A stretch of DNA of 64,000 nt, from assembly GCA_965238275.1 (NCBI GenBank), contig OZ250186.1, forward strand, positions 512,001-576,000. Direction: 5' to 3'. The position numbers and the translations under genes are program-made. The notes beneath the pieces are model-generated. The model did not search any database. It was given only the letters and a program-made list of their open reading frames with translations, and was not told the DNA's origin. Source of the stretch: Nitrosopumilus sp. (GTDB taxonomy: Archaea; Thermoproteota; Nitrososphaeria; Nitrososphaerales; Nitrosopumilaceae). The number at the start of each line of letters is the position of its first letter. Position 1 is the first letter of the stretch. Below, piece after piece: positions 1-64,000 of this stretch.

Positions 1-130
1 TACATGAGAGGGCATGCGGGCCGTGATGAGCCTATCCCTTTGAGTAATAATGATGATGAGGATCTTGAGTTCTGAGCCCTGCACCATGACATGGTTTGAC
101 TTCCTGATGGTTTTAATTGGACGCAGTGTC

Positions 131-559
131 ATGCACAACATGAAGTCGCTTACCGAGTACCTGACGTTTCACGTGGATACGCGGAGGGCCTTTGTCAACA
201 TAACGCCGGATGTCGGCAGCCTTGTTGAGAAGAGCGGGGTGCGGGAGGGACTGTGCCTTGTGAATGCAATGCACATCACTGCCAGCGTCTTCATTAATGA
301 CAACGAGGAGGGGCTTCATGCAGACTATGAGAAGTGGTTGGAGGGTCTGGCGCCGCACGAGCCCACAGAACAGTACCTTCACAACAGGACCGGCGAGGAC
401 AACGCCGATGCCCACCTGAAACGGCAGGTGATGGGAAGGGAGGTCGTGGTTGCTATAACCGGCGGGAGGCTGGACTTTGGACCCTGGGAGGCCATATTTT
501 ATGGCGAGTTTGACGGAAGGCGGCCAAAACGGGTGCTGGTAAAGATCATCGGGGAATGA
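131..559 (+). CDS. yjbQ: YjbQ/UPF0047 family protein (secondary thiamine-phosphate synthase-like)
   Basis: Motifs [37 protein letters not shown]; start at 131 or 140 rather than 50. Confidence 0.9.
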
Positions 560-1215
560 TTAGCCAAAGTCGACATCGCGCTTTTGGCTTTGGGACTGGT
601 TCTTCCTTGCAGACTCCCGGAATGCATCGTCGTGGTTTTGTGGTCCGTGCCCGCATTTTACGCAGGCTATCTTGAATCCGTCCTCGTACTTTTCATATGT
701 CTGACATCCGCAGAAACAGGCCATGACGGTGTGGGGAGTTTGATGGGATATATCTCTATACCGAGGCAGACGTGGTGGCTAGCATGTCGTGTCATGATGG
801 AATGGGACCAGCAGTTTGGATGAGTTATGCCCCGAAAGGTGTCTCAAGTGATATGATGCAGTCGATATCGGGTTCTACATGAGAGCAACGAGACGGTTTG
901 GAGTAGTGGGGTGTATTGCATCATGCAGATTGCTATGACAAATTTGAATATGGTTGGAGGTTTCCTAACGCGGTTCTGAGATTCTCGGAATTTGTTCCGG
1001 ACAATATGCCACACCGCAAGTCCGAAGATGATCATATTACTATGTACTCTGTGCTTAACGACCAAATCCTGTTGGGCCCCGGTACAGAATCCTCAAGGGA
1101 TCGTCGTCATGACAGATGGGCATACTGACGAATTCGGAGGGGAGGTGTCCTTGACCAAAGGCAGATTTGGCAGGATGGATGCCAATCCTCAATAATGAAA
1201 AGTATCCCATAACGT

Positions 1216-1245
1216 TTCCTGCATTTCCTTTATTCCGTGGAATTT
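1216..1245. repeat. 30-bp direct repeat, left copy (flanks AT-rich cassette)
   Basis: ttcctgcatttcctttattccgtggaattt; 26/30 identical to 3040-3069. Confidence 0.75.
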
Positions 1246-1324
1246 CAGCAAACATGGCGATCCCCGATGTCCACAGGTTTGTTTATTAAAATAGTTTTCA
1301 TCATATTACTGATCCCAGAAGCGT

Positions 1325-2722
1325 TCACACTTTCATGAAGTCTTTTTCCTTAAGAATTTTGGCGTTCTTTTCTTCAAATAGTCGTATTTCATCAATCCAG
1401 GCACTGTACCAATCCCTGAACTCTTTGTTGGTTCTTTGGAATCTGTTCCATTTTTTTACCTTAGAAGAATATATTGACGCTACGTCATTTTTGATCATGT
1501 CTAGATCTCCGGCCATTTTTCGCTCTCTTACCACCCAATCTATAAAATGAGTAAAAAACTCAAAAGATATTCTGCTTGATAATGATCTCTCAATGACATC
1601 ATCCAAAACAAAGTTTTTATCCCTCAATGAACGTAAAAATTCATCTTGGTTTTGAACGTTATATCCTACTAGAATTCCCAAATACAGTAATTTATCCTCT
1701 ATTTTGTGGGATTTGGGCTCAAATGTTTTCTCTTTTCTGATATTTGAGACTACGCTTAGACCTACACGCTGTTCATGAGATATGAGACCCCTGTACGTTT
1801 TACCCATAATTTGTTCTACCGTGATCAATTCACTTACTCCTCCTAACCGAATTGAGTCATATAGCGAAGTGCCGCCATTTGCAATCCATTTGAAAAACTG
1901 TACGATGTTAAGCTCATTAATGATTTCTCTTAAGATTGGCCAGTTATCCGAAATTAAAGGAAGCGCATCTGCATTTTGGATAAGGGCTCTAACAATTTTA
2001 GTAAAATTTTTTACATTGTCTCTATTCAATTCTTCAGGTCTAGTCTTGTCAAAATAGTTCATCACCAGTAAAAAGCCTAACGATGATAAACGGTATTTGG
2101 ATTTCTTAGCAGACGGGATTTCCAAAAGGAGTTTATTTGCAACCATGTCAGACAAAAGTCCATTCAGATCATTTCCCTGTTTCATTTTTGAGTTAAAACA
2201 GGCTGAAAGTTCTTGTAATGACTGTGGCCCATTCAAACCAAGTTCATAAAGTAGGGATATTCTTGGGGATGGTTTGTCAGGAATCGAATGAATTATGCCA
2301 AATTGATCTAAAAGTATCCCCCATCCTAAAAGAGCATATTCAAAACTATATCCCAACACAGTTCGTTCATAATTTGAAAAGAATTCTTCTAAAGGAAATG
2401 TTACATTGGGATTGATTTTGACGTCGTAAACAAAGAACCCAATTTCCCAAAACTCCTCAGAACTGATCCTCAAATCCTTGGACAGAACGTTTAATCCCTC
2501 ATCAGTTATCTCATAAAGTAGTTTTGCTCTACCACGGCCTTTCTTTTTTTCAGCAACCTCAACCATTTTTTTCTCATGTAAAATTTTCATCGAACCCATT
2601 ATAGCAGGATACTTGACGTCAAACTCCGTGCTTAATTCGGACTTGGTTTGTTTACCTTTGATCGCTAGATTTTTCAGGATATTGATCTGTCTATCATTTA
2701 GAACATGGTGTCGCCTGACCAA
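1325..2722 (-). CDS. Hypothetical protein with two predicted winged-helix domains (AT-rich, likely acquired)
   Basis: 465-aa ORF; N-terminal wHTH pattern (QINILKNL...GRGRAKLLYEITDEG) and a second one (LQELSACF...SKYRLSSLG). Confidence 0.7.
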   Translation of the reverse strand: MVRRHHVLNDRQINILKNLAIKGKQTKSELSTEFDVKYPAIMGSMKILHEKKMVEVAEKKKGRGRAKLLYEITDEGLNVLSKDLRISSEEFWEIGFFVYDVKINPNVTFPLEEFFSNYERTVLGYSFEYALLGWGILLDQFGIIHSIPDKPSPRISLLYELGLNGPQSLQELSACFNSKMKQGNDLNGLLSDMVANKLLLEIPSAKKSKYRLSSLGFLLVMNYFDKTRPEELNRDNVKNFTKIVRALIQNADALPLISDNWPILREIINELNIVQFFKWIANGGTSLYDSIRLGGVSELITVEQIMGKTYRGLISHEQRVGLSVVSNIRKEKTFEPKSHKIEDKLLYLGILVGYNVQNQDEFLRSLRDKNFVLDDVIERSLSSRISFEFFTHFIDWVVRERKMAGDLDMIKNDVASIYSSKVKKWNRFQRTNKEFRDWYSAWIDEIRLFEEKNAKILKEKDFMKV

Positions 2723-2729
2723 ATCTAAT

Positions 2730-2766
2730 TATAAGTGAAATAAACTTACTTATAAATTCACTTATA
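2730..2766. promoter_or_regulatory. Inverted-repeat operator in divergent promoter
   Basis: tataagtgaa (2730-2739) ... ttcacttata (2757-2766), perfect 10-bp IR between two divergent ORFs. Confidence 0.55.
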
Positions 2767-2789
2767 TTTAGTCTCTGCCACAAAAACAC

Positions 2790-2984
2790 ATGCAAAAAGA
2801 GAGCCGAACATGCCCATTCTGCTATTCTGAGAAGATCAGATTCGAGGAAAAAGTATCAAACCCACTTTTTATTGCGATCAGCACACTCTTTGTTAATCTG
2901 AACACCGTGTTTGAGCGTAGGAAGCAAGTTCTGAAATGTAGCAAATGTGGATATGAAATCAATCCTAAGAATTTAAAACTGTAA
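2790..2984 (+). CDS. Small zinc-ribbon protein
   Basis: 64 aa with CPFC and CSKC pairs flanking a hydrophobic segment. Confidence 0.65.
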   Translation: MQKESRTCPFCYSEKIRFEEKVSNPLFIAISTLFVNLNTVFERRKQVLKCSKCGYEINPKNLKL

Positions 2985-3039
2985 TTCATCTCAAACATGT
3001 TTGTAATATATCGAAATAATCAAAATTATGGCGCAGTGC

Positions 3040-3069
3040 TTCCCGCGTTTCCTTTATTCTGAGGAATTT
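3040..3069. repeat. 30-bp direct repeat, right copy
   Basis: ttcccgcgtttcctttattctgaggaattt; 26/30 identical to 1216-1245. Confidence 0.75.
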
Positions 3070-3330
3070 TAATGAGCTGTTTGAACCAAGGATAAAGATG
3101 GGATTTGAGTGTCACATGTAGGGAATGCCTTCCTTTTTCGTCATACTTTGGAGGAAAACGCCGTCTCTGGGACGTGGTTGCCTAGACGTGGCAGGGCACT
3201 TGCTTACCGAATGCGCGTGGCAGTTCATCCGGTGCGATCTTAGGGGGAGGACATGCATTATTCCTGAATGCCGTCTACTGTATGCGGGATGGGATGGCGG
3301 ACTGCTTCCATTGCAAGGTCTTGCGGCTCA

Positions 3331-3762
3331 TTATTTGTTCAGTCCCTTCATTCCAAGTGCGGGATCAAACCTTTCCCCGGTGACAAACATCTCGCCGATA
3401 AGCCGCAGCTTGGCCTCACCCAGTTCGCTTTGGACGTCGTCTCCTTCTAAGATCGGTTCGTCTGCGACTGTCAGGCGCTTTCCAAGCGCCAGGATTCCGG
3501 CCAGCTTCAGCGTCTTACCCAATATGATCACATGGTTCTGTAGCAGTTAGGTGATCCTTTCGGAGTCGTACACGGTCAGCTCGTCATACCGCTCGTTGTG
3601 ATCCAACTCCTTGATCGAGACAAGATGGTTCATGAATCTGTTAAGGGAATGGGTATACATGCAGATGGTCGAGTCCGAGTTCATGGCATGGTATAATATC
3701 CTGTATGACCTGTGCTGCTCCGAGAGTTTCTTTGCACGGTTGAGCCACTTTAGCTGCAACAT
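3331..3762 (-). pseudogene. Probable tyrosine-integrase N-terminal remnant
   Basis: ORFs 3547-3762 and 3331-3531 are in the same frame, split by one stop; MNSDSTICMYTHSLNRFMNHL...YDEL...DSERIT*LLQNHVIIL resembles the N-terminal core-binding region of thaumarchaeal integrases; no catalytic domain seen. Confidence 0.4.
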
Positions 3763-3860
3763 CAGGTATTGTATAGCGCGTATCTAGTAAAAATAGTACA
3801 GAAATGGGTCATTAACAAACAAATATAGAAATTATCTTTGCGTTGGTGGTTTTCTTCAGA

Positions 3861-4742
3861 TTACCAGTATTGTGAATGTGCCCTGAGATACCTTCTCATA
3901 AACCACTGTAGGAATGGCATGTCGTCTTCCTTTACCTGTGATCTCTCTAGTGCATTATAATATGAGCGTCTGTCCGTGTATTCGATATCCAGTAGTGGAT
4001 AATCATGCCGGTTTAGCACATGGTTCATCATCAGCCGGGAGATTCTGCCATTTCCATCAACAAACGGATGCACCGTGACGAATTTAAGGTGCACAAGGGC
4101 CGCAAGTTCTACAGGATTAAGCGCTGTCCTGCTTGCATCATACCACCTAAAGAATCCACCCATCATAAGTGCCACCGCAGTATGTAAGGGTGGAACAAAT
4201 TTGCTTCCGCTTATCCCCACTTTTTGTCTGCGGATTTGTCCTGCGATGTCTGCCTGCGTACCCTCAAACAGTCTTTGATGCCATTCCTTGACAACATCCA
4301 GAGACAGATCACCATCCCGCCCCATCACATCAAGAAACAGCCCCTGATGTGCCTCGGCCTCCTTGACATCCCTGTTTGGCCTGTTTGGCGGGGTGACATC
4401 ATCCTCCAGCAAAAGTGTGGTGTCTCTCATGGTCAAGGCAGAACCCTCTATCCTTTGCGTGTTGTACGTGAACCTGATTGAGAAATTCCTGAGATTCTTC
4501 TCGAGCGCGGATTGTGGCATCTTTGATTTTTCCTTCCGAAAGCTGTCACGTATTGTCTCAAGTTTGGGTACCCATTCCGTTCTCTTTACAGACAGGACGA
4601 ATTCCTTCTTCAGATCCGTGACGTTCTCGGGTATCTCCTTTCCCAAGTATGCCTCATGCTGCCTTCGTGTAAGTCCCTTTGAGTCATAAACCATGTAGTA
4701 GTAGTCCCGGTTCCCCTTTCTTCTCTTTACTATACTCACCAT
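3861..4742 (-). CDS. Fic-domain protein (class II, N-terminal inhibitory helix)
   Basis: Canonical HPFVDGNGRISR Fic motif; TQRIEG matches (S/T)xxxE(G/N); basic N-terminus KRRKGNRDYYY...YLGK. Confidence 0.92.
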   Translation of the reverse strand: MVSIVKRRKGNRDYYYMVYDSKGLTRRQHEAYLGKEIPENVTDLKKEFVLSVKRTEWVPKLETIRDSFRKEKSKMPQSALEKNLRNFSIRFTYNTQRIEGSALTMRDTTLLLEDDVTPPNRPNRDVKEAEAHQGLFLDVMGRDGDLSLDVVKEWHQRLFEGTQADIAGQIRRQKVGISGSKFVPPLHTAVALMMGGFFRWYDASRTALNPVELAALVHLKFVTVHPFVDGNGRISRLMMNHVLNRHDYPLLDIEYTDRRSYYNALERSQVKEDDMPFLQWFMRRYLRAHSQYW

Positions 4743-5201
4743 GCATTCCATTACCCAGGAAATTATTTAAGAATTACTAAAAACTACAAATATTCCAGGG
4801 TAAAATGATTCTAGGAAATTCCTGATCATCTGTGCCGGACTGGATTTTCTGCCATGTTATCTGGATACAGCACTCTATGCGACACCGGGATCCGTTGTAC
4901 GACGGGTATGGCTTGCCACGTTCTGAAATGTCTCCGGCCTGTACAAGAAGGAATCCTAGTCTTGCCCAATCCTGACTAACAGACATCATGCTGAGACTGA
5001 ACAGGATCGTTTGGACTGTTATACCGTTGGAACATGGGGCGCAGATTCCGTGAAATTGCCAATCCGGCTGCAAAACAGAGCCGGTAATGGCATGACATCA
5101 CCCTCCAGGCACCAACCGAAGGGGAATGCCTGCTTGAATGCCTGATTATCGGTAGAGAGATTGCCACAAAGATATAAAACTCAGACAGGATGTTTTCCTG
5201 T

Positions 5202-7388
5202 ATGAGCCAGAACTCTCTGTCACTCAAGGTACTAGAGGCGTACACCCGGGACGTTGGAAGGGGAGTTGCAAGGATCGACTACGATTCCATGGACACCCTC
5301 AATGCATCCACAGGCGACGTAATCGAGATCAAGGGCAAGAGAAGGACGGTTGCAAAGTGCCTTCCGCTGTATCCTTCTGACGAGGGAAAGGGGATAATCA
5401 GGATTGACGGGCTTGGCAGGAACAACTCCGGAATTGCGATCGGGGACACCATTGCAGTCAGAAAGATTAAGGCGGTAGCAGCAGAAAAGGTGGTGGTGGC
5501 ACCACTCGAGGCCATTCCGCCAATAGATGAGCGGTACCTTGCAGACGCACTGGAGAGCGTTCCATTAATCAAGGGCGACAACGTCATGGTTCCATACTTT
5601 GGCGGACGCCTGACATTCCAGGTGATCGGCGTTACGCCTGCAGTCGATGCGGTTCTGGTAACACAAAAGACGTTATTTCACATAGCAGAGAAGGGCGAGA
5701 CGCTGCGCGGCGTTCCGCAGGTAACCTATGAGGATATTGGAGGACTTACAGACGAGATAAAGAAGGTCAGGGAGATGATCGAGCTTCCGCTGAGGCACCC
5801 GGAGATATTTGAAAAGCTGGGAATTGAGGCGCCAAAGGGAGTAATGTTGTATGGTCCTCCCGGAACAGGCAAGACCCTGCTTGCAAAGGCAGTCGCCAAC
5901 GAGAGCAACGCCCACTTTATCAGTATATCAGGGCCCGAGATTATGAGCAAGTTTTACGGTGAAAGCGAGGCGCGCCTCAGGGAGATCTTCAAGGAAGCAA
6001 GAGAGAAAGTCCCATCCATAATATTCGTAGACGAGATAGACTCCATTGCACCAAAGAGGGAAGAGGTGACAGGAGAGGTCGAAAGAAGGGTGGTCTCCCA
6101 GATGCTCTCGCTCATGGACGGCCTTGAGGCAAGGGGCAAGGTGATTGTAATATCTGCGACAAACAGGCCAAACGCAATCGATCCCGCACTCAGAAGGCCC
6201 GGAAGGTTTGACAGGGAGATCGAGATCAAGGTGCCTAGCAAGAAGGGAAGAAAGGACATCCTTGCAATCCACAGCAGAAACATGCCGCTTTCAGACGATG
6301 TCAACATAGACAAGATGGCCTCAGTCAGCCACGGATACGTGGGGGCGGACCTGGAGTACCTCTGCAAGGAGGCTGCCATGAAGTGCCTGAGGAGGCTGCT
6401 GCCGATTCTCAACTTGGAGGAGGAAAAGATCCCCACAGAGACCCTGGACAAGCTTATCGTGAACCACGAGGACTTTACCAAGGCGCTAATCGAGATTACC
6501 CCGTCAGGCATGAGGGAGGTGTTCATTGAGAACCCCGATGTCATGTGGGACGACGTCGGAGGGCTGGAGGTTGTAAAGCGGGAGCTGCAGGAGGCAGTCG
6601 AATGGCCCATGAAGTATCCCGGCCTCTATGACAAGCTGGGCCACAGCATGCCAAGGGGAATTCTGTTGCACGGCCCAAGCGGCACGGGCAAGACGCTGCT
6701 TGCAAAGGCGGTGGCCACACAGAGCGAGGCAAACTTTGTATCGGTAAGGGGCCCGGAGCTCCTCTCAAAATGGGTCGGCGAGTCCGAAAGGGGCATCAGG
6801 GAGATCTTCAAGAGGGCGCGCCAGTCTGCGCCATGTGTCATATTCTTTGACGAGATAGACTCGATTGCGCCCGTTAGGGGCGCAGGCGGGGAGACTGCGG
6901 TGACAGAAAGGGTTGTCAGCCAGCTGCTCACGGAACTGGACGGAATGGAGAACATGCACGGTGTCGTGGTGCTTGCAGCAACAAACAGGGCAGACATGAT
7001 AGACCCGGCGCTGCTCAGGCCCGGAAGGTTTGACAAGATAATTCAGATTCCACTGCCGGACAAGGAGAGCAGGATGAGCATACTGAAGATCAACGCAGCA
7101 CAGATACCCATAATTGATGACGTTACCGATCCCCAGCATGTCGACTTGAACAGGATTGCAGACCAGACCGACGGATTGAGCGGTGCTGACACGGCATCCA
7201 TTGCAAACACGGCAGTCTCGCTTGTCATTCACGAGTTTCTGGACTCCCATCCGGATGTCAAGGATATTGAAAATGACAAGCTCACGGCCAAGGTGACAAT
7301 GAAGCACTTTGAAGAGGCCGTAAAGAAGGTCAGGGAACAGAAGGATCTCAAGCTGGGCGAAAAGCTGGCAGTTACCTATTACAGGTAG
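5202..7388 (+). CDS. cdc48: CDC48/VAT family AAA+ ATPase
   Basis: N domain plus two AAA modules ([16 protein letters not shown]; FVDEID, FFDEID; RPGRFD). Confidence 0.97.
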
Positions 7389-7537
7389 TAGTAGTAGTAT
7401 TCTAGTGCGGTTTTGGCCTGTTTAAGGATGTCTTTGCGTGTCACTACAGTATGAAAAGCGTGTGGGGTATAGTACGATACTCTGCGGTACCGGGTGCGAA
7501 TCCAAGACTTTAATTAGTAGTTTTGTGAAACTAAGAT

Positions 7538-7717
7538 GTGTCTACTGCAGTGCAATATAGAATAATCAAGATATCTTCAGAACATGAGGCAAGAATGTTA
7601 GATATCTTGCTAGCTACAAGCCAGCAATTCAAAGCTGTCTCAAAAGATGAATACTACATTACTAAAAGCCAGTGTAATCTACTTACCAAGAAAAAAATAC
7701 CATACCAAAAATTATAA
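7538..7717 (+). CDS. Small hypothetical protein (59 aa), absent from ORF track
   Basis: GTG start, MSTAVQYRIIKISSEHEARMLDILL...KKIPYQKL; TAA overlaps the next ATG (TAATG). Confidence 0.6.
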   Translation: MSTAVQYRIIKISSEHEARMLDILLATSQQFKAVSKDEYYITKSQCNLLTKKKIPYQKL

Positions 7718-8046
7718 TGAGATTAACTAAGAAGGTAAAACTTCACTACAAATTACCAAAATTTGACAATGAGGGCAAGACTATTTCTGGCACAAAAATA
7801 CAAGATGTAAAAAACTTCTTCATATCCAAATATGGCGGCCTGTCTGTTGACAGTCCATCAGAAGGTTATTGGGAAGATGGGGGCTTTGTATTCAAAGATG
7901 TAAATTTAGAGTGTTCCATTTTTATTCCTAAACAAAAATTTGAAAAACAGGTAAAAAAAGAAATTCCAATACACATTGCAAAATTCAAAAAAGATTTTGA
8001 ACAACTTGCCATACTCTGTTATTATCATGGCATAGTATCTACCTGA
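7717..8046 (+). CDS. Hypothetical protein, possible PII-like/DUF3574-like fold
   Basis: LP..DNEG, YGGLS...EGYW, FEQLAI pattern; AT-rich; coupled to upstream ORF. Confidence 0.6.
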   Translation: MRLTKKVKLHYKLPKFDNEGKTISGTKIQDVKNFFISKYGGLSVDSPSEGYWEDGGFVFKDVNLECSIFIPKQKFEKQVKKEIPIHIAKFKKDFEQLAILCYYHGIVST

Positions 8047-8249
8047 TTCTTATTCACATTCTGAATTAATAGAACGCATGAGTAATATCTGATTTTTTAA
8101 ATCCGCCACGGGCATGTTAACACTGCTGTCAAGCTGTAAGTTGTACCTCACATGACGTTCATGTCATCGATGTACAAGAAAGGCAACCGGTCGGATGAAC
8201 ATCGCAATCACCCAAACCCATTTCAAATTCATGAAAGTACGCTTCTCTT

Positions 8250-9918
8250 AGATCCTATGCAGAATGTGCCTGACACGGTAAATCATAAAATCGTGTCCAA
8301 TCTGCGCTAGGCGTGACCATATCTGATAATCCTGCCTGCCACATATTTTACAAATTTGTCTTGTGCGTCCCTGTGAAAAATCTGGTTTCCAGTATTGGAA
8401 AATAAGGCACGTTCTGTAGATGTGCGGCATCCGTCCCCCGGGGGCGGCAGGTTGTTTCATGGGGGAATGGGGGAAATTTGCACAAATATTGGAATTCCGT
8501 GCGCGACATTCCTGCACTGCGGGGTGCCGCCGCGTCTTTCACTCAGTTCAGGTGGCGGCTCGTGCCGCCCTGCCTCAGAGGCGCGCCCTTTCTTCTGCCA
8601 GCCTCTTGAGAAGGTCCGCGTCCCTGAGTTTTATTTCGTCCCACATCAGATCCTGGTTTACCATTCCTGCAATCGCGTTGAGCTCGTCGTTGTACTCCTC
8701 TTCGGTGCCGTCGTACGGGTCAGTCAGCCTCTTGTACTGCTTCAGGTTCCCTATGACGTGCTCTATGGCCACCCGGGAGCTGTTTACCCTCTGGTTGTAG
8801 GCGCGCTGCTTCTTTGTCAGGCCACCGGTCTTTTTGTCGGCACCAGGCTTTTTCTTGTACGGGTGCCTGATGTGCCATCCTGGATATTCCTCCCTTGTCC
8901 CCTGGTAGCCCTTGTCTGTCAGGACGTCTGGCTTTTCCTTTTCGGGCACGTCCTTCTGGCCCATCCTTGCAGTGATGATTCCAAGGTTTGGCGGATCCTC
9001 GTTGAGCAGGGTCTTGTCGTGGACGCTGCCCGGAACTGTCTTGCTTATCGCAACTATCACGCGGCGCTTGTTGATCACGATGTTGGTGTTGTACGTGTGT
9101 GCCTTCTTCTTGCCAGAGTACGTCTTTTTGCGCCTCTCCTTGTCCGCGGATCTTCTGACCCGGTTGTGCGTGCCGTCCACCATCAGTTCTCCTCCCCTCC
9201 TGCCCGGTATTATCTTCTTGCTCTCCTCAAGCGTCCTGGCCTTTTGCGCAGCCTCGCTGATTTTGCGCGGCGCCGTGTCTATCTCGCCGAGCAGCCTGGT
9301 CATCAACGGGAGATACCTGGAGACTGTGGCCTGATCAACGCCAAGCATCGTGGCAAGGGCTTCCTGCGGTATGCTCAGCCTTGACCGAAACAGCCACAGC
9401 AGGTACGCGTGCCTCAGGGGCAGGATGCGCCTGCTTCCGGAGTTTTTTGATCTGCTCCCAACTTCCCAAAAGAGCGCCGCTTCGCTCCAAAAGCTCCTTG
9501 AGGCGGTTCAGCGTGTGGTCAAACTTTTCCGGGGTGCGCAGGGTCATGGCGTGCAGGAATTCAGGATATTTTATGATGTCGTCAAGAAACCTAGACGTGA
9601 CGGTCCAGTGATCAGCCAGGCGTTCCTTGAGGGCCTCGCTCTTCTGCCGGTCTGTCCTGCGCGCCTCCCTGAGGGCTCTGATCCTCTGCCTGTGGAGTTC
9701 TCCTGATTCCCTGAGTTCCTCGTTTTCCTGCCGTATTCTCTGCACGATCGGTTCTGCCAACATTGCCATCACGGTGTGACGTAAAACTCGCCGATCTTAA
9801 CGTTTCGGTTACCGTTCCGGGATTGGCATGTTTTACAGCTCCGTGGATATTTGGCTGCATGCGGGAATAACCCAATTTAATTCAGTTTTTTAAATCAGGC
9901 ACATTCTGCATGAGATCT
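8250..9918 (-). mobile_element. IS5-family (DDE_Tnp_4-type) insertion sequence, complete ends
   Basis: 24-bp TIRs agatcctatgcagaatgtgcctga (8250-8273) / tcaggcacattctgcatgagatct (9895-9918), 2 mismatches; 3-bp TSD ctt at 8247-8249 and 9919-9921. Confidence 0.9.
8575..9772 (-). pseudogene. IS5-family transposase, frameshifted
   Basis: VDGT, YSGKKKAH, HD, DKGYQG, RVAIEHVIGNLK motifs; HTH (QEALATMLGVDQATVSRY) lies in a different frame from the N-terminal ORF, shift near 9470-9490. Confidence 0.85.
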
Positions 9919-10031
9919 CTTGTTAAGCACAATACCTCCTGAACCTCCATCCGATCCTGTCGCACCGTGATCACTTCTGGGTTATCTGGCATAACAGGTA
10001 GTTTTAATAAAATAACCATCAAACCCCCCGT

Positions 10032-11324
10032 ATGAGGGGACATGGAGGGTATGAGAAAGAGGCGCGAGATTTTCTACTTTCCAACAACCTGGCAATCGGG
10101 GATTTTGTAACGGTTCGCTCTGACACGATAACATACCGGGGACTAATTATGATGAGGTACGAACACGGCGATGACAGGCACATAGTCCTGAAACTTGACA
10201 GCGGGTACAACGTGGGGGTGGAGATTTCCAGTATTCAGAGCATCACCAAGAATCCAGAGACGCCAGAACCTGCAGAACCTGTCAGGCCAATCGGCAGGAC
10301 AGAGGGACTGCCAGAGATTCTTATGCTGACCACCGGGGGAACCATTGCAAGCAGGGTCGACTACAGGACCGGTGCCGTGACGCCTATTCTGAGAGCAGAG
10401 GAGATCAACTCATCCATACCGGAGGTGGCACGTATTGCCAACATTGACACGGAGATGCTTTTTTCAGAATACTCTGAGAACGTGGTGCCAGGCGACTGGC
10501 TGAAAATCGCAAAAGCAGTCAGCAAACATGCCGGTTCAGATTATGCAGGAATAATCATAGCGCACGGGACTGACACCATGCACTATACCTCGTCGTTTCT
10601 CTCATTTGCCCTTGCAGGTTTTCCCATTCCCATAGTGCTGGTGGGATCGCAGAGATCGCCGGATCGCGCCTCCTCGGATGCGGCACTGAACCTTATCGGG
10701 GCTGCAAGATTCATCACCGAGTGCAGGACGCCGGGGGTATACATCGCCATGCACCAGGACAGAAGCGACGGAAATACCGCATGCCATGCAGGGACAAGGG
10801 TAAGAAAGAACCACACCAGCAACAGGGGGGCGTTTCAGACCATCGGGGGGGAGCCGGCATTTTTAGTAACTGATTCTGGAATCACAAGGAACCTTTCTGG
10901 AGGCTACTATGACGTGGACGGATTCCGGCCCCAGATACGCCTGGACGAGAAGGTGGCACTGGTAAAATACCATCCAGGGTACGACCCGAAGATGATCGAC
11001 TGGATGATTCGGAATGAATACAGGGGGATAATCTTTGAGGGGACAGGACTGGGACACATCGGAAGGACCATGTACGAGGCGGTGGGCAGGGCAGCAGACA
11101 GGGGGATGTTTCTGGGCATGACGTCGCAGTGCATTGACGGCAGGGTCAGGATGACCGTATATGAAAGTGGCAGGGATCTGCTGAACCTTGGCATCATCCC
11201 CCTGGAGGACATGATTCCGGAGACTGCGCTGGTAAAGGCCATGTGGGCGATGGGAGGAGTACGGAACGGCAATGACATCAGGGAGGTCATGCTCAGTAAA
11301 GTGGCATCGGAGATGACACCATGA
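10032..11324 (+). CDS. gatD: Glutamyl-tRNA(Gln) amidotransferase subunit D
   Basis: KLDSGYNVG N domain; asparaginase motifs TGGTIASRVDY, HGTDTM, GSQRS. Confidence 0.96.
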   Translation: MRGHGGYEKEARDFLLSNNLAIGDFVTVRSDTITYRGLIMMRYEHGDDRHIVLKLDSGYNVGVEISSIQSITKNPETPEPAEPVRPIGRTEGLPEILMLTTGGTIASRVDYRTGAVTPILRAEEINSSIPEVARIANIDTEMLFSEYSENVVPGDWLKIAKAVSKHAGSDYAGIIIAHGTDTMHYTSSFLSFALAGFPIPIVLVGSQRSPDRASSDAALNLIGAARFITECRTPGVYIAMHQDRSDGNTACHAGTRVRKNHTSNRGAFQTIGGEPAFLVTDSGITRNLSGGYYDVDGFRPQIRLDEKVALVKYHPGYDPKMIDWMIRNEYRGIIFEGTGLGHIGRTMYEAVGRAADRGMFLGMTSQCIDGRVRMTVYESGRDLLNLGIIPLEDMIPETALVKAMWAMGGVRNGNDIREVMLSKVASEMTP

Positions 11325-13219
11325 CTGAATTTTCAATCAGCGATGCAGGGGTGAGGGTCGGCCTTGAGATCCACCAGCAGCTTGCAACGGGCAGGAAGCT
11401 GTTCTGCAGCTGTGCGCCGGTGGAGTCAGAGGAGCACCCCATAAGGTTCCGCAGGAGGCTGCGTGCAACCAAAAGCGAGCTGGGCATGTACGACCCTGCC
11501 GCGCTGTTTGAGGGAACAAAGTCAGAGACGATAGAGTATATGGCAAATCCGGAGAGCAGCTGCCTGGTGGAGCAGGACGAGGAACCCCCGCACGAGCTGG
11601 ACTGCGGCGCAAGGCGGATCGCCCTGATGGTGGCTGGCATGCTCAAGTCCAGCGTGTTTGGGGAGATGCACCCCATGAGAAAGACCGTGGTTGACGGTTC
11701 CAACACGACTGGCTTTCAGAGGACCATGCTGGTCTCGCAGGGAGGGTATTACGAGGTAGGCCCAAGGAGGATAGGTATCCAGTCAATCTGCCTGGAAGAG
11801 GACGCGGCCAGAATCCTGGAGGGGGACGGCACCGTAAAGAGGTATGGCCTGGAACGGCTTGGAATACCGCTGGTGGAGATTGCAACCGAACCCTTTGAGG
11901 CAGAGCCCGGACAGACAAGGGAGAACGCCCTGGCGCTGGGAAGAATACTGAGAAGCACCAGACGTGTGAGAAGGGGCCTGGGCTCAATCAGGCAGGATGT
12001 CAATGTATCGGTCAGGGGAGGTAACGCGGTAATAGAGGTAAAGGGCGTGCAGCAGCTGGACCAGCTGGAAGGCGTCGTGGAGTACGAGGCAAAGAGGCAG
12101 CACGGGCTGCTGGGAATCTCAAAGGAGATACGGGACAGGGGATGGTCCCATGGGCCGGGGGATGTATCAGACGTTACGGAACTGCTGAAAGGGTGCGGCT
12201 CAAAGATAATCCGCAGTGCCGTAAAAAAGGGGCACAGAATCCATGCGGTGCTGTTTAGAAGCATGGCCGGCATGTTCGGGTACTCCCCGTACGAGGGCAT
12301 CAGGCTGGGAAGGGCGGTTGCAGAGATGGTGCGATTCTTTGGTATCGGGGGCGTCTTTCATTCAGACGAGCTGCCGGGGTACGGCATTACAGAGTCAGAC
12401 GTGGACGGTGTCAGGGGGTTTCTGAAGGCAGGAAGCGATGATGCGTTTTTGATCCTGGCTGCCCCGGAGGGCATGATTGGGACGGTGACAGGCCACATAG
12501 TCCGGAGGGTCGAAGATGTAAGGGACGGGGGAATTCCTGCAGACACCAGGCTTGCCATGCCGGACGGCACCACCAGGTTTCTGAGGCCAAAGCCGGGGGC
12601 TGCAAGAATGTACCCGGAGACTGACATACCCCCGATAGCAGTCGCGCGGGAGGAGATTGAGGAGGCAAGGGAGAACACGCCCAGGTCATGGGACGAGTCG
12701 GTAAGGGACATCCGAGAGAAACACGGGATCAATCCCCAGCTTGCAGAGCAGATCTATGACTCTGAATACATGGATCTCTTTGAGGGGATAGCAGAAAAAA
12801 CCGGCGCAAGCCCCACGTTTGTGGCATCGGTGCTGTGCTCGGTGATAACCGGCCTGGAGAGAAGCGGTCTGGATTCGGGACTGCTTGACGGCAAGGAGAT
12901 CACAAGGACATTTGAGCTGCTGGGCGAAAAGAAGATCGCAAAAGAGTCAGTGGAGATAATCTTTGAGGACATAATGAGTGGCAGATCCAAGACTGCACAG
13001 GAGGCCATGAGGAACAAGACGATCGGGGCGGTGGACGAGTCGGAACTGGATGGCATCATACGCGGGATACTTGAGGAGAACAAAGACATGATAGGGAGTC
13101 AGAAGGAGAGGGCCATCGGGCCTCTGATGGGGATTGCAATGAAGAAGTTGAGGGGAAATGTGTCAGGCGAGATGGTAAACTCCCTTCTTGCACGCGGGAT
13201 CAAGGAGATGCTGGATTGA
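11321..13219 (+). CDS. gatE: Glutamyl-tRNA(Gln) amidotransferase subunit E
   Basis: VGLEIHQQL..KLFC, DGSNTTGFQRT, IRQDVNVS, RMYPETD; overlaps gatD. Confidence 0.96.
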   Translation: MTEFSISDAGVRVGLEIHQQLATGRKLFCSCAPVESEEHPIRFRRRLRATKSELGMYDPAALFEGTKSETIEYMANPESSCLVEQDEEPPHELDCGARRIALMVAGMLKSSVFGEMHPMRKTVVDGSNTTGFQRTMLVSQGGYYEVGPRRIGIQSICLEEDAARILEGDGTVKRYGLERLGIPLVEIATEPFEAEPGQTRENALALGRILRSTRRVRRGLGSIRQDVNVSVRGGNAVIEVKGVQQLDQLEGVVEYEAKRQHGLLGISKEIRDRGWSHGPGDVSDVTELLKGCGSKIIRSAVKKGHRIHAVLFRSMAGMFGYSPYEGIRLGRAVAEMVRFFGIGGVFHSDELPGYGITESDVDGVRGFLKAGSDDAFLILAAPEGMIGTVTGHIVRRVEDVRDGGIPADTRLAMPDGTTRFLRPKPGAARMYPETDIPPIAVAREEIEEARENTPRSWDESVRDIREKHGINPQLAEQIYDSEYMDLFEGIAEKTGASPTFVASVLCSVITGLERSGLDSGLLDGKEITRTFELLGEKKIAKESVEIIFEDIMSGRSKTAQEAMRNKTIGAVDESELDGIIRGILEENKDMIGSQKERAIGPLMGIAMKKLRGNVSGEMVNSLLARGIKEMLD

Positions 13220-13610
13220 GTCACGGGCGGAAGCAGGTTGTTTTGTGCAGAGGAGGCGCCCAGAATTTTTGTAATCGTCGCCGTGTCCCTTTTGATATGG
13301 GATACGTGGCTTTGAACCGGATTGGGCCTGTCTTCAAACAACATCAGGATTCTGGAGGTTCTCCAAGCATGGTTGGCGCCTGCCGGCGACTGTCACTGCC
13401 ATACCAGGAAACAGAATGTGCCCGGAATGTTGATTCTGCCAAGGAAGTCGCATCGCTTGCAGACACCATATTTTTCAAAGATTGGATCACGGCGCATTGC
13501 GGTTTTTGCAAAAAATGAGCAGATTGCAGACGTCAGCAGTGCATGGCATGGACAAGGCTGCTGCTTTTGGGCTAACCAAATAAATAATAATTTGTCCAAC
13601 GGCATCATGT

Positions 13611-15908
13611 TTGATGGACATGGAGCCACGTGCGGAGATGGGTTTGGTGATCAACGAGTTGCTGGATTGCCGGCGACAGTTGGAGGACGGGCGGATTCGG
13701 GACTATGCAGGCGCCGCAGCAGGCCTCAGGGATCTGCTGGACAGTTTTTTCACAAACTGCGTTGCCCCCGCCGTGGCCGGACACACACGCAGGGACATAC
13801 CTGCCCGGGACACATATCCGGGACGCGGGCTTGACTACATGCGCACACTAGCGCGTGCACTGAGGGATGCAGCCGACAAACCCCAGAAGGATTCTGCCGT
13901 ACGCGGGGGGGAGGACAGGTCACCGTTTGATGATCTTGGGACATTCTATGACAACCCGCAACGCGCAGTTGAACAAAAAGATGTCATGGAAATGTGCGAT
14001 ATGGTGGAGGAGGTTGTTGAGCATACGCTCAGGCCTGACATCGCCATGTCTGCCGGGATGATGCTGTCAAAGGCAGGGTGGTACGCCAGCAACGGTTCCA
14101 CAGAATCCATGTCAAAGTACGCCCAAGAGTCCCTTGAGTACTATGATGAGGCCATAAGGAACGAACCGGCAAACGTTTTGGTGTGCATGTACAGAGCCGC
14201 AGCACTAGATATGCTTGACAGAGCCGGGGAGATCATCTCCATGGTTCAGAAGGCAGAGGAGACAAAACCCGGCGGCCGGGATGTGTACTCCATGAGTCTC
14301 ATTTTGCACATCAAATACGGAGAGGGCGAGGACATTGCAAGACTCCTTGAACACGAGAATGCTGCAAGCCTGAACGAGGAAGAATGCGTGGCAACCGGCG
14401 GCATGCTGATCCAGCGCGGAATCTCTGAAGAAGGGCTTGTCTGCATTAGGAGTTTGATTGGGATGTGTCCGGAGAACCCAGAACTGAGGTTTGTCGGGAT
14501 CTGCATGCTCATGGGCTTGGATCGGTATGACGAGGCTGCCGATCGCCTTGAACATCTAACGGAACTGGATCCGTCGTACGACATAGGTGATACCGGAGCC
14601 ATGATTTCACACAGGCGGGGAAGACACAGTGAGGCACTAGAGATGATAAAGGCGGCAATACAGAAGAGACCAAATGACACGTCTCTGCGGTGTAGCATGG
14701 CCTTCATACTGCACGAATCAGGCAGGTCAGACGAGGCACTTGAATGCGTGAATTATGTCTTAAAGAGGGACGCGGCAAACACGCAGGGACACACTCTAAA
14801 ACTCTACATGCTAAATTCGCTTGACAGACGCGGTGAGAGGGGGGCCGCATGCATGACAGATGCCCCACAGACAGATTCGCACGGTGCCAGAAAAGACATG
14901 GGCATCACAACAGGCCCTGAGGGGGAAGATGTCAGCAAGCCGGTTACAGAGATCCTAGGCATGCGCCAGGACAGCATGAACCTGTCCACGGATACAGGCC
15001 ACAGGGGGATCGGCAAAGGCTTGGACGAGATGATGAGACAACTTGATGAGGATGTACAAAGGAACCCGGATGCCGGCGCACCGCGCTATGCAAAGGGACT
15101 GGCACTGTTCATTGACAAAAGGTACGAGGAGGCCCTTCCATGCATTGCACGCGCAGTCGATCTCGAACCCGGAAACTACGACTACTCCGTCCTAAGGGGA
15201 CAGGTATTGGATTGCCTTGGGATGTACGAGGAGGCCATTGGATGCTTTAACAGGGCGATCAAGGTTGGACCCACGAACCTTCTGGCATACCATTACAAGG
15301 GCGAGGTGCTGATGGATCTCAAAAGATATGACGCGGCTGCCAAGTGCTTTGGTGCCGAGGTAAGGATCGATCCCAATGATGTCGATGCCCTCACCTGCCT
15401 GTGTCATGCCCTGCGCTACACCAAAAAATACAAAGACGCGCTCCGCTACGTCAGGATGGCAACCAGCCTGGACCAGCAAAACGCCGACCTGCACTGCATG
15501 CACGGGGATATCTTGCATTCTATGGGCAAGGACCGAAAGGCACTTGCATGCTACCAGAGGGCAGTTGATCTTGAACCCGATAATGCCGACATGCACTGCG
15601 CATTGGGCCAGATGCAAGAACGCCTTGGCAGAATCAACGACGCGTTAGAGTCCATCAATGCCGCCATCAGGCTGCAGCCGGACGACAGCAATTTGTGCAT
15701 CATCAGGGCATCACTGCTTAGCAGCCTAGGCCTGCACGAGGAGGCCCTTGCAGACATACGGGGAGCCGAGGAGATGAATGACTTGTACCCAGGATACTTG
15801 GCCACAAAGGGTGGCATACTTGAAAGTCTTGGCAGGTATGACGAGGCAGACAAATGCTTCGCAGAGTTGGACAGGATCTACCCAAACGGATTGCCAAGAC
15901 CCGAGTAG
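13611..15908 (+). CDS. Large tetratricopeptide-repeat protein
   Basis: Many 34-aa TPR units (e.g. KGLALFIDKRYEEALPCIARAVDLEP); non-TPR N-terminus and central linker. Confidence 0.88.
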   Translation: MMDMEPRAEMGLVINELLDCRRQLEDGRIRDYAGAAAGLRDLLDSFFTNCVAPAVAGHTRRDIPARDTYPGRGLDYMRTLARALRDAADKPQKDSAVRGGEDRSPFDDLGTFYDNPQRAVEQKDVMEMCDMVEEVVEHTLRPDIAMSAGMMLSKAGWYASNGSTESMSKYAQESLEYYDEAIRNEPANVLVCMYRAAALDMLDRAGEIISMVQKAEETKPGGRDVYSMSLILHIKYGEGEDIARLLEHENAASLNEEECVATGGMLIQRGISEEGLVCIRSLIGMCPENPELRFVGICMLMGLDRYDEAADRLEHLTELDPSYDIGDTGAMISHRRGRHSEALEMIKAAIQKRPNDTSLRCSMAFILHESGRSDEALECVNYVLKRDAANTQGHTLKLYMLNSLDRRGERGAACMTDAPQTDSHGARKDMGITTGPEGEDVSKPVTEILGMRQDSMNLSTDTGHRGIGKGLDEMMRQLDEDVQRNPDAGAPRYAKGLALFIDKRYEEALPCIARAVDLEPGNYDYSVLRGQVLDCLGMYEEAIGCFNRAIKVGPTNLLAYHYKGEVLMDLKRYDAAAKCFGAEVRIDPNDVDALTCLCHALRYTKKYKDALRYVRMATSLDQQNADLHCMHGDILHSMGKDRKALACYQRAVDLEPDNADMHCALGQMQERLGRINDALESINAAIRLQPDDSNLCIIRASLLSSLGLHEEALADIRGAEEMNDLYPGYLATKGGILESLGRYDEADKCFAELDRIYPNGLPRPE

Positions 15909-16343
15909 TATTGCTGCTGCCCTGTTGTCTGCAGGATGTGTGGCCGGGGCAGGCCCGTTTAGAGACCACATCATAGAACGCGGCGGCAGTTTTCCGACAG
16001 GCAGTTTGGGACACCGATCATCAACACCCGTTGACAGCATATACTGCCTTGCAGGCATACGCAAAAGGGAACAGAAAAAGTCACGGATGCCTGCGGTACG
16101 GTTGAAGAGGAATCCGCGGGCATGGAACTGACAAACCCTAGGCCGTTCCCGGATAGGCGGCAATCTTGAACGGTTCTGCATGAGCCCAGGGCAGGAGGCA
16201 TTCCATTATGAAAACCTTCCAGAATACTGCAATGAGAAACAATTACACTTTTCACCGGACATGCCCAAATACTCTTGCAGGGGGACCGCAGAAGCACAAG
16301 ACAGAATAGGGATTGGACGACAGGGCGTTTGTTGAAGTATCAT

Positions 16344-16808
16344 GAATGGGTGGATATGGGAGGACGGCTAGCCATGGAACAAAAATATTACAAGGCACTA
16401 AAGTGCTTTGACAAAGCCATAAGGATGACGCCTGGCATGCATCTGGCACACTATGGCAAGGGTATGGCATTACAGGAACAAGGCAAGCACCGCAGGGCCA
16501 TAGAGTGCTTTGAGATGGCCATACAACGCGACAAGTCAGGCGATTATTTTCCGCACTTTAGCAAGGGCATGTCACTGGGCAGTCTTGGCGAGCATGAAAA
16601 GGCGGTGGAGTGCTTTGATGCGGCCATACGGCTTGAGCCCGTAAACGACATGGCGTACTATGGCAAGGGCGTTGCGCTGTATTATATGGGAAGATACCGT
16701 GATGCGGTGGAGTGTTTTGACAAGTCCCTGAGCATAAACCCCGGCGACGGCAATGCAGCCCACTACAGGACAGAATCATTGCGGGCCCTGAAGACGGGAC
16801 GAGTATGA
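16344..16808 (+). CDS. TPR protein
   Basis: About four TPR units (KALKCFDKAIRMTP, AVECFDAAIRLEP); start uncertain (16275-16356). Confidence 0.8.
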   Translation, partial: EWVDMGGRLAMEQKYYKALKCFDKAIRMTPGMHLAHYGKGMALQEQGKHRRAIECFEMAIQRDKSGDYFPHFSKGMSLGSLGEHEKAVECFDAAIRLEPVNDMAYYGKGVALYYMGRYRDAVECFDKSLSINPGDGNAAHYRTESLRALKTGRV

Positions 16809-17144
16809 TCATGGTGCCATTTCAGGAACCATCTCAGCGAGCCTCTCGGTAATATTCTGGATCTCCTCCATGTTCTGGGCGATCACCTCCTCAAGCACCG
16901 CAATCTCCCGGCCTGTCTGGGACGTCTCGTTGAGTCCGGGGTCTGCGGCCTTGATCTCGTCAAGCGCCTCGCGGTTGGACTCGTTGACCTTGATCAGATC
17001 GTCCCTGTATTTTTCCAGCCTCTCAAACGCAGAGACCTCCTCGGCGGGCGCCTCTGCAACTTCAGGCTCCGTCAGGAACCCAAGAGTGATTACTGCTCCC
17101 CCTACTGCAAGAGCCGCGACCAGGATTATGATGGGTAGTCTCAT
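16809..17144 (-). CDS. Membrane-anchored coiled-coil hypothetical protein
   Basis: N-terminal hydrophobic helix, acidic helical body; last gene of ABC operon. Confidence 0.75.
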   Translation of the reverse strand: MRLPIIILVAALAVGGAVITLGFLTEPEVAEAPAEEVSAFERLEKYRDDLIKVNESNREALDEIKAADPGLNETSQTGREIAVLEEVIAQNMEEIQNITERLAEMVPEMAP

Positions 17145-17158
17145 GTCCGAACTCAGAA

Positions 17159-18808
17159 CTACTGTGATATCTTCTTTTTGCGTCTTCTTGCAAGAAATAT
17201 CCCCACGCCGGCTGCCGCTGCAACCGGTATTATTATCAGGGCCATGTCAGGGAATGCCTGTTCCTCCTCTACGGCGGGTTCTGAAATGAATACTACGGCA
17301 TCATGGGATACGACTGTCTCGTTGCGGATGCTGTCCTTGTATCTTACATGGACGGTGATCTCGTGCTCGCCGTACTGGGGAGGCCCGTCAAACTCGATCG
17401 GGGTGTTAAAGGGCACCGGAGAGTCAGTCTCTATCTCGTCGATGAACTGCTCGACTGGCATGAGGTTGGAGCCGCCCCGCGGCTCGACTGAGATGAACCC
17501 GAAGAGTCCGTCCTCGTTTCCCTCGTTGATGATCTCCCCCACTATCAGCTGCTGGCCGGCAGACAGATCCACCACATGCACGTTAAACACGTTGAGGTCC
17601 ACAAACCCCTTGACGTAAAAGTCCACCACCCGGGATATCTGCTGGGGATCGCCGTACGAGTTGTAGTAGGATATGGACAATGGAATCTTCAGCGTCTGGT
17701 CCCTGATGGACTCGGGCACGTATACGGTCAGGTCGATACTCTCAGAGGAGCCCGGCTCTATCTGGCCCACGTTCCAGTTGGATTCGGGGATCACCACGTT
17801 TTCCAGGTTGTTCTGGAATTCCATGGAGCCGGACCTTGCAGGTATGTCAGTGGTAATGTCCACGCCGGAGATTGGGTCGGTCCCGTCGTTGGTAATCTGG
17901 ATGGAGACATCGTTTGTCTTCAGGGATGTCAGGAACGGCTGCTCTGCCCTTGCGTTGATCACGTTGTCGCCGGTCTGGTCAACAAACCCCTTGACAAAAA
18001 AGTCTACTGCCCTTGATATCTGCTGGGGATCGCCGTACGAGTTGTAGTAGGATATGGACAATGGAATCTTCAGCGTCTGGCCCTTGAGGGATTCGGGCAC
18101 GTATACGGTCAGGTCGATACTCTCAGAGGAGCCCGGCTCTATCTGGCCTACGTTCCAGTTTGAGACGGGGATCACGACGTTTTCTAAGTTGGTCTGGGAG
18201 GCGAGCGCGTCGGTGCTGATATCCACGCCTGAGATCTGGGCGGTCCCGTCGTTGGTAATATGGATGGAGACTTCGTTTGTTCTCAGCGGCGTGAGAAACG
18301 GCTGCTCTGCCTGTGCGTTGATCACGCTGCCGCCGGTTATCCTAAAATCAAATTGCTCATGCACCACTCGGGTGCCAGACTCCCTCAGCCGGGAATAGTC
18401 CACCTCTATGCTTGCAGGATACTGCCGTATCTGCAAGTTCTTGTCAAGGTTTACAGAGAAGGTGAGGTAGAAGATCTCCCCTGCCAGCGGGTTGGAGATG
18501 CTGTCTGCCCGGATGACTGAGCCTGGGCCGGACCCGGAAAAGCCGATTGGCAGCATCAGCTGGCCCTGGATCCCGGTGATGTCATGCGTGCCCACGTTGG
18601 CAAGAACCACGGTAAGCGGCACGTTGCTGTCGCCCGGCTCGACTTCTATCTTTTGATCCTCCGTGCCAAAGTACGCATCCAGAAACTTGACGTCCCCGTA
18701 CTCCCTCTCAAAGGGCGATTCCCCGACAGGGATTGACTGGGCGTACGAGTAGCCAAATATGGACGGTACCGCAAGGGCTGCAATCAGCAAAGGAAGATAC
18801 CTCATCAT
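17159..18808 (-). CDS. COG1361/S-layer-like Ig-domain protein with internal domain duplication
   Basis: Signal peptide, repeated I.NDGT..ISGV/IEPGSSESIDLTVY domains, C-terminal TM plus basic tail. Confidence 0.85.
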   Translation of the reverse strand: MMRYLPLLIAALAVPSIFGYSYAQSIPVGESPFEREYGDVKFLDAYFGTEDQKIEVEPGDSNVPLTVVLANVGTHDITGIQGQLMLPIGFSGSGPGSVIRADSISNPLAGEIFYLTFSVNLDKNLQIRQYPASIEVDYSRLRESGTRVVHEQFDFRITGGSVINAQAEQPFLTPLRTNEVSIHITNDGTAQISGVDISTDALASQTNLENVVIPVSNWNVGQIEPGSSESIDLTVYVPESLKGQTLKIPLSISYYNSYGDPQQISRAVDFFVKGFVDQTGDNVINARAEQPFLTSLKTNDVSIQITNDGTDPISGVDITTDIPARSGSMEFQNNLENVVIPESNWNVGQIEPGSSESIDLTVYVPESIRDQTLKIPLSISYYNSYGDPQQISRVVDFYVKGFVDLNVFNVHVVDLSAGQQLIVGEIINEGNEDGLFGFISVEPRGGSNLMPVEQFIDEIETDSPVPFNTPIEFDGPPQYGEHEITVHVRYKDSIRNETVVSHDAVVFISEPAVEEEQAFPDMALIIIPVAAAAGVGIFLARRRKKKISQ

Positions 18809-19509
18809 GCCCGAATCGCCATCATCCTTGTATCCTCAATAACGGCCCTGCCGTCCTTTATCGAGATGACCTTGTCGACATCCCCAAAGTGCTCGCGGTC
18901 GTGTGTAACCACGATGAATGTCTGGTTGAGTTTTCTGGCCATCGACTTCATCAGCTGGACGACCGTATCAGAGGTGACTGAATCCAGGTTCCCTGTGGGC
19001 TCGTCTGCAAGCACCAGCGCAGGCTTGTTTACCATCCCCCGGGCAATGGCTGCCCTCTGGGCCTGCCCGCCGGATATCTTGTTTGCGCGCTTGTTCATCT
19101 GGCTCTCCATGCCGACTGCCTTGAGCAGGTTGATGGCATCAGTCATGGCGGTTCCGTAGTCGTCTCCGCCTATCTCCCGGGGAAGCATGACGTTTTCCAG
19201 TACGGTAAGATCTGTAAGCAGGTTGGAGGACTGGAATATGAATCCGAGTTTTTTATTCCTGAACGAGGAGATCTGGCCCTCGTCAAGTGCGGTGGTGCCT
19301 GTGTCATCTATAACGACCTCCCCGCGCGTGGGACGGTCAAGCAGGCCTATCATGTTGAGGAGCGTGGACTTGCCGGATCCGGAGCTGCCCACCACCAAGA
19401 CAAACTCTCCCCTCCCTATTGAAAACGAGACATCGTCGAGTGCCTTGACGCGGTTTTCCCCGTCCCCGTATATCTTGCTCACGCCGCGCACCTCCAGTAT
19501 CTTAGACAT
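18805..19509 (-). CDS. ABC transporter ATP-binding protein (LolD/MacB-like)
   Basis: GSSGSGKST, ISGGQAQR, LADEPTGNLD, VTHD. Confidence 0.95.
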   Translation of the reverse strand: MSKILEVRGVSKIYGDGENRVKALDDVSFSIGRGEFVLVVGSSGSGKSTLLNMIGLLDRPTRGEVVIDDTGTTALDEGQISSFRNKKLGFIFQSSNLLTDLTVLENVMLPREIGGDDYGTAMTDAINLLKAVGMESQMNKRANKISGGQAQRAAIARGMVNKPALVLADEPTGNLDSVTSDTVVQLMKSMARKLNQTFIVVTHDREHFGDVDKVISIKDGRAVIEDTRMMAIRA

Positions 19510-20686
19510 TCCTCATGGCCTCCACGGGCAGCATCTTGGTTGCCCGGTACGACGGGTACAGTGACGCAATTATTGCAAGCGCAAAGGATGTCAGTGCCGT
19601 CTGCCCGATCTTGATCCAGTCGTAGCTGACCTCCAGCGGCAGGCTGTTGTTGAATGTAAGCTTTGTCTCCTTTGCATAGACTGTGTATGTCAGTCCCGCA
19701 GCAGTCCCGGCACCTGCCCCGATGGCCCCGATTATCATACCCTGCAGTATGAAGATTACCAGTATGTCCTTTCTTCGGGCCCCGAGGGATCGCATGACGC
19801 CGATCTCCCTTGTCTTCCCGTTTACCAGCATCATCTGGATGGTAACAATGGCAAAGGCAGATGACATCATTCCAAAGTATCCTATCATGTTTATCATGGC
19901 GATTCCTGACCTGAACCCAGCAAGCTGCTGCTCGGCTGACTCTTCTATGGTCTGGGCTACAAAGTCGCTGTTGGGAAACGAGGTAAGGAAGAGCTCCTTG
20001 ACCTGGCTTGCCTTTGTAGGATCGTTTAGTTTTACCATGAACGAGTCAGAGTTCCCGTCCCGGTCCAGCATGTCCCTGAGGGTGTCAATATGGAGCACGG
20101 CTGCATAGTCAAACCCCTGGCCGCCCGGCGATGCTGCGATCCCGCTTACTGTGAATCGTCTGACCTGCTCCTGCCCCCACCGGTCCACCACCATGACCTT
20201 GATGCTGTCACCCACTATGGCGCCGCCAAGATCCCGTGCTACGGTGGTGCCCAGAACGATGGAGTTTCTTGCAAAGACATAGGTTCCCTCGTTTACCGTC
20301 GTGTGAATGGTCGAGGCACGTATGTCGTTGAAGGGATCAACGCCGATGAGCGGGATGCGCGATTCCTGCACAAGTATTCCGTTCTTGGTCATGTTTATCT
20401 CCCCGGACGATGAAAGCCGGGGCGTTGCAGCATGGACGTACGGGATCCTCTCAAACCAAGATATGAGCGTCCTGTCTGACGTGTCGATATAGTTTCCCTC
20501 GTCTGTGACAAGGATGTCTCCGTTGCGATAGTCGGTGATGTCCCTGACGATTGCATCAAAGAGCCCCTGAAATATTACAAAGTTTACGTGAATGACCAGT
20601 ATTCCTATGGTGACTGCAAGTACTGCGCCCATCAGGCTTCCCTTCTTGTTGAAGAGCATCCGTTTTGCCAGTCGAAATTTGTACAC
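19502..20686 (-). CDS. ABC transporter permease (FtsX/LolC-E-like)
   Basis: TM1 plus large extracellular loop plus three TMs; REIGVMRSLGA; YPSYRATKMLPVEAMR. Confidence 0.92.
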   Translation of the reverse strand: MYKFRLAKRMLFNKKGSLMGAVLAVTIGILVIHVNFVIFQGLFDAIVRDITDYRNGDILVTDEGNYIDTSDRTLISWFERIPYVHAATPRLSSSGEINMTKNGILVQESRIPLIGVDPFNDIRASTIHTTVNEGTYVFARNSIVLGTTVARDLGGAIVGDSIKVMVVDRWGQEQVRRFTVSGIAASPGGQGFDYAAVLHIDTLRDMLDRDGNSDSFMVKLNDPTKASQVKELFLTSFPNSDFVAQTIEESAEQQLAGFRSGIAMINMIGYFGMMSSAFAIVTIQMMLVNGKTREIGVMRSLGARRKDILVIFILQGMIIGAIGAGAGTAAGLTYTVYAKETKLTFNNSLPLEVSYDWIKIGQTALTSFALAIIASLYPSYRATKMLPVEAMRNV

Positions 20687-20778
20687 GTAGTTAATTAAAG
20701 AGTCGGATATTTAATATCTTGTATAGCAAATATTCACATTACAGACAATTTTATATCAAGCGGGCTATTCATGTTGGT

Positions 20779-21687
20779 ATGGACAATCTGGACATACAAA
20801 TTCTGAGCAGGCTGATGAACAACTGCAGGATGTCTGCAAGGCAGATAGCCATGGAAACAGAAAAGACAAGTGCCACGATCAATTCCAGGATTCAGAGGAT
20901 GCAGAGAGACGGCACCATCAGGGAGTTTTCAATCAGGGTAGAGCCGTCCATGTTCGGGTACGGTGTCTTGTACTTTGCAGTATCAGGCGAGGATGCAAAC
21001 AGGATTCTTGAGCAGATATGCCTGGTGGGGGAGCCGTACGTTGTGGTGCCGTGCATAGGGGGGATCACACTATGCAGTATAGTGGTAAGGGAAAACATAC
21101 AGGAGAAGATAGAGATGATAAACGGGCTGATGAAACACGTCCGGATGCTCTTTATCTTTGAGGCAGAGAGTCCGGGGTACGGTCCAAGTCTTACAAAGAC
21201 TGATCTGAGGGTTCTTGGAGAACTGGTCAGGAATCCAAGGCAGAGGATTGAGACGGTTGCATCCAAGACGTGCTATTCGACCAAGACCGTGGCACGGTGC
21301 ATCACGCGACTGCAGGATAATGACGGGGTGCAGTTTACGCTGGCGTGTGATCCCAGAAGGTTTGATGGTTTCATCTACTATGTCATAATGGTGCAGATAG
21401 ACGGGGATCTGGACAGGACGCTTGGGGATATCAACAGGCAATTCTCCGGGTCGTATCTGCATATTCCGTTTGTTGCAAGGAACCAGATTGTACTTTTCAT
21501 GTCCAGCGACAGCATATTCAGGATGGACGAGCTGACGCATGAGGTGCGGATGGTCAAAAATGTGAGAGCAGCCGATCTCTTCATCCCAAAGAAGATACTG
21601 CTGTACAACAAATGGCTAGAGGGTGCAATGGACAGGGCCGAGAGTCTGCCGGGACTTCATGTGGATGCCAGGCGACTCGGGGACTGA
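20779..21687 (+). CDS. Lrp/AsnC family regulator with tandem HTH domains
   Basis: MDNLDIQILSRLMNNCR and second LTKTDLRVLGELVRNPR HTH. Confidence 0.85.
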   Translation: MDNLDIQILSRLMNNCRMSARQIAMETEKTSATINSRIQRMQRDGTIREFSIRVEPSMFGYGVLYFAVSGEDANRILEQICLVGEPYVVVPCIGGITLCSIVVRENIQEKIEMINGLMKHVRMLFIFEAESPGYGPSLTKTDLRVLGELVRNPRQRIETVASKTCYSTKTVARCITRLQDNDGVQFTLACDPRRFDGFIYYVIMVQIDGDLDRTLGDINRQFSGSYLHIPFVARNQIVLFMSSDSIFRMDELTHEVRMVKNVRAADLFIPKKILLYNKWLEGAMDRAESLPGLHVDARRLGD

Positions 21688-21785
21688 CGGGGTCGGATCG
21701 CCGGCAACCAGGCTGCTGCACCGTCCTTCCATCCGTCCGTCCGGCCGGGACACTGCATGATCCGTCCAATGCAGACCGAATCTGA

Positions 21786-23561
21786 TTAGCGAAGGCTTCT
21801 GGCATTGGGGAGTTTGCTGCTTTTTAATAATGTCAGATGTGTGGTTCTTCCACGGGGATGTTTTTTGACAAGTCCTGATTTGGCCAGTGCGTCAATTCTG
21901 TTTCTTATCAAGGATTCTGTTACCTCTCCGCCGGTAAGTAATTCCACTATTCTCCGTACCGACATGCTGCCGTTGCCAAGTACGATGCAGATCAGTCGAT
22001 CCAGTACATGTCTTCGCAGTCTGACCATAAAGGGTGCAACAATGCCGGTATGGTGTGCAAGATATGTGATCTGCTCATAGATGGGTGTGGTAAAGTCACG
22101 CGTATGGTTTATCTGCTCCTGTTTTTGAATTTCATCCCACACCAAACCCCAGTCAAAAGAACCGTGTTGCAGCTCCTCAGGCCCGGCAGGATTCCCACGA
22201 ACCAGCGACGCCATGTCCTGAATGTCGCCCTCCCGACAGGCAGCCGCCTTTAACAAAAAGACATGTTCGTTTCTTAAGATCCCAATCTTTAATCTTCCAT
22301 AGTTTTTCACATCTGCCATTTCTTGCATCATTGGAGATAGGGAAAGATCTCGCATTATTGTTCCTGCGAACAGATCTATCCTGCTTTTTGTTCCATGGAT
22401 GAATATTTCGCTAGGAGATGTTCTGGCATCCTCGCGTGTACGCTCGGTTTTGGCGGTCCGTAAATATCCCAATTTGGATGTCAGGGTGTCTGCAACAATG
22501 CCAAAAATTTCCTTGTCTGCCACTGCCAGATCACAGTCCTTTGTGCTGGATTTTAATTTTTTAATTCTCATGTTCTCTCCGCCAAACAGATACACGGTAA
22601 TGGGAGTTTCAAGGATCCTGCCCAAATCATCAAATAGTGAATCATCTGATTCCGGCAGAGTGTAGATTGCAGGAGACACGTCATACATTTCGGCCTTGGG
22701 GACAAATTCATTCCACGGCAGGAACCGGTCCGGGTTTTTTAGCAGCCCGTGTCTCACATATGCCTCCACATCCAGCCAGATCTCTGAAATTCCAAACTCT
22801 GATGATCTTTTCCGCAGCTGTAATACATCCATCTTATCCTTGTGTTTTAGATAAAATACGACTCCAATCAGCAACCCCATCTTGTCATTTGAGCGTGCAG
22901 CTACATAGATTGCATGGACCAGCACATCATGTATGTCCAGACCGTCCTTCTGTTGGCAAAAATAATCGTGTGTAGTATGATACTCCACCCCATAATCTGA
23001 AAATAACGAAAAGGCAGTCGTCTCGCCGGAAGCGATTCTGCCTGCAGGCACCTTTCTCAGCACGCGCAGACGATCACTAAAGATGATTTCAGTGCCGTTA
23101 TTTTCGTATTTTTGTGTCAGTTCTGTTCTCAACAGGTTTACAAACAAAACCAGTTGCTTTTTGGATGTATTCAGTTGAATTACGCCATTGTCTTTTATTA
23201 TCGCGCCTATGGATTGAAGATCAGACACGGAGCGATATACAGTATTTTTGGATAATCCCGATTTTCTGATCAGGTGACCAAGAGTGACAGGTTCTGTGGC
23301 ATTTAAAAGAATGATCTCATTTGAATTACAGAGCAGCTTTTCAACATCCATGATTTGGGCAACGTCCCGAAAAAGGACGGTTTTTGGCGTCTCCTTTAGT
23401 CTGACAAGACCAGTCTCTTTCTCGGCATATCCCCGATCACATAGTTCCTTCAGTATGTATGCCAGCCTTCTTTCCTTTATTCCAAGCACGGCCATCAATG
23501 TCCAGGGCTCTCTAGGGCCGTTTACAAGGGATGACAATAACCGAATTGAAGTTATGTTCAT
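21786..23561 (-). CDS. wHTH-nucleotidyltransferase fusion protein (DUF6036/AbiE-like)
   Basis: Two N-terminal wHTH; Pol-beta-like motif YLFGGENM...STKDCDL; LLKAA..REGDIQD; C-terminal wHTH. Confidence 0.7.
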   Translation of the reverse strand: MNITSIRLLSSLVNGPREPWTLMAVLGIKERRLAYILKELCDRGYAEKETGLVRLKETPKTVLFRDVAQIMDVEKLLCNSNEIILLNATEPVTLGHLIRKSGLSKNTVYRSVSDLQSIGAIIKDNGVIQLNTSKKQLVLFVNLLRTELTQKYENNGTEIIFSDRLRVLRKVPAGRIASGETTAFSLFSDYGVEYHTTHDYFCQQKDGLDIHDVLVHAIYVAARSNDKMGLLIGVVFYLKHKDKMDVLQLRKRSSEFGISEIWLDVEAYVRHGLLKNPDRFLPWNEFVPKAEMYDVSPAIYTLPESDDSLFDDLGRILETPITVYLFGGENMRIKKLKSSTKDCDLAVADKEIFGIVADTLTSKLGYLRTAKTERTREDARTSPSEIFIHGTKSRIDLFAGTIMRDLSLSPMMQEMADVKNYGRLKIGILRNEHVFLLKAAACREGDIQDMASLVRGNPAGPEELQHGSFDWGLVWDEIQKQEQINHTRDFTTPIYEQITYLAHHTGIVAPFMVRLRRHVLDRLICIVLGNGSMSVRRIVELLTGGEVTESLIRNRIDALAKSGLVKKHPRGRTTHLTLLKSSKLPNARSLR

Positions 23562-23887
23562 TTAGTATTGATAGAGTGCAGTAGTATATCTACTTTTGCA
23601 GTAATATAGTACTAAATATTAAATCATTCAAAGATACGCAAGAGAACCTGTGTTTAATGTTCGTCTCTTGAGATGTTCCCGCTGCGGAGGGGATAATTTC
23701 AAGACGGTGCGTCCCGTATCCAAGACGGTGGTAGATTTTGCAGGCAGTACCATGAGTATGATGCTGCACCGTCAGACAACACAAACCCCATACGGGAAAC
23801 ACCTGCAACATAATGAGGAATTTAGGTTTGAGGATTTACCAACAGGCTAACCGGTGTATAGAATTTAATAGGTAGTGATTCTAGAGA

Positions 23888-24529
23888 GTGCTGTTGAAGG
23901 GTAAATGCGAGATGTGCGGCAAGATTGTGGCGCGGGACCAGATTGGACGGCACATAGTCGAATGCATACAGGGCACCAGAAACGAGGTATTAATCATAAG
24001 GGCCAAGGGAGCAGACAATCCCAGTTATTGGCTCTTTGCCAAGGTACGCAAGAATGCCACACTCTCTGACATGGATGCATTCCTGAGGAACATATGGGTG
24101 GAATGCTGCGGCCACATGAGCGGGTTTTACATCAAAGAACGACAGTACGTAAAGCCGTTTGACAAGGACTTTGTACAGGGTGATGAAAAGCCCATGGATG
24201 CCAAAATCATCGACCTGCTCCAAGAAAAGGACGTTTTCATTTACGAGTATGATTTTGGAACCACCACGACTCTCGAGATGGATTTGTACAAAGTCGTGCA
24301 TGACGACTCTGCCATGAGGAGCCCAGTCAAGCTGCTTGCAAGAAACGAGCCCGTCAGGCACAGGTGTATGGTGTGCAAAAAGAACGCCGCTTGGTTGTGT
24401 AGCGAATGCATGTACGAAGGTAACGCAGCCCTCTGCAAGCCGTGTGCGGGGAAACACAAATGCGGTCTTGACATGATGTTGCAGATTACAAACTCGCCAA
24501 GGGTAGGAATGTGCGGGTATGGTGGCTAG
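23888..24529 (+). CDS. pRiA4b ORF-3-like protein with Zn-binding motifs
   Basis: TLSDMDAFLRNIWVECCGHMSGF and YEYDFGTTT signature; Cys-rich ends; NSPRVGMCGY. Confidence 0.8.
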   Translation: MLLKGKCEMCGKIVARDQIGRHIVECIQGTRNEVLIIRAKGADNPSYWLFAKVRKNATLSDMDAFLRNIWVECCGHMSGFYIKERQYVKPFDKDFVQGDEKPMDAKIIDLLQEKDVFIYEYDFGTTTTLEMDLYKVVHDDSAMRSPVKLLARNEPVRHRCMVCKKNAAWLCSECMYEGNAALCKPCAGKHKCGLDMMLQITNSPRVGMCGYGG

Positions 24530-24757
24530 CAGTCCCTCGGTGCCAGCTCCCGTGCAAGGATGATGCCCAAGACATTCAGGCCAGCCGTCACATGCAGAAC
24601 TTGCAACTTGCCATTAATCATTCATGAGCATGGCACGGGCATTGCAGATTCGGTGTAACGTGGTGTGTACAGAATACACGTCTGGCATGCGGTCCCTAAC
24701 TGACTTTGCAAGACCGCCTGCCACAGATTAAATAATAACACGCCAGAGTCACCACCG

Positions 24758-25538
24758 TTGTTGGAGAAGACCAAAGTATATGACGGAAGGATTCTGGGCC
24801 TGAGCCTCTACAAGGGAGAGATCGAGGGAAGGCAGGTCACGCGCGAGGTAATCGAGCATCGCGGGGCGGCAGCCATTTTGGCATTTGACGGGGACGACAT
24901 AATCATGGTCAGGCAGCACAGGTTCCCCCACGGGTATGTCCTGGAGATTCCTACTTTGTCGTCCCGCAGGAACGCTCGAGGAGGGAGAGGAGCCGCATGA
25001 GACCAGACAGGTACTGCTGAACCAAATCGTATTGTCGTTGATCGCGTTTCTTTGTAGTCATTAGGCGATGCCGTGATCTGCCGATCCATATCTTTTGTCA
25101 TCCGGGGGTATATGTCTCTAGGACACACCCGCCTGCCACAGATTAAATAATAACACGCCAGAGTCACCACCGTTGTTGGAGAAGACCAAAGTATATGACG
25201 GAAGGATTCTGGGCCTGAGCCTCTACAAGGGAGAGATCGAGGAGGGAGAGGAGCCGGTAAAATGCGCATTCAGGGAGCTCAAAGAGGAGACAGGATACGC
25301 CGCAGAGACCATGACCCCGCTAATCACATACTATCCCTCAATCGGCTACAACATGGAGGCAATACACTGCTTTGTGGCATCCGGCCTCAGAAAGACATCC
25401 GGGCAAGACCTCGATGAGGACGAGATACTCTCGGTGGTAAGGATGAGGCCAGGGGAGATTCTTGAGGGGATACGGTCAGGCAAGATTCAGGACTCCAAGA
25501 CCATATGCGCGGTGCTGATGCATCTTGCGCAGTCCTGA
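24758..25538 (+). pseudogene. NUDIX hydrolase (ADP-ribose pyrophosphatase-like), as two partial duplicated copies
   Basis: Copy 1 has REVIEH..AAAI..VRQHR..LEIP then a 13-nt insertion; copy 2 has the Nudix box RELKEETGY but lacks the middle; may be an assembly artefact. Confidence 0.8.
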
Positions 25539-26513
25539 CTACTTGTAAATGGGTTTTACCAGGTCGGCAAGATCCGCCCACGACTGTGTTATCCTCTCAA
25601 ACATGTATACCAGATCAAGAAACTCCAGGGGAACCTGCCCCCTGCCCAGAGTCGTCCTCAGGCGTATCAGGTCGTCTTCGAAGATCTTGTGGAGCGATAT
25701 GGCCTGGATTGCCAAAAGCCTGTCAGGTGCGGTAAACGCTTCAATTGACTTTTGGCCCAGCTGCTCAAATCCGCGCACCGCATCATAAATTCTCTCGGAG
25801 TGATCCCCGGACAGGGACGAGTTGATGACCATCCCTGAGAGAAGCACTATGGAGTCGCCTGCCCTCTCAAGCAGACTTGCAGCAACCCTGTAGTCCAGCA
25901 CGTCGACGTTTTCCAGGTTGAACGCACTTGCCAGCCTCTTGTCTACAAGCGTGCTGCGAATAAGGCGCACAAGCAGAAAGTACTGCCGGTTCACCTCAAC
26001 ATCGCGCTTTGACATGGTCTGCAGGTTGGACCTGTCATCAGAGATCAGCCCCCGTATCACCTCGTCGTACATGCCAAGCGCAATTGAGCTCATCCTTTTG
26101 AGGATCCTCCCGGGATTCAGGGTGGCAACATCAATGAGAAACTGCATGTTGATGTGCGAGGCGTCTTCTTCGATGATCTCCATTCCGACCAGCCTCCTCA
26201 TGGAGTTGCGGATCTTCTCCCTGTCCTGGACAGGAATGTTGCGCTTTGAATTAATCCTGATTACGTCAAATCCCAGAAGGTACGCACCCGTAATGTCAGC
26301 CACGATGTTCTCCTCCTCAGGTAACGGATACGATATTACAATCTCCCGGGCATGCCGCGCAGCCGGATTTGCAGATATGGAGACGCTTTCCGGGCCTGCG
26401 TCAAGTTCCACCTGGCTTCCCTTACCCAGGTTATTTGCATCAATCCACTCCTTTGGCAGCGATACCAGCATGCTGTTTCCTATCCTCTGCAGGCGCCGGA
26501 TGAATTTAACCAA
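25539..26513 (-). CDS. Phosphate uptake regulator PhoU with AbrB-type N domain
   Basis: RRLQRIGNSMLVSLPKEW; PhoU repeats (DVEVNRQYFL, LERAGD). Confidence 0.88.
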   Translation of the reverse strand: MVKFIRRLQRIGNSMLVSLPKEWIDANNLGKGSQVELDAGPESVSISANPAARHAREIVISYPLPEEENIVADITGAYLLGFDVIRINSKRNIPVQDREKIRNSMRRLVGMEIIEEDASHINMQFLIDVATLNPGRILKRMSSIALGMYDEVIRGLISDDRSNLQTMSKRDVEVNRQYFLLVRLIRSTLVDKRLASAFNLENVDVLDYRVAASLLERAGDSIVLLSGMVINSSLSGDHSERIYDAVRGFEQLGQKSIEAFTAPDRLLAIQAISLHKIFEDDLIRLRTTLGRGQVPLEFLDLVYMFERITQSWADLADLVKPIYK

Positions 26514-26578
26514 TTTATACTAGTTTTATTAATTTAATCCATATTCTTATATTTTGTGTACAATTTAAACTTAGGATA

Positions 26579-27484
26579 ATGAAAGCCACGGCATTTTGCC
26601 CTGCCCACGTTACAGGATTCTTCGGCGTATATCCGGATGGGGGACATGCCATTACGGGATCCGTTGGCGCCGGGTTCTCAATAAAGCACGGGGTTACAAC
26701 CAGGGCAAGGGTGGAGCCCAGAGGGGATGGAGAACCATACTTTAGGATAACCACGGACACGTACAAATCGGAGAACACGGATGTCTCCAAGTTCGTGCTA
26801 GATGAGTTTGCGGGGATGGGGGATTATTCGGATAAACTGTTTGATGTAAGGCACGAGATAACCGTACCAGTGGGGTATGGCCTGGGATCAAGCGGCGCAG
26901 TCGCGCTGTCCACGGCGTACGCGCTGGACAGGGCCCTTGGAACCGGGCTGGAACAGACCAAGATAGGGGAGATTGCCCACAATGCAGAGATTGCATGCAA
27001 GACCGGGCTTGGAGACGTCCTGGCGTCATTCCATGGGGGATTTGAGATCCGCCTCAGGCCGGGGGCACCGGGGACGGGCGTCGTTCAAAAGATACCGGCA
27101 GACGGCGTCAGAATAGTCATGATATGCTTTTCGCCCATCTCAACCCGAGAGTTTATCAAGGAACGGCTCCCGAGGATCAACGGGATTGGTGGAATAATGG
27201 TGGACAGGCTGCAAGCATCACAGGATTTTGGAGACTTTCAGGACATGTCCCTTGAATTTGCAAGCCGGGTCGGTGTAATGACTCCCAGAATGCAAAGCGT
27301 GGCTGACAGGCTCTCACAGAACGGCATCAAGTGCGGCGTTGCACTGTTTGGCGAGACTATCTTTTCAATGATACCAAAGGATGAGGGGGAGGAACGCATT
27401 CTTGGGATTCTGCAGGAGTATCCTGAGGGAATTGTGATAAGATCGGAGCTGGATGATGTCGGAGCAAGAGTCGTTGGCGACTGA
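26579..27484 (+). CDS. Pantoate kinase (GHMP family)
   Basis: AFCPAHVTGFF, PVGYGLGSSGA, TGLGDV; in CoA operon. Confidence 0.9.
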   Translation: MKATAFCPAHVTGFFGVYPDGGHAITGSVGAGFSIKHGVTTRARVEPRGDGEPYFRITTDTYKSENTDVSKFVLDEFAGMGDYSDKLFDVRHEITVPVGYGLGSSGAVALSTAYALDRALGTGLEQTKIGEIAHNAEIACKTGLGDVLASFHGGFEIRLRPGAPGTGVVQKIPADGVRIVMICFSPISTREFIKERLPRINGIGGIMVDRLQASQDFGDFQDMSLEFASRVGVMTPRMQSVADRLSQNGIKCGVALFGETIFSMIPKDEGEERILGILQEYPEGIVIRSELDDVGARVVGD

Positions 27485-28241
27485 CCCTGTGCCAGAGTCG
27501 CATCCAAGGGCCAAGTCCCTCCGGATCCGCAACAGGCTGATCGACGGATTCGAGCAGGGGCTTGTGGCCACAGAGGGACTGCTGGCACACGGAAGGGGCG
27601 AGGCCTTTGACTACATACTTGGAGAGGAGACGAGCTATTCGGCAAGGCGCGCCATCAGCGCAGCTGCTGCCCTCATAATCATGGCCAGAAGACCGGTAAT
27701 CTCTGTAAACGGGAACGTTGCAGCGTTGTGCCCCGGGCACGTAGTCAAGCTTGCAGGGCAGATAGGCGCCACGCTGGAAGTCAACCTGTTTTATGCCAGC
27801 GTCAGAAGAAAGGATGCGGTGGCAGCAGCCCTCAGGGAGAACGGGGGAGAAGGGGTCCTTGGGATGGATTCGGATGACTCTGGGGTACTGTCAGGGATAG
27901 ATTCTGCAAGGAAGGTATCAGACAAGAGGGGAATACTTACAGCAGACGTGGTCGTCGTTCCACTGGAGGACGGGGACAGGACTGCGGCGCTGGTCAAGGC
28001 AGGAAAGAAGGTCATCACCTTTGACCTGAACCCGCTGTCAAGGACGGCACAGACTGCAAGCGTTACCATCGTGGACAACGTGATGCGGGCAATCAGCCTG
28101 CTGACTGCAGAGTGCAGGAGGCTCCAGGCAGAGGACAAGACAGTCCTTGAGGGAATCATGTCAGGCTTTGACAACAAAGAGAACCTCAGGGAATCCATGA
28201 TGCAGATAAGGAACAACCTGGAAAGAATGGCCGATGCATAA
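27453..28241 (+). CDS. 4-phosphopantoate--beta-alanine ligase (phosphopantothenate synthetase)
   Basis: HPRAKSL, AHGRGEAFDY, PLEDGDR, DLNPLSRT. Confidence 0.93.
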   Translation: MMSEQESLATDPVPESHPRAKSLRIRNRLIDGFEQGLVATEGLLAHGRGEAFDYILGEETSYSARRAISAAAALIIMARRPVISVNGNVAALCPGHVVKLAGQIGATLEVNLFYASVRRKDAVAAALRENGGEGVLGMDSDDSGVLSGIDSARKVSDKRGILTADVVVVPLEDGDRTAALVKAGKKVITFDLNPLSRTAQTASVTIVDNVMRAISLLTAECRRLQAEDKTVLEGIMSGFDNKENLRESMMQIRNNLERMADA

Positions 28242-29082
28242 GACGGCACAGGACATAACGGACAAGAAGGGCGGCACCAAGATCTCAGTCATTACAAGCT
28301 ACGACTATGCCTTTGCGTCCCTGTGTGACAGGGCCGGAATTGACATACTGCTGGTAGGGGACAGCGGCGGAATGGTAATGCTCGGATACGACAGCACCGT
28401 CCATGTAACCATGGAGCAGATGTGCATGTTTACAGAAGGGGTCAGCAGGGCGAGAAAGGACTCGCTGCTGGTATCTGACATGCCGTTCATGTCATACCAG
28501 ACAGGCGCACGGGATGCCATCAGGAATGCCGGAAGACTGGTAAGTGCAGGAGCCGATGCCGTAAAGCTTGAGGGCGGCGCTGCCATTGCAGGAATAATCA
28601 AGAGCATTACGGATGTGGGAATTCCGGTAATGGGCCACATCGGACTGCAGCCGCAGACCAGCGTGCTCTCGCAGGGGTACAGGATGCAGGGCGAGACAAG
28701 CGAGGCGGCTGCAAGGATGGTCGAGGATGCCAAGGCAATCGAGGCGGCAGGCGCATTCTGCATAGTGGTGGAGAAGACAAGCCGCGAGGTGGCAGACATC
28801 ATAACGGGTACCGTGGGCATACCCACCATTGGAATCGGCGCCGGGAACGGATGTGACGGACAGGTGCTGGTGCTTCAGGACATGCTGGGCATGTATGACA
28901 AGATGAGGCCCAAGTTCGTAAAGAGGTACATGAATCTTGCGCAGGATGTTACTGAGGCACTAAAAGAGTACAAGGCCGATGTGGAGTCGGGAACGTTTCC
29001 CGCAGAGGCCAACTGCTACCGAATGGATCCCGCCGAGGTACGGCGGCTTCCTGACCAGCTGCGTGAGAAATGCGATGTCTAG
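28234..29082 (+). CDS. panB: 3-methyl-2-oxobutanoate hydroxymethyltransferase
   Basis: LVGDS, DMPFMSY, VKLEGG, GHIGLQPQ, IGIGAG. Confidence 0.96.
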   Translation: MHKTAQDITDKKGGTKISVITSYDYAFASLCDRAGIDILLVGDSGGMVMLGYDSTVHVTMEQMCMFTEGVSRARKDSLLVSDMPFMSYQTGARDAIRNAGRLVSAGADAVKLEGGAAIAGIIKSITDVGIPVMGHIGLQPQTSVLSQGYRMQGETSEAAARMVEDAKAIEAAGAFCIVVEKTSREVADIITGTVGIPTIGIGAGNGCDGQVLVLQDMLGMYDKMRPKFVKRYMNLAQDVTEALKEYKADVESGTFPAEANCYRMDPAEVRRLPDQLREKCDV

Positions 29083-30307
29083 GGGGGATCATCCTTCGCT
29101 GGACATAGTCTCCTCGCACGGGACAGAACTTGCAGGCAGGAGGGTGGTACTGTGTGTGGCAGGAAGCGTGGCAGCATACAAGGCAATAGAGCTTGCAAGG
29201 CTCCTGATGAGGCACGGCGCCGATGTCACGTGTGCGGCAAGCAATGCTGCTACCAGGCTGATACGGCCCGACTATCTGAAATGGGCCACGGGAAACAACG
29301 TGATAACAAAGCTGTCAGGCAACCTGGAGCATATAAAACTGGCCGACTATGGACAGTCAGATCTGATAATAGTGTATCCGGCCACGGCAAACACGCTTGG
29401 AAGGCTGGCAAACGGGATGGACGACACTCCGATATCCACCATACTGACTGTGGGGTTTGGCGCGGGAATTCCCATTCTGATGTGTCCTGCCATGCACAGT
29501 GCCATGTATGAGAATGCAGCAGTCAGGAGGAACATTGAGTTTCTAAGTGGGAGGATCCAGTTTGCAGAACCGGTCAAAGTCGAGGGAAAGGCAAAGGCCC
29601 CGGAGCCAGAAGACGTCCTGGCGCTGGTGATTGAGAGGTTTGGCGTATACTCACCCCTCAGGGACAAGAGGGTGCTGATGACTGCAGGTCCCACCATAGA
29701 GTACATTGATTCTGTAAGGGCGATAACCAACCTCAGCTCGGGAAGGACAGGAACCCTTCTGGCCTCAGAGATGGTTCGTGCAGGCGCAAGGCTCACGCTG
29801 GTGTACGGCCCGGGACGATACGAGCCGCCCGACGGTGCCAAGGTTATTCGCACCACCACCGGGGGACAGATGCACGAGGCAGTCAAAAGACTGCTCAAAA
29901 AGAGATTCGATGTCATAGTTATGGCCGCAGCAGTCTCTGACTATGTCCCGGAGGTACCATACGAGACGAAGATGGACAGCTCAGATGATGAAGTGACAGT
30001 CAGGCTCAGGAGGGCCCCGAAGATAATTGACACCATCAGGCAGAGCCAAAAGGGCGCGCTGCTGGTAGGGTTCAAGGCGGAGGCAGACGTGACAAGGAAG
30101 AAACTTGTGGAATCTGCCCGCAAAAAGATCACAGAGTCGGGTGCAGACCTCGTCATGGCAAACGACATCGGGGCAAGATACAAAAGGAATACCGATGTAA
30201 ACGAGGTCCTTGCAGTCGACTCAGGGACGGTGGCCTCATCAGGCAGGAGGAGAAAGGAGGAGGTCGCAGTGTTTATCAGAAGAGAGATCGAGCGCAGGAT
30301 AAAATGA
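29075..30307 (+). CDS. coaBC: Phosphopantothenoylcysteine decarboxylase/ligase
   Basis: GSVAAYKA, PATAN, PAMH, TAGPT.E.ID.VR, GFKAE. Confidence 0.95.
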   Translation: MSRGDHPSLDIVSSHGTELAGRRVVLCVAGSVAAYKAIELARLLMRHGADVTCAASNAATRLIRPDYLKWATGNNVITKLSGNLEHIKLADYGQSDLIIVYPATANTLGRLANGMDDTPISTILTVGFGAGIPILMCPAMHSAMYENAAVRRNIEFLSGRIQFAEPVKVEGKAKAPEPEDVLALVIERFGVYSPLRDKRVLMTAGPTIEYIDSVRAITNLSSGRTGTLLASEMVRAGARLTLVYGPGRYEPPDGAKVIRTTTGGQMHEAVKRLLKKRFDVIVMAAAVSDYVPEVPYETKMDSSDDEVTVRLRRAPKIIDTIRQSQKGALLVGFKAEADVTRKKLVESARKKITESGADLVMANDIGARYKRNTDVNEVLAVDSGTVASSGRRRKEEVAVFIRREIERRIK

Positions 30308-30462
30308 AGAGGACGGAGATCAAAAGGATGCTTTCACGGTACGAGGCCATCAAACACAGGCACGAAAAGAGGCCCGATGCCAGGCTTGCCGGGATCCTCA
30401 GGGACATAGAGCACAGGTACCATCACGAGACCGGGAAGCCCATAGGGTCCCGGGAGGGATAG
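30304..30462 (+). CDS. Small hypothetical protein (52 aa), absent from ORF track
   Basis: MKRTEIKRMLSRYEAIK...IEHRYHHETGKPIGSREG; ATGA overlap with coaBC, stop 2 nt before next ATG. Confidence 0.65.
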   Translation: MKRTEIKRMLSRYEAIKHRHEKRPDARLAGILRDIEHRYHHETGKPIGSREG

Positions 30463-30464
30463 GC

Positions 30465-31292
30465 ATGGAGCCTGCAGAATTCAAGAGGCAGAACATGACA
30501 GTCTGGAACGAGATGGCGCCAAGGTATCACTCCAAGTGGGCAGGCACAGACACCGGCCCGTTCCAGAGCACATCAGAGCTGGTGGATATGGTCGGGGTAA
30601 GGGAGGGAGACCGCGTCTTGGATGTTGCGTGCGGGACAGGGGCAGTCACCCGGAGGCTTGTAGAGAGGGTCGGAGGGGGCGGATACGTTGTGGGGGCCGA
30701 CATGTCAGTGTCTGCAATACGGATTGCGATGGCCCACAACAGGGAGCCCAACCTTCTGTTTGTCAATGCAGACGCAGAGAACCTCTCGTTTGGAAACAGG
30801 TTTGATGTCATAACGTGCCAGCATGCGCTGTTCTTCTTTCCGGATGCATCGCGCGCCCTGAAGAACATGAGGAGGAACCTTGAGGAGTCGGGAGTGCTGG
30901 GCATCTCGGTGCACGGATGCATGGTGCCATACTATACAAGCATTCTTGATGCGGTGACAGAGTTCATTCCCGACTATATCACCCCCGGGACGCCGCGGCT
31001 TGACAGGTACGGCACCGCAGAATCCCTCAGGGACGAGGTGGCGCAGGCAGGATTCTCAGGCGTGCAGGTGCGCGAGTTTGTCTTTACGTACAGTCCCGGA
31101 GATTTTGGGCAGTACTGGAGGATGTACCTAGAGTATGTCTCAAGGCCTGCCAAGGAGAAGATAGAATCGCTTGGAGAGACGCAGATTGGGAGGCTCAAAG
31201 AGGCAGTAAGGGAGAATGCCAAGCAGTATGAGAGGGGGAACGGAGTGATACAGTTTCCCTGGCAAGTTTTAATTCTAACTGCCAGATACTAG
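30465..31292 (+). CDS. Class I SAM-dependent methyltransferase (UbiE-like)
   Basis: VLDVACGTG, ADAENL, FDVITC. Confidence 0.9.
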   Translation: MEPAEFKRQNMTVWNEMAPRYHSKWAGTDTGPFQSTSELVDMVGVREGDRVLDVACGTGAVTRRLVERVGGGGYVVGADMSVSAIRIAMAHNREPNLLFVNADAENLSFGNRFDVITCQHALFFFPDASRALKNMRRNLEESGVLGISVHGCMVPYYTSILDAVTEFIPDYITPGTPRLDRYGTAESLRDEVAQAGFSGVQVREFVFTYSPGDFGQYWRMYLEYVSRPAKEKIESLGETQIGRLKEAVRENAKQYERGNGVIQFPWQVLILTARY

Positions 31293-31308
31293 TCTCAGGG
31301 GAGTAAAG

Positions 31309-31815
31309 ATGGGCAGGAAGAAAAAGGACGTTGCAGGGAAGAAGAAGAAGAAAAAGTCCGACTTTGGCGCATTCCTCAAAAAGAGGGCCCCGATCTACCT
31401 GGGAATACTTGCGCTGTTTGTGGTGTTTGTGGTGCCGTTACTGACGGCAAAGAGCCTGGATGACACGTTTCCTGATCTTTCAGAACAGGAGCAGAGGGTG
31501 GTGGAGGCGCTGATGGGGTATGACGGGGGCGACGGAACGGGACTGACGGTGATGGAGGCAATCGAGGAGAAGATTGACAAGGTGTATCCGGAGGATGGCA
31601 TATTTGATGACAAGAGGACCACGGTGAGCCTTGCCATAAACAGGACTGTCGGTGATGATCTACCCAATGACGAGGTGTACAGGGTGGTGCTTGACTTTGA
31701 GTCGTACAGGGGCCAGATGGAGTACAGCTGGAACGTGGATATGGTATCAGGCAGCATTACTCCAAACAATGCAGAGGCAAAGCACGTCACAGAGCTAGTC
31801 GAGTTTTACGACTAG
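31309..31815 (+). CDS. Hypothetical membrane-anchored protein
   Basis: Lys-rich N-terminus, one TM, acidic ectodomain. Confidence 0.75.
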   Translation: MGRKKKDVAGKKKKKKSDFGAFLKKRAPIYLGILALFVVFVVPLLTAKSLDDTFPDLSEQEQRVVEALMGYDGGDGTGLTVMEAIEEKIDKVYPEDGIFDDKRTTVSLAINRTVGDDLPNDEVYRVVLDFESYRGQMEYSWNVDMVSGSITPNNAEAKHVTELVEFYD

Positions 31816-31822
31816 CCGCGCA

Positions 31823-32893
31823 TCAGACCACCAGCAGGTCCTTGGTAAACTTGTGCATGACGGTGGGACGGTCGCCTGCTGCCACCATCAGCGAGTCCTC
31901 TATGCGGATTCCAAAGGAGTCCTCTATGTATATGCCCGGCTCCACGGTTATGGCCATGTTCTTTTTCAGCTCGGTTTGTACCCCCGCAGAGACTGCCGGA
32001 GGCTCGTGCACCTCAAGGCCTATCCCGTGCCCGGTGGAGTGGATAAAGTACTGGCCAAAGCCGCTCTCCTGGATGTACTGCCTGCAGGACTCGTCAACCT
32101 CGCCGCATGTGGCGCCTGGCCGGACGCTCTTCAGGCCGAGCCTCTGGGATTCCCGGACCACATCGTATGCCTCGGCTGCCCGGGGCCGGATCCCTCCTAT
32201 GGCAAACGTTCTTGTCGCATCAGATACGTATCCCTTGTATCTTAAGGTGAGATCAACTACTACGAGATCGTGCCTTCGGAACCTTCTTGACGTCACCTGC
32301 GCATGGGGCAGGGCGCCGTTGGGGCCGCCTGCTATTATCAGCGGGTTGAGCGTGGAGGAATAGCCGGTATCAAACATCTGGCGCGAGCATGCGTGGGCCA
32401 TTATTGCCGCCTGCAGCTCGGACTCCTTCTGGCCGGCATGGATGGACTGGGCGCATACCTCGAAGAGCTCGTCTATGATTCGGGAGGCCTTTTTGAGTAT
32501 GGTAATCTCTTGTGTATCCTTGATAATGCGTGAGTTGTAGAACGGCTGGGCTGACTGCAAGATGGCCGGGATGCGGCCCTTCAGGGACATCATTGTGGAG
32601 TAGTCCCGGCAGTCGGTGCAGGGACTCTTGCCGCGAATCTGTCCGGCAAGCGAGGAGACGAGTCCCGATCCCCGCTCTGCCCGGACCACGTTGCAGTCAC
32701 GGGACTCCTCCCGGACCCTTCCCATCTCAAGCTCGGGTGCGACTATGGTAGTTGTTCCGTCAGACTCCAGCAGCCCCGCAGCCTCGCCCCAGAATCCTGT
32801 CATGTAAAAGAGATTCTCAGGCTCAAAGGTTACCAGCGCGTCGCAGCCGATCTCTTCTGCATATCCTAGGAGGTCCTGTCTGCGCTGGTCCAC
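31823..32893 (-). CDS. Xaa-Pro peptidase (M24B family)
   Basis: NLFYMTGF, YVSDATRT, HSTGHGIGLEVHE, TVEPGIY, GIRIED; GTG start inferred. Confidence 0.93.
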   Translation of the reverse strand: MDQRRQDLLGYAEEIGCDALVTFEPENLFYMTGFWGEAAGLLESDGTTTIVAPELEMGRVREESRDCNVVRAERGSGLVSSLAGQIRGKSPCTDCRDYSTMMSLKGRIPAILQSAQPFYNSRIIKDTQEITILKKASRIIDELFEVCAQSIHAGQKESELQAAIMAHACSRQMFDTGYSSTLNPLIIAGGPNGALPHAQVTSRRFRRHDLVVVDLTLRYKGYVSDATRTFAIGGIRPRAAEAYDVVRESQRLGLKSVRPGATCGEVDESCRQYIQESGFGQYFIHSTGHGIGLEVHEPPAVSAGVQTELKKNMAITVEPGIYIEDSFGIRIEDSLMVAAGDRPTVMHKFTKDLLVV

Positions 32894-32952
32894 ACGGGTG
32901 GGAGGGACAGGTCTCAATTTATGTATATATAGATCTGATCCGGAATAGTGTG

Positions 32953-33969
32953 ATGGAGCAGGAGGAGGAGAAGAAGAAGGTTGTGGCGCTGCTCTCCGGC
33001 GGCCTGGACAGCCAGCTTGCAGTGAGGATGATGCAGAAGCAGGGCTTTGAGGTATCTGCAGTGGCAATCAAGACTCCTTTTTGCGACTTTGACTGCGGCA
33101 GAGGCTGCGGATTTGAGATAAGGGAGAGGGCAGAGGACCTCAACGTGAATTTGAAGACAGTCTACCTAGGAGACGAGTATATCGAGATGCTAAAGAGCCC
33201 AAAGTACGGAAGGGGCGCAGGGTTCAACCCGTGTATTGACTGCCGCGCCATGATGTTCAAGGCTGCAAAGAAGCACATGGAGGACATCGGCGCCGAGTTT
33301 GTCATATCAGGCGAGGTGCTGGGACAGCGCCCCATGAGCCAGCACGGGCCGGCCCTGAGGACCATCGAAAAGGAGTCAGAACTGGTGGGAAAGATAGTGC
33401 GGCCACTCTCTGCAGGACTGTTGCCCAAGACTGATCCTGAAAGGGACGGGCTGATAAGGAGAGAGGACATGGGATTGATCAGGGGCAGGACCAGAAGGAA
33501 CCAGCTGCAGATGGCAAGGGAGTACGGGATAGAGAATCCGCCCAATGCCGGCGGAGGATGCCTGCTGACTGAGCCGCAGTTCGGGGTAAAGGCCAGGGAT
33601 CTTTTCGGGCACACGGAGACTCCCACCATCAATGACATTGATCTGCTGAAGGTAGGCAGGCACTTTAGGCTCGATGAGGAGACAAAGTTTGTGGTGGGAA
33701 GGAACAAGGATGAAAACGAGATGATTGCGGCAATAGCGCTGCCAGGGGACATACTGCTTGAGGCACAAGACCACGTAGGGCCGGTCTCGATTCTGCGCGG
33801 AAAGAGCGCAGCATCCCATGTGGGGTTTGCAGCATCGGTGACCCTCAGATACTCTGATGCGCCAAAAGACCAGACGGGAACCGTCCTGGTAAGGGAGGAG
33901 GACGGGAAGACCAGAAACATTAATTCAGCATGCGCAATAGAGTCCGATTACATCGGGTTTAGACTATAG
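32953..33969 (+). CDS. PP-loop tRNA thiouridine synthase-like protein (ThiI/MnmA-like, DUF814-type C-terminus)
   Basis: LLSGGLDS, NPCIDC, GEVLGQRPMSQ, AGGCLLT. Confidence 0.85.
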   Translation: MEQEEEKKKVVALLSGGLDSQLAVRMMQKQGFEVSAVAIKTPFCDFDCGRGCGFEIRERAEDLNVNLKTVYLGDEYIEMLKSPKYGRGAGFNPCIDCRAMMFKAAKKHMEDIGAEFVISGEVLGQRPMSQHGPALRTIEKESELVGKIVRPLSAGLLPKTDPERDGLIRREDMGLIRGRTRRNQLQMAREYGIENPPNAGGGCLLTEPQFGVKARDLFGHTETPTINDIDLLKVGRHFRLDEETKFVVGRNKDENEMIAAIALPGDILLEAQDHVGPVSILRGKSAASHVGFAASVTLRYSDAPKDQTGTVLVREEDGKTRNINSACAIESDYIGFRL

Positions 33970-34032
33970 GCACTAAAAAAATCCCGGACTCATGGAAGAG
34001 TTTTTGAGGAAGTAGATCGCAGTTTAGCCAGA

Positions 34033-34311
34033 ATGCAGAAGCATGAGAGTCCCACGTACCTCAAGGCAATAACAATCAAGGATGTCAGTGACATGCATTC
34101 CATACGGGAGGACATCAAAAAGGAGATGATTCTGATTCTAAGGGTGACCCCCCTTGCACAAAAGGATGTAGGGCAGCTGCGCAAGCTGGTCGAGGAGGTG
34201 TACGCAGTCGCAAAGGCCTCTAATGCAGACATTGCGCGGCTTGGCGAGGAGAGGATCATTGTGACCCCCCCGAACATAAAGATCTGGAAGCCCGAGTACG
34301 ACTTAAAATAG
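34033..34311 (+). CDS. sepF: Cell division protein SepF
   Basis: Archaeal SepF pattern ...ADIARLGEERIIVTPPNIKI. Confidence 0.85.
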   Translation: MQKHESPTYLKAITIKDVSDMHSIREDIKKEMILILRVTPLAQKDVGQLRKLVEEVYAVAKASNADIARLGEERIIVTPPNIKIWKPEYDLK

Positions 34312-36243
34312 CTTTATTGCTTCTTGCACCTGCGGATAGTGGGAGGTAAGCCTGTACATCCGTCTTATGCTGGTGGCAAGGTTCTCTGACTTTTTGCGCT
34401 CACCGTGATTGACCAAGACGCGGCGGAGCTTGGGCCTGAGCCTCTGGACGAACGACATGAGCTGGTTGTAGTCGCTGTGCCCGCTGAAGCCGTCGAGTTT
34501 TTCAACACTGCAGCTGATGGTGACTGCCTCGACCTTGCCTGCCTTGCCCAGCATGGTGACCTGCCTGGAACCGTCAAGAACCCGGCGCCCCATGGTGCCA
34601 TTAACCTGATAGGAGACAAAGAGAATCTTGCTCTTTTTGTCAGGGGCGATGTTCTTAAAGTACTCCAGGACGGGGCCGCCCTCAAGCATGCCTGAGGTCG
34701 CAAGGATGATGCACGGGGAGTCCTCCCTCATGGGCTCCTCCCTTGCATCTGCGTGCTCGATGTTGGTAAAGTACTCCGAGTCAAACGGGTTGTCGTCTGT
34801 CTCCAGAATCTTCTGCCGGAGCTCCTTGGCAAGGTACTCCGGATAGGACTCGTGGATTGCAGAGGCCTCAGATATCATTCCCTCGGTGAATACGGACGCC
34901 TCGATCATCTGGCCGGACTTCATGTAGTGGTCTATTACCATCATGATCTCCTGGGCCCTTCCCACTGCCGGGATCGGTATCAGGACCTTGCCGCCGTCTG
35001 CAAGGGTGTTGTTTACCGTGTTTATGAAGGCAGACTCGACCTCCTGCCTGCTTGGCTGTATGTCCTCCTTGAGGCCGTACGTGCTTTCAATGAGAAGCGT
35101 CTCCACGCGGGGGAAGTTCCAGCTGGCAGCCTCAAACAGAATGCTCTTGCCAAACTTGATGTCGCCAGAGTATACAAAGTTGTGGTCGCCGTTGCCGATA
35201 TGGAAGTGGCACAGTGCAGAGCCCAGGATGTGTCCGGCGTTTGCAAGAACCAGCTTGATGTCAGGGGATATGTCAGTGACGGTGTTGTAGGGGAGCGTGA
35301 TGGCCTGCCTCATGATCTGCTTTACGTCCCTCTCCGAGTAGATCGGGGTTCTGCCCTGCGCGGCTGCCACCTTTATGGCATCCAGCTGGATGAGGTTCAT
35401 CATGGGGAGCGTGGGCTCCGTGCAGTATATGGGGCCCTTGTATCCGTACTTGGAGAGGACGGGGAGGAACCCCGTGTGGTCCAGATGCGCGTGGCCGATG
35501 ACCACGGCGTCAAGCTCGTCCAGGGTCAGATGGACAGAGTCAAGTCTTGGGAATGCGTCCATCGGGGAGCGCGCGCCGGGGTTTATTCCGCAGTCGATCA
35601 GAATCTTGCTTTCCGGGGTGGAGAGGAGCAGCGAGGATCTTCCCACCTGGCCGAATCCGCCAAGGGTGTACAGGGAGACTTCTGTCCTCTGCGAGAGCCT
35701 GGGCCTAAATATTTCATCGCCTATCTGCTTGAGCTGCTTGCTTCTTTCAGAGGAGGCCTGCTTCAGGGTTGAGTTGATGATCTGGATGGTGCGCGAGGGT
35801 ATGGTTGTGGCCTTTCGGATGCGCAGCCTCCAGCCGGTATTTTCAGTTATCAGGACATGGTCAAACTCCTTTGCGTTTCTCTGCAGCAGCCAGGGCCTCT
35901 TTGCCTCGACGGAGACCTCTCCTGTGGTGGTGTCAAAGATGGCTCCCTGCAGGTTTGCCTCCTTGGGAACGGATTCGGATATTATGTGCCAGGCCTCGTC
36001 TTCTGGTTTTCTGATGGACTCGTCGGTTCTTATCACAATCCTCTTCTTTATGACGTTTACAAGGTTTGATATCTTCTCGCCGTTCTCCATGAGGTAGCGG
36101 GGGGAGCTTGTGTAGAGGGCGATTCTCGGGCCCTCGTACTCTATCTTTGTGATCTTTGCCTCCCTTGGGATACTTGTCAGTATGGTAGCCATGATGCTCT
36201 GGCTAGTAGGAACTGGTTCTCTCGGTTGGTTTTTTCTTTGCAT
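34303..36243 (-). CDS. fttA: Beta-CASP ribonuclease aCPSF1 / transcription termination factor FttA
   Basis: KH domains; HAHLDH; AGHILG; ESTYG; FSGHSD; NHGE. Confidence 0.95.
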   Translation of the reverse strand: MQRKNQPREPVPTSQSIMATILTSIPREAKITKIEYEGPRIALYTSSPRYLMENGEKISNLVNVIKKRIVIRTDESIRKPEDEAWHIISESVPKEANLQGAIFDTTTGEVSVEAKRPWLLQRNAKEFDHVLITENTGWRLRIRKATTIPSRTIQIINSTLKQASSERSKQLKQIGDEIFRPRLSQRTEVSLYTLGGFGQVGRSSLLLSTPESKILIDCGINPGARSPMDAFPRLDSVHLTLDELDAVVIGHAHLDHTGFLPVLSKYGYKGPIYCTEPTLPMMNLIQLDAIKVAAAQGRTPIYSERDVKQIMRQAITLPYNTVTDISPDIKLVLANAGHILGSALCHFHIGNGDHNFVYSGDIKFGKSILFEAASWNFPRVETLLIESTYGLKEDIQPSRQEVESAFINTVNNTLADGGKVLIPIPAVGRAQEIMMVIDHYMKSGQMIEASVFTEGMISEASAIHESYPEYLAKELRQKILETDDNPFDSEYFTNIEHADAREEPMREDSPCIILATSGMLEGGPVLEYFKNIAPDKKSKILFVSYQVNGTMGRRVLDGSRQVTMLGKAGKVEAVTISCSVEKLDGFSGHSDYNQLMSFVQRLRPKLRRVLVNHGERKKSENLATSIRRMYRLTSHYPQVQEAIKLF

Positions 36244-36250
36244 TGAATCA

Positions 36251-36883
36251 CTAAAGTTTGATGACTGCCTTCTTTTGCTCGTCAGTCAGGAGGCGGAATC
36301 CGTCCTTGTCTATGACTGCAACATTGATCCCGTCGCCGGTCCCTATGTTTCGAACTATTGCCGCCCGGACCGCACGCAGGGCAACCTTCTTGGCACCCTC
36401 CACGGTAAGGTTCTCCCGGTACTCCTCCTCAAGCAGGCCGTATGCCACAAGCGAGCCGCTGCCGGTTGTAACATATGACTTTTCCTCGACGGAGCCGAAC
36501 ATGTCTATGTTGAAGAGCGCGGGGCCCTGCGCGTCATACCCGCCCACCAGAATGTCGGCCATGAACGGATATCCGCGGTTCTGATGGAATATCAGCGAGC
36601 AGAGTCTTGCAAGGGAGTGGATTGGAATGGGGTGTGGTTTCTCGACCCTGTGGAGGTTGGAGTGGTATCGTAATATGTCAACAATGTTCTGTGCGTCTGC
36701 AACCCCGCCTGCCAGGGTCAGTCCTGCGTGAAGATCGATCTTTTGAATCTTCATGGTGTTGTTGTTTGCGATGAAATATCCTGCGCTGGCCCTCATGTCG
36801 GCACACAGCACCACACCATCGGTAGCCTTGATACCTACGGTGGTTGTCCCGTGCAAAATTTTTTCCTCTACATTGTTTGACAA
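36251..36883 (-). CDS. psmB: Proteasome beta subunit
   Basis: Short propeptide then G|TTTVG; GVADAQ; TGSGS. Confidence 0.96.
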   Translation of the reverse strand: MSNNVEEKILHGTTTVGIKATDGVVLCADMRASAGYFIANNNTMKIQKIDLHAGLTLAGGVADAQNIVDILRYHSNLHRVEKPHPIPIHSLARLCSLIFHQNRGYPFMADILVGGYDAQGPALFNIDMFGSVEEKSYVTTGSGSLVAYGLLEEEYRENLTVEGAKKVALRAVRAAIVRNIGTGDGINVAVIDKDGFRLLTDEQKKAVIKL

Positions 36884-36951
36884 AAATACACCTATTAAGA
36901 TAATGAATATGGCATATTACCCTTTTAAATAACTTTTTGATCTCTCCAATA

Positions 36952-38016
36952 ATGGGAAAAAGTAAGAGCAGAACAAAGTCACACACGATGGAGCTCCCCA
37001 GGCTCATTGAGATCGGGGAGGGGAACATGGACGGGTTCGGAGAATTTTTGAAGTCGCTGGGCGGACCCAAAACAGTCTCCCTGATATCAGGCACGAACGT
37101 TCAGGGCATACTGGGAAAGAGGATCCAGAGATCGCTTGAATCAAAGGGGATCAAATTTACATGGCATGCGCCAGGAGACAGCCAGATCAGGTCCATCAAC
37201 AAGATTCAGAAACAGGTCACAGAGGACGATTCTGACATGATTGCCGGGATCGGAGGAGGCAGATCCGTTGACACGGCAAAGATGATCTCATACAGGCTGG
37301 GCAGGCCGTTTGTCAGTCTGCCCACGGCAGCTTCCCATGACGGAATGGCAAGTCCGTTTGTCTCCGTAAGAAGCCACAGGCCCCATTCCATTGTCGCATC
37401 AGCGCCCATGGGGGTCTTTGTGGATATAGACGTGATCAGGAAGGCACCTGCAAGACTGCTTGCAAGCGGCTGCGGGGATCTTGTGGCAAACATAGTTGCA
37501 GTAAGGGACTGGCAGATTGGCCACGAGAGGAACGGCGAGTATTACGGAAGGTATTCGTCGGATCTGGCCATGATGAGTGCCGAGATAGTCATGGAAAACT
37601 CTGCAGAGTTTGCAAGGAATGGCCTGGATGCAAGGGTGATTGTAGAGGGACTGATCAGCGCAGGCGTGGCATCATGTATTGCAGGAAGCAGCAGGCCGTG
37701 CTCAGGCTCAGAGCACCTCTTCTCACACGCACTTGACAAGATTGCCCCAGGCATCGGACTTCATGGAGAGAAATGCGGATTGGGTTCCATAATGATGGCA
37801 AAGCTGCAGGGACAGAACTGGAAGAAGATCGCAAAGACATTGAAGGATGTAGGGGCCCCGACTACCGCAGCACAGATTGGTATCGGGCAGGATGCAGTCA
37901 TCAAGGCCTTGACCATTGCACAGGAGCAAAGGCCGGAGAGGTACACGATTCTCAGGGAGGTAGAGATGACTGAAAAGAGCGCAGAGGATCTTGCAAGAAG
38001 CACAAGGATAATCTAG
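36952..38016 (+). CDS. egsA: Glycerol-1-phosphate dehydrogenase
   Basis: GGGRSVDTAK, PTAASHDG, SGSEHLFSH, HGEKCG. Confidence 0.94.
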   Translation: MGKSKSRTKSHTMELPRLIEIGEGNMDGFGEFLKSLGGPKTVSLISGTNVQGILGKRIQRSLESKGIKFTWHAPGDSQIRSINKIQKQVTEDDSDMIAGIGGGRSVDTAKMISYRLGRPFVSLPTAASHDGMASPFVSVRSHRPHSIVASAPMGVFVDIDVIRKAPARLLASGCGDLVANIVAVRDWQIGHERNGEYYGRYSSDLAMMSAEIVMENSAEFARNGLDARVIVEGLISAGVASCIAGSSRPCSGSEHLFSHALDKIAPGIGLHGEKCGLGSIMMAKLQGQNWKKIAKTLKDVGAPTTAAQIGIGQDAVIKALTIAQEQRPERYTILREVEMTEKSAEDLARSTRII

Positions 38017-38019
38017 AGT

Positions 38020-39039
38020 CTATTGTTCGGGTGGCTGGCCGGCATCCGGGGTTTGGGCTGGTGTGTCGGCATCCGGGGTTTGGCCGGCATCCGGGGTTTG
38101 GGCTGGTGTGTCGGCATCCGGGGTTTGGCCGGCATCCGGGGTTTGGCCGGCATCCGGGGTTTGGGCTGGTGTGTCGGCATCCGGGGTTTGGCCGGCATCC
38201 GGGGTTTGGCCGGCATCCGGGGTTTGGGCTTGGTCGGCATCCGGGGTTTGGTCGGCATCCGGGGTTTGGTCATCCGGGGTTTGGTCGGCATCCGGGGTTT
38301 GGTCAGGGGCGTCTGTCTCGGCGGTGCTAGATGGTGGTGATGGTGGACGCTGCGGGTTTGTATACACTTCGATAAAGCTGATCTCGTCTATAGTGGGTAC
38401 AAACTTGAATATGTCGGATTGAACAAAATTCTTTCCCATACGCAGATCGTTAAGACGCGACTCCTCTGTGGGAATTGTAATGTTTAGCTTGTTCTCGGCA
38501 AGCGCAAAGGAGACATCTGCTGTGTGCAGGTGCAGCCGTTCCCTGATGATTTGGGCGACCCGGTCGTCTGCGTCCTCGACGGACTTGACTATGTGTACGT
38601 CGTAAACGATCGTCTTTCCGGCGTATCTGTGGTTGTAGTCCATCTGGACACGTCCGGATCCGATAAAACGGATCGTTCCGATCTTGCCGTCGATTTCAAC
38701 CCTGTCTCCGACGGAGACCTTCTCTGCGTCATCTCCAAGCTTCCTCATGGAGATCATTCTGATCTTGCCGGGATCCTTTTTGCCAAAGGCCATGTCAGGT
38801 GCAAGCTCGATTGTGCGCCGTTCATCGACTACGGTCTCTGCCAGTATCTTGTCGACCCCTTCCAGAATCGGATACGACGTGTCGCCTACGGAGATCAGTT
38901 TTGGCTCATAGTGCGTGTGCTCATCATGCATGAGATGCTTTTCTGCCACGTCCGCAGACGTTGTGTCAAAGACATCCCCGGTCTCCTTTATGCTTGCAGT
39001 GTAATCTACTAGAATCAGAGAACCCTTCTCGAAAGCCAT
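38020..39039 (-). CDS. FKBP-type peptidyl-prolyl isomerase (long archaeal type) with repetitive C-terminal tail
   Basis: VDYT...VFDTT, PDMAFG, DYNHRYAGK; QTPD-repeat tail. Confidence 0.9.
   Translation of the reverse strand: MAFEKGSLILVDYTASIKETGDVFDTTSADVAEKHLMHDEHTHYEPKLISVGDTSYPILEGVDKILAETVVDERRTIELAPDMAFGKKDPGKIRMISMRKLGDDAEKVSVGDRVEIDGKIGTIRFIGSGRVQMDYNHRYAGKTIVYDVHIVKSVEDADDRVAQIIRERLHLHTADVSFALAENKLNITIPTEESRLNDLRMGKNFVQSDIFKFVPTIDEISFIEVYTNPQRPPSPPSSTAETDAPDQTPDADQTPDDQTPDADQTPDADQAQTPDAGQTPDAGQTPDADTPAQTPDAGQTPDAGQTPDADTPAQTPDAGQTPDADTPAQTPDAGQPPEQ
38036..38303. repeat. Coding minisatellite (catccggggtttgg core; 13 QTPD units)
   Basis: 15-27-bp units in a higher-order pattern encoding QTPDAG / QTPDADTPA. 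Confidence 0.95.
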
Positions 39040-39223
39040 TGTACTCGATCTTGAATTTCCATATATTAAGCTAGACACGAGAAGCCCAGAAACGCGTATG
39101 GCTGCCTGTCATTTTACGTAATACGTCAGCCTTTAGAGGGATCAGATATCATGATCTTCTAACAGATCATAGCGGGGCTATTCTGATGGATAATCTCAGA
39201 CGCACGCATCAACATTGAAAACA

Positions 39224-39267
39224 CGCGCAGGCCTGCCTGTATGTCCGTGTCATAGCCCATCATGGCC
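39224..39267. repeat. 44-bp duplicate of aminotransferase 3' coding segment
   Basis: Identical to 39323-39366 (cgcgcaggcctgcctgtatgtccgtgtcatagcccatcatggcc). Confidence 0.9.
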
Positions 39268-39293
39268 GAATGCAGCTCCGGCACATGCCAAAA

Positions 39294-40439
39294 TCAGAGG
39301 GCGTTTAGCTTCTCTTCTGCTGCGCGCAGGCCTGCCTGTATGTCCGTGTCATAGCCCATCATGGCCAGCGTGGATGCAATGCCGGAGATGGCCCTCATTA
39401 CATGGTACCTGTTTATCTCTCCCATGCATCCTACCCGGAACACCTTGCCTTTCAGGTCTCCAAACCCGCCGGCAACCAGAATTCTGAACTTTTTGGACAG
39501 TGTATCGCGGAATATCTTGTCCTCCAGTCCGTCCAGATAGTTTAATGCAATTACGACTGTGGAGCGGGAGTCCTTGTCTGCAAACGGCGTCAGTCCGATC
39601 TCAGACAGTCCGGAGTATAGGGCCTCAGAGCAGACCCGGTGGCGGTGAATCCTGTTCTCCATTCCCTCCTCAAGAATGATTCTCAACGCCTCCCTGTATG
39701 CGTAAAGCACGGGGAGTGCAGGCGTAAACGGAGTGTGCTTTGACTCGTCATAGTATTTGAAGTACCTTGGAAGGTTAAAGTACATCGTGTTTGGCGGATT
39801 TGCCTCCATGTATCTCCTGGTTCTTTGGTTTACACAGATCGGTGAGATGCCCGGTGGGGCGGCAAACGCCTTTTGGGCACCTGTCATGGCAATATCTATT
39901 CCCCACTTGTCCATGTGAAGCTCCTCGCCGCCCACAATGGACACGCCGTCAAGTACATAGTAGGAGTCGTTTCTTGATGTGAGATCCTTTATCCTGTCAA
40001 GATAGTTCAGCATGGTTCCGGTGGAGGTCTCGTTCCAGACGCAGTAGAATGCCTTGACATCGCTGTTGTTGTCAAACGCCTCCTTGACCTGATCAAATGT
40101 GGCATTGACGCCAGGCGTGGTCTCGACTCGAATCGCCTGGCCTCCGGCCCATTCAATCTGCTGGGCCAGCCGGGAGCTGAATTCTCCGTTTACCGGAATT
40201 ATCACCTTGTCGCCCTTTTTGATCAGATTTAATACCGAACATTCAGTGGCGCCAGTACCGGATGAGGACAGGCATACAGCGTCCCCTTTTGTCTCAAAGA
40301 CGCTCTTTGTGTTGTCCACGCACTCCTGATAGAGATCCACAAAGTCATCACTACGGTGGTTGATTGGATAGGTAATCATTGCCCTAGTTACACGTTCAGG
40401 TACATTCGTTGGTCCGGGCAGCATAACTAGGTATTCCAA
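39294..40439 (-). CDS. Class V PLP-dependent aminotransferase (serine-pyruvate/AGT-like)
   Basis: MLPGPT, NETSTG, DGVS, GAQKAF.APPG. Confidence 0.93.
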   Translation of the reverse strand: MEYLVMLPGPTNVPERVTRAMITYPINHRSDDFVDLYQECVDNTKSVFETKGDAVCLSSSGTGATECSVLNLIKKGDKVIIPVNGEFSSRLAQQIEWAGGQAIRVETTPGVNATFDQVKEAFDNNSDVKAFYCVWNETSTGTMLNYLDRIKDLTSRNDSYYVLDGVSIVGGEELHMDKWGIDIAMTGAQKAFAAPPGISPICVNQRTRRYMEANPPNTMYFNLPRYFKYYDESKHTPFTPALPVLYAYREALRIILEEGMENRIHRHRVCSEALYSGLSEIGLTPFADKDSRSTVVIALNYLDGLEDKIFRDTLSKKFRILVAGGFGDLKGKVFRVGCMGEINRYHVMRAISGIASTLAMMGYDTDIQAGLRAAEEKLNAL

Positions 40440-40478
40440 ATCAGTCTCAAGTGGTGTCTTTGCAGGCGTTATTTAAAA

Positions 40479-40973
40479 TTAGAGGAGACGTGCGCGTGAG
40501 GCGCCGGACTCTTCTAGAAACCTGCGGGTTCCGTCAGGAACCAGGCTTCTCCACTCCCCGCCGCCGCCTGCAATCAGATTCCTGATGTTGGTACCGGAGA
40601 GAAGATCCCTTTGCAGGAACGGGATCGATTCTACCAGGACGCCTCTCTTGGAGTAGAGGCGTTTTGTCAGTTCGTCGTTTGAGAAGATGATTCCAAAATC
40701 AGGCACAATGGTACTGATCATCTCAATCCATCTGATATGGTTGTCCACATCAGGTATGGGGTAAATGGAGATCCTCTTCAGGGTGTCATTATTGATGGAT
40801 GCGAGGATCATCTGCCTCCTCTCGTCAGCCGAGAACGGGTTGTTCCTGTCTGCGGTTCTGTTGGAGCTTCCCAGACCCACCCACAGGCTGTTCACCCGGG
40901 ACAGCGCAAACTGCAGGGCCTGCAGGTGGCCCAGATGGAATGGCTGGAATCTTCCTATAAGCAGACCGTCCAT
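40479..40973 (-). CDS. nadM: Nicotinamide-nucleotide adenylyltransferase
   Basis: GRFQPFHLGH, NPFSADER, SGTNIR. Confidence 0.92.
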   Translation of the reverse strand: MDGLLIGRFQPFHLGHLQALQFALSRVNSLWVGLGSSNRTADRNNPFSADERRQMILASINNDTLKRISIYPIPDVDNHIRWIEMISTIVPDFGIIFSNDELTKRLYSKRGVLVESIPFLQRDLLSGTNIRNLIAGGGGEWRSLVPDGTRRFLEESGASRARLL

Positions 40974-41033
40974 ACAGGAGTTTTGGATACCTTTTTAAAA
41001 AAACTATCATAGGGGTTTCAGACAGGAGACGCG

Positions 41034-42050
41034 ATGGATCCTTTGGAGATTGACGGCGGACGCGGTGAAGGCGGGGGACAGATAGTCCGCTCTGCAGTAG
41101 CCCTCTCGTGCATTACAGGAAGACCCATACATCTGAAGAGCATCAGAAAGAACAGGAGGGTTTCGGGGCTGAGGCCCCAACACCTTGCAGCAATATCCAT
41201 ACTCCAAAGGATTGCGGGTGCAGAAGTGATGGGAGCCGAGATGGGATCCACGGAACTGAAATTTGTTCCGGGCACAATGGATAACATGGAACTAGTCGAG
41301 GATGTGGGGACAGCAGGGAGCATTCCGCTGATTCTGCAGGTCTTGATTCCGGTTGTAGCCGCCTCCCGTAACAGCCTGGATCTTACAATCAGGGGAGGAA
41401 CTGACGTGTCCTGGAGCCCCTCGATGGATTACGCCACGCACGTACTGGGGGAGGCATATTCCAGAATGGGGATGATGTTTTCACTTGAGGTAAGGAGGCG
41501 CGGATACTATCCAAGGGGCATGGGGGAGGTGGTTCTGCATGTGTTCCCGTCTGATCTCAGGCCGGCTACATTCTCTGGCAAGAGAACGGGCAGGGCTGAG
41601 ATGATCTGTACGTTCTCAAGACTTCCAGAGGAGATAATACGAAACGAGATCAGAAGAGTCAGCAAGGACCTGGCAGGATTGGCCCTGAATGTAAGAATCA
41701 TGGAACAGACTGCTGCAGATTCGGGCGCATCCATGCTGGTCTTTGAGACAGGCGACCGCATAACAGGGACGGATTCGTTGCTTGACAGGAAGACGCACAG
41801 GTTTGGGATCGATGCAGGCAGATTTGCAGAATCCCTAGGAGTAGACGAGAATCTGGCAGACATGCTTGTTGTGCCTGCAAGTCTGTGCGACGGAAGAACC
41901 GCATTCCAGGTTAGAAGCATCACAAGACACATGGAGACGAATCTGTTTGTCGCCTCCAAGATTACCGGATGCAGGTACGGGATTGGAAGGCTTGATGGCG
42001 GGTTCGAGGTGATAATCGACGGCGTCTCACACCCCGGCATCAAGCAGTGA
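41034..42050 (+). CDS. rtcA: RNA 3'-terminal phosphate cyclase
   Basis: GEGGGQIVR, GLRPQH, GGTDV, RGYYPRG, catalytic-type HMETN. Confidence 0.93.
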   Translation: MDPLEIDGGRGEGGGQIVRSAVALSCITGRPIHLKSIRKNRRVSGLRPQHLAAISILQRIAGAEVMGAEMGSTELKFVPGTMDNMELVEDVGTAGSIPLILQVLIPVVAASRNSLDLTIRGGTDVSWSPSMDYATHVLGEAYSRMGMMFSLEVRRRGYYPRGMGEVVLHVFPSDLRPATFSGKRTGRAEMICTFSRLPEEIIRNEIRRVSKDLAGLALNVRIMEQTAADSGASMLVFETGDRITGTDSLLDRKTHRFGIDAGRFAESLGVDENLADMLVVPASLCDGRTAFQVRSITRHMETNLFVASKITGCRYGIGRLDGGFEVIIDGVSHPGIKQ

Positions 42051-42524
42051 CGCAAAGAACAGGATTGCCACCGACAGGACGACAGTAATCTCGCCAAGAA
42101 TGATGATCTTCTTTCTGAGTTTTTGAATCTGCACGTCGGATAACTGCCCGGACATGATCTTCTTTTCCACATCCCCGCGTATTATCCGTACATGTATGAC
42201 ATACGTGATTACCAGTGCAGCCACCAGAATAATCTTGACTATAAGGAACGTGCCATAGCTTGTAGCTACAAGAAGTTCAGGCCGGCCCAGCAGGGCGTGT
42301 GAACTGTACAGTCCTGTTGCCATCAGAATTACCAGCGAGGGGACCGCTATCATGTTGAACCGCCTTCCAACACGGATCATGATCTGCATTCTCTCCTCCA
42401 CGGATTCTGCTATTGTCTTTAAAAGCGGGGAGAATACGACCCCGATGAAGATCGAGCCACCCACCCATATTGCAGCAGAGACGAGATGAATCCACGTAAG
42501 AATTGCCTGTTCAAGTGCAGCCAT
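42027..42524 (-). CDS. CopD-family membrane protein
   Basis: WIHLVSAAIWVGG; SYGTFLIVK; four TMs. Confidence 0.82.
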   Translation of the reverse strand: MAALEQAILTWIHLVSAAIWVGGSIFIGVVFSPLLKTIAESVEERMQIMIRVGRRFNMIAVPSLVILMATGLYSSHALLGRPELLVATSYGTFLIVKIILVAALVITYVIHVRIIRGDVEKKIMSGQLSDVQIQKLRKKIIILGEITVVLSVAILFFASLLDAGV

Positions 42525-42575
42525 GGACTACAATGAAAAGGGATCAAATATTAGGTATTTGGGTAATCCGCCGAA

Positions 42576-45377
42576 CTAGTTGCGGCGGCTTATCCTTTTG
42601 CGGACCGTGTGGACTGCCAGGATTGGTCCTGCCACGTAGACTCCTCCGATGGCTGCAATCGAGAGCATGCCAAAGACCAGCACCGATACCTCAGAGCCTG
42701 GGTCTGCAAGCGTCATGATGTTCATGGTGTACAGTCCCGGTGTTATCAGTGCCCTTACGGCATCCCTGAACATTGGGTTATCCCTTTCAAGGTCTGCAAT
42801 TGCAGGCGAGAAGGAGTAGTAGACCTGGTTGAATCCTGTCATGAATGATGTTCCGGATTCCGTGGAGAGTAGTGAACTGTCCCTGATTTCACGGAGGAAC
42901 TGTACCTGTGGTGCAAGCTCGCTGCCGTATGCTGCAGTCGCAATCAGGCATCCGCCGGGTGGTTCAACTGGTTCAACTGGTTCAACTGGTTCAACTGGTT
43001 CAACTGGTTCAACTGGTTCAACTGAGTTACTAGAGGCAAAGTACACGCCGAGCTGCGTCCACTGGCCGTCTAAAATCGTCCATACGTCATAGTTTACCTG
43101 GGCCAGGTCGCCGGCAGCGTTGAGCCTTGTGGAGCCAAGTGCGCCACTGTGCTCTGCTGCAACCTCTGGGAATACGGCAGTCAGTTTGGTGACATCGGTG
43201 CTCTGTATGCGCTCCATGGAAAGGCCCAGGAGCCAGATTGCATCATATGCGGAGCTTGCATAGGTTCGTGGAGTCCTGCCAATGGCCTCCTCGACTGCCT
43301 CCTCTACCTGCTTGCTGGCATCGTTCTTGCCTGATGCGACTTGGAGTGTCGTAAACTCGGTATTGGTGGCAAATTCTAATGTGATTGGGTCGTCTATGAT
43401 GACCGTGTCCTTGGTGACAGCATCTGCGCCGAACCATCTGACCTTGTTTAGTATGTCATGGGATGCTGCGGACTGGAAGAGAATCTGTGTCTCGCCGAAG
43501 CCAAAGCTCGTGACGCCCACCTTGTCTGCGCCATACTCGTCTACGTATCCCCGAACTATCTCTGCCAGTAATGATGCCTCGCTTGAAAAGTCGGTAGCCT
43601 CGGGATTGTATGCTATTCCGTCATCTACTGTTCCTCCTGTTGCAGGGAATGCTTCACGTATGGCGCGTTCCAGTCCCACGCCCCATGCCTCGTCCCTCCA
43701 TATGGGAACGATCACCTCGATTCCTGCATCCTGGAGAAGACGGACCAGTGCGACTGCCTGGTTGGAGTCGTCAGGGGCCAGTCGGAATATGCTGTCGTCC
43801 CCGATTGCAAGGAGTGGTGACGTGGAGGAGGGACTGATTATCATAATGTTGTTAGAGTCTACATACCCCTTGATGTTCTGTATGTTGCCGCTGGACTGTG
43901 GGCCTATGACGTGCTTTATGCCCTTAGCGTTTAGTGCCTGCACCTTTTCAAGCGTCACCGTGGGCTGGGTCTGGGAATCCTCGGACACTACCGAAAGGAA
44001 CCAGCCTGCATCCTTTTCTGCAAGGTATGCGTTAAAGTGTTCCACTGCAAGCTCGTATCCGATCTTGTTCTCCTCTCCGGATCTGGCAAGTTTGCCCGTG
44101 AGCGGTATGATTGAGCCTATCTCGATCTCGCCGGACAGCTTCTCCTCCATTGCATCCATGGCAGCAGGCACGATGGAGTTGCTACCGGCATCATAAGTTC
44201 CAAGGAACGTCCACTCCTCATTTTCGATTGCCCATATGTCATAGTTTGCCTGTGCAAGATCCCCTGCGGAATTCAGGCTGACCAGGCCCAGTGCACCCCT
44301 ATGCTCATCTGCAACCCGGGGAATCGCTTCGGTCAGGGTATCAACATCGGTGCTATCAGTTGCCTCCATTGCAAGGCCCAAAAGCCATATTGCATCATAT
44401 GAGGCGCTTGCATATGCAGTAGGAGTGTTTCCAAGTATTGCAGCCACTGATTCATCCACATGCGCACTCTTGTCATTCTGGCCTGAGGCCACCACTACGG
44501 TGGTAAATGAGGTGTTGGTAGAGAATTCCAAGGCGAGCGGATCCGAGATGAATCTTGGATCCTTTGCGCTGGCATCTGCGCCAAACCATCTGATCTCGTT
44601 TAGTACTTCATGGTTCTGTGCCGACTGGAAGAACAGTACGGCCTCTCCAAATGCAATGTATACCACGCCCACATTCTCTGCGCCATTCTCATCAACAAGT
44701 CCCTGCACTGTGTCTGCCAAGATGGATGTCTCGGTTGAAAAGTCACTTGCTTCAGGGTTGTAGCCAAATCCTTCGACTATCGTTCCTCCCAGTGCGGGGA
44801 CTGACTCACGAAGTGCGTCCTGTAGTCCCACGCCCCATGCATCCTCCCTCCATATCGGAACGACCACATCGATTCCATTGCTCTCAAGCAGCTTTGCTAT
44901 TGCAACTGCCTGGTTGGTGTCGTCAGGGACTGTCCTGAAGATGCTGTCTCCCTCGATTGCAAGCAGTGGTGATGTGGAGCAACAACTGATGACCAGCATG
45001 TTGTTGGAGTCAACGTATCCCTTTACGTTCTGCAGGCTTCCGCTGGACTCTGGTCCTATCACATGCTGTATGCCCCTTGCATGGAGAGCCTGCATCTTTT
45101 CAAGGGCTACTGTTGGAAGCGTCTGGGAATCCTCGGTCGTCAGTGAGAGTGACCAGGTTGCTCCCTTTTCTGCAAGGTATGCGTTAAAGTCATCTATTGC
45201 AATCTGATGGGCAGCGTTGTTCTCTGCTCCAAAGTTTGACAGATCGCCGCTGATTGGCGCGATCGCGCCAATTTCAATCTCTCCTGACAGTTGGGCGGTT
45301 GCGGATTGAGAGAATGTACCTATTCCTAACATACTGATCGCGGTGACTGCAATAATTGCGTATAATTGTAATTTCAT
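42576..45377 (-). CDS. Tandem two-domain periplasmic-binding (LivK/LivJ-like) protein with CFI-box-CTERM
   Basis: Two homologous ~380-aa domains (EIG..P.SG; EDSQT.P; IFR..PDD.NQA; AYDAIW); VEP linker; GGCLIATAAYGSELAPQV. Confidence 0.92.
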   Translation of the reverse strand: MKLQLYAIIAVTAISMLGIGTFSQSATAQLSGEIEIGAIAPISGDLSNFGAENNAAHQIAIDDFNAYLAEKGATWSLSLTTEDSQTLPTVALEKMQALHARGIQHVIGPESSGSLQNVKGYVDSNNMLVISCCSTSPLLAIEGDSIFRTVPDDTNQAVAIAKLLESNGIDVVVPIWREDAWGVGLQDALRESVPALGGTIVEGFGYNPEASDFSTETSILADTVQGLVDENGAENVGVVYIAFGEAVLFFQSAQNHEVLNEIRWFGADASAKDPRFISDPLALEFSTNTSFTTVVVASGQNDKSAHVDESVAAILGNTPTAYASASYDAIWLLGLAMEATDSTDVDTLTEAIPRVADEHRGALGLVSLNSAGDLAQANYDIWAIENEEWTFLGTYDAGSNSIVPAAMDAMEEKLSGEIEIGSIIPLTGKLARSGEENKIGYELAVEHFNAYLAEKDAGWFLSVVSEDSQTQPTVTLEKVQALNAKGIKHVIGPQSSGNIQNIKGYVDSNNIMIISPSSTSPLLAIGDDSIFRLAPDDSNQAVALVRLLQDAGIEVIVPIWRDEAWGVGLERAIREAFPATGGTVDDGIAYNPEATDFSSEASLLAEIVRGYVDEYGADKVGVTSFGFGETQILFQSAASHDILNKVRWFGADAVTKDTVIIDDPITLEFATNTEFTTLQVASGKNDASKQVEEAVEEAIGRTPRTYASSAYDAIWLLGLSMERIQSTDVTKLTAVFPEVAAEHSGALGSTRLNAAGDLAQVNYDVWTILDGQWTQLGVYFASSNSVEPVEPVEPVEPVEPVEPVEPPGGCLIATAAYGSELAPQVQFLREIRDSSLLSTESGTSFMTGFNQVYYSFSPAIADLERDNPMFRDAVRALITPGLYTMNIMTLADPGSEVSVLVFGMLSIAAIGGVYVAGPILAVHTVRKRISRRN
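42961..43023. repeat. 9-bp coding VNTR (ggttcaact)x7
   Basis: Perfect tandem array encoding (VEP)7. Confidence 0.97.
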
Positions 45378-45469
45378 TGTAAATCCTCAAACATATAGGT
45401 TAATAAGAATTTCTAACACATCAGTTAACGCAGAAGTAACAACAATTTAGTGCATGATTGGATAGAATG

Positions 45470-46186
45470 CCTATTCCAATACCCCGAAACCGGTCACGAA
45501 ACGCGAGGCGTCGTCCTCGTAGCACAGGAACCACCTGCCGTCGTCAAGCTACTTGTAGTCGGTGTGCCACATGGAATTGGAGTGCTCGCGCTCGTAGCGG
45601 ATCCACTTGGGCGCTGGCTCTTCTTTGGCTGGGTGTCTGCAAAACCGGCATCCTTCAATATTTTGTGCAGGGCGTTGTGTGGAATATGTATTCCGGAAAG
45701 TGACTTTATGATGCGCTCCAGGGACGCGGCCCCGAATACCTCGTTTGAGGCAGCCGAGAGGACCGCCGAATGATCCCGCCTGCCGGGCGCGCACTTTTTG
45801 GGCCTGCCCATGGGGGGCCGGATACGTAATCTTGTCCTTGTCCTTGTACCTCTTCTGCAGCTTTTGGACCCATCTGACCGAGACGCCCATGCTTGCTGCA
45901 ATCTCCTTGTTGTGGGCATTCTTGCGTTTTTGTTGGATGATCCATTCGACTTTGGCCTGGTCCAGTTTTTTCATTACTCGCACTCTCCGTCTTCCTATAT
46001 GACGCCACGCGGCCGTGCGTCTCCACCGACGGGCCCACACACCGCCGTTTCCAGTAAGGGACAGGCTGACTGCATTTCTCAGGAATTTGGCACGCGATGC
46101 CATGCCGCCGATGATGTCTGTCATTGGGCGTGTCCACCCCGGGCTGGAGCCTCATGTGGGGGGTGAACGACTTTCGGGACTATACA
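45470..46186 (-). mobile_element. IS481-family remnant (frameshifted, truncated transposase)
   Basis: MKKLDQAKVEWII..GVSVRWVQKL HTH; WIRYEREHSNSMWHTDYK..DDASR rve motif across frames; probable left end TGTATAGTCCCGAAAG (minus strand from 46186). Confidence 0.82.
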
Positions 46187-46491
46187 GAAACTTTGTTGCG
46201 TTCTATTGTACCGAAACTAAGCATTTCGGAAACTTTGTTGCGTTCTATTGTACCGAAACTAAGCATTTCGGAAACTTTGTTGCGTTCTATTGTACCGAAA
46301 CTAAGCATTTCGGAAACTTTGTTGCGTTCTATTGTACCGAAACTAAGCATTTCGGAAACTTTGTTGCGTTCTATTGTACCGAAACTAAGCATTTCGGAAA
46401 CTTTGTTGCGTTCTATTGTACCGAAACTAAGCATTTCGGAAACTTTGTTGCGTTCTATTGTACCGAAACTAAGCATTTCGGAAACTTTGTT
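46187..46491. repeat. Perfect tandem array, 42 bp x7 plus 11-bp partial
   Basis: Unit gaaactttgttgcgttctattgtaccgaaactaagcatttcg starting at 46187, 46229 ... 46439; partial at 46481. Confidence 0.98.
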
Positions 46492-46537
46492 TTATGTCCT
46501 CAGTTCCATCCAAGTAATTTAAGCCGTGATTACTATT

Positions 46538-46756
46538 GTAAGTGTTTCGTTTTCACGTAGAGGCGGTTTGAATATTCTCCAGTCGGATCCCTGATGAGCG
46601 ATTCCACCGCGATGCGCGGTAGTATGCCTTGCTTGTGACAGGTGCGGACAACTGAGACTAATGCCGAAGAGACACGCATTCCCTCAGATACTGACAGCTT
46701 GTGCCGCACGTTCCTCTGCAGTACAACGGCATCGCGTATGTCCCGTTCTGCAGCCC
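46538..46756 (-). mobile_element. IS66-family remnant (transposase C-terminus and right end)
   Basis: Minus strand reads AAERDIRDAVVLQRNVRHKL...SVVRTCHKQG; GTAAG-type end at 46538. Confidence 0.7.
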
Positions 46757-46769
46757 GGATCTGTAGGCG

Positions 46770-47215
46770 TCATGATGTACATGTGTACATGGCACATGAT
46801 CAGACACCGGCACGTCTGACACGCGCCTCCTAGCGGAGCCTCCGCACAGCGTCTTGATCAGATCGACGGTGCTGCACTGTTGAGATGGTTTACCACAGTG
46901 TACTCCTATGCCTCTTGTACTGTTTCGCTTCCGCACGCTACCCTCTTGTTGTAGGCGCGCTGCTTCTTTGTCAGGCCGCCGGTCTTTTTGTCGGCTCCAC
47001 GCTTTTTGTGTGCCTGATTGCCATCCGCTGGTAGATCAGGGTGGTAATGATTCGTCCTATTAGGGTCTTGCACGCTGCCCGGAACGGTCTTGTCTGGACA
47101 ACGTAGTCGCTTGGAACACCATCAGTCGAGATGTACAGCGCCGTGCCTCTGACAGTGTGGAGTTGATATGCTCAGCCTTGTGTGCAGGTACGCGTGCCTC
47201 AACAGGATGCGCCTT
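46770..47215. other. Mosaic of IS5 transposase words and the 5' part of the downstream gene
   Basis: 46939-46999 matches 8785-8845 (3 mismatches); 47093-47168 is a gapped copy of 47329-47386. Confidence 0.8.
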
Positions 47216-47245
47216 TTTAGTTGTGCATGGCATGATACCATTGAA

Positions 47246-47740
47246 ATGGCACTCCAGAGCAAGATGACAGTGTATGCGGCACTAGTAGGTGTGTTTGCGC
47301 TGATGGGTGGAATCGTATATTATGCAAGTCTGGACAACGAGTCGCTGGAACAGGTCGAGATCAGGCTTGACAGTGTGGAGTTGATAGATGTGAACAACTT
47401 GAAGAACCAGGCAAAGCTTGACGTCGTCTTTCTTGTAAAGAATCCAAGCGAGAAGACGTTTACAGTCGCAGTTATAGGGTATCAGCTGTATAGCGATGGA
47501 AAGCAGCTGGGTTCGGGCCAGTACTCCGTGGTGGACATAGCACTGCCGGGAAGGGCCGTCTTTTATCCGGGTGCCGAGATTCCGTTGAAGAGCATCTTTG
47601 TCCTCTCAAAGTCCGATGTAGGTGCAGAGACGTATGAGGCAATAATAAACAATGAGATCGGCAGCTTTACTGTAGAGGGAATGATAACAACGCAGACCTC
47701 GTGGAGTACCATTGACAAAGAGTTCAGTACGGGAATCTGA
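47246..47740 (+). CDS. LEA_2/WHy-like membrane-anchored protein
   Basis: N-terminal TM; V.F.VKNPS..T..V..I.YQLY.DG..LGSG pattern. Confidence 0.75.
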   Translation: MALQSKMTVYAALVGVFALMGGIVYYASLDNESLEQVEIRLDSVELIDVNNLKNQAKLDVVFLVKNPSEKTFTVAVIGYQLYSDGKQLGSGQYSVVDIALPGRAVFYPGAEIPLKSIFVLSKSDVGAETYEAIINNEIGSFTVEGMITTQTSWSTIDKEFSTGI

Positions 47741-47748
47741 GTGAAGAG

Positions 47749-47822
47749 TGGGCCGAGTGAGATTCGAACTCACGATCACCGCCGTGTCGAGGCGGTATCC
47801 TAACCAGCTAGACTACCGGCCC
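47749..47822 (-). tRNA. tRNA-Val(GAC)
   Basis: GGGCCGG acceptor; CCGCC-TCGACAC-GGCGG anticodon arm; TTCGAAT T-loop. Confidence 0.96.
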
Positions 47823-47884
47823 ATTGAAGTAAATGGCCGGACGATGACATTATTAACGTTTAACAGAACGGGGATGCGTTACAC

Positions 47885-48598
47885 TTGACAGGCGACTTTA
47901 CCGAGGAGGAGAAGAGGGGATTCTACAAGACCGTCTATTCCAGAAGGGATGTAAGATCCAGTTTTACGCCAGGGCCCATAAGCGACGAGATTCTCTCAAG
48001 GATACTCCATGCCGCACACCACGCCCCGTCGGTGGGATTCTCCCAGCCATGGAACTTTATCCTGATAAAGGACGCCGGGACAAAGAGACGGATCAAGGCA
48101 TCATTTGAAGAGGAGAGGGACAGATCGTCAGGGATGGTACAGGAGGGGCCCAGAAGGTCAAAGTATCTCTCATTGAAGCTGGAGGGAATCATCGAGTCCC
48201 CGGTAAACCTCTGCGTGACGTATGATCCTACAAAATTTGGCCCGTTTGTAATAGGAAGGACGAGCATTCCGGAGGCCGGGCTGTACAGCGTATGCTGTGC
48301 GATCCAGAACCTGTGGCTGGCTGCAAGGGTCGAGGGGATCGGAGTGGGCTGGGTCAGCATCCTGTCAAATCAGACGCTGAGAAGCGCCCTGGCACTGCCA
48401 GAGCATGTCGTGCCGGTTGCATACCTGTGCCTCGGGCATGTCAGCGACTTTGCACAGAGGCCGGATCTTGAGACTGCCGGCTGGCTGCCAAGGCTTGATC
48501 TAAAGGACGTGATATACTTTGAGAGATGGAACGACAGCAAGGGCGAGGGCTGGAACGGTATTCGGGAGATGATCAGGGACGGCGTGGATCGTATCTGA
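47885..48598 (+). CDS. bluB: 5,6-dimethylbenzimidazole synthase (nitroreductase family)
   Basis: RRDVR, AAHHAPSVGFSQPWNF, LKLEGI, YSVCCAIQNLWLAAR.EG.GVGWVS. Confidence 0.92.
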   Translation: MTGDFTEEEKRGFYKTVYSRRDVRSSFTPGPISDEILSRILHAAHHAPSVGFSQPWNFILIKDAGTKRRIKASFEEERDRSSGMVQEGPRRSKYLSLKLEGIIESPVNLCVTYDPTKFGPFVIGRTSIPEAGLYSVCCAIQNLWLAARVEGIGVGWVSILSNQTLRSALALPEHVVPVAYLCLGHVSDFAQRPDLETAGWLPRLDLKDVIYFERWNDSKGEGWNGIREMIRDGVDRI

Positions 48599-48603
48599 GA
48601 TTC

Positions 48604-50718
48604 TCACATCTCGACTATTACTGCCGCCCTTTCAGACTCTTCCAGATCCAGCCGTATTGCATCCATGATCTTCGAAGATGACGTAAGGCTGGAATAGTCA
48701 GAGAGTTTCAGATCGTTGAGGCAGAACACCTTGGGTGCAACCTCGGACCGCCTGGACTCCAGGAATTCATCAAGTTCCTCGATTACCGATATCCTTCCAC
48801 CCTGCATGATCCTGCCGTTCTCCAGGGTAAGCTTGGGTTTGCCGTACCTGTCCATCACCAGAATAAAGTGCCGGTTCTTTCTGCTGAAGAGCTTTCTGAC
48901 CTCCACATGGCCGGTAAAGACAAGGTAGTGATCAGTCTCATAACTCAGATCAATCAGATCCTCCGGGATCCCAATGACCTCGCTTGCCCTGATCCTTGCA
49001 TCATCTAGTGTGAAGATATTCTTTGATGTGTCTACACTATCCAGTTCCACATTTCCGACTGCGGTGACGCGCAGCAGCGCCTTTTCAGGTATGTACTGGC
49101 TGTTGATGACTACGGATTCTGGAACCGCGCCCTTGTCCACTAGCATGGCATGAATCTTCTTGGTCACCAGACCAATCTTTTCGGGGGTCGGATCATCCAT
49201 GGTCTGCTCTATCTCCTCCTGAAGCATGGAGGATGCAACGCCGATGGAGGAGATCACGTCGGCGTGATCGGCCTTTTCATAGGAGAGTCCCATCTGCTTT
49301 GCAACAAACGGAATCAGAACCGACGCGCCGCCGCCGCCGCCTATCAGCCGGACCGAGCTGTTCAGTTTGAACTCCTTCATGATCTTGGAGATGGTCTTTG
49401 TAATCTCAAAGGAGGCAGTCAGGATTATGGACATTGCCGCCTCATGGTATGGCACGCCCATGTGTTTTCCGAGTATTTTAAGGGCAGTCTTTGCAGATTC
49501 CTGGTTTCCAAAGGAATAGTCTCCTGCGTCGATCATCTCAAGGGCGTTTGCCGCGCACGTGTTTGTGATGGCGTATGTTCCGTTCCTGCATCTGACGGCC
49601 ACGTACTCCTCGGAGTCGTTTTCCCGGGGCTTTATTGAGACTATCTCCCCGGTCTTTAGGTCTTCGGGGTCTGCAAAGCAGGAGTATTTCAGGCCCGCGA
49701 TGTGGGCGCTTCTTGGCCCCACCTGGGAGACTCTGTTCTTGCTCAGGGAGACCATGCTGCCGCCGGCAACCCCCAGAATCCGCACATCCATGGAACGGAT
49801 GCATGTGGGATGGTTGTTCACTGTGACATAGCGGATCTCGGGTTTTCCGTTTCGGATTATGCAGATGTTCGTACTGGTGCCGCCGACCTCGACAAAGATG
49901 CCGTTTGTGACCTTGAGGTAGAGCAGGGCACCTGCGACGCTTGCAGCCGGGCCTGACAGGACTGTCAGGATGGGTTTTGTCCGAAACGTATCCATGCTGG
50001 TAACGCCGCCGTCTCCCTTCATTATCATCAGGGGCGCGGCAACGCCGATCTTTCTGATCGCCTCCTCGATGTAGTCTGCCACCTGGAATGTCCTTGGCAG
50101 GACGCTGGCATTTACTGCCGCAGTCAGGGTTCGGATCTCCAGACCGTAGACGCCGGAGAGTTCGTGTGAGCCTGTCGAGGGTATGCCGTGCTTGGAGGAG
50201 GTATTCATTACAAAGAGCTCGTTGGACGGATCGTCCACGCCAAAGGCCTCGGTTGCAACTATCACCTCGGCACCCCTTGATTTGAGCCGGTCAACGGAAC
50301 CTGCCACCTCGTCTTCGGTAATCAGGTGGGACGTGTCCAGAAACTCGTGGAATGTTGTAATGTTGCGGTTTGCATCTGACATGTTGCGAAGGTCTGTGCG
50401 CTTTATTACGTCCTTTTTTGAGGGGCCGACGCCCATTGCTATTATCCCCACACGGGAGGTGTCAGATTCCAGAAGGGCGTTTATGGCCTGCGTGGTGCTG
50501 TGCGAGATTAGCTCAATGTCGTTTATGTCGATTCTTGACTGTTTCAGAATGTCTGTAAGAACATGCACTATTCCCTCAGAGACGCCCCGCTCTGACCTGT
50601 GGGTGGTAGGAAGTGTGGATTTTGAGAGGATGGCGCCTGTCCGCACATCTATGGCTACTGCCTTGGTAAACGTTCCTCCCACGTCTATGCCAACGCGGAT
50701 TCTCTGTCTACTTGACAT
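48604..50718 (-). CDS. Hydantoinase/oxoprolinase-family (ASKHA) protein
   Basis: GIDVGGTFT, HSTTQAINALLE, LSGPAAS, EVGGTSTNI. Confidence 0.88.
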   Translation of the reverse strand: MSSRQRIRVGIDVGGTFTKAVAIDVRTGAILSKSTLPTTHRSERGVSEGIVHVLTDILKQSRIDINDIELISHSTTQAINALLESDTSRVGIIAMGVGPSKKDVIKRTDLRNMSDANRNITTFHEFLDTSHLITEDEVAGSVDRLKSRGAEVIVATEAFGVDDPSNELFVMNTSSKHGIPSTGSHELSGVYGLEIRTLTAAVNASVLPRTFQVADYIEEAIRKIGVAAPLMIMKGDGGVTSMDTFRTKPILTVLSGPAASVAGALLYLKVTNGIFVEVGGTSTNICIIRNGKPEIRYVTVNNHPTCIRSMDVRILGVAGGSMVSLSKNRVSQVGPRSAHIAGLKYSCFADPEDLKTGEIVSIKPRENDSEEYVAVRCRNGTYAITNTCAANALEMIDAGDYSFGNQESAKTALKILGKHMGVPYHEAAMSIILTASFEITKTISKIMKEFKLNSSVRLIGGGGGASVLIPFVAKQMGLSYEKADHADVISSIGVASSMLQEEIEQTMDDPTPEKIGLVTKKIHAMLVDKGAVPESVVINSQYIPEKALLRVTAVGNVELDSVDTSKNIFTLDDARIRASEVIGIPEDLIDLSYETDHYLVFTGHVEVRKLFSRKNRHFILVMDRYGKPKLTLENGRIMQGGRISVIEELDEFLESRRSEVAPKVFCLNDLKLSDYSSLTSSSKIMDAIRLDLEESERAAVIVEM

Positions 50719-52969
50719 TGGCATCCCCGTGTGATTTTCTCATTGATGCCAGACGTCCCTCCTTTCTGGGTTTCACTATCAGGACATACGCTGATGCCAC
50801 TAAATAAACACCAAGCAGGGCAATCTGGGCTACCACTGTCTCCAGTGTGGGGTATATTCCCGTCATCGTGGCCAGGTTGATATCCAGTCGGGGAATGGTA
50901 CCAAACATCGCAGTGTACGGCACTATGTCCAGCACCTGAAGCTCCCTTACGGCGTTTCCAAGGAATGTGATGGACATGTATGCGCCAACGCCCATTGTAA
51001 GGCCGAACAGAGCACGCAGGGGTAGCCTTCTTCCAAGTTTCCGCATCAGATAGTATATCAGGAATAGTACTGCCAATCCAGCAATGAGCCCAACTGCAAG
51101 ATATCCCTCCATGTATTTGGCAAATCCAGACATGGCCTGATAGAAGAGTACAGTCTCGAATCCCTCCCGATATACGGTAAAGAATGCCAGCATGACAAAG
51201 ACCATCACGCTGCCGGTGGTGGTTGCCTGCCATACTTTTGCCTTGACAAACTCCATCCACTTCTTGTGTTCGATCTTGTTTAGAACCCAGAAGCTGACAT
51301 AGAAGAGCATGGCAGTGGCAGACAGCGCTGCAATGGCCTCTATGAGTTCACGGTTTGCGCCGGATATCTCTATGATGTATGATGCAACAAACCAGGTCAG
51401 GCCGGTGGCGCCAATGGCTCCTATGACCCCGTAGTATACATGCTTTTTGAAGCGGTTGTTTCGTGATGCCTCAAGATACGTAAGAATGGCTCCCAGGATC
51501 AGAACCGACTCCAGACCCTCGCGAAATATTATTGCAAAGGATGATGAGAATGCAATTAGTGGTGCCAGAGTTCCTGTTCCGGTTACCAGTCGTTCGGACT
51601 CGTCCAGATTCCGCTCTATGGAAATTGCGACCTCTCGAACCTCCTCAAGGTCGGCCTGCTGGTTTATGAGATTCCGCAGGGTGGCAAACTGAAACTCGAC
51701 TTCGAGGGTAAAGTCGGGATCGATTGCCCTGAGTGGAATCTCCACGTACTCGTAGCTGTCAAGATACGCAGTCCGTGCAGACGTGTAGGCTGCCTGGTAG
51801 TCCCCGTTCTCGTGCTGAATCAGCATCTCCTGAAGGGTAGTGCGGATAAAGTCGATCTCGTCTCTGACGCCGGATTTTTCCTCACTTGTCGCATCGCCCC
51901 TCTCCAGAAGAACTCTTTCAGGAGCTGCTGTTGCTGCTTGCGCAAATCCTTCTGCACCCAGTTCTGCCACCTTTGATTCGACGATGTCAAGATCAGGCAG
52001 GATCGATTCTTCTAAAAATTCCCGGATTTGTCCGGCATCCTGTTTCTCTTTAATCATACCCCGCAGCACCTCCCTCATGTCCCACTCTAGAGCGGAGAGT
52101 AGATCGGGGTCGACCTTTTCAATGTCAGACTCCAGATACTCAAAGTTTTCAAGATATGCCTCCACTGCCAGATCCTCTGCTGCCACATAATTCCCGTCAT
52201 CCACGGATTCAAGCAGATCTGCGTACAGAGCACGGATTGTGTCATAGAGCTCCTGTTTGTCATATGAGAGTGGTTGGTACTCTGTAAGATCACGGTTTAT
52301 TGCCGTGATCAGGGTTCCAACCGAATGAAAGTCGTCCCTTGCCTCTATCTTCCCCTGGAGCTCTATTAGAAATGAGGTAATCTCCTTGGTCAATCGCTCG
52401 TCGTAATCGGTGTTTGGGAATAATTCATGGGCCCGTTCTGTCAGGGCCAGGGAAAGATCATACAGTATGGGGTTTTCGTCTGTAACGGCAGTCTGATACT
52501 GCTCGTCTACCACCGTTATCATCATGGCAATGACCGTTCCATAGTTGGGATTGGCAGCCTCATACTGGTCTAGGAGACTCTTGGATTTGTCAATATCTGA
52601 GATTATCTGCTGGGATTCTACGGTACCAATTCCGTTATGAATGTCCAAGAGGAGCAGATGAATCTCGTCTGTGACGACGGAGTTTGAAGTCCTTAGATTC
52701 TGCAGGTGCAGTGGAAAGATCTCGGTATTGATCCTAGAGAGGGTCTTTGCATCTTCAGCACTATCTAGGTGTTGTTTGGCCAGATCCAGCGAAGATGACA
52801 GGAGTTCGGAGATGAACAGTACGGACGTGTCGGATTCTGAAAAGGTCTCGGTATCTGCATGGATATCGGTTTTAGGTACCAGTGCCAGTACAAGCAGAAA
52901 TGCGATTAAGATTCGTACGTAATTTAATCTAGGGAAGACCAATATGTTGAGAGACATAGATGAGGTCAA
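50708..52969 (-). CDS. FTR1-family iron permease with large acidic extracellular N-terminus
   Basis: Two RExxE motifs (REGLE, REGFE) in a 7-TM C-terminus; repeated AYL(E/D)x(F/Y)EY helical domains; start uncertain. Confidence 0.9.
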   Translation of the reverse strand: MTSSMSLNILVFPRLNYVRILIAFLLVLALVPKTDIHADTETFSESDTSVLFISELLSSSLDLAKQHLDSAEDAKTLSRINTEIFPLHLQNLRTSNSVVTDEIHLLLLDIHNGIGTVESQQIISDIDKSKSLLDQYEAANPNYGTVIAMMITVVDEQYQTAVTDENPILYDLSLALTERAHELFPNTDYDERLTKEITSFLIELQGKIEARDDFHSVGTLITAINRDLTEYQPLSYDKQELYDTIRALYADLLESVDDGNYVAAEDLAVEAYLENFEYLESDIEKVDPDLLSALEWDMREVLRGMIKEKQDAGQIREFLEESILPDLDIVESKVAELGAEGFAQAATAAPERVLLERGDATSEEKSGVRDEIDFIRTTLQEMLIQHENGDYQAAYTSARTAYLDSYEYVEIPLRAIDPDFTLEVEFQFATLRNLINQQADLEEVREVAISIERNLDESERLVTGTGTLAPLIAFSSSFAIIFREGLESVLILGAILTYLEASRNNRFKKHVYYGVIGAIGATGLTWFVASYIIEISGANRELIEAIAALSATAMLFYVSFWVLNKIEHKKWMEFVKAKVWQATTTGSVMVFVMLAFFTVYREGFETVLFYQAMSGFAKYMEGYLAVGLIAGLAVLFLIYYLMRKLGRRLPLRALFGLTMGVGAYMSITFLGNAVRELQVLDIVPYTAMFGTIPRLDINLATMTGIYPTLETVVAQIALLGVYLVASAYVLIVKPRKEGRLASMRKSHGDANVK

Positions 52970-53012
52970 TATTTAAAAGAGATTCTCATTTTATAGATAT
53001 AGAACAAATGCG

Positions 53013-53733
53013 TAGTAGGGGCCAAAACAATCCGATCACCCTCGGTCAATAATTCCGAAAACTACCGAACCTCATGAAATAATTTGCCCGTCAGTGCTGT
53101 GTCCGGTTGGACTGAATGCCTCGGGGCATACATTCAGATCATAGGTATGTTCATATGCGCTTATGATGACTGTTGCCGAAGAAAAACAAGGCGTCGCCGA
53201 CCCCGGCCGTCGCGCAAGGACCGTTCCCGCAACCTGACTGGCATCCGGACAAAAGAGGCTCGAGGCCGGATCCCTGTTCATGCCGAACGTGAGCGAAAAG
53301 AAGCTGGTGCGGATGTGCGCAAAAGAGAAGAACGTTCTGGCCAAGCTCAGGATGCTTGCATGCATAGTAGGGGCCAAAACAATCCGATCACCCTCGGTCA
53401 ATAATTCCGAAAACTACCGAACCTCATGAAATAATTTGCCCGTCAGTGCTGTGTCCGGTTGGACTGAATGCCTCGGGGCATACATTCAGATCATAGGTAT
53501 GTTCATATGCGCTTATGATGACTGTTGCCGAAGAAAAACAAGGCGTCGCCGACCCCGGCCGTCGCGCAAGGACCGTTCCCGCAACCGGACTGGCATCCGG
53601 ACAAAAGAGGCTCGAGGCCGGATCCCTGTTCATGCCGAACGTGAGCGAAAAGAAGCTGGTGCGGATGTGCGCAAAAGAGAAGAACGTTCTGGCCAAGCTC
53701 AGGATGCTTGCATGCTCAGGATGCTTGCATGCA
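53013..53733. repeat. Two extra tandem copies of the IS630 left end and first transposase codons
   Basis: Copies start at 53013, 53365, 53734 (tagtaggggccaaaacaatccg); periods 352 and 369 bp. Confidence 0.95.
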
Positions 53734-55011
53734 TAGTAGGGGCCAAAACAATCCGATCACCCTCGGTCAATAATTCCGAAAACTACCGAACCTCATGAAA
53801 TAATTTGCCCGTCAGTGCTGTGTCCGGTTGGACTGAATGCCTCGGGGCATACATTCAGATCATAGGTATGTTCATATGCGCTTATGATGACTGTTGCCGA
53901 AGAAAAACAAGGCGTCGCCGACCCCGGCCGTCGCGCAAGGACCGTTCCCGCAACCGGACTGGCATCCGGACAAAAGAGGCTCGAGGCCGGATCCCTGTTC
54001 ATGCCGAACGTGAGCGAAAAGAAGCTGGTGCGGATGTGCGCAAAAGAGAAGAACGTTCTGGCCAAGCTCAGGATGCTTGCGTGCATCATGAGAAAGCAGA
54101 GCCACAGCATCAGGGAGATCTGCAGGAAGCTTGTCATGCCGTATTCCACCGTGCGCGACTGGTTGGTGCGGATGCAGGAGCGGGGATTGAGGGCCAGGTT
54201 CAACCGAATGCGCAGAGGCAGGAAAAGCAAGATGCCCAAGTCTTTTTCCAGGACAATTCGAGCGTGGCTGAACAACGAGCCAAAAAAGTACGGATTCGAG
54301 TCCGGCTCCTGGCAGCTCAACTTGGTGCTGGAGATGATCCGGCGGAAGTTTGGAATGGACTGCAAGGAGCGCACGCTGCGAAGGATGCTCAAAAGGATCG
54401 GGTTCTCCTACCGAAAGGCAAGGCCGGTTCCGCCCAAGTCAGCCTCGGAAAGCGAACAAGAAGAGTTCAAGGCAGCGGCCGGCAAGAGGGCAAGGGATCT
54501 GGCCAATGAAGGGTGCGCCGTGTTCGTCGAAGACGAGGCCGCAGTCGGCATGTCGCAGGAACCGGGCTACGGGTGGAGGCCCACGGGAGGACGCGACGAG
54601 ATCCAGACCGGGTTCTCGAAAAAGGCCGTCAGCCTGCTTGGCATCATGGGCACAGATACCCTCTACGTCCGCGTGGCAGATTCTGCAAACTCTGAGACGT
54701 TCAAGGAGTTCCTCGAGGATGTCCGCAGGAATCACCCAAAATTTTACATGGTTCTGGACAACGCGTCGTACCACCATTCCCACAAGGTTCAAGAATACGT
54801 GGCCGGCACTGGCGGTGACGTAAAGCTGGAATTTCTCCCGCCCCGCACGCCGCAGCTTAACCAGATTGAAAACGTCTGGAGGGATCTCAAGAGACGACTG
54901 GCAGGCAGGTACTTCAAATCCCCCGAGGAGCTAAAGGCGGCGATAACGATAATCCTTGAAAAAGAGATGGGCAACCGACTTGTGGGCTATCTGGTAAATT
55001 AGCCACATTAG
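53734..55011 (+). mobile_element. IS630-family insertion sequence
   Basis: Encodes the transposase below; TA at both putative ends; TIRs only weakly discernible. Confidence 0.8.
54001..55002 (+). CDS. IS630-family transposase (apparently intact)
   Basis: HTH-HTH; GFSYRKARP; EDEA, LDNASYH, PQLNQIENVW (DDE). Confidence 0.93.
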   Translation: MPNVSEKKLVRMCAKEKNVLAKLRMLACIMRKQSHSIREICRKLVMPYSTVRDWLVRMQERGLRARFNRMRRGRKSKMPKSFSRTIRAWLNNEPKKYGFESGSWQLNLVLEMIRRKFGMDCKERTLRRMLKRIGFSYRKARPVPPKSASESEQEEFKAAAGKRARDLANEGCAVFVEDEAAVGMSQEPGYGWRPTGGRDEIQTGFSKKAVSLLGIMGTDTLYVRVADSANSETFKEFLEDVRRNHPKFYMVLDNASYHHSHKVQEYVAGTGGDVKLEFLPPRTPQLNQIENVWRDLKRRLAGRYFKSPEELKAAITIILEKEMGNRLVGYLVN

Positions 55012-55577
55012 TGTGAAAATTTATTCTTGCGTGTGAAATAATACGGATCCCTGTTTGCCTGTCACCTGATTTCTGTGCAAGCCGTGGTTTCAACCACGTC
55101 AGGTTTGACAAGTGCATGATTATATGGTTAATTTAGCCAAAGGTGAGCGGATTGTTCTGGCCTATACTATGCGTATAAGATTTTACGGGCAAGTATCAGA
55201 ATCATGATGGTTTTTGAGATAGTGCTACAAACTTTATGATTGACAGTCCTCCCGGTGCCGGCACGTGTCAAAAACACTGCCAAGAGATCAGCCGAACCGT
55301 ACGATATATTGTGTTTTTCGGAGAACTCGATGGAATACGGTAAACAGCGCAGGGTTGATTGCGTTAAATGCGGATTCTGTGGACAAGAGCCAACACTTGC
55401 TTGTCGCGTACCATCGTATGTGACTTGCAGGTGCCACGTTTAATCACCGGGCATCCAAAAAACTGGCACCCTGGCTATTCCTCACGAATATAGCGTGCAA
55501 GGCAAAGCCTTGAAAAGTACATTTCCATCTACTGTTCAAAAAGATGGGCTTAAATAATTAGAAACGTTTTGTCCTCC

Positions 55578-55670
55578 GGGCTTGTGGCGCAGAGTCAGCA
55601 TGACGCGAAGTATGGATAGCGTGGTAGCCTCCTAAGTTACAGGTCGAGGGATCGAAGCCCTCCAAGCCCG
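55578..55670 (+). tRNA. tRNA-Arg(CCT) with 18-nt non-canonical D-loop intron (55593-55610)
   Basis: GGGCTTG/CAAGCCC acceptor; GTAGC-CTCCTAA-GTTAC anticodon arm; removing the intron restores the D-arm GCGC-AGTATGGATA-GCGT. Confidence 0.88.
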
Positions 55671-55750
55671 TCTTATTCCACACTGTAAAATACGAAAGGT
55701 GTAATTTCAGACAGTCGGAAATATAAGGATCAGCATGAGTGATTCAGCGT

Positions 55751-56290
55751 ATGAGGGTCGTAGTGATATCAGGCAGCCCGAGAAAGGACGCAGTAACGCA
55801 GGTGATGATGAAGTACGTCTTTGAGTATGCAAAGTCAAAAAACCCGGATACAAAGCTGATCAATCTCTCAAAAGGCCAGATAGAGTGCTATCGCGGTTAT
55901 GGCGAGCAGTACAACGAGGCCACGATGGAGGCGGCAAGGGACATCACGGAGGCCGATGTCTGGCTGGTTGGCACCCCGATTTACAACTCGTTTTTCAGTT
56001 CGGCACTAAAGAACCTCTTCGAGTACATAAACTACAAAAAGACGCCTGGAAAGGTAGCAGGCATGGCAATCATGGCAGCAGGCAACATAGGATTTACAGA
56101 CGTACAGACGCTGCTCACGCAGCTGATGTCATACTTTAGGGTGGTGGCAAACCCAAAGGCGGTATACCTAACCACCGAATCAGTCAGCGGGAATGCCGTC
56201 TCGGATTCAGGGGCACAGGACAGGCTAAGGGAGATGGTCGACGAGACGCTGGAGATTGCCTCCAAGCTACAGACACCAGGCCAGTCATGA
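55751..56290 (+). CDS. NADPH-dependent FMN reductase
   Basis: ISGSPR, TPIYN...LKN flavodoxin-like motifs. Confidence 0.9.
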   Translation: MRVVVISGSPRKDAVTQVMMKYVFEYAKSKNPDTKLINLSKGQIECYRGYGEQYNEATMEAARDITEADVWLVGTPIYNSFFSSALKNLFEYINYKKTPGKVAGMAIMAAGNIGFTDVQTLLTQLMSYFRVVANPKAVYLTTESVSGNAVSDSGAQDRLREMVDETLEIASKLQTPGQS

Positions 56291-56485
56291 TAAACCCTGT
56301 CAGAGATCATGGGTGTGACGGGGATCCTGCAAAGGTCAAATATTGATACGGTTGTAGTGTTGTTGTGAAGGATCCCACCGAGATGTGCCCCTGCAAGTGT
56401 CATTACGGAGGGGCCGTAAGCTGCCCCGGGTGCAAGGACAACCATGGAATATCATGCAGCCACTGCAAGGGTATGAACTAGCCGG

Positions 56486-56824
56486 TTACGGATCCCTGTC
56501 TGAGGCAGTCTCGGCATAGCTTATGGCGCCAACCTGTCTTTCGGCCTTTGGGGGCTCCTGATCGCCGGAGGTTGTTATGGAGATTATCGGCGCGTCTATG
56601 GCAGACTGTCCTGCATCATGGGCGATGGAGGGCTTGTGCACATAGTCGGCACTCTTTTGGGCCAGCCAGCACATGAGTGTCAGAAACCAGATGATTGGGA
56701 CTGCCATGGTAAATATAAAGTTCAGCACGGGAGCAAAGTCAAGAAAGTAGAACCACAGGCCGGTCAGAACGGCTGCAAATGCGCCTGTCGAGACGGTGGC
56801 CAGCTGATTTCCCATATAGCCCAT
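56486..56824 (-). CDS. Hypothetical two-TM membrane protein
   Basis: Two hydrophobic helices plus polar tail. Confidence 0.7.
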   Translation of the reverse strand: MGYMGNQLATVSTGAFAAVLTGLWFYFLDFAPVLNFIFTMAVPIIWFLTLMCWLAQKSADYVHKPSIAHDAGQSAIDAPIISITTSGDQEPPKAERQVGAISYAETASDRDP

Positions 56825-56884
56825 GAATTATGTAGGAATTCGTGTTTTATATTAGTGATGTTACGGCGGGAGAATGAATCCGGA

Positions 56885-57118
56885 TTATTCTGGGGGCGCA
56901 GACTCTATCTCAGATATGCGTGACTGAAGGATGTCTATCTTTTTGAGCATGTCCAGCCTCAAGTCCCGCGCGACCCTCCTCACGGTAGGTCTTGGGACTT
57001 CAAGATCAGTGACTATCTTGGTGTAGATGTCCTGCTTGTCTGTAATGCCCTGCTCTATACAGGACTCGATTGCCTTTTTGATCTCTACGGTCTGGTTTGT
57101 CTGGTTCAATGGGTTCAA
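56885..57118 (-). CDS. Small HTH-like hypothetical protein
   Basis: KQDIYTKIVTDLEVPRPTVRRVAR HTH pattern. Confidence 0.7.
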   Translation of the reverse strand: MNPLNQTNQTVEIKKAIESCIEQGITDKQDIYTKIVTDLEVPRPTVRRVARDLRLDMLKKIDILQSRISEIESAPPE

Positions 57119-57228
57119 GTACCGATCATCATATATAATTGCTATAATTTCTGCCGCACCAAGACGCCTGCGACATCAAGAGAGATGTTCTGAAAAGACT
57201 CTTATGATAAGGCGCCAAAGCAGTCAAG

Positions 57229-57705
57229 ATGACAGACGTAAGCATCGAGACCAATTTCGGAAGAATCTCAATCAGGCTTCTGCCTGATCTGGCTCCCGAG
57301 ACGGTTAGAAATTTTGAAAAGCTTGCAAGGGACGGATTCTATGACGGAACGCTCTTTCACAGGGTCATTCCAGGATTTATGATCCAGGGAGGGGATCCGA
57401 ACACAAAGACGAACAACAAGGGCTCTTGGGGTACCGGAGGACCCGGATACGCCATCAAGGCAGAGTTCAACACCAGATCCCACCAGCGCGGCATAGTCTC
57501 CATGGCAAGGTCACAGGATCCGGACAGTGCAGGATCGCAGTTCTTCATAGTTACAACCGACAGCCCGTTCTTGGACAGACAGTACACCGTGTTTGGCCAG
57601 GTGACAGACGGCATGGATGTGACCGACAAGATTGTAAGCCTTCAGAGGGACAGAAACGACTGCCCGCTGGAGAAGGCGCAGATGCTTCACGTAAAGGTGG
57701 GGTAG
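57229..57705 (+). CDS. Cyclophilin-type peptidyl-prolyl isomerase
   Basis: FHRVIPGFMIQGGD, SMAR, AGSQFFI, YTVFGQV. Confidence 0.96.
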   Translation: MTDVSIETNFGRISIRLLPDLAPETVRNFEKLARDGFYDGTLFHRVIPGFMIQGGDPNTKTNNKGSWGTGGPGYAIKAEFNTRSHQRGIVSMARSQDPDSAGSQFFIVTTDSPFLDRQYTVFGQVTDGMDVTDKIVSLQRDRNDCPLEKAQMLHVKVG

Positions 57706-58593
57706 ATGAGGGCTAGTCTCCTTGTATTTTTTGTAATTCCGTTAGTTCTTGCAGTCCAGTATGCAGAGGCCCAGGATTCCGAAACCCGGCAGGCAGAACA
57801 GAGACTAGTCGAGATGACCTTTGATGGACAGGGCAACGCACATGTCAGGCATGTGGCAGCACCGTCTGACTCTCAGGCCGGGATGGCGCTGATACCCGGG
57901 GATGCCAGAAACCTCTCAGTTGTAGACCAGTCCGGCCGGCCGCAGCTGGTAGTCAGCGACGGCCGCACAGTTACCATCATGCCCTCAGAGAGCCACACCA
58001 TAGTGACCTATGACCTGAATGATGCAGCAGTCCTGATCAACGGCATGTGGACCATAGAGTTTCGGTACCCGGAGACGACTACATTTCTATTTCCCGAGGA
58101 GGTGGATCTGGTGTTCATAAACGACGGGCCGCTGCGCTTTGAGGACGCCGAGGGATTCAACTGCCACGGGTGCCAGCTTACCTTAAAGTATGCCACAGAC
58201 GAGCCAAGGAACCTGATGCCGGCAAGCTGGGAGGGACAGGAGTTTATGGTGGAGGTGAGGACGTTTGCAGAGATTGAGGACTTTGGGTTCAGCCAGCCCT
58301 CAAAGGAGATCAGTTTCAGCTCCGACTGGGACGGCCGGTTCGTTACGGTGGTAATCCCCCAGGAGCTGCTGTGGGGGCCGTACGCCGTATTCCAAGATGA
58401 CAGGACGATTCCGTTTAACGATTACACAAGTAATGGAACCCACGTATGGGTGAACATGAAGCCGGATGCTTCTGGCACAATTACAATCGTGGGAACCACG
58501 GTGGTTCCCGAGTTCTCGATAGTGGCCCCGCTGGCAGCCGGATTCCTGGCAGTCCTTGCAGTACCGCTGATAAGAAAGGCTACTCTCCGCTAG
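57706..58593 (+). CDS. Secreted protein with PEFG-CTERM-like anchor
   Basis: Signal peptide; IVGTTVVPEF plus TM plus basic tail; CHGC motif. Confidence 0.8.
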   Translation: MRASLLVFFVIPLVLAVQYAEAQDSETRQAEQRLVEMTFDGQGNAHVRHVAAPSDSQAGMALIPGDARNLSVVDQSGRPQLVVSDGRTVTIMPSESHTIVTYDLNDAAVLINGMWTIEFRYPETTTFLFPEEVDLVFINDGPLRFEDAEGFNCHGCQLTLKYATDEPRNLMPASWEGQEFMVEVRTFAEIEDFGFSQPSKEISFSSDWDGRFVTVVIPQELLWGPYAVFQDDRTIPFNDYTSNGTHVWVNMKPDASGTITIVGTTVVPEFSIVAPLAAGFLAVLAVPLIRKATLR

Positions 58594-58717
58594 AGCCGCA
58601 GGAGCAAAACCCATACTCGTCAATACGGGTATTGCAGATCGGGCACTTCTCCCCATAGCTTACCTCCCATGGCTCCTTTCCAAAGAGGCGGAAGTGATCA
58701 TCGATCTCAATGGGGAT
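58580..58717 (-). CDS. Small Zn-finger protein (start codon uncertain)
   Basis: PIEIDDHFRLFGKEPWE...CPIC...GFCSCG. Confidence 0.6.
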   Translation of the reverse strand: MPIEIDDHFRLFGKEPWEVSYGEKCPICNTRIDEYGFCSCGSSGE

Positions 58718-58777
58718 GGTTCTCTTCTTTTCCAATGAATGGTATAAGTAATCAGGGTATAGATACATTGCCAGGAT

Positions 58778-58969
58778 ATGAGGGTGGAATGCGGATGCCA
58801 CTGTATAAGGTGCAGCAGCACGGATCTGGAATCGTACAGAACCGGGAAGACAGAAGAGGACGGGTATTTTGACATGCACCACACATGCAGGCGCTGCAAC
58901 GCCCACTTTGATCATCTGGAAGGGGAGATCTTTACAGAGTGCAAAGGGTGCAGATACCCTACTAGCTGA
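58778..58969 (+). CDS. Small Cys/His-rich Zn-binding protein
   Basis: CGCHCIRC, HHTCRRC, CKGC. Confidence 0.72.
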   Translation: MRVECGCHCIRCSSTDLESYRTGKTEEDGYFDMHHTCRRCNAHFDHLEGEIFTECKGCRYPTS

Positions 58970-59510
58970 CTAAAAGCGGCCTTCGGGCAGCAGCATAGCA
59001 GACATGGTTTCCGTCAGAGTCCTTTACAAGCCTCTTGCCTGTAGCCATCAGCACCATTGCCTTGGATACGTCCAGACGGCTTGCGGCCCAGCCGTTCTCC
59101 CTGAGATGCTGGACAGTCTCTGTGACGGTCCGTGGAGTGTCAAAGAATCCGGCTGCCCCAATTGCCAGCAGTTTTGAGGGGATCTCACCTGCGGCAATGT
59201 TCTCAGGTTCGGTAAATTCCGGCTCATACACCTCGGCCTCATCAAGCATGCCCAGTACCGGGATCCGGGATGCGTCAGGCAGTTCTTCTGAGGATGCAGA
59301 AAATTCCGTTTCAGGCTGCATGGTCTCCTCATCAGAGATAGACTCGTCGGCCAGGGCCTCCTCTACGGCATATACGATCTTTGCCCTGCTGTCTGACAGA
59401 TACTGTGACAGTCCGTCTATGACATCGCCAAGCGTCTGGTTGTCAACATAGATGTCCCTGGAGTCGACTTCGATCTCATCTTCGCCCAGCTTTAGACGTA
59501 TACGTGCCAA
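58962..59510 (-). CDS. Hypothetical protein with C-terminal wHTH-like region
   Basis: Acidic linker; GFFDTPRTVTETVQHLRENGW. Confidence 0.7.
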   Translation of the reverse strand: MARIRLKLGEDEIEVDSRDIYVDNQTLGDVIDGLSQYLSDSRAKIVYAVEEALADESISDEETMQPETEFSASSEELPDASRIPVLGMLDEAEVYEPEFTEPENIAAGEIPSKLLAIGAAGFFDTPRTVTETVQHLRENGWAASRLDVSKAMVLMATGKRLVKDSDGNHVCYAAARRPLLVS

Positions 59511-59640
59511 TGAAGGGTAATGGGGAAGGAAGGATTTATCCTATAGTATCTAATCTGCTTGAAGATTAGATCAAAAAATTTACACAAATTATCGGGGTTT
59601 TTTACCATTCGGGTTAAATGGTTCTTCCCCGATACAGTGC

Positions 59641-60088
59641 GATGGTATCAAGAAGACATGGAGCGGCAGTCATATGCATGCTGGGCGTGGCCATATTCGG
59701 ATATACGCAGTACATGCTAGTCTCGCAGGTGGAGGCAGACATCATCCAGAGCGACCGCCTAGATGACGGCGGGACGGGTTCCGAGTATGACATCAAGTTA
59801 ATGTTTAACAATCCCTCCCTGCTGATACTGACAGCCGGCCAGACTGAGTTTCTGGTGATCGGAGACGACGGGATGCTTGGAAAGGGAAGCCTGGAGGCAT
59901 TTACGATCAACCCGCTTGACGATGCCGTTGTCAGCGGCACCTACCGTGCAGATTCCGGAGACGACGGGGCCGAGTCGGTATGGATAACCGGGGTTACAAG
60001 ATATGACATTCTTGTAGCATCAGTCGATGTTCCGTTTACATACCATCCAACAGACACACAGGTAATGGAATTTATACGTCAGGGCTGA
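59641..60088 (+). CDS. Membrane-anchored LEA_2-like hypothetical protein
   Basis: TM then YDIKLMFNNPS. Confidence 0.65.
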
Positions 60089-60099
60089 GATCCCCTCAG

Positions 60100-60993
60100 A
60101 TGCTGACTGTGTTTGGTTCTGTTGCACTGGATACAATCAGGTGCCCCAGATGGGTCAAAACCGAGATGCTGGGTGGCTCTGCCACGTATGCGGCAATATC
60201 TGCAAGCAACTTTGTAGACACGGGGCTGATTACGGCAGTCGGAAGCGACTTTCCGGAAGGGTACCATGACATACTCTCAAGGCATCTGAATCTGCAGGGA
60301 CTGACAGTCAGGGAGGGCAGGACCTTCAGGTATGACGGGGAGTATGACGGCACGTTCAGCACCAGGACGGCCCTGAAGACGGAGTTGAACGTGGTGGAAG
60401 GATTCGTGCCGGCGGTTCCAGAGGAGTACAGGGATTCCAAGTTTGTCTATCTGGCAAACAACGACCCGGAGCAGAACACGTCATTGCTTGGAGAGTTTGA
60501 CGGGGTGGAATTTTCAATGTGCGATACCATAGATTTCTGGATCTCCACCAAGCGGGAGTCGGTAATCAGGATGATAAAGGCAGTCGACGCAGTTGTGATT
60601 AATGACGAGGAGGCCAGACTCCTTACAAAGGAGCACAACCTGGTAAGGTGCGCAAGAATCATGATGGAGTGGGGGGCAGACTATGTCATTATCAAGAAGG
60701 GGGAGCACGGCGCCCTGACGTTTTATCAGGATGAGGTATTTCCCACGCCGGGATTTCCGCTGGAAGACGTTGCAGACCCCACCGGAGCCGGGGACGCCTT
60801 TGCCGGAGCCGTAATGGGATATCTTTCAGACGGGGGAACAGTCGGCATATCGGAGATCAGAAAGGCAGTCACGTACGGGAATGTTCTGGGATCCTTTGCA
60901 GTCCAGGGGTACGGCCTGGACGGACTGTTGGGGATAAGCGACGGGGACATATCTGCAAGGGCAGAGACGTACAGGAATATGCTTGGAATATGA
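60100..60993 (+). CDS. PfkB-family carbohydrate kinase
   Basis: GGSATY, NDEEA, KKGEHG, DPTGAGDAFAG. Confidence 0.93.
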   Translation: MLTVFGSVALDTIRCPRWVKTEMLGGSATYAAISASNFVDTGLITAVGSDFPEGYHDILSRHLNLQGLTVREGRTFRYDGEYDGTFSTRTALKTELNVVEGFVPAVPEEYRDSKFVYLANNDPEQNTSLLGEFDGVEFSMCDTIDFWISTKRESVIRMIKAVDAVVINDEEARLLTKEHNLVRCARIMMEWGADYVIIKKGEHGALTFYQDEVFPTPGFPLEDVADPTGAGDAFAGAVMGYLSDGGTVGISEIRKAVTYGNVLGSFAVQGYGLDGLLGISDGDISARAETYRNMLGI

Positions 60994-61122
60994 GGCAGCC
61001 AGATCCTCTGATTTTGGTGTGTACCGGCGTTTCATCCCATGCGGCTTGATTCCTGAATATGGGAGTTTTTGAAAGACTTAAGTCGTGTGATCCGCTGGGT
61101 AAAATTGCTGTTGGCGCAAGAC

Positions 61123-61464
61123 ATGGTTGAATCAGAAGACGGGCTGGATAGGGTATTCGGGCTGCAGAAGGGTTTGGCAGACATGATGAATCTGGACAGG
61201 TACCCGTCAGATACGGAGGGACGGGTATCGGCCCTGTGTACTGCCATTATTCATGAGGCAGTCGAGCTGCAGAGAACCACCAACTGGAAGTGGTGGAAGA
61301 CGCCTACGAGGTTCAATAAACAGGAGGCAAGGGAGGAGCTGATTGACATATGGCATTTTGTAATCCAGGCCTCAATCGAGCTTGATCTGACTCCCGAGGA
61401 CATAATACGGGAGTACAAGAGAAAGAATGACATCAACAGGCAGAGGCAGAAGGACGGATACTAG
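61123..61464 (+). CDS. Dimeric dUTPase-family (all-alpha NTP-PPase) protein
   Basis: E..EL..WKWWK; EELIDIWHF; Y..KN..N..RQ..GY. Confidence 0.88.
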   Translation: MVESEDGLDRVFGLQKGLADMMNLDRYPSDTEGRVSALCTAIIHEAVELQRTTNWKWWKTPTRFNKQEAREELIDIWHFVIQASIELDLTPEDIIREYKRKNDINRQRQKDGY

Positions 61465-61937
61465 AGTCCTTTAATCTCCTCACGGATCTGTTCCAGATCT
61501 GTCTGGCCGGTCATGTCCACAATGGTCACATCCTTTTGAAAATGCTCTATCATGTGTTTGGGGACGGTAATGTATGGGTCGGGGCTTGTCGAGCCGACTA
61601 TCCTGCCGTTCCTGTCGGTGCCGTTGCTGTGCAGTCCAGACAGCGAGTGTCCGGCCCTGTGTCCCCAGACGTCCCTGCCGCATACCAGAAGGACGGTTAT
61701 GCGGGGGTTGCCGTCCAGGTACCTGAGGATGGAATCTAGACCCTTGTTCTCGGAGAGAAGTCTTCCGGCCATCGAGATGCTATTCATCATATCAGAACGG
61801 GCCAGGGCCTTGAGCAGGTTCATGCTTGACAGGGTGCAGACTGCCAGCCCAGAGTCCGGATTTCCCTGGAATGATTCTTCGGGGATGGGCAGGACGATCT
61901 TGCAGATCCTGCCAATTGCCTCACCCAGTGCGTTCAT
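61461..61937 (-). CDS. MtrA-like (cobamide-binding) protein
   Basis: AVCTLSS, ENKGLD, N.RI..LLVCG..V.GH.AG, GSTSPDPY. Confidence 0.85.
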   Translation of the reverse strand: MNALGEAIGRICKIVLPIPEESFQGNPDSGLAVCTLSSMNLLKALARSDMMNSISMAGRLLSENKGLDSILRYLDGNPRITVLLVCGRDVWGHRAGHSLSGLHSNGTDRNGRIVGSTSPDPYITVPKHMIEHFQKDVTIVDMTGQTDLEQIREEIKGL

Positions 61938-63528
61938 AGTGCCTCACGCAGGGTCTCTGCAATAAATCTGATGTCCCTTGTGGTGACCTGCGGATGAACC
62001 GGCAGGGAAAGCACGCGTGATGCGGCCCTCTCCGTGTTGGGAAGACGGACATCAGACCTGTACAGTGGGGTTCTGTGGACAGGTGTGGGATAGTATGATG
62101 CAGCGCCGATCCCTGCGTCGTTGAGTCTCCTCAGAAGCTGGTTGCGCCCACGGACGGCGATGGTATACAGGTACCAGTTGACGTCCTGATCCTTTTGCTG
62201 GCAGGGAGGGGTGACTTTGAGATCAGATATCATGCCAGAGAGGAGTTTGGCATTGCGCCTTCTTGACTTTAGGAATCCGGGCAGCCTTTTCATCTGGACT
62301 GTCGCAATCGCAGCACTGATCTCAGGCAGGCGCATGTTCAGGCCGGGGATTCTGGTGTCGTATCCGCGGACCATTCCGTGGTTTCTAATCATAAGCAGCC
62401 GGTCCCGGAGCCTCCTGCTGCCAGTTACGACAAAACCTCCCTCTCCGGAAGTCATCACCTTTGCAGGATACATGCTGTAGCATCCCATCTCAAAGAAGGT
62501 GCCTGCATGCCTCCCCTTGTAGGTGGAGCCCAGGGCCTGTGCCGAGTCCTCTATGACGGGGATGCAGTACCTGGCAGATATCTCCGAGAGTCCCTCCACA
62601 TCTGCCACATGCCCGTAGAGGTGGACGGGGATGATGGCGCGGGTCTTTTTGGTGATCTTTGCCCGGAGATCCTCCACATCCACAGTATACTCCCCATTTG
62701 CAATATCCACAAAGACCGGCGTCGCGCCGGTGGAGGCTCCGCGAACCCAGTGAGCAAATCAGAGATATCGCTCCTACGCAGGGACGTAGTGACGGAGTTC
62801 GAGAAGTTTAAGAAAACGATGTACAAGACAAATGCCGAACTCACCAAGAAGGTGACGCTGCTCGAGGAAAACGACCGCCTGACCCTGGAGAACAGGATAC
62901 CGCAGGAGGGCAAATACGAGAACCCCAAACCAGTACTTCGTCTCCTGGCCCCACATCAGAAGGCGAAGGCGCCGGAGACAAGACCCGCAAGGGACCGCCG
63001 GCAGGACACGCCGGCCAGTGCATGCCGTCCATTGTGGAGTGCCGCCTGCAGGGCCGCAGTGCCGGAGTTGACTGCGACTGCATATCTTGATCCCGTGAAG
63101 GATGCAGCTGCCTTCTCAAAATCCTGAACGTGTGTACCTCCCTCCCTTGCAGACGATGTAAGGGCGCCGCTCCTGAGCACGGAGACGGCAGCGGAGATCT
63201 CCTTTTTGCCTATCATGGGGGTGTTGATCAAGCCACCCGAACAATATCAGAAGGTTTCTGTACCCGCAGTGGCAGCGTGCAGTACTTCGTCTCCTGGCCC
63301 CACATCCAGTGCATGGAGTGCCGCCTGCAGGGCCGCAGTGCCGGAGTTGACTGCGACTGCATATCTTGATCCCGTGAAGGATGCAGCTGCCTTCTCAAAA
63401 TCCTGAACGTGTGTACCTCCCTCCCTTGCAGACGATGTAAGGGCGCCGCTCCTGAGCACGGAGACGGCAGCGGAGATCTCCTTTTTGCCTATCATGGGGG
63501 TGTTGATTGCAATTCTCAACGGTGTCAT
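61934..63528 (-). pseudogene. DegT/DnrJ/EryC1/StrS sugar aminotransferase, interrupted and 5'-duplicated
   Basis: NSGTAAL, VGPGDEV, PVHLYG, IEDSAQA, SMYPAK.MTSGEGG; 62740-63280 contains duplicates and foreign sequence; may be an assembly artefact. Confidence 0.85.
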
Positions 63529-63715
63529 TTGTACGAGACAGTCTATTAAATCTGGAGTTGAACCCTTCGTATTACCTTGGACCGATTCAAGACGTTGGTG
63601 GGTGGGGACATCCTGCCATATTGCAGATGGTTTGCTGGCCGTGAACCGCTTTCAGGATGGCGTGCGTGAGTCCCCGCGGTATGAATTTTTATATTTCAAG
63701 GATGCCAGACGGCAT

Positions 63716-64000
63716 ATGAGGATACGTCATCTTGATGAGACAGATGCCGGGTACAGGGTGTACCTGTATGTGTTTTATGTCTGCGGGTTTGTCATGGCAT
63801 CCTCATTGGTCTTTGGGGTATACGTGACCATGATTGAGTGGATGGAGAACGGAACGTATGTCATGGGAGAGGCTATCCACAACACGACGATTCCGTTTGA
63901 AAATTTTGCAAGGGTTTCAACATGGATATTCTTTTCAACGGTGATTGGCTGGTACTGCGTGACCAGGATTGGCTGGAAGCGGACTGCTGGAAGCAAGATA
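63716..64000 (+). CDS. Membrane protein, partial (runs off window)
   Basis: Open frame MRIRHLDETD... with two hydrophobic segments. Confidence 0.65.
   Translation, partial: MRIRHLDETDAGYRVYLYVFYVCGFVMASSLVFGVYVTMIEWMENGTYVMGEAIHNTTIPFENFARVSTWIFFSTVIGWYCVTRIGWKRTAGSKI

Follow-up and report, generated by a model that had tools for sequence, protein, structure and literature searches.

The locus and its insertion sequences

The window, by which we mean the whole stretch of 64,000 nucleotides that was analysed, is part of a genome assembled as a single contig of 2.217 Mb. In the region of interest it carries, from left to right, a left flank, a composite stretch called here the woven patch, a conserved T-rich upstream region, an intact gene for a protein of 164 aa and a tRNA gene (Table 1). 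The DNA of the 164-aa gene is 66-87% identical across the genus. Its product gave no Pfam match, even at E-values up to 10, which leaves the "LEA-like" label attached to it in an initial annotation of this DNA unsupported.

The left neighbourhood is a pile of insertion sequence (IS) relics. A truncated transposase N-terminus with weak helix-turn-helix matches is encoded at 45549-46124 on the minus strand, and the left flank itself holds, at 46552-46754, a 5' fragment of an ISC-related element that is 84% identical to genome positions 2152631-2152832. Between the two lies a perfect tandem array (46187-46491; 7.3 copies of a 42-bp unit, 100% identity), which begins at the end of a truncated IS fragment (45478-46189; identity to four other copies 85-87%) and whose unit occurs nowhere else in the genome.

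For a genome of 2.2 Mb the IS load is very high, with 226 repeat loci of at least 700 bp amounting to 331 kb (about 15%) and falling into some 25 families that have at least three members. ISA, which supplies most words of the patch, is an IS5-type element of 1682 bp present in about 13 copies. The transposase of its window copy matches DDE_Tnp_4 (3.4e-25) and DDE_Tnp_1 (2e-14) in Pfam and is encoded on the minus strand by two overlapping frames, 9335-9772 (145 aa) and 8575-9348 (257 aa); full copies of ISA show 3-bp target duplications (ATG, ATG and AAG). ISB measures 1214 bp and has about 9 copies, the reference copy lying at genome 1404762-1405975; an isolated terminal fragment of 138 nt, 100% identical to the full copies, is found in the window at 24995-25132. 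At genome 1682780-1685677 an ISA copy is nested in ISB (ISB position about 804, ATG target duplication), and nowhere else do the two elements adjoin. Finally, ISC, an IS of 1650 bp, is the word donor of a second patch of the window.

Table 1. Positions in the window of the woven patch, its parts, its surroundings and related features
Feature	Position	Strand	Remarks
Full-length ISA copy	8249..9918	-	Copy used for comparison in the initial annotation
Left flank	46500..46806	.	Confirmed by independent contigs; ends in the ancestral bases ATCAGACA
Woven patch	46807..47213	.	407 nt replacing the three bases AGG of the empty allele
ISB words	46807..46883	+	Covers ISB about 1035-1135; two deletions, of 1 nt and 28 nt
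Compressed collinear ISA words	46886..47213	+	Covers ISA 398-1176
Second, interrupted copy of gene positions 47328-47386	47092..47168	+	Interleaved with ISA words 922-931 and 1014-1024
Right flank, conserved T-rich upstream region of the gene	47214..47245	+	Homology with relatives begins exactly at 47214
Conserved intact 164-aa gene	47246..47740	+	ORF; hydrophobic N-terminal stretch
Authentic copy of the woven-in gene words	47328..47386	+	Inside the conserved gene; covered by contigs of all four runs
tRNA-Val (GAC)	47748..47822	-	ARAGORN
Second patch	62738..63278	+	ISC words 88-1631 compressed into 541 nt

Composition of the woven patch

Exact collinear words from three sources, ISA (389-1176), ISB (1045-1135) and the downstream gene (47267-47386), cover 358 of the 407 nt of the patch, against 133±15 nt in shuffled sequences and 142±16 nt (maximum 174) in random 407-mers of the genome. 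For ISA alone, words of at least 8 nt were chained against the master copy at genome 1071856-1073537; the chain amounts to 244 nt in 16 words and maps 46857-47214 of the window onto ISA 389-1176, while 100 shuffles gave 52.7±10.6 nt with a maximum of 86. The collinear IS5 words described in the initial annotation are thus real and far above chance, and the compression it had seen (some 740 bp of IS in some 320 bp) is borne out, with about 790 nt of IS lying within about 360 nt. All ISA words are letter-perfect to the major ISA subfamily, that is, not one substitution occurs in 244 nt that are broken by more than 15 skips. The longest of them is an exact word of 69 nt (46939-47007 = ISA 529-597). 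It had been reported as a block of 61 bp with three mismatches: the block is there, but the mismatches vanish against the major subfamily, the count having arisen because the comparison was made with the more divergent copy of the window.

The start of the patch had been placed at 46899, which has to be corrected to 46807, as the first 77 nt belong to a second IS, ISB, that had gone unnoticed. BLAST aligned 46806-46856 to ISB with 98% identity and one gap and 46861-46883 with 100% identity; the exact words measure 40 nt (46817-46856 = ISB 1045-1084) and 23 nt (46861-46883 = ISB 1113-1135). The words of the neighbouring gene were also confirmed: they are 12, 7, 8 and 19 nt long and keep the order of the authentic copy, and their chain (k=7) reaches 54 nt against 15.7±6.5 nt in 200 shuffles. 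They are spaced roughly evenly along the IS, 120 nt of gene being set against about 690 nt of IS. Two other measures were of little use here. The longest common subsequence between patch and right flank was uninformative (shuffles already reach about 89%) because the patch is more than twice as long as that flank, and local alignments with near-free gap extension over-explain any sequence, for which reason they were kept only for contrast with ordinary diverged fragments. Under the same permissive settings, the ordinary old IS fragments of this genome show 69-166 substitutions and balanced small indels.

Only internal parts of the IS are represented. Neither IS termini nor terminal inverted repeats were found in the patch when the ISA ends were compared, and no IS terminus adjoins 46806 or 47214, in the patch or among the listed loose ends of the contigs described below. 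There is no 3-bp target duplication around the patch, the AGG of the empty allele being missing and not doubled, and there is no DDE transposase frame, the longest ORFs coding for 49-57 aa in mixed frames. As a unit the patch is single copy, since BLAST of 46500-47900 against the whole genome returned the self match only. Short similarities are present at both outer junctions: the left flank closes with bases similar to ISB about 1002-1015, and the right flank opens with bases similar to ISA about 1187-1205.

The patch is neither an IS copy nor a miniature derivative of one. Its main word donor carries the two DDE domains and the 3-bp target duplication of the IS5 family, whereas the patch has no inverted repeats, target duplication or frame. 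We consider it highly improbable that the patch is a natural remnant, either an old IS worn by many small deletions or a miniature element left by abortive gap repair, although the genome is full of IS fragments and internally deleted transposon derivatives with filler DNA are documented in PMC3814204. In the same source, transposon miniaturisation (Ac to Ds, Ozma to MITEs) is described as internal loss, sometimes with template-switched filler, and gap-repair derivatives as keeping both terminal repeats, having one or few junctions with 6-8 bp of microhomology and being able to amplify (PMC3814204). The likeness to such products of abortive gap repair or MMEJ lies in the loss of internal transposon parts. 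The patch differs from them, and from miniature or internally deleted transposons in general, in lacking termini, in having more than 15 junctions instead of few, with filler at many of these, and one copy instead of several, and in combining words of two IS families with words of the flanking gene. As to wear, the flanks are identical to those of strains with an empty site, which leaves no time for decay, and the earlier opinion that ordinary decay does not produce such a pattern is upheld by the complete lack of substitutions in 244 nt despite more than 15 deletions, by the single copy and by the missing termini.

The empty site in independent contigs and in relatives

Public runs containing the surrounding 6 kb were collected, and Logan contigs of four of them (X1, X3, X4 and X8, from four studies) were placed on 46500-48700; these runs possibly stem from samples other than that of the assembly, and rare variants are lost in contigs. 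In X3 and X4, which belong to different studies, one contig each joins 46806 through AGG to 47214. The X3 contig covers 46500-46806 with one difference and the X4 contig 46531-46806 with one deletion, and to the right of the junction they run to 47776 and 47788, respectively, with no difference at all; over the roughly 870 nt of flank each shows 0-1 differences. These contigs prove that the empty allele occurs in what is essentially the assembled strain. Contigs of X8 and X1 also begin at 47214, the X8 sequence upstream of this position ending in the short junction motif of the empty allele, and contigs of all four runs start or resume there.

A junction specific to the patch occurs in no contig of the four runs, whose samples are possibly not those of the assembly. 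The patch is covered only by high-depth contigs of genuine IS, which diverge from the window at the edges of words and leave loose ends at 46856, 46939, 47007, 47092 and 47201. Over 47092-47168 the mean word depth is 0 for X4 and 0.9-9 for X1, X3 and X8, the IS pieces ending at 47092; stretches such as 47018-47165 have no cover in X4, and gaps of this kind were not counted as evidence by themselves. The silence of the contigs on the patch is not proof of its absence, because the runs may be other samples and rare variants are dropped. Similarly, a 32-mer specific to the patch (47150-47181) had 0 matches in public collections of metagenome and genome contigs and a 40-mer of the right flank (47216-47255) had 0 matches in the metagenome collection, blanks that say little because these collections may lack records near this genome. 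Contig joints at 47281-47429, 47466-47747/47749 and 47594-47748 were attributed to other organisms or repeats, since their sides measure only 30-41 nt and their depth is very high. At 47239, a loose end of X3 belongs to a contig with an upstream sequence like the one in less closely related genomes of the genus (G005 and G013 type), because of which this run may contain more than one species of the genus.

The region 46500-48600 was searched in 30 relatives and matched in 17 same-genus genomes, 13 of which align from exactly query position 715, that is, window position 47214. The junction could be read in three of the six relative loci inspected. In G017, the closest relative (87% identity), the junction motif is that of the empty allele, and the two more distant ones show another upstream sequence followed by the same T-rich start. 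Together with the contigs of X3 and X4, the G017 junction and the alignments starting at 47214 show that the empty site (46806-AGG-47214) is a real and ancestral allele, whose AGG is replaced by the 407 nt.

Similar patches and the origin of the weave

In a scan of 25 repeat families that left full copies aside, exact words in collinear order and interrupted by two or more large skips were detected at nine sites; the pattern thus recurs at comparable sites of the same assembly. One of them is the second patch of the window, in which the ISC chain reaches 325 nt against 50.7±10.4 nt. It contains two exact copies of its right flank, one of 27 nt (62931-62957 = 63280-63306) and one of 194 nt (63035-63228 = 63314-63507). 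Synteny with the sister species G017 holds as far as 62741 and resumes at 63280, the two blocks being separated there by 35 nt; relative to G017, 62738-63278 is thus exactly an insertion, the site being empty in that species. From this comparison, it looks like a genuine insertion that was later garbled. A compressed IS site at genome 941595-942364 includes 151 nt of left-flank words. At genome 1232678-1233151, 13 exact words (401 nt) with short fillers and no IS termini represent about 1550 nt of IS in about 540 nt.

Weaving of flank words passed the threshold at only three of the nine sites tested, five having none; at the woven patch it stands at about 4.9 sd, and one of the three flagged sites (F00) is doubtful because its element has internal repeats. 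The woven-in flank copies at three sites span 173, 228 and 225 nt, which suggests a fixed window or chunk size.

On these grounds the woven patch is most likely a consensus artefact, in which misaligned sequences with and without IS DNA were merged. The judgement rests on the exact words, their monotone order, the even spread of the gene words and the duplicated flank of similar length at several sites, and an assembly error is likely because independent data show a clean site without the patch. The patch most likely exists as such in no cell and is most likely not a real feature. It has three traits in common with the consensus or polishing errors that arise in assemblies at structurally heterogeneous places, as in mixed populations where an IS is present or absent: the garble is local, dominated by deletions and limited to IS sites, independent data offer a clean alternative, and the pattern recurs across the assembly. 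A review advises the use of single-colony DNA to limit heterogeneity and mentions ambiguity driven by IS (PMC13577107). A limited literature search found no printed description of the exact signature, in which words of two or three sources are woven in register and a flank is duplicated.

The inputs of such a merge would be reads or drafts carrying IS DNA, together with others in which the plain site leads on to the gene. During consensus building, for example of the block-wise or graph type, these non-homologous sequences would be superimposed and merged block by block. The merge would keep exact and ordered words of each source, drop most of the longer source and duplicate the flank within the patch; the even spacing of gene words along the IS would be the product of a forced global alignment. 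Under this reading, some members of the sequenced population would have an IS inserted at the site. The rest of the assembly is clean, its IS copies being 99-100% identical and almost without indels, so a consensus failure would have to be local.

The initial annotation had proposed such a blend of IS-inserted and empty alleles. The proposal remains preferable to a real mosaic, given the empty and ancestral allele, the lack of any independent contig with a junction of the patch and the recurrence; two IS families in one patch are unexplained by a simple blend of two alleles and would need a third input or a chimeric draft path. Two further findings speak against an artefact, namely that only internal IS parts are present (ISA 389-1176, ISB 1035-1135), no full IS allele having been seen at the site, and that flank weaving is limited to the few sites mentioned above.

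Within the artefact reading, it is possible, if rather unlikely, that no IS polymorphism was involved and that the true sequence is simply the empty site, either because IS reads from other loci were recruited via the left flank, which is rich in repeats, or because the draft path was chimeric. This variant would account for the missing IS termini, for the mixture of ISA and ISB, which elsewhere adjoin only as the nest at genome 1682780-1685677, for the position of the patch next to a pile of IS fragments and a tandem array, and for the fact that the independent runs show the empty allele only. It fits less well with the second patch, which spans nearly the whole IS (ISC 88-1631), the corresponding site of the sister species being empty, and with the three bases AGG, which would suit a 3-bp target duplication of ISA.

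It is improbable, though less so than a worn remnant, that the patch is a real mosaic carried by single molecules. A break would have been repaired by a polymerase that switched templates more than 25 times at microhomologies, with IS copies and the neighbouring gene as templates, in a process of the MMBIR, FoSTeS or templated-insertion type recurring at IS sites. For the patches as a group, a process of this sort would amount to breaks at IS sites followed by a poorly processive polymerase hopping dozens of times between IS-bearing and IS-free copies of the chromosome in an IS-laden, possibly polyploid archaeal symbiont, leaving weaves of IS and flank in register. Mechanisms of these three types are listed in the discussion of PMC3814204. 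Every word is indeed a perfect copy of an existing template, the words are collinear, both outer junctions show short similarity and the pattern recurs in several IS families; in addition, the patch could be present in the assembled strain itself, the contigs coming from other or unidentified samples. The likeness to serial template switching lies in the patchwork of short tracts from near or distant templates. Break repair by template switching, however, is generally described with a few switches and longer tracts, whereas the patch would require dozens of switches within 400 nt, several-fold more, with tracts down to 6-10 nt. Its order is moreover monotone in all three templates and its gene words are evenly spread, which are traits of an alignment and not of a polymerase; the patch junction is found in no independent contig, and the 32-mer had 0 matches in two public collections that possibly lack near records. 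The resemblance to templated-insertion repair is therefore only superficial.

This single-contig assembly appears to hold several garbled patches at IS sites, the two of the window being joined by six or more candidates in the rest of the genome. They would enter annotations as odd IS relics or would disturb promoters, and they would mislead studies of IS decay; their relevance is mainly one of curation. They may also mark IS insertions that vary within the sequenced population, which bears on the rate of IS mobility in this lineage. If real molecules carried the patches, a repair process not yet described and a new route of IS inactivation would be indicated; the evidence speaks against this.

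Two weaker candidates can be set aside or noted in passing: the ISA words at genome 446271-446352 are not significant (chain 61 against a shuffle maximum of 73), and at genome 108968-109288 only 38 nt lie in words. ISB words were detected, apart from the scan of repeat families, at genome 213524-213614. Further sites of compressed IS, from other families, lie at genome 1237503-1237923, 1653819-1654700, 1869422-1869599 and 1983128-1983791.
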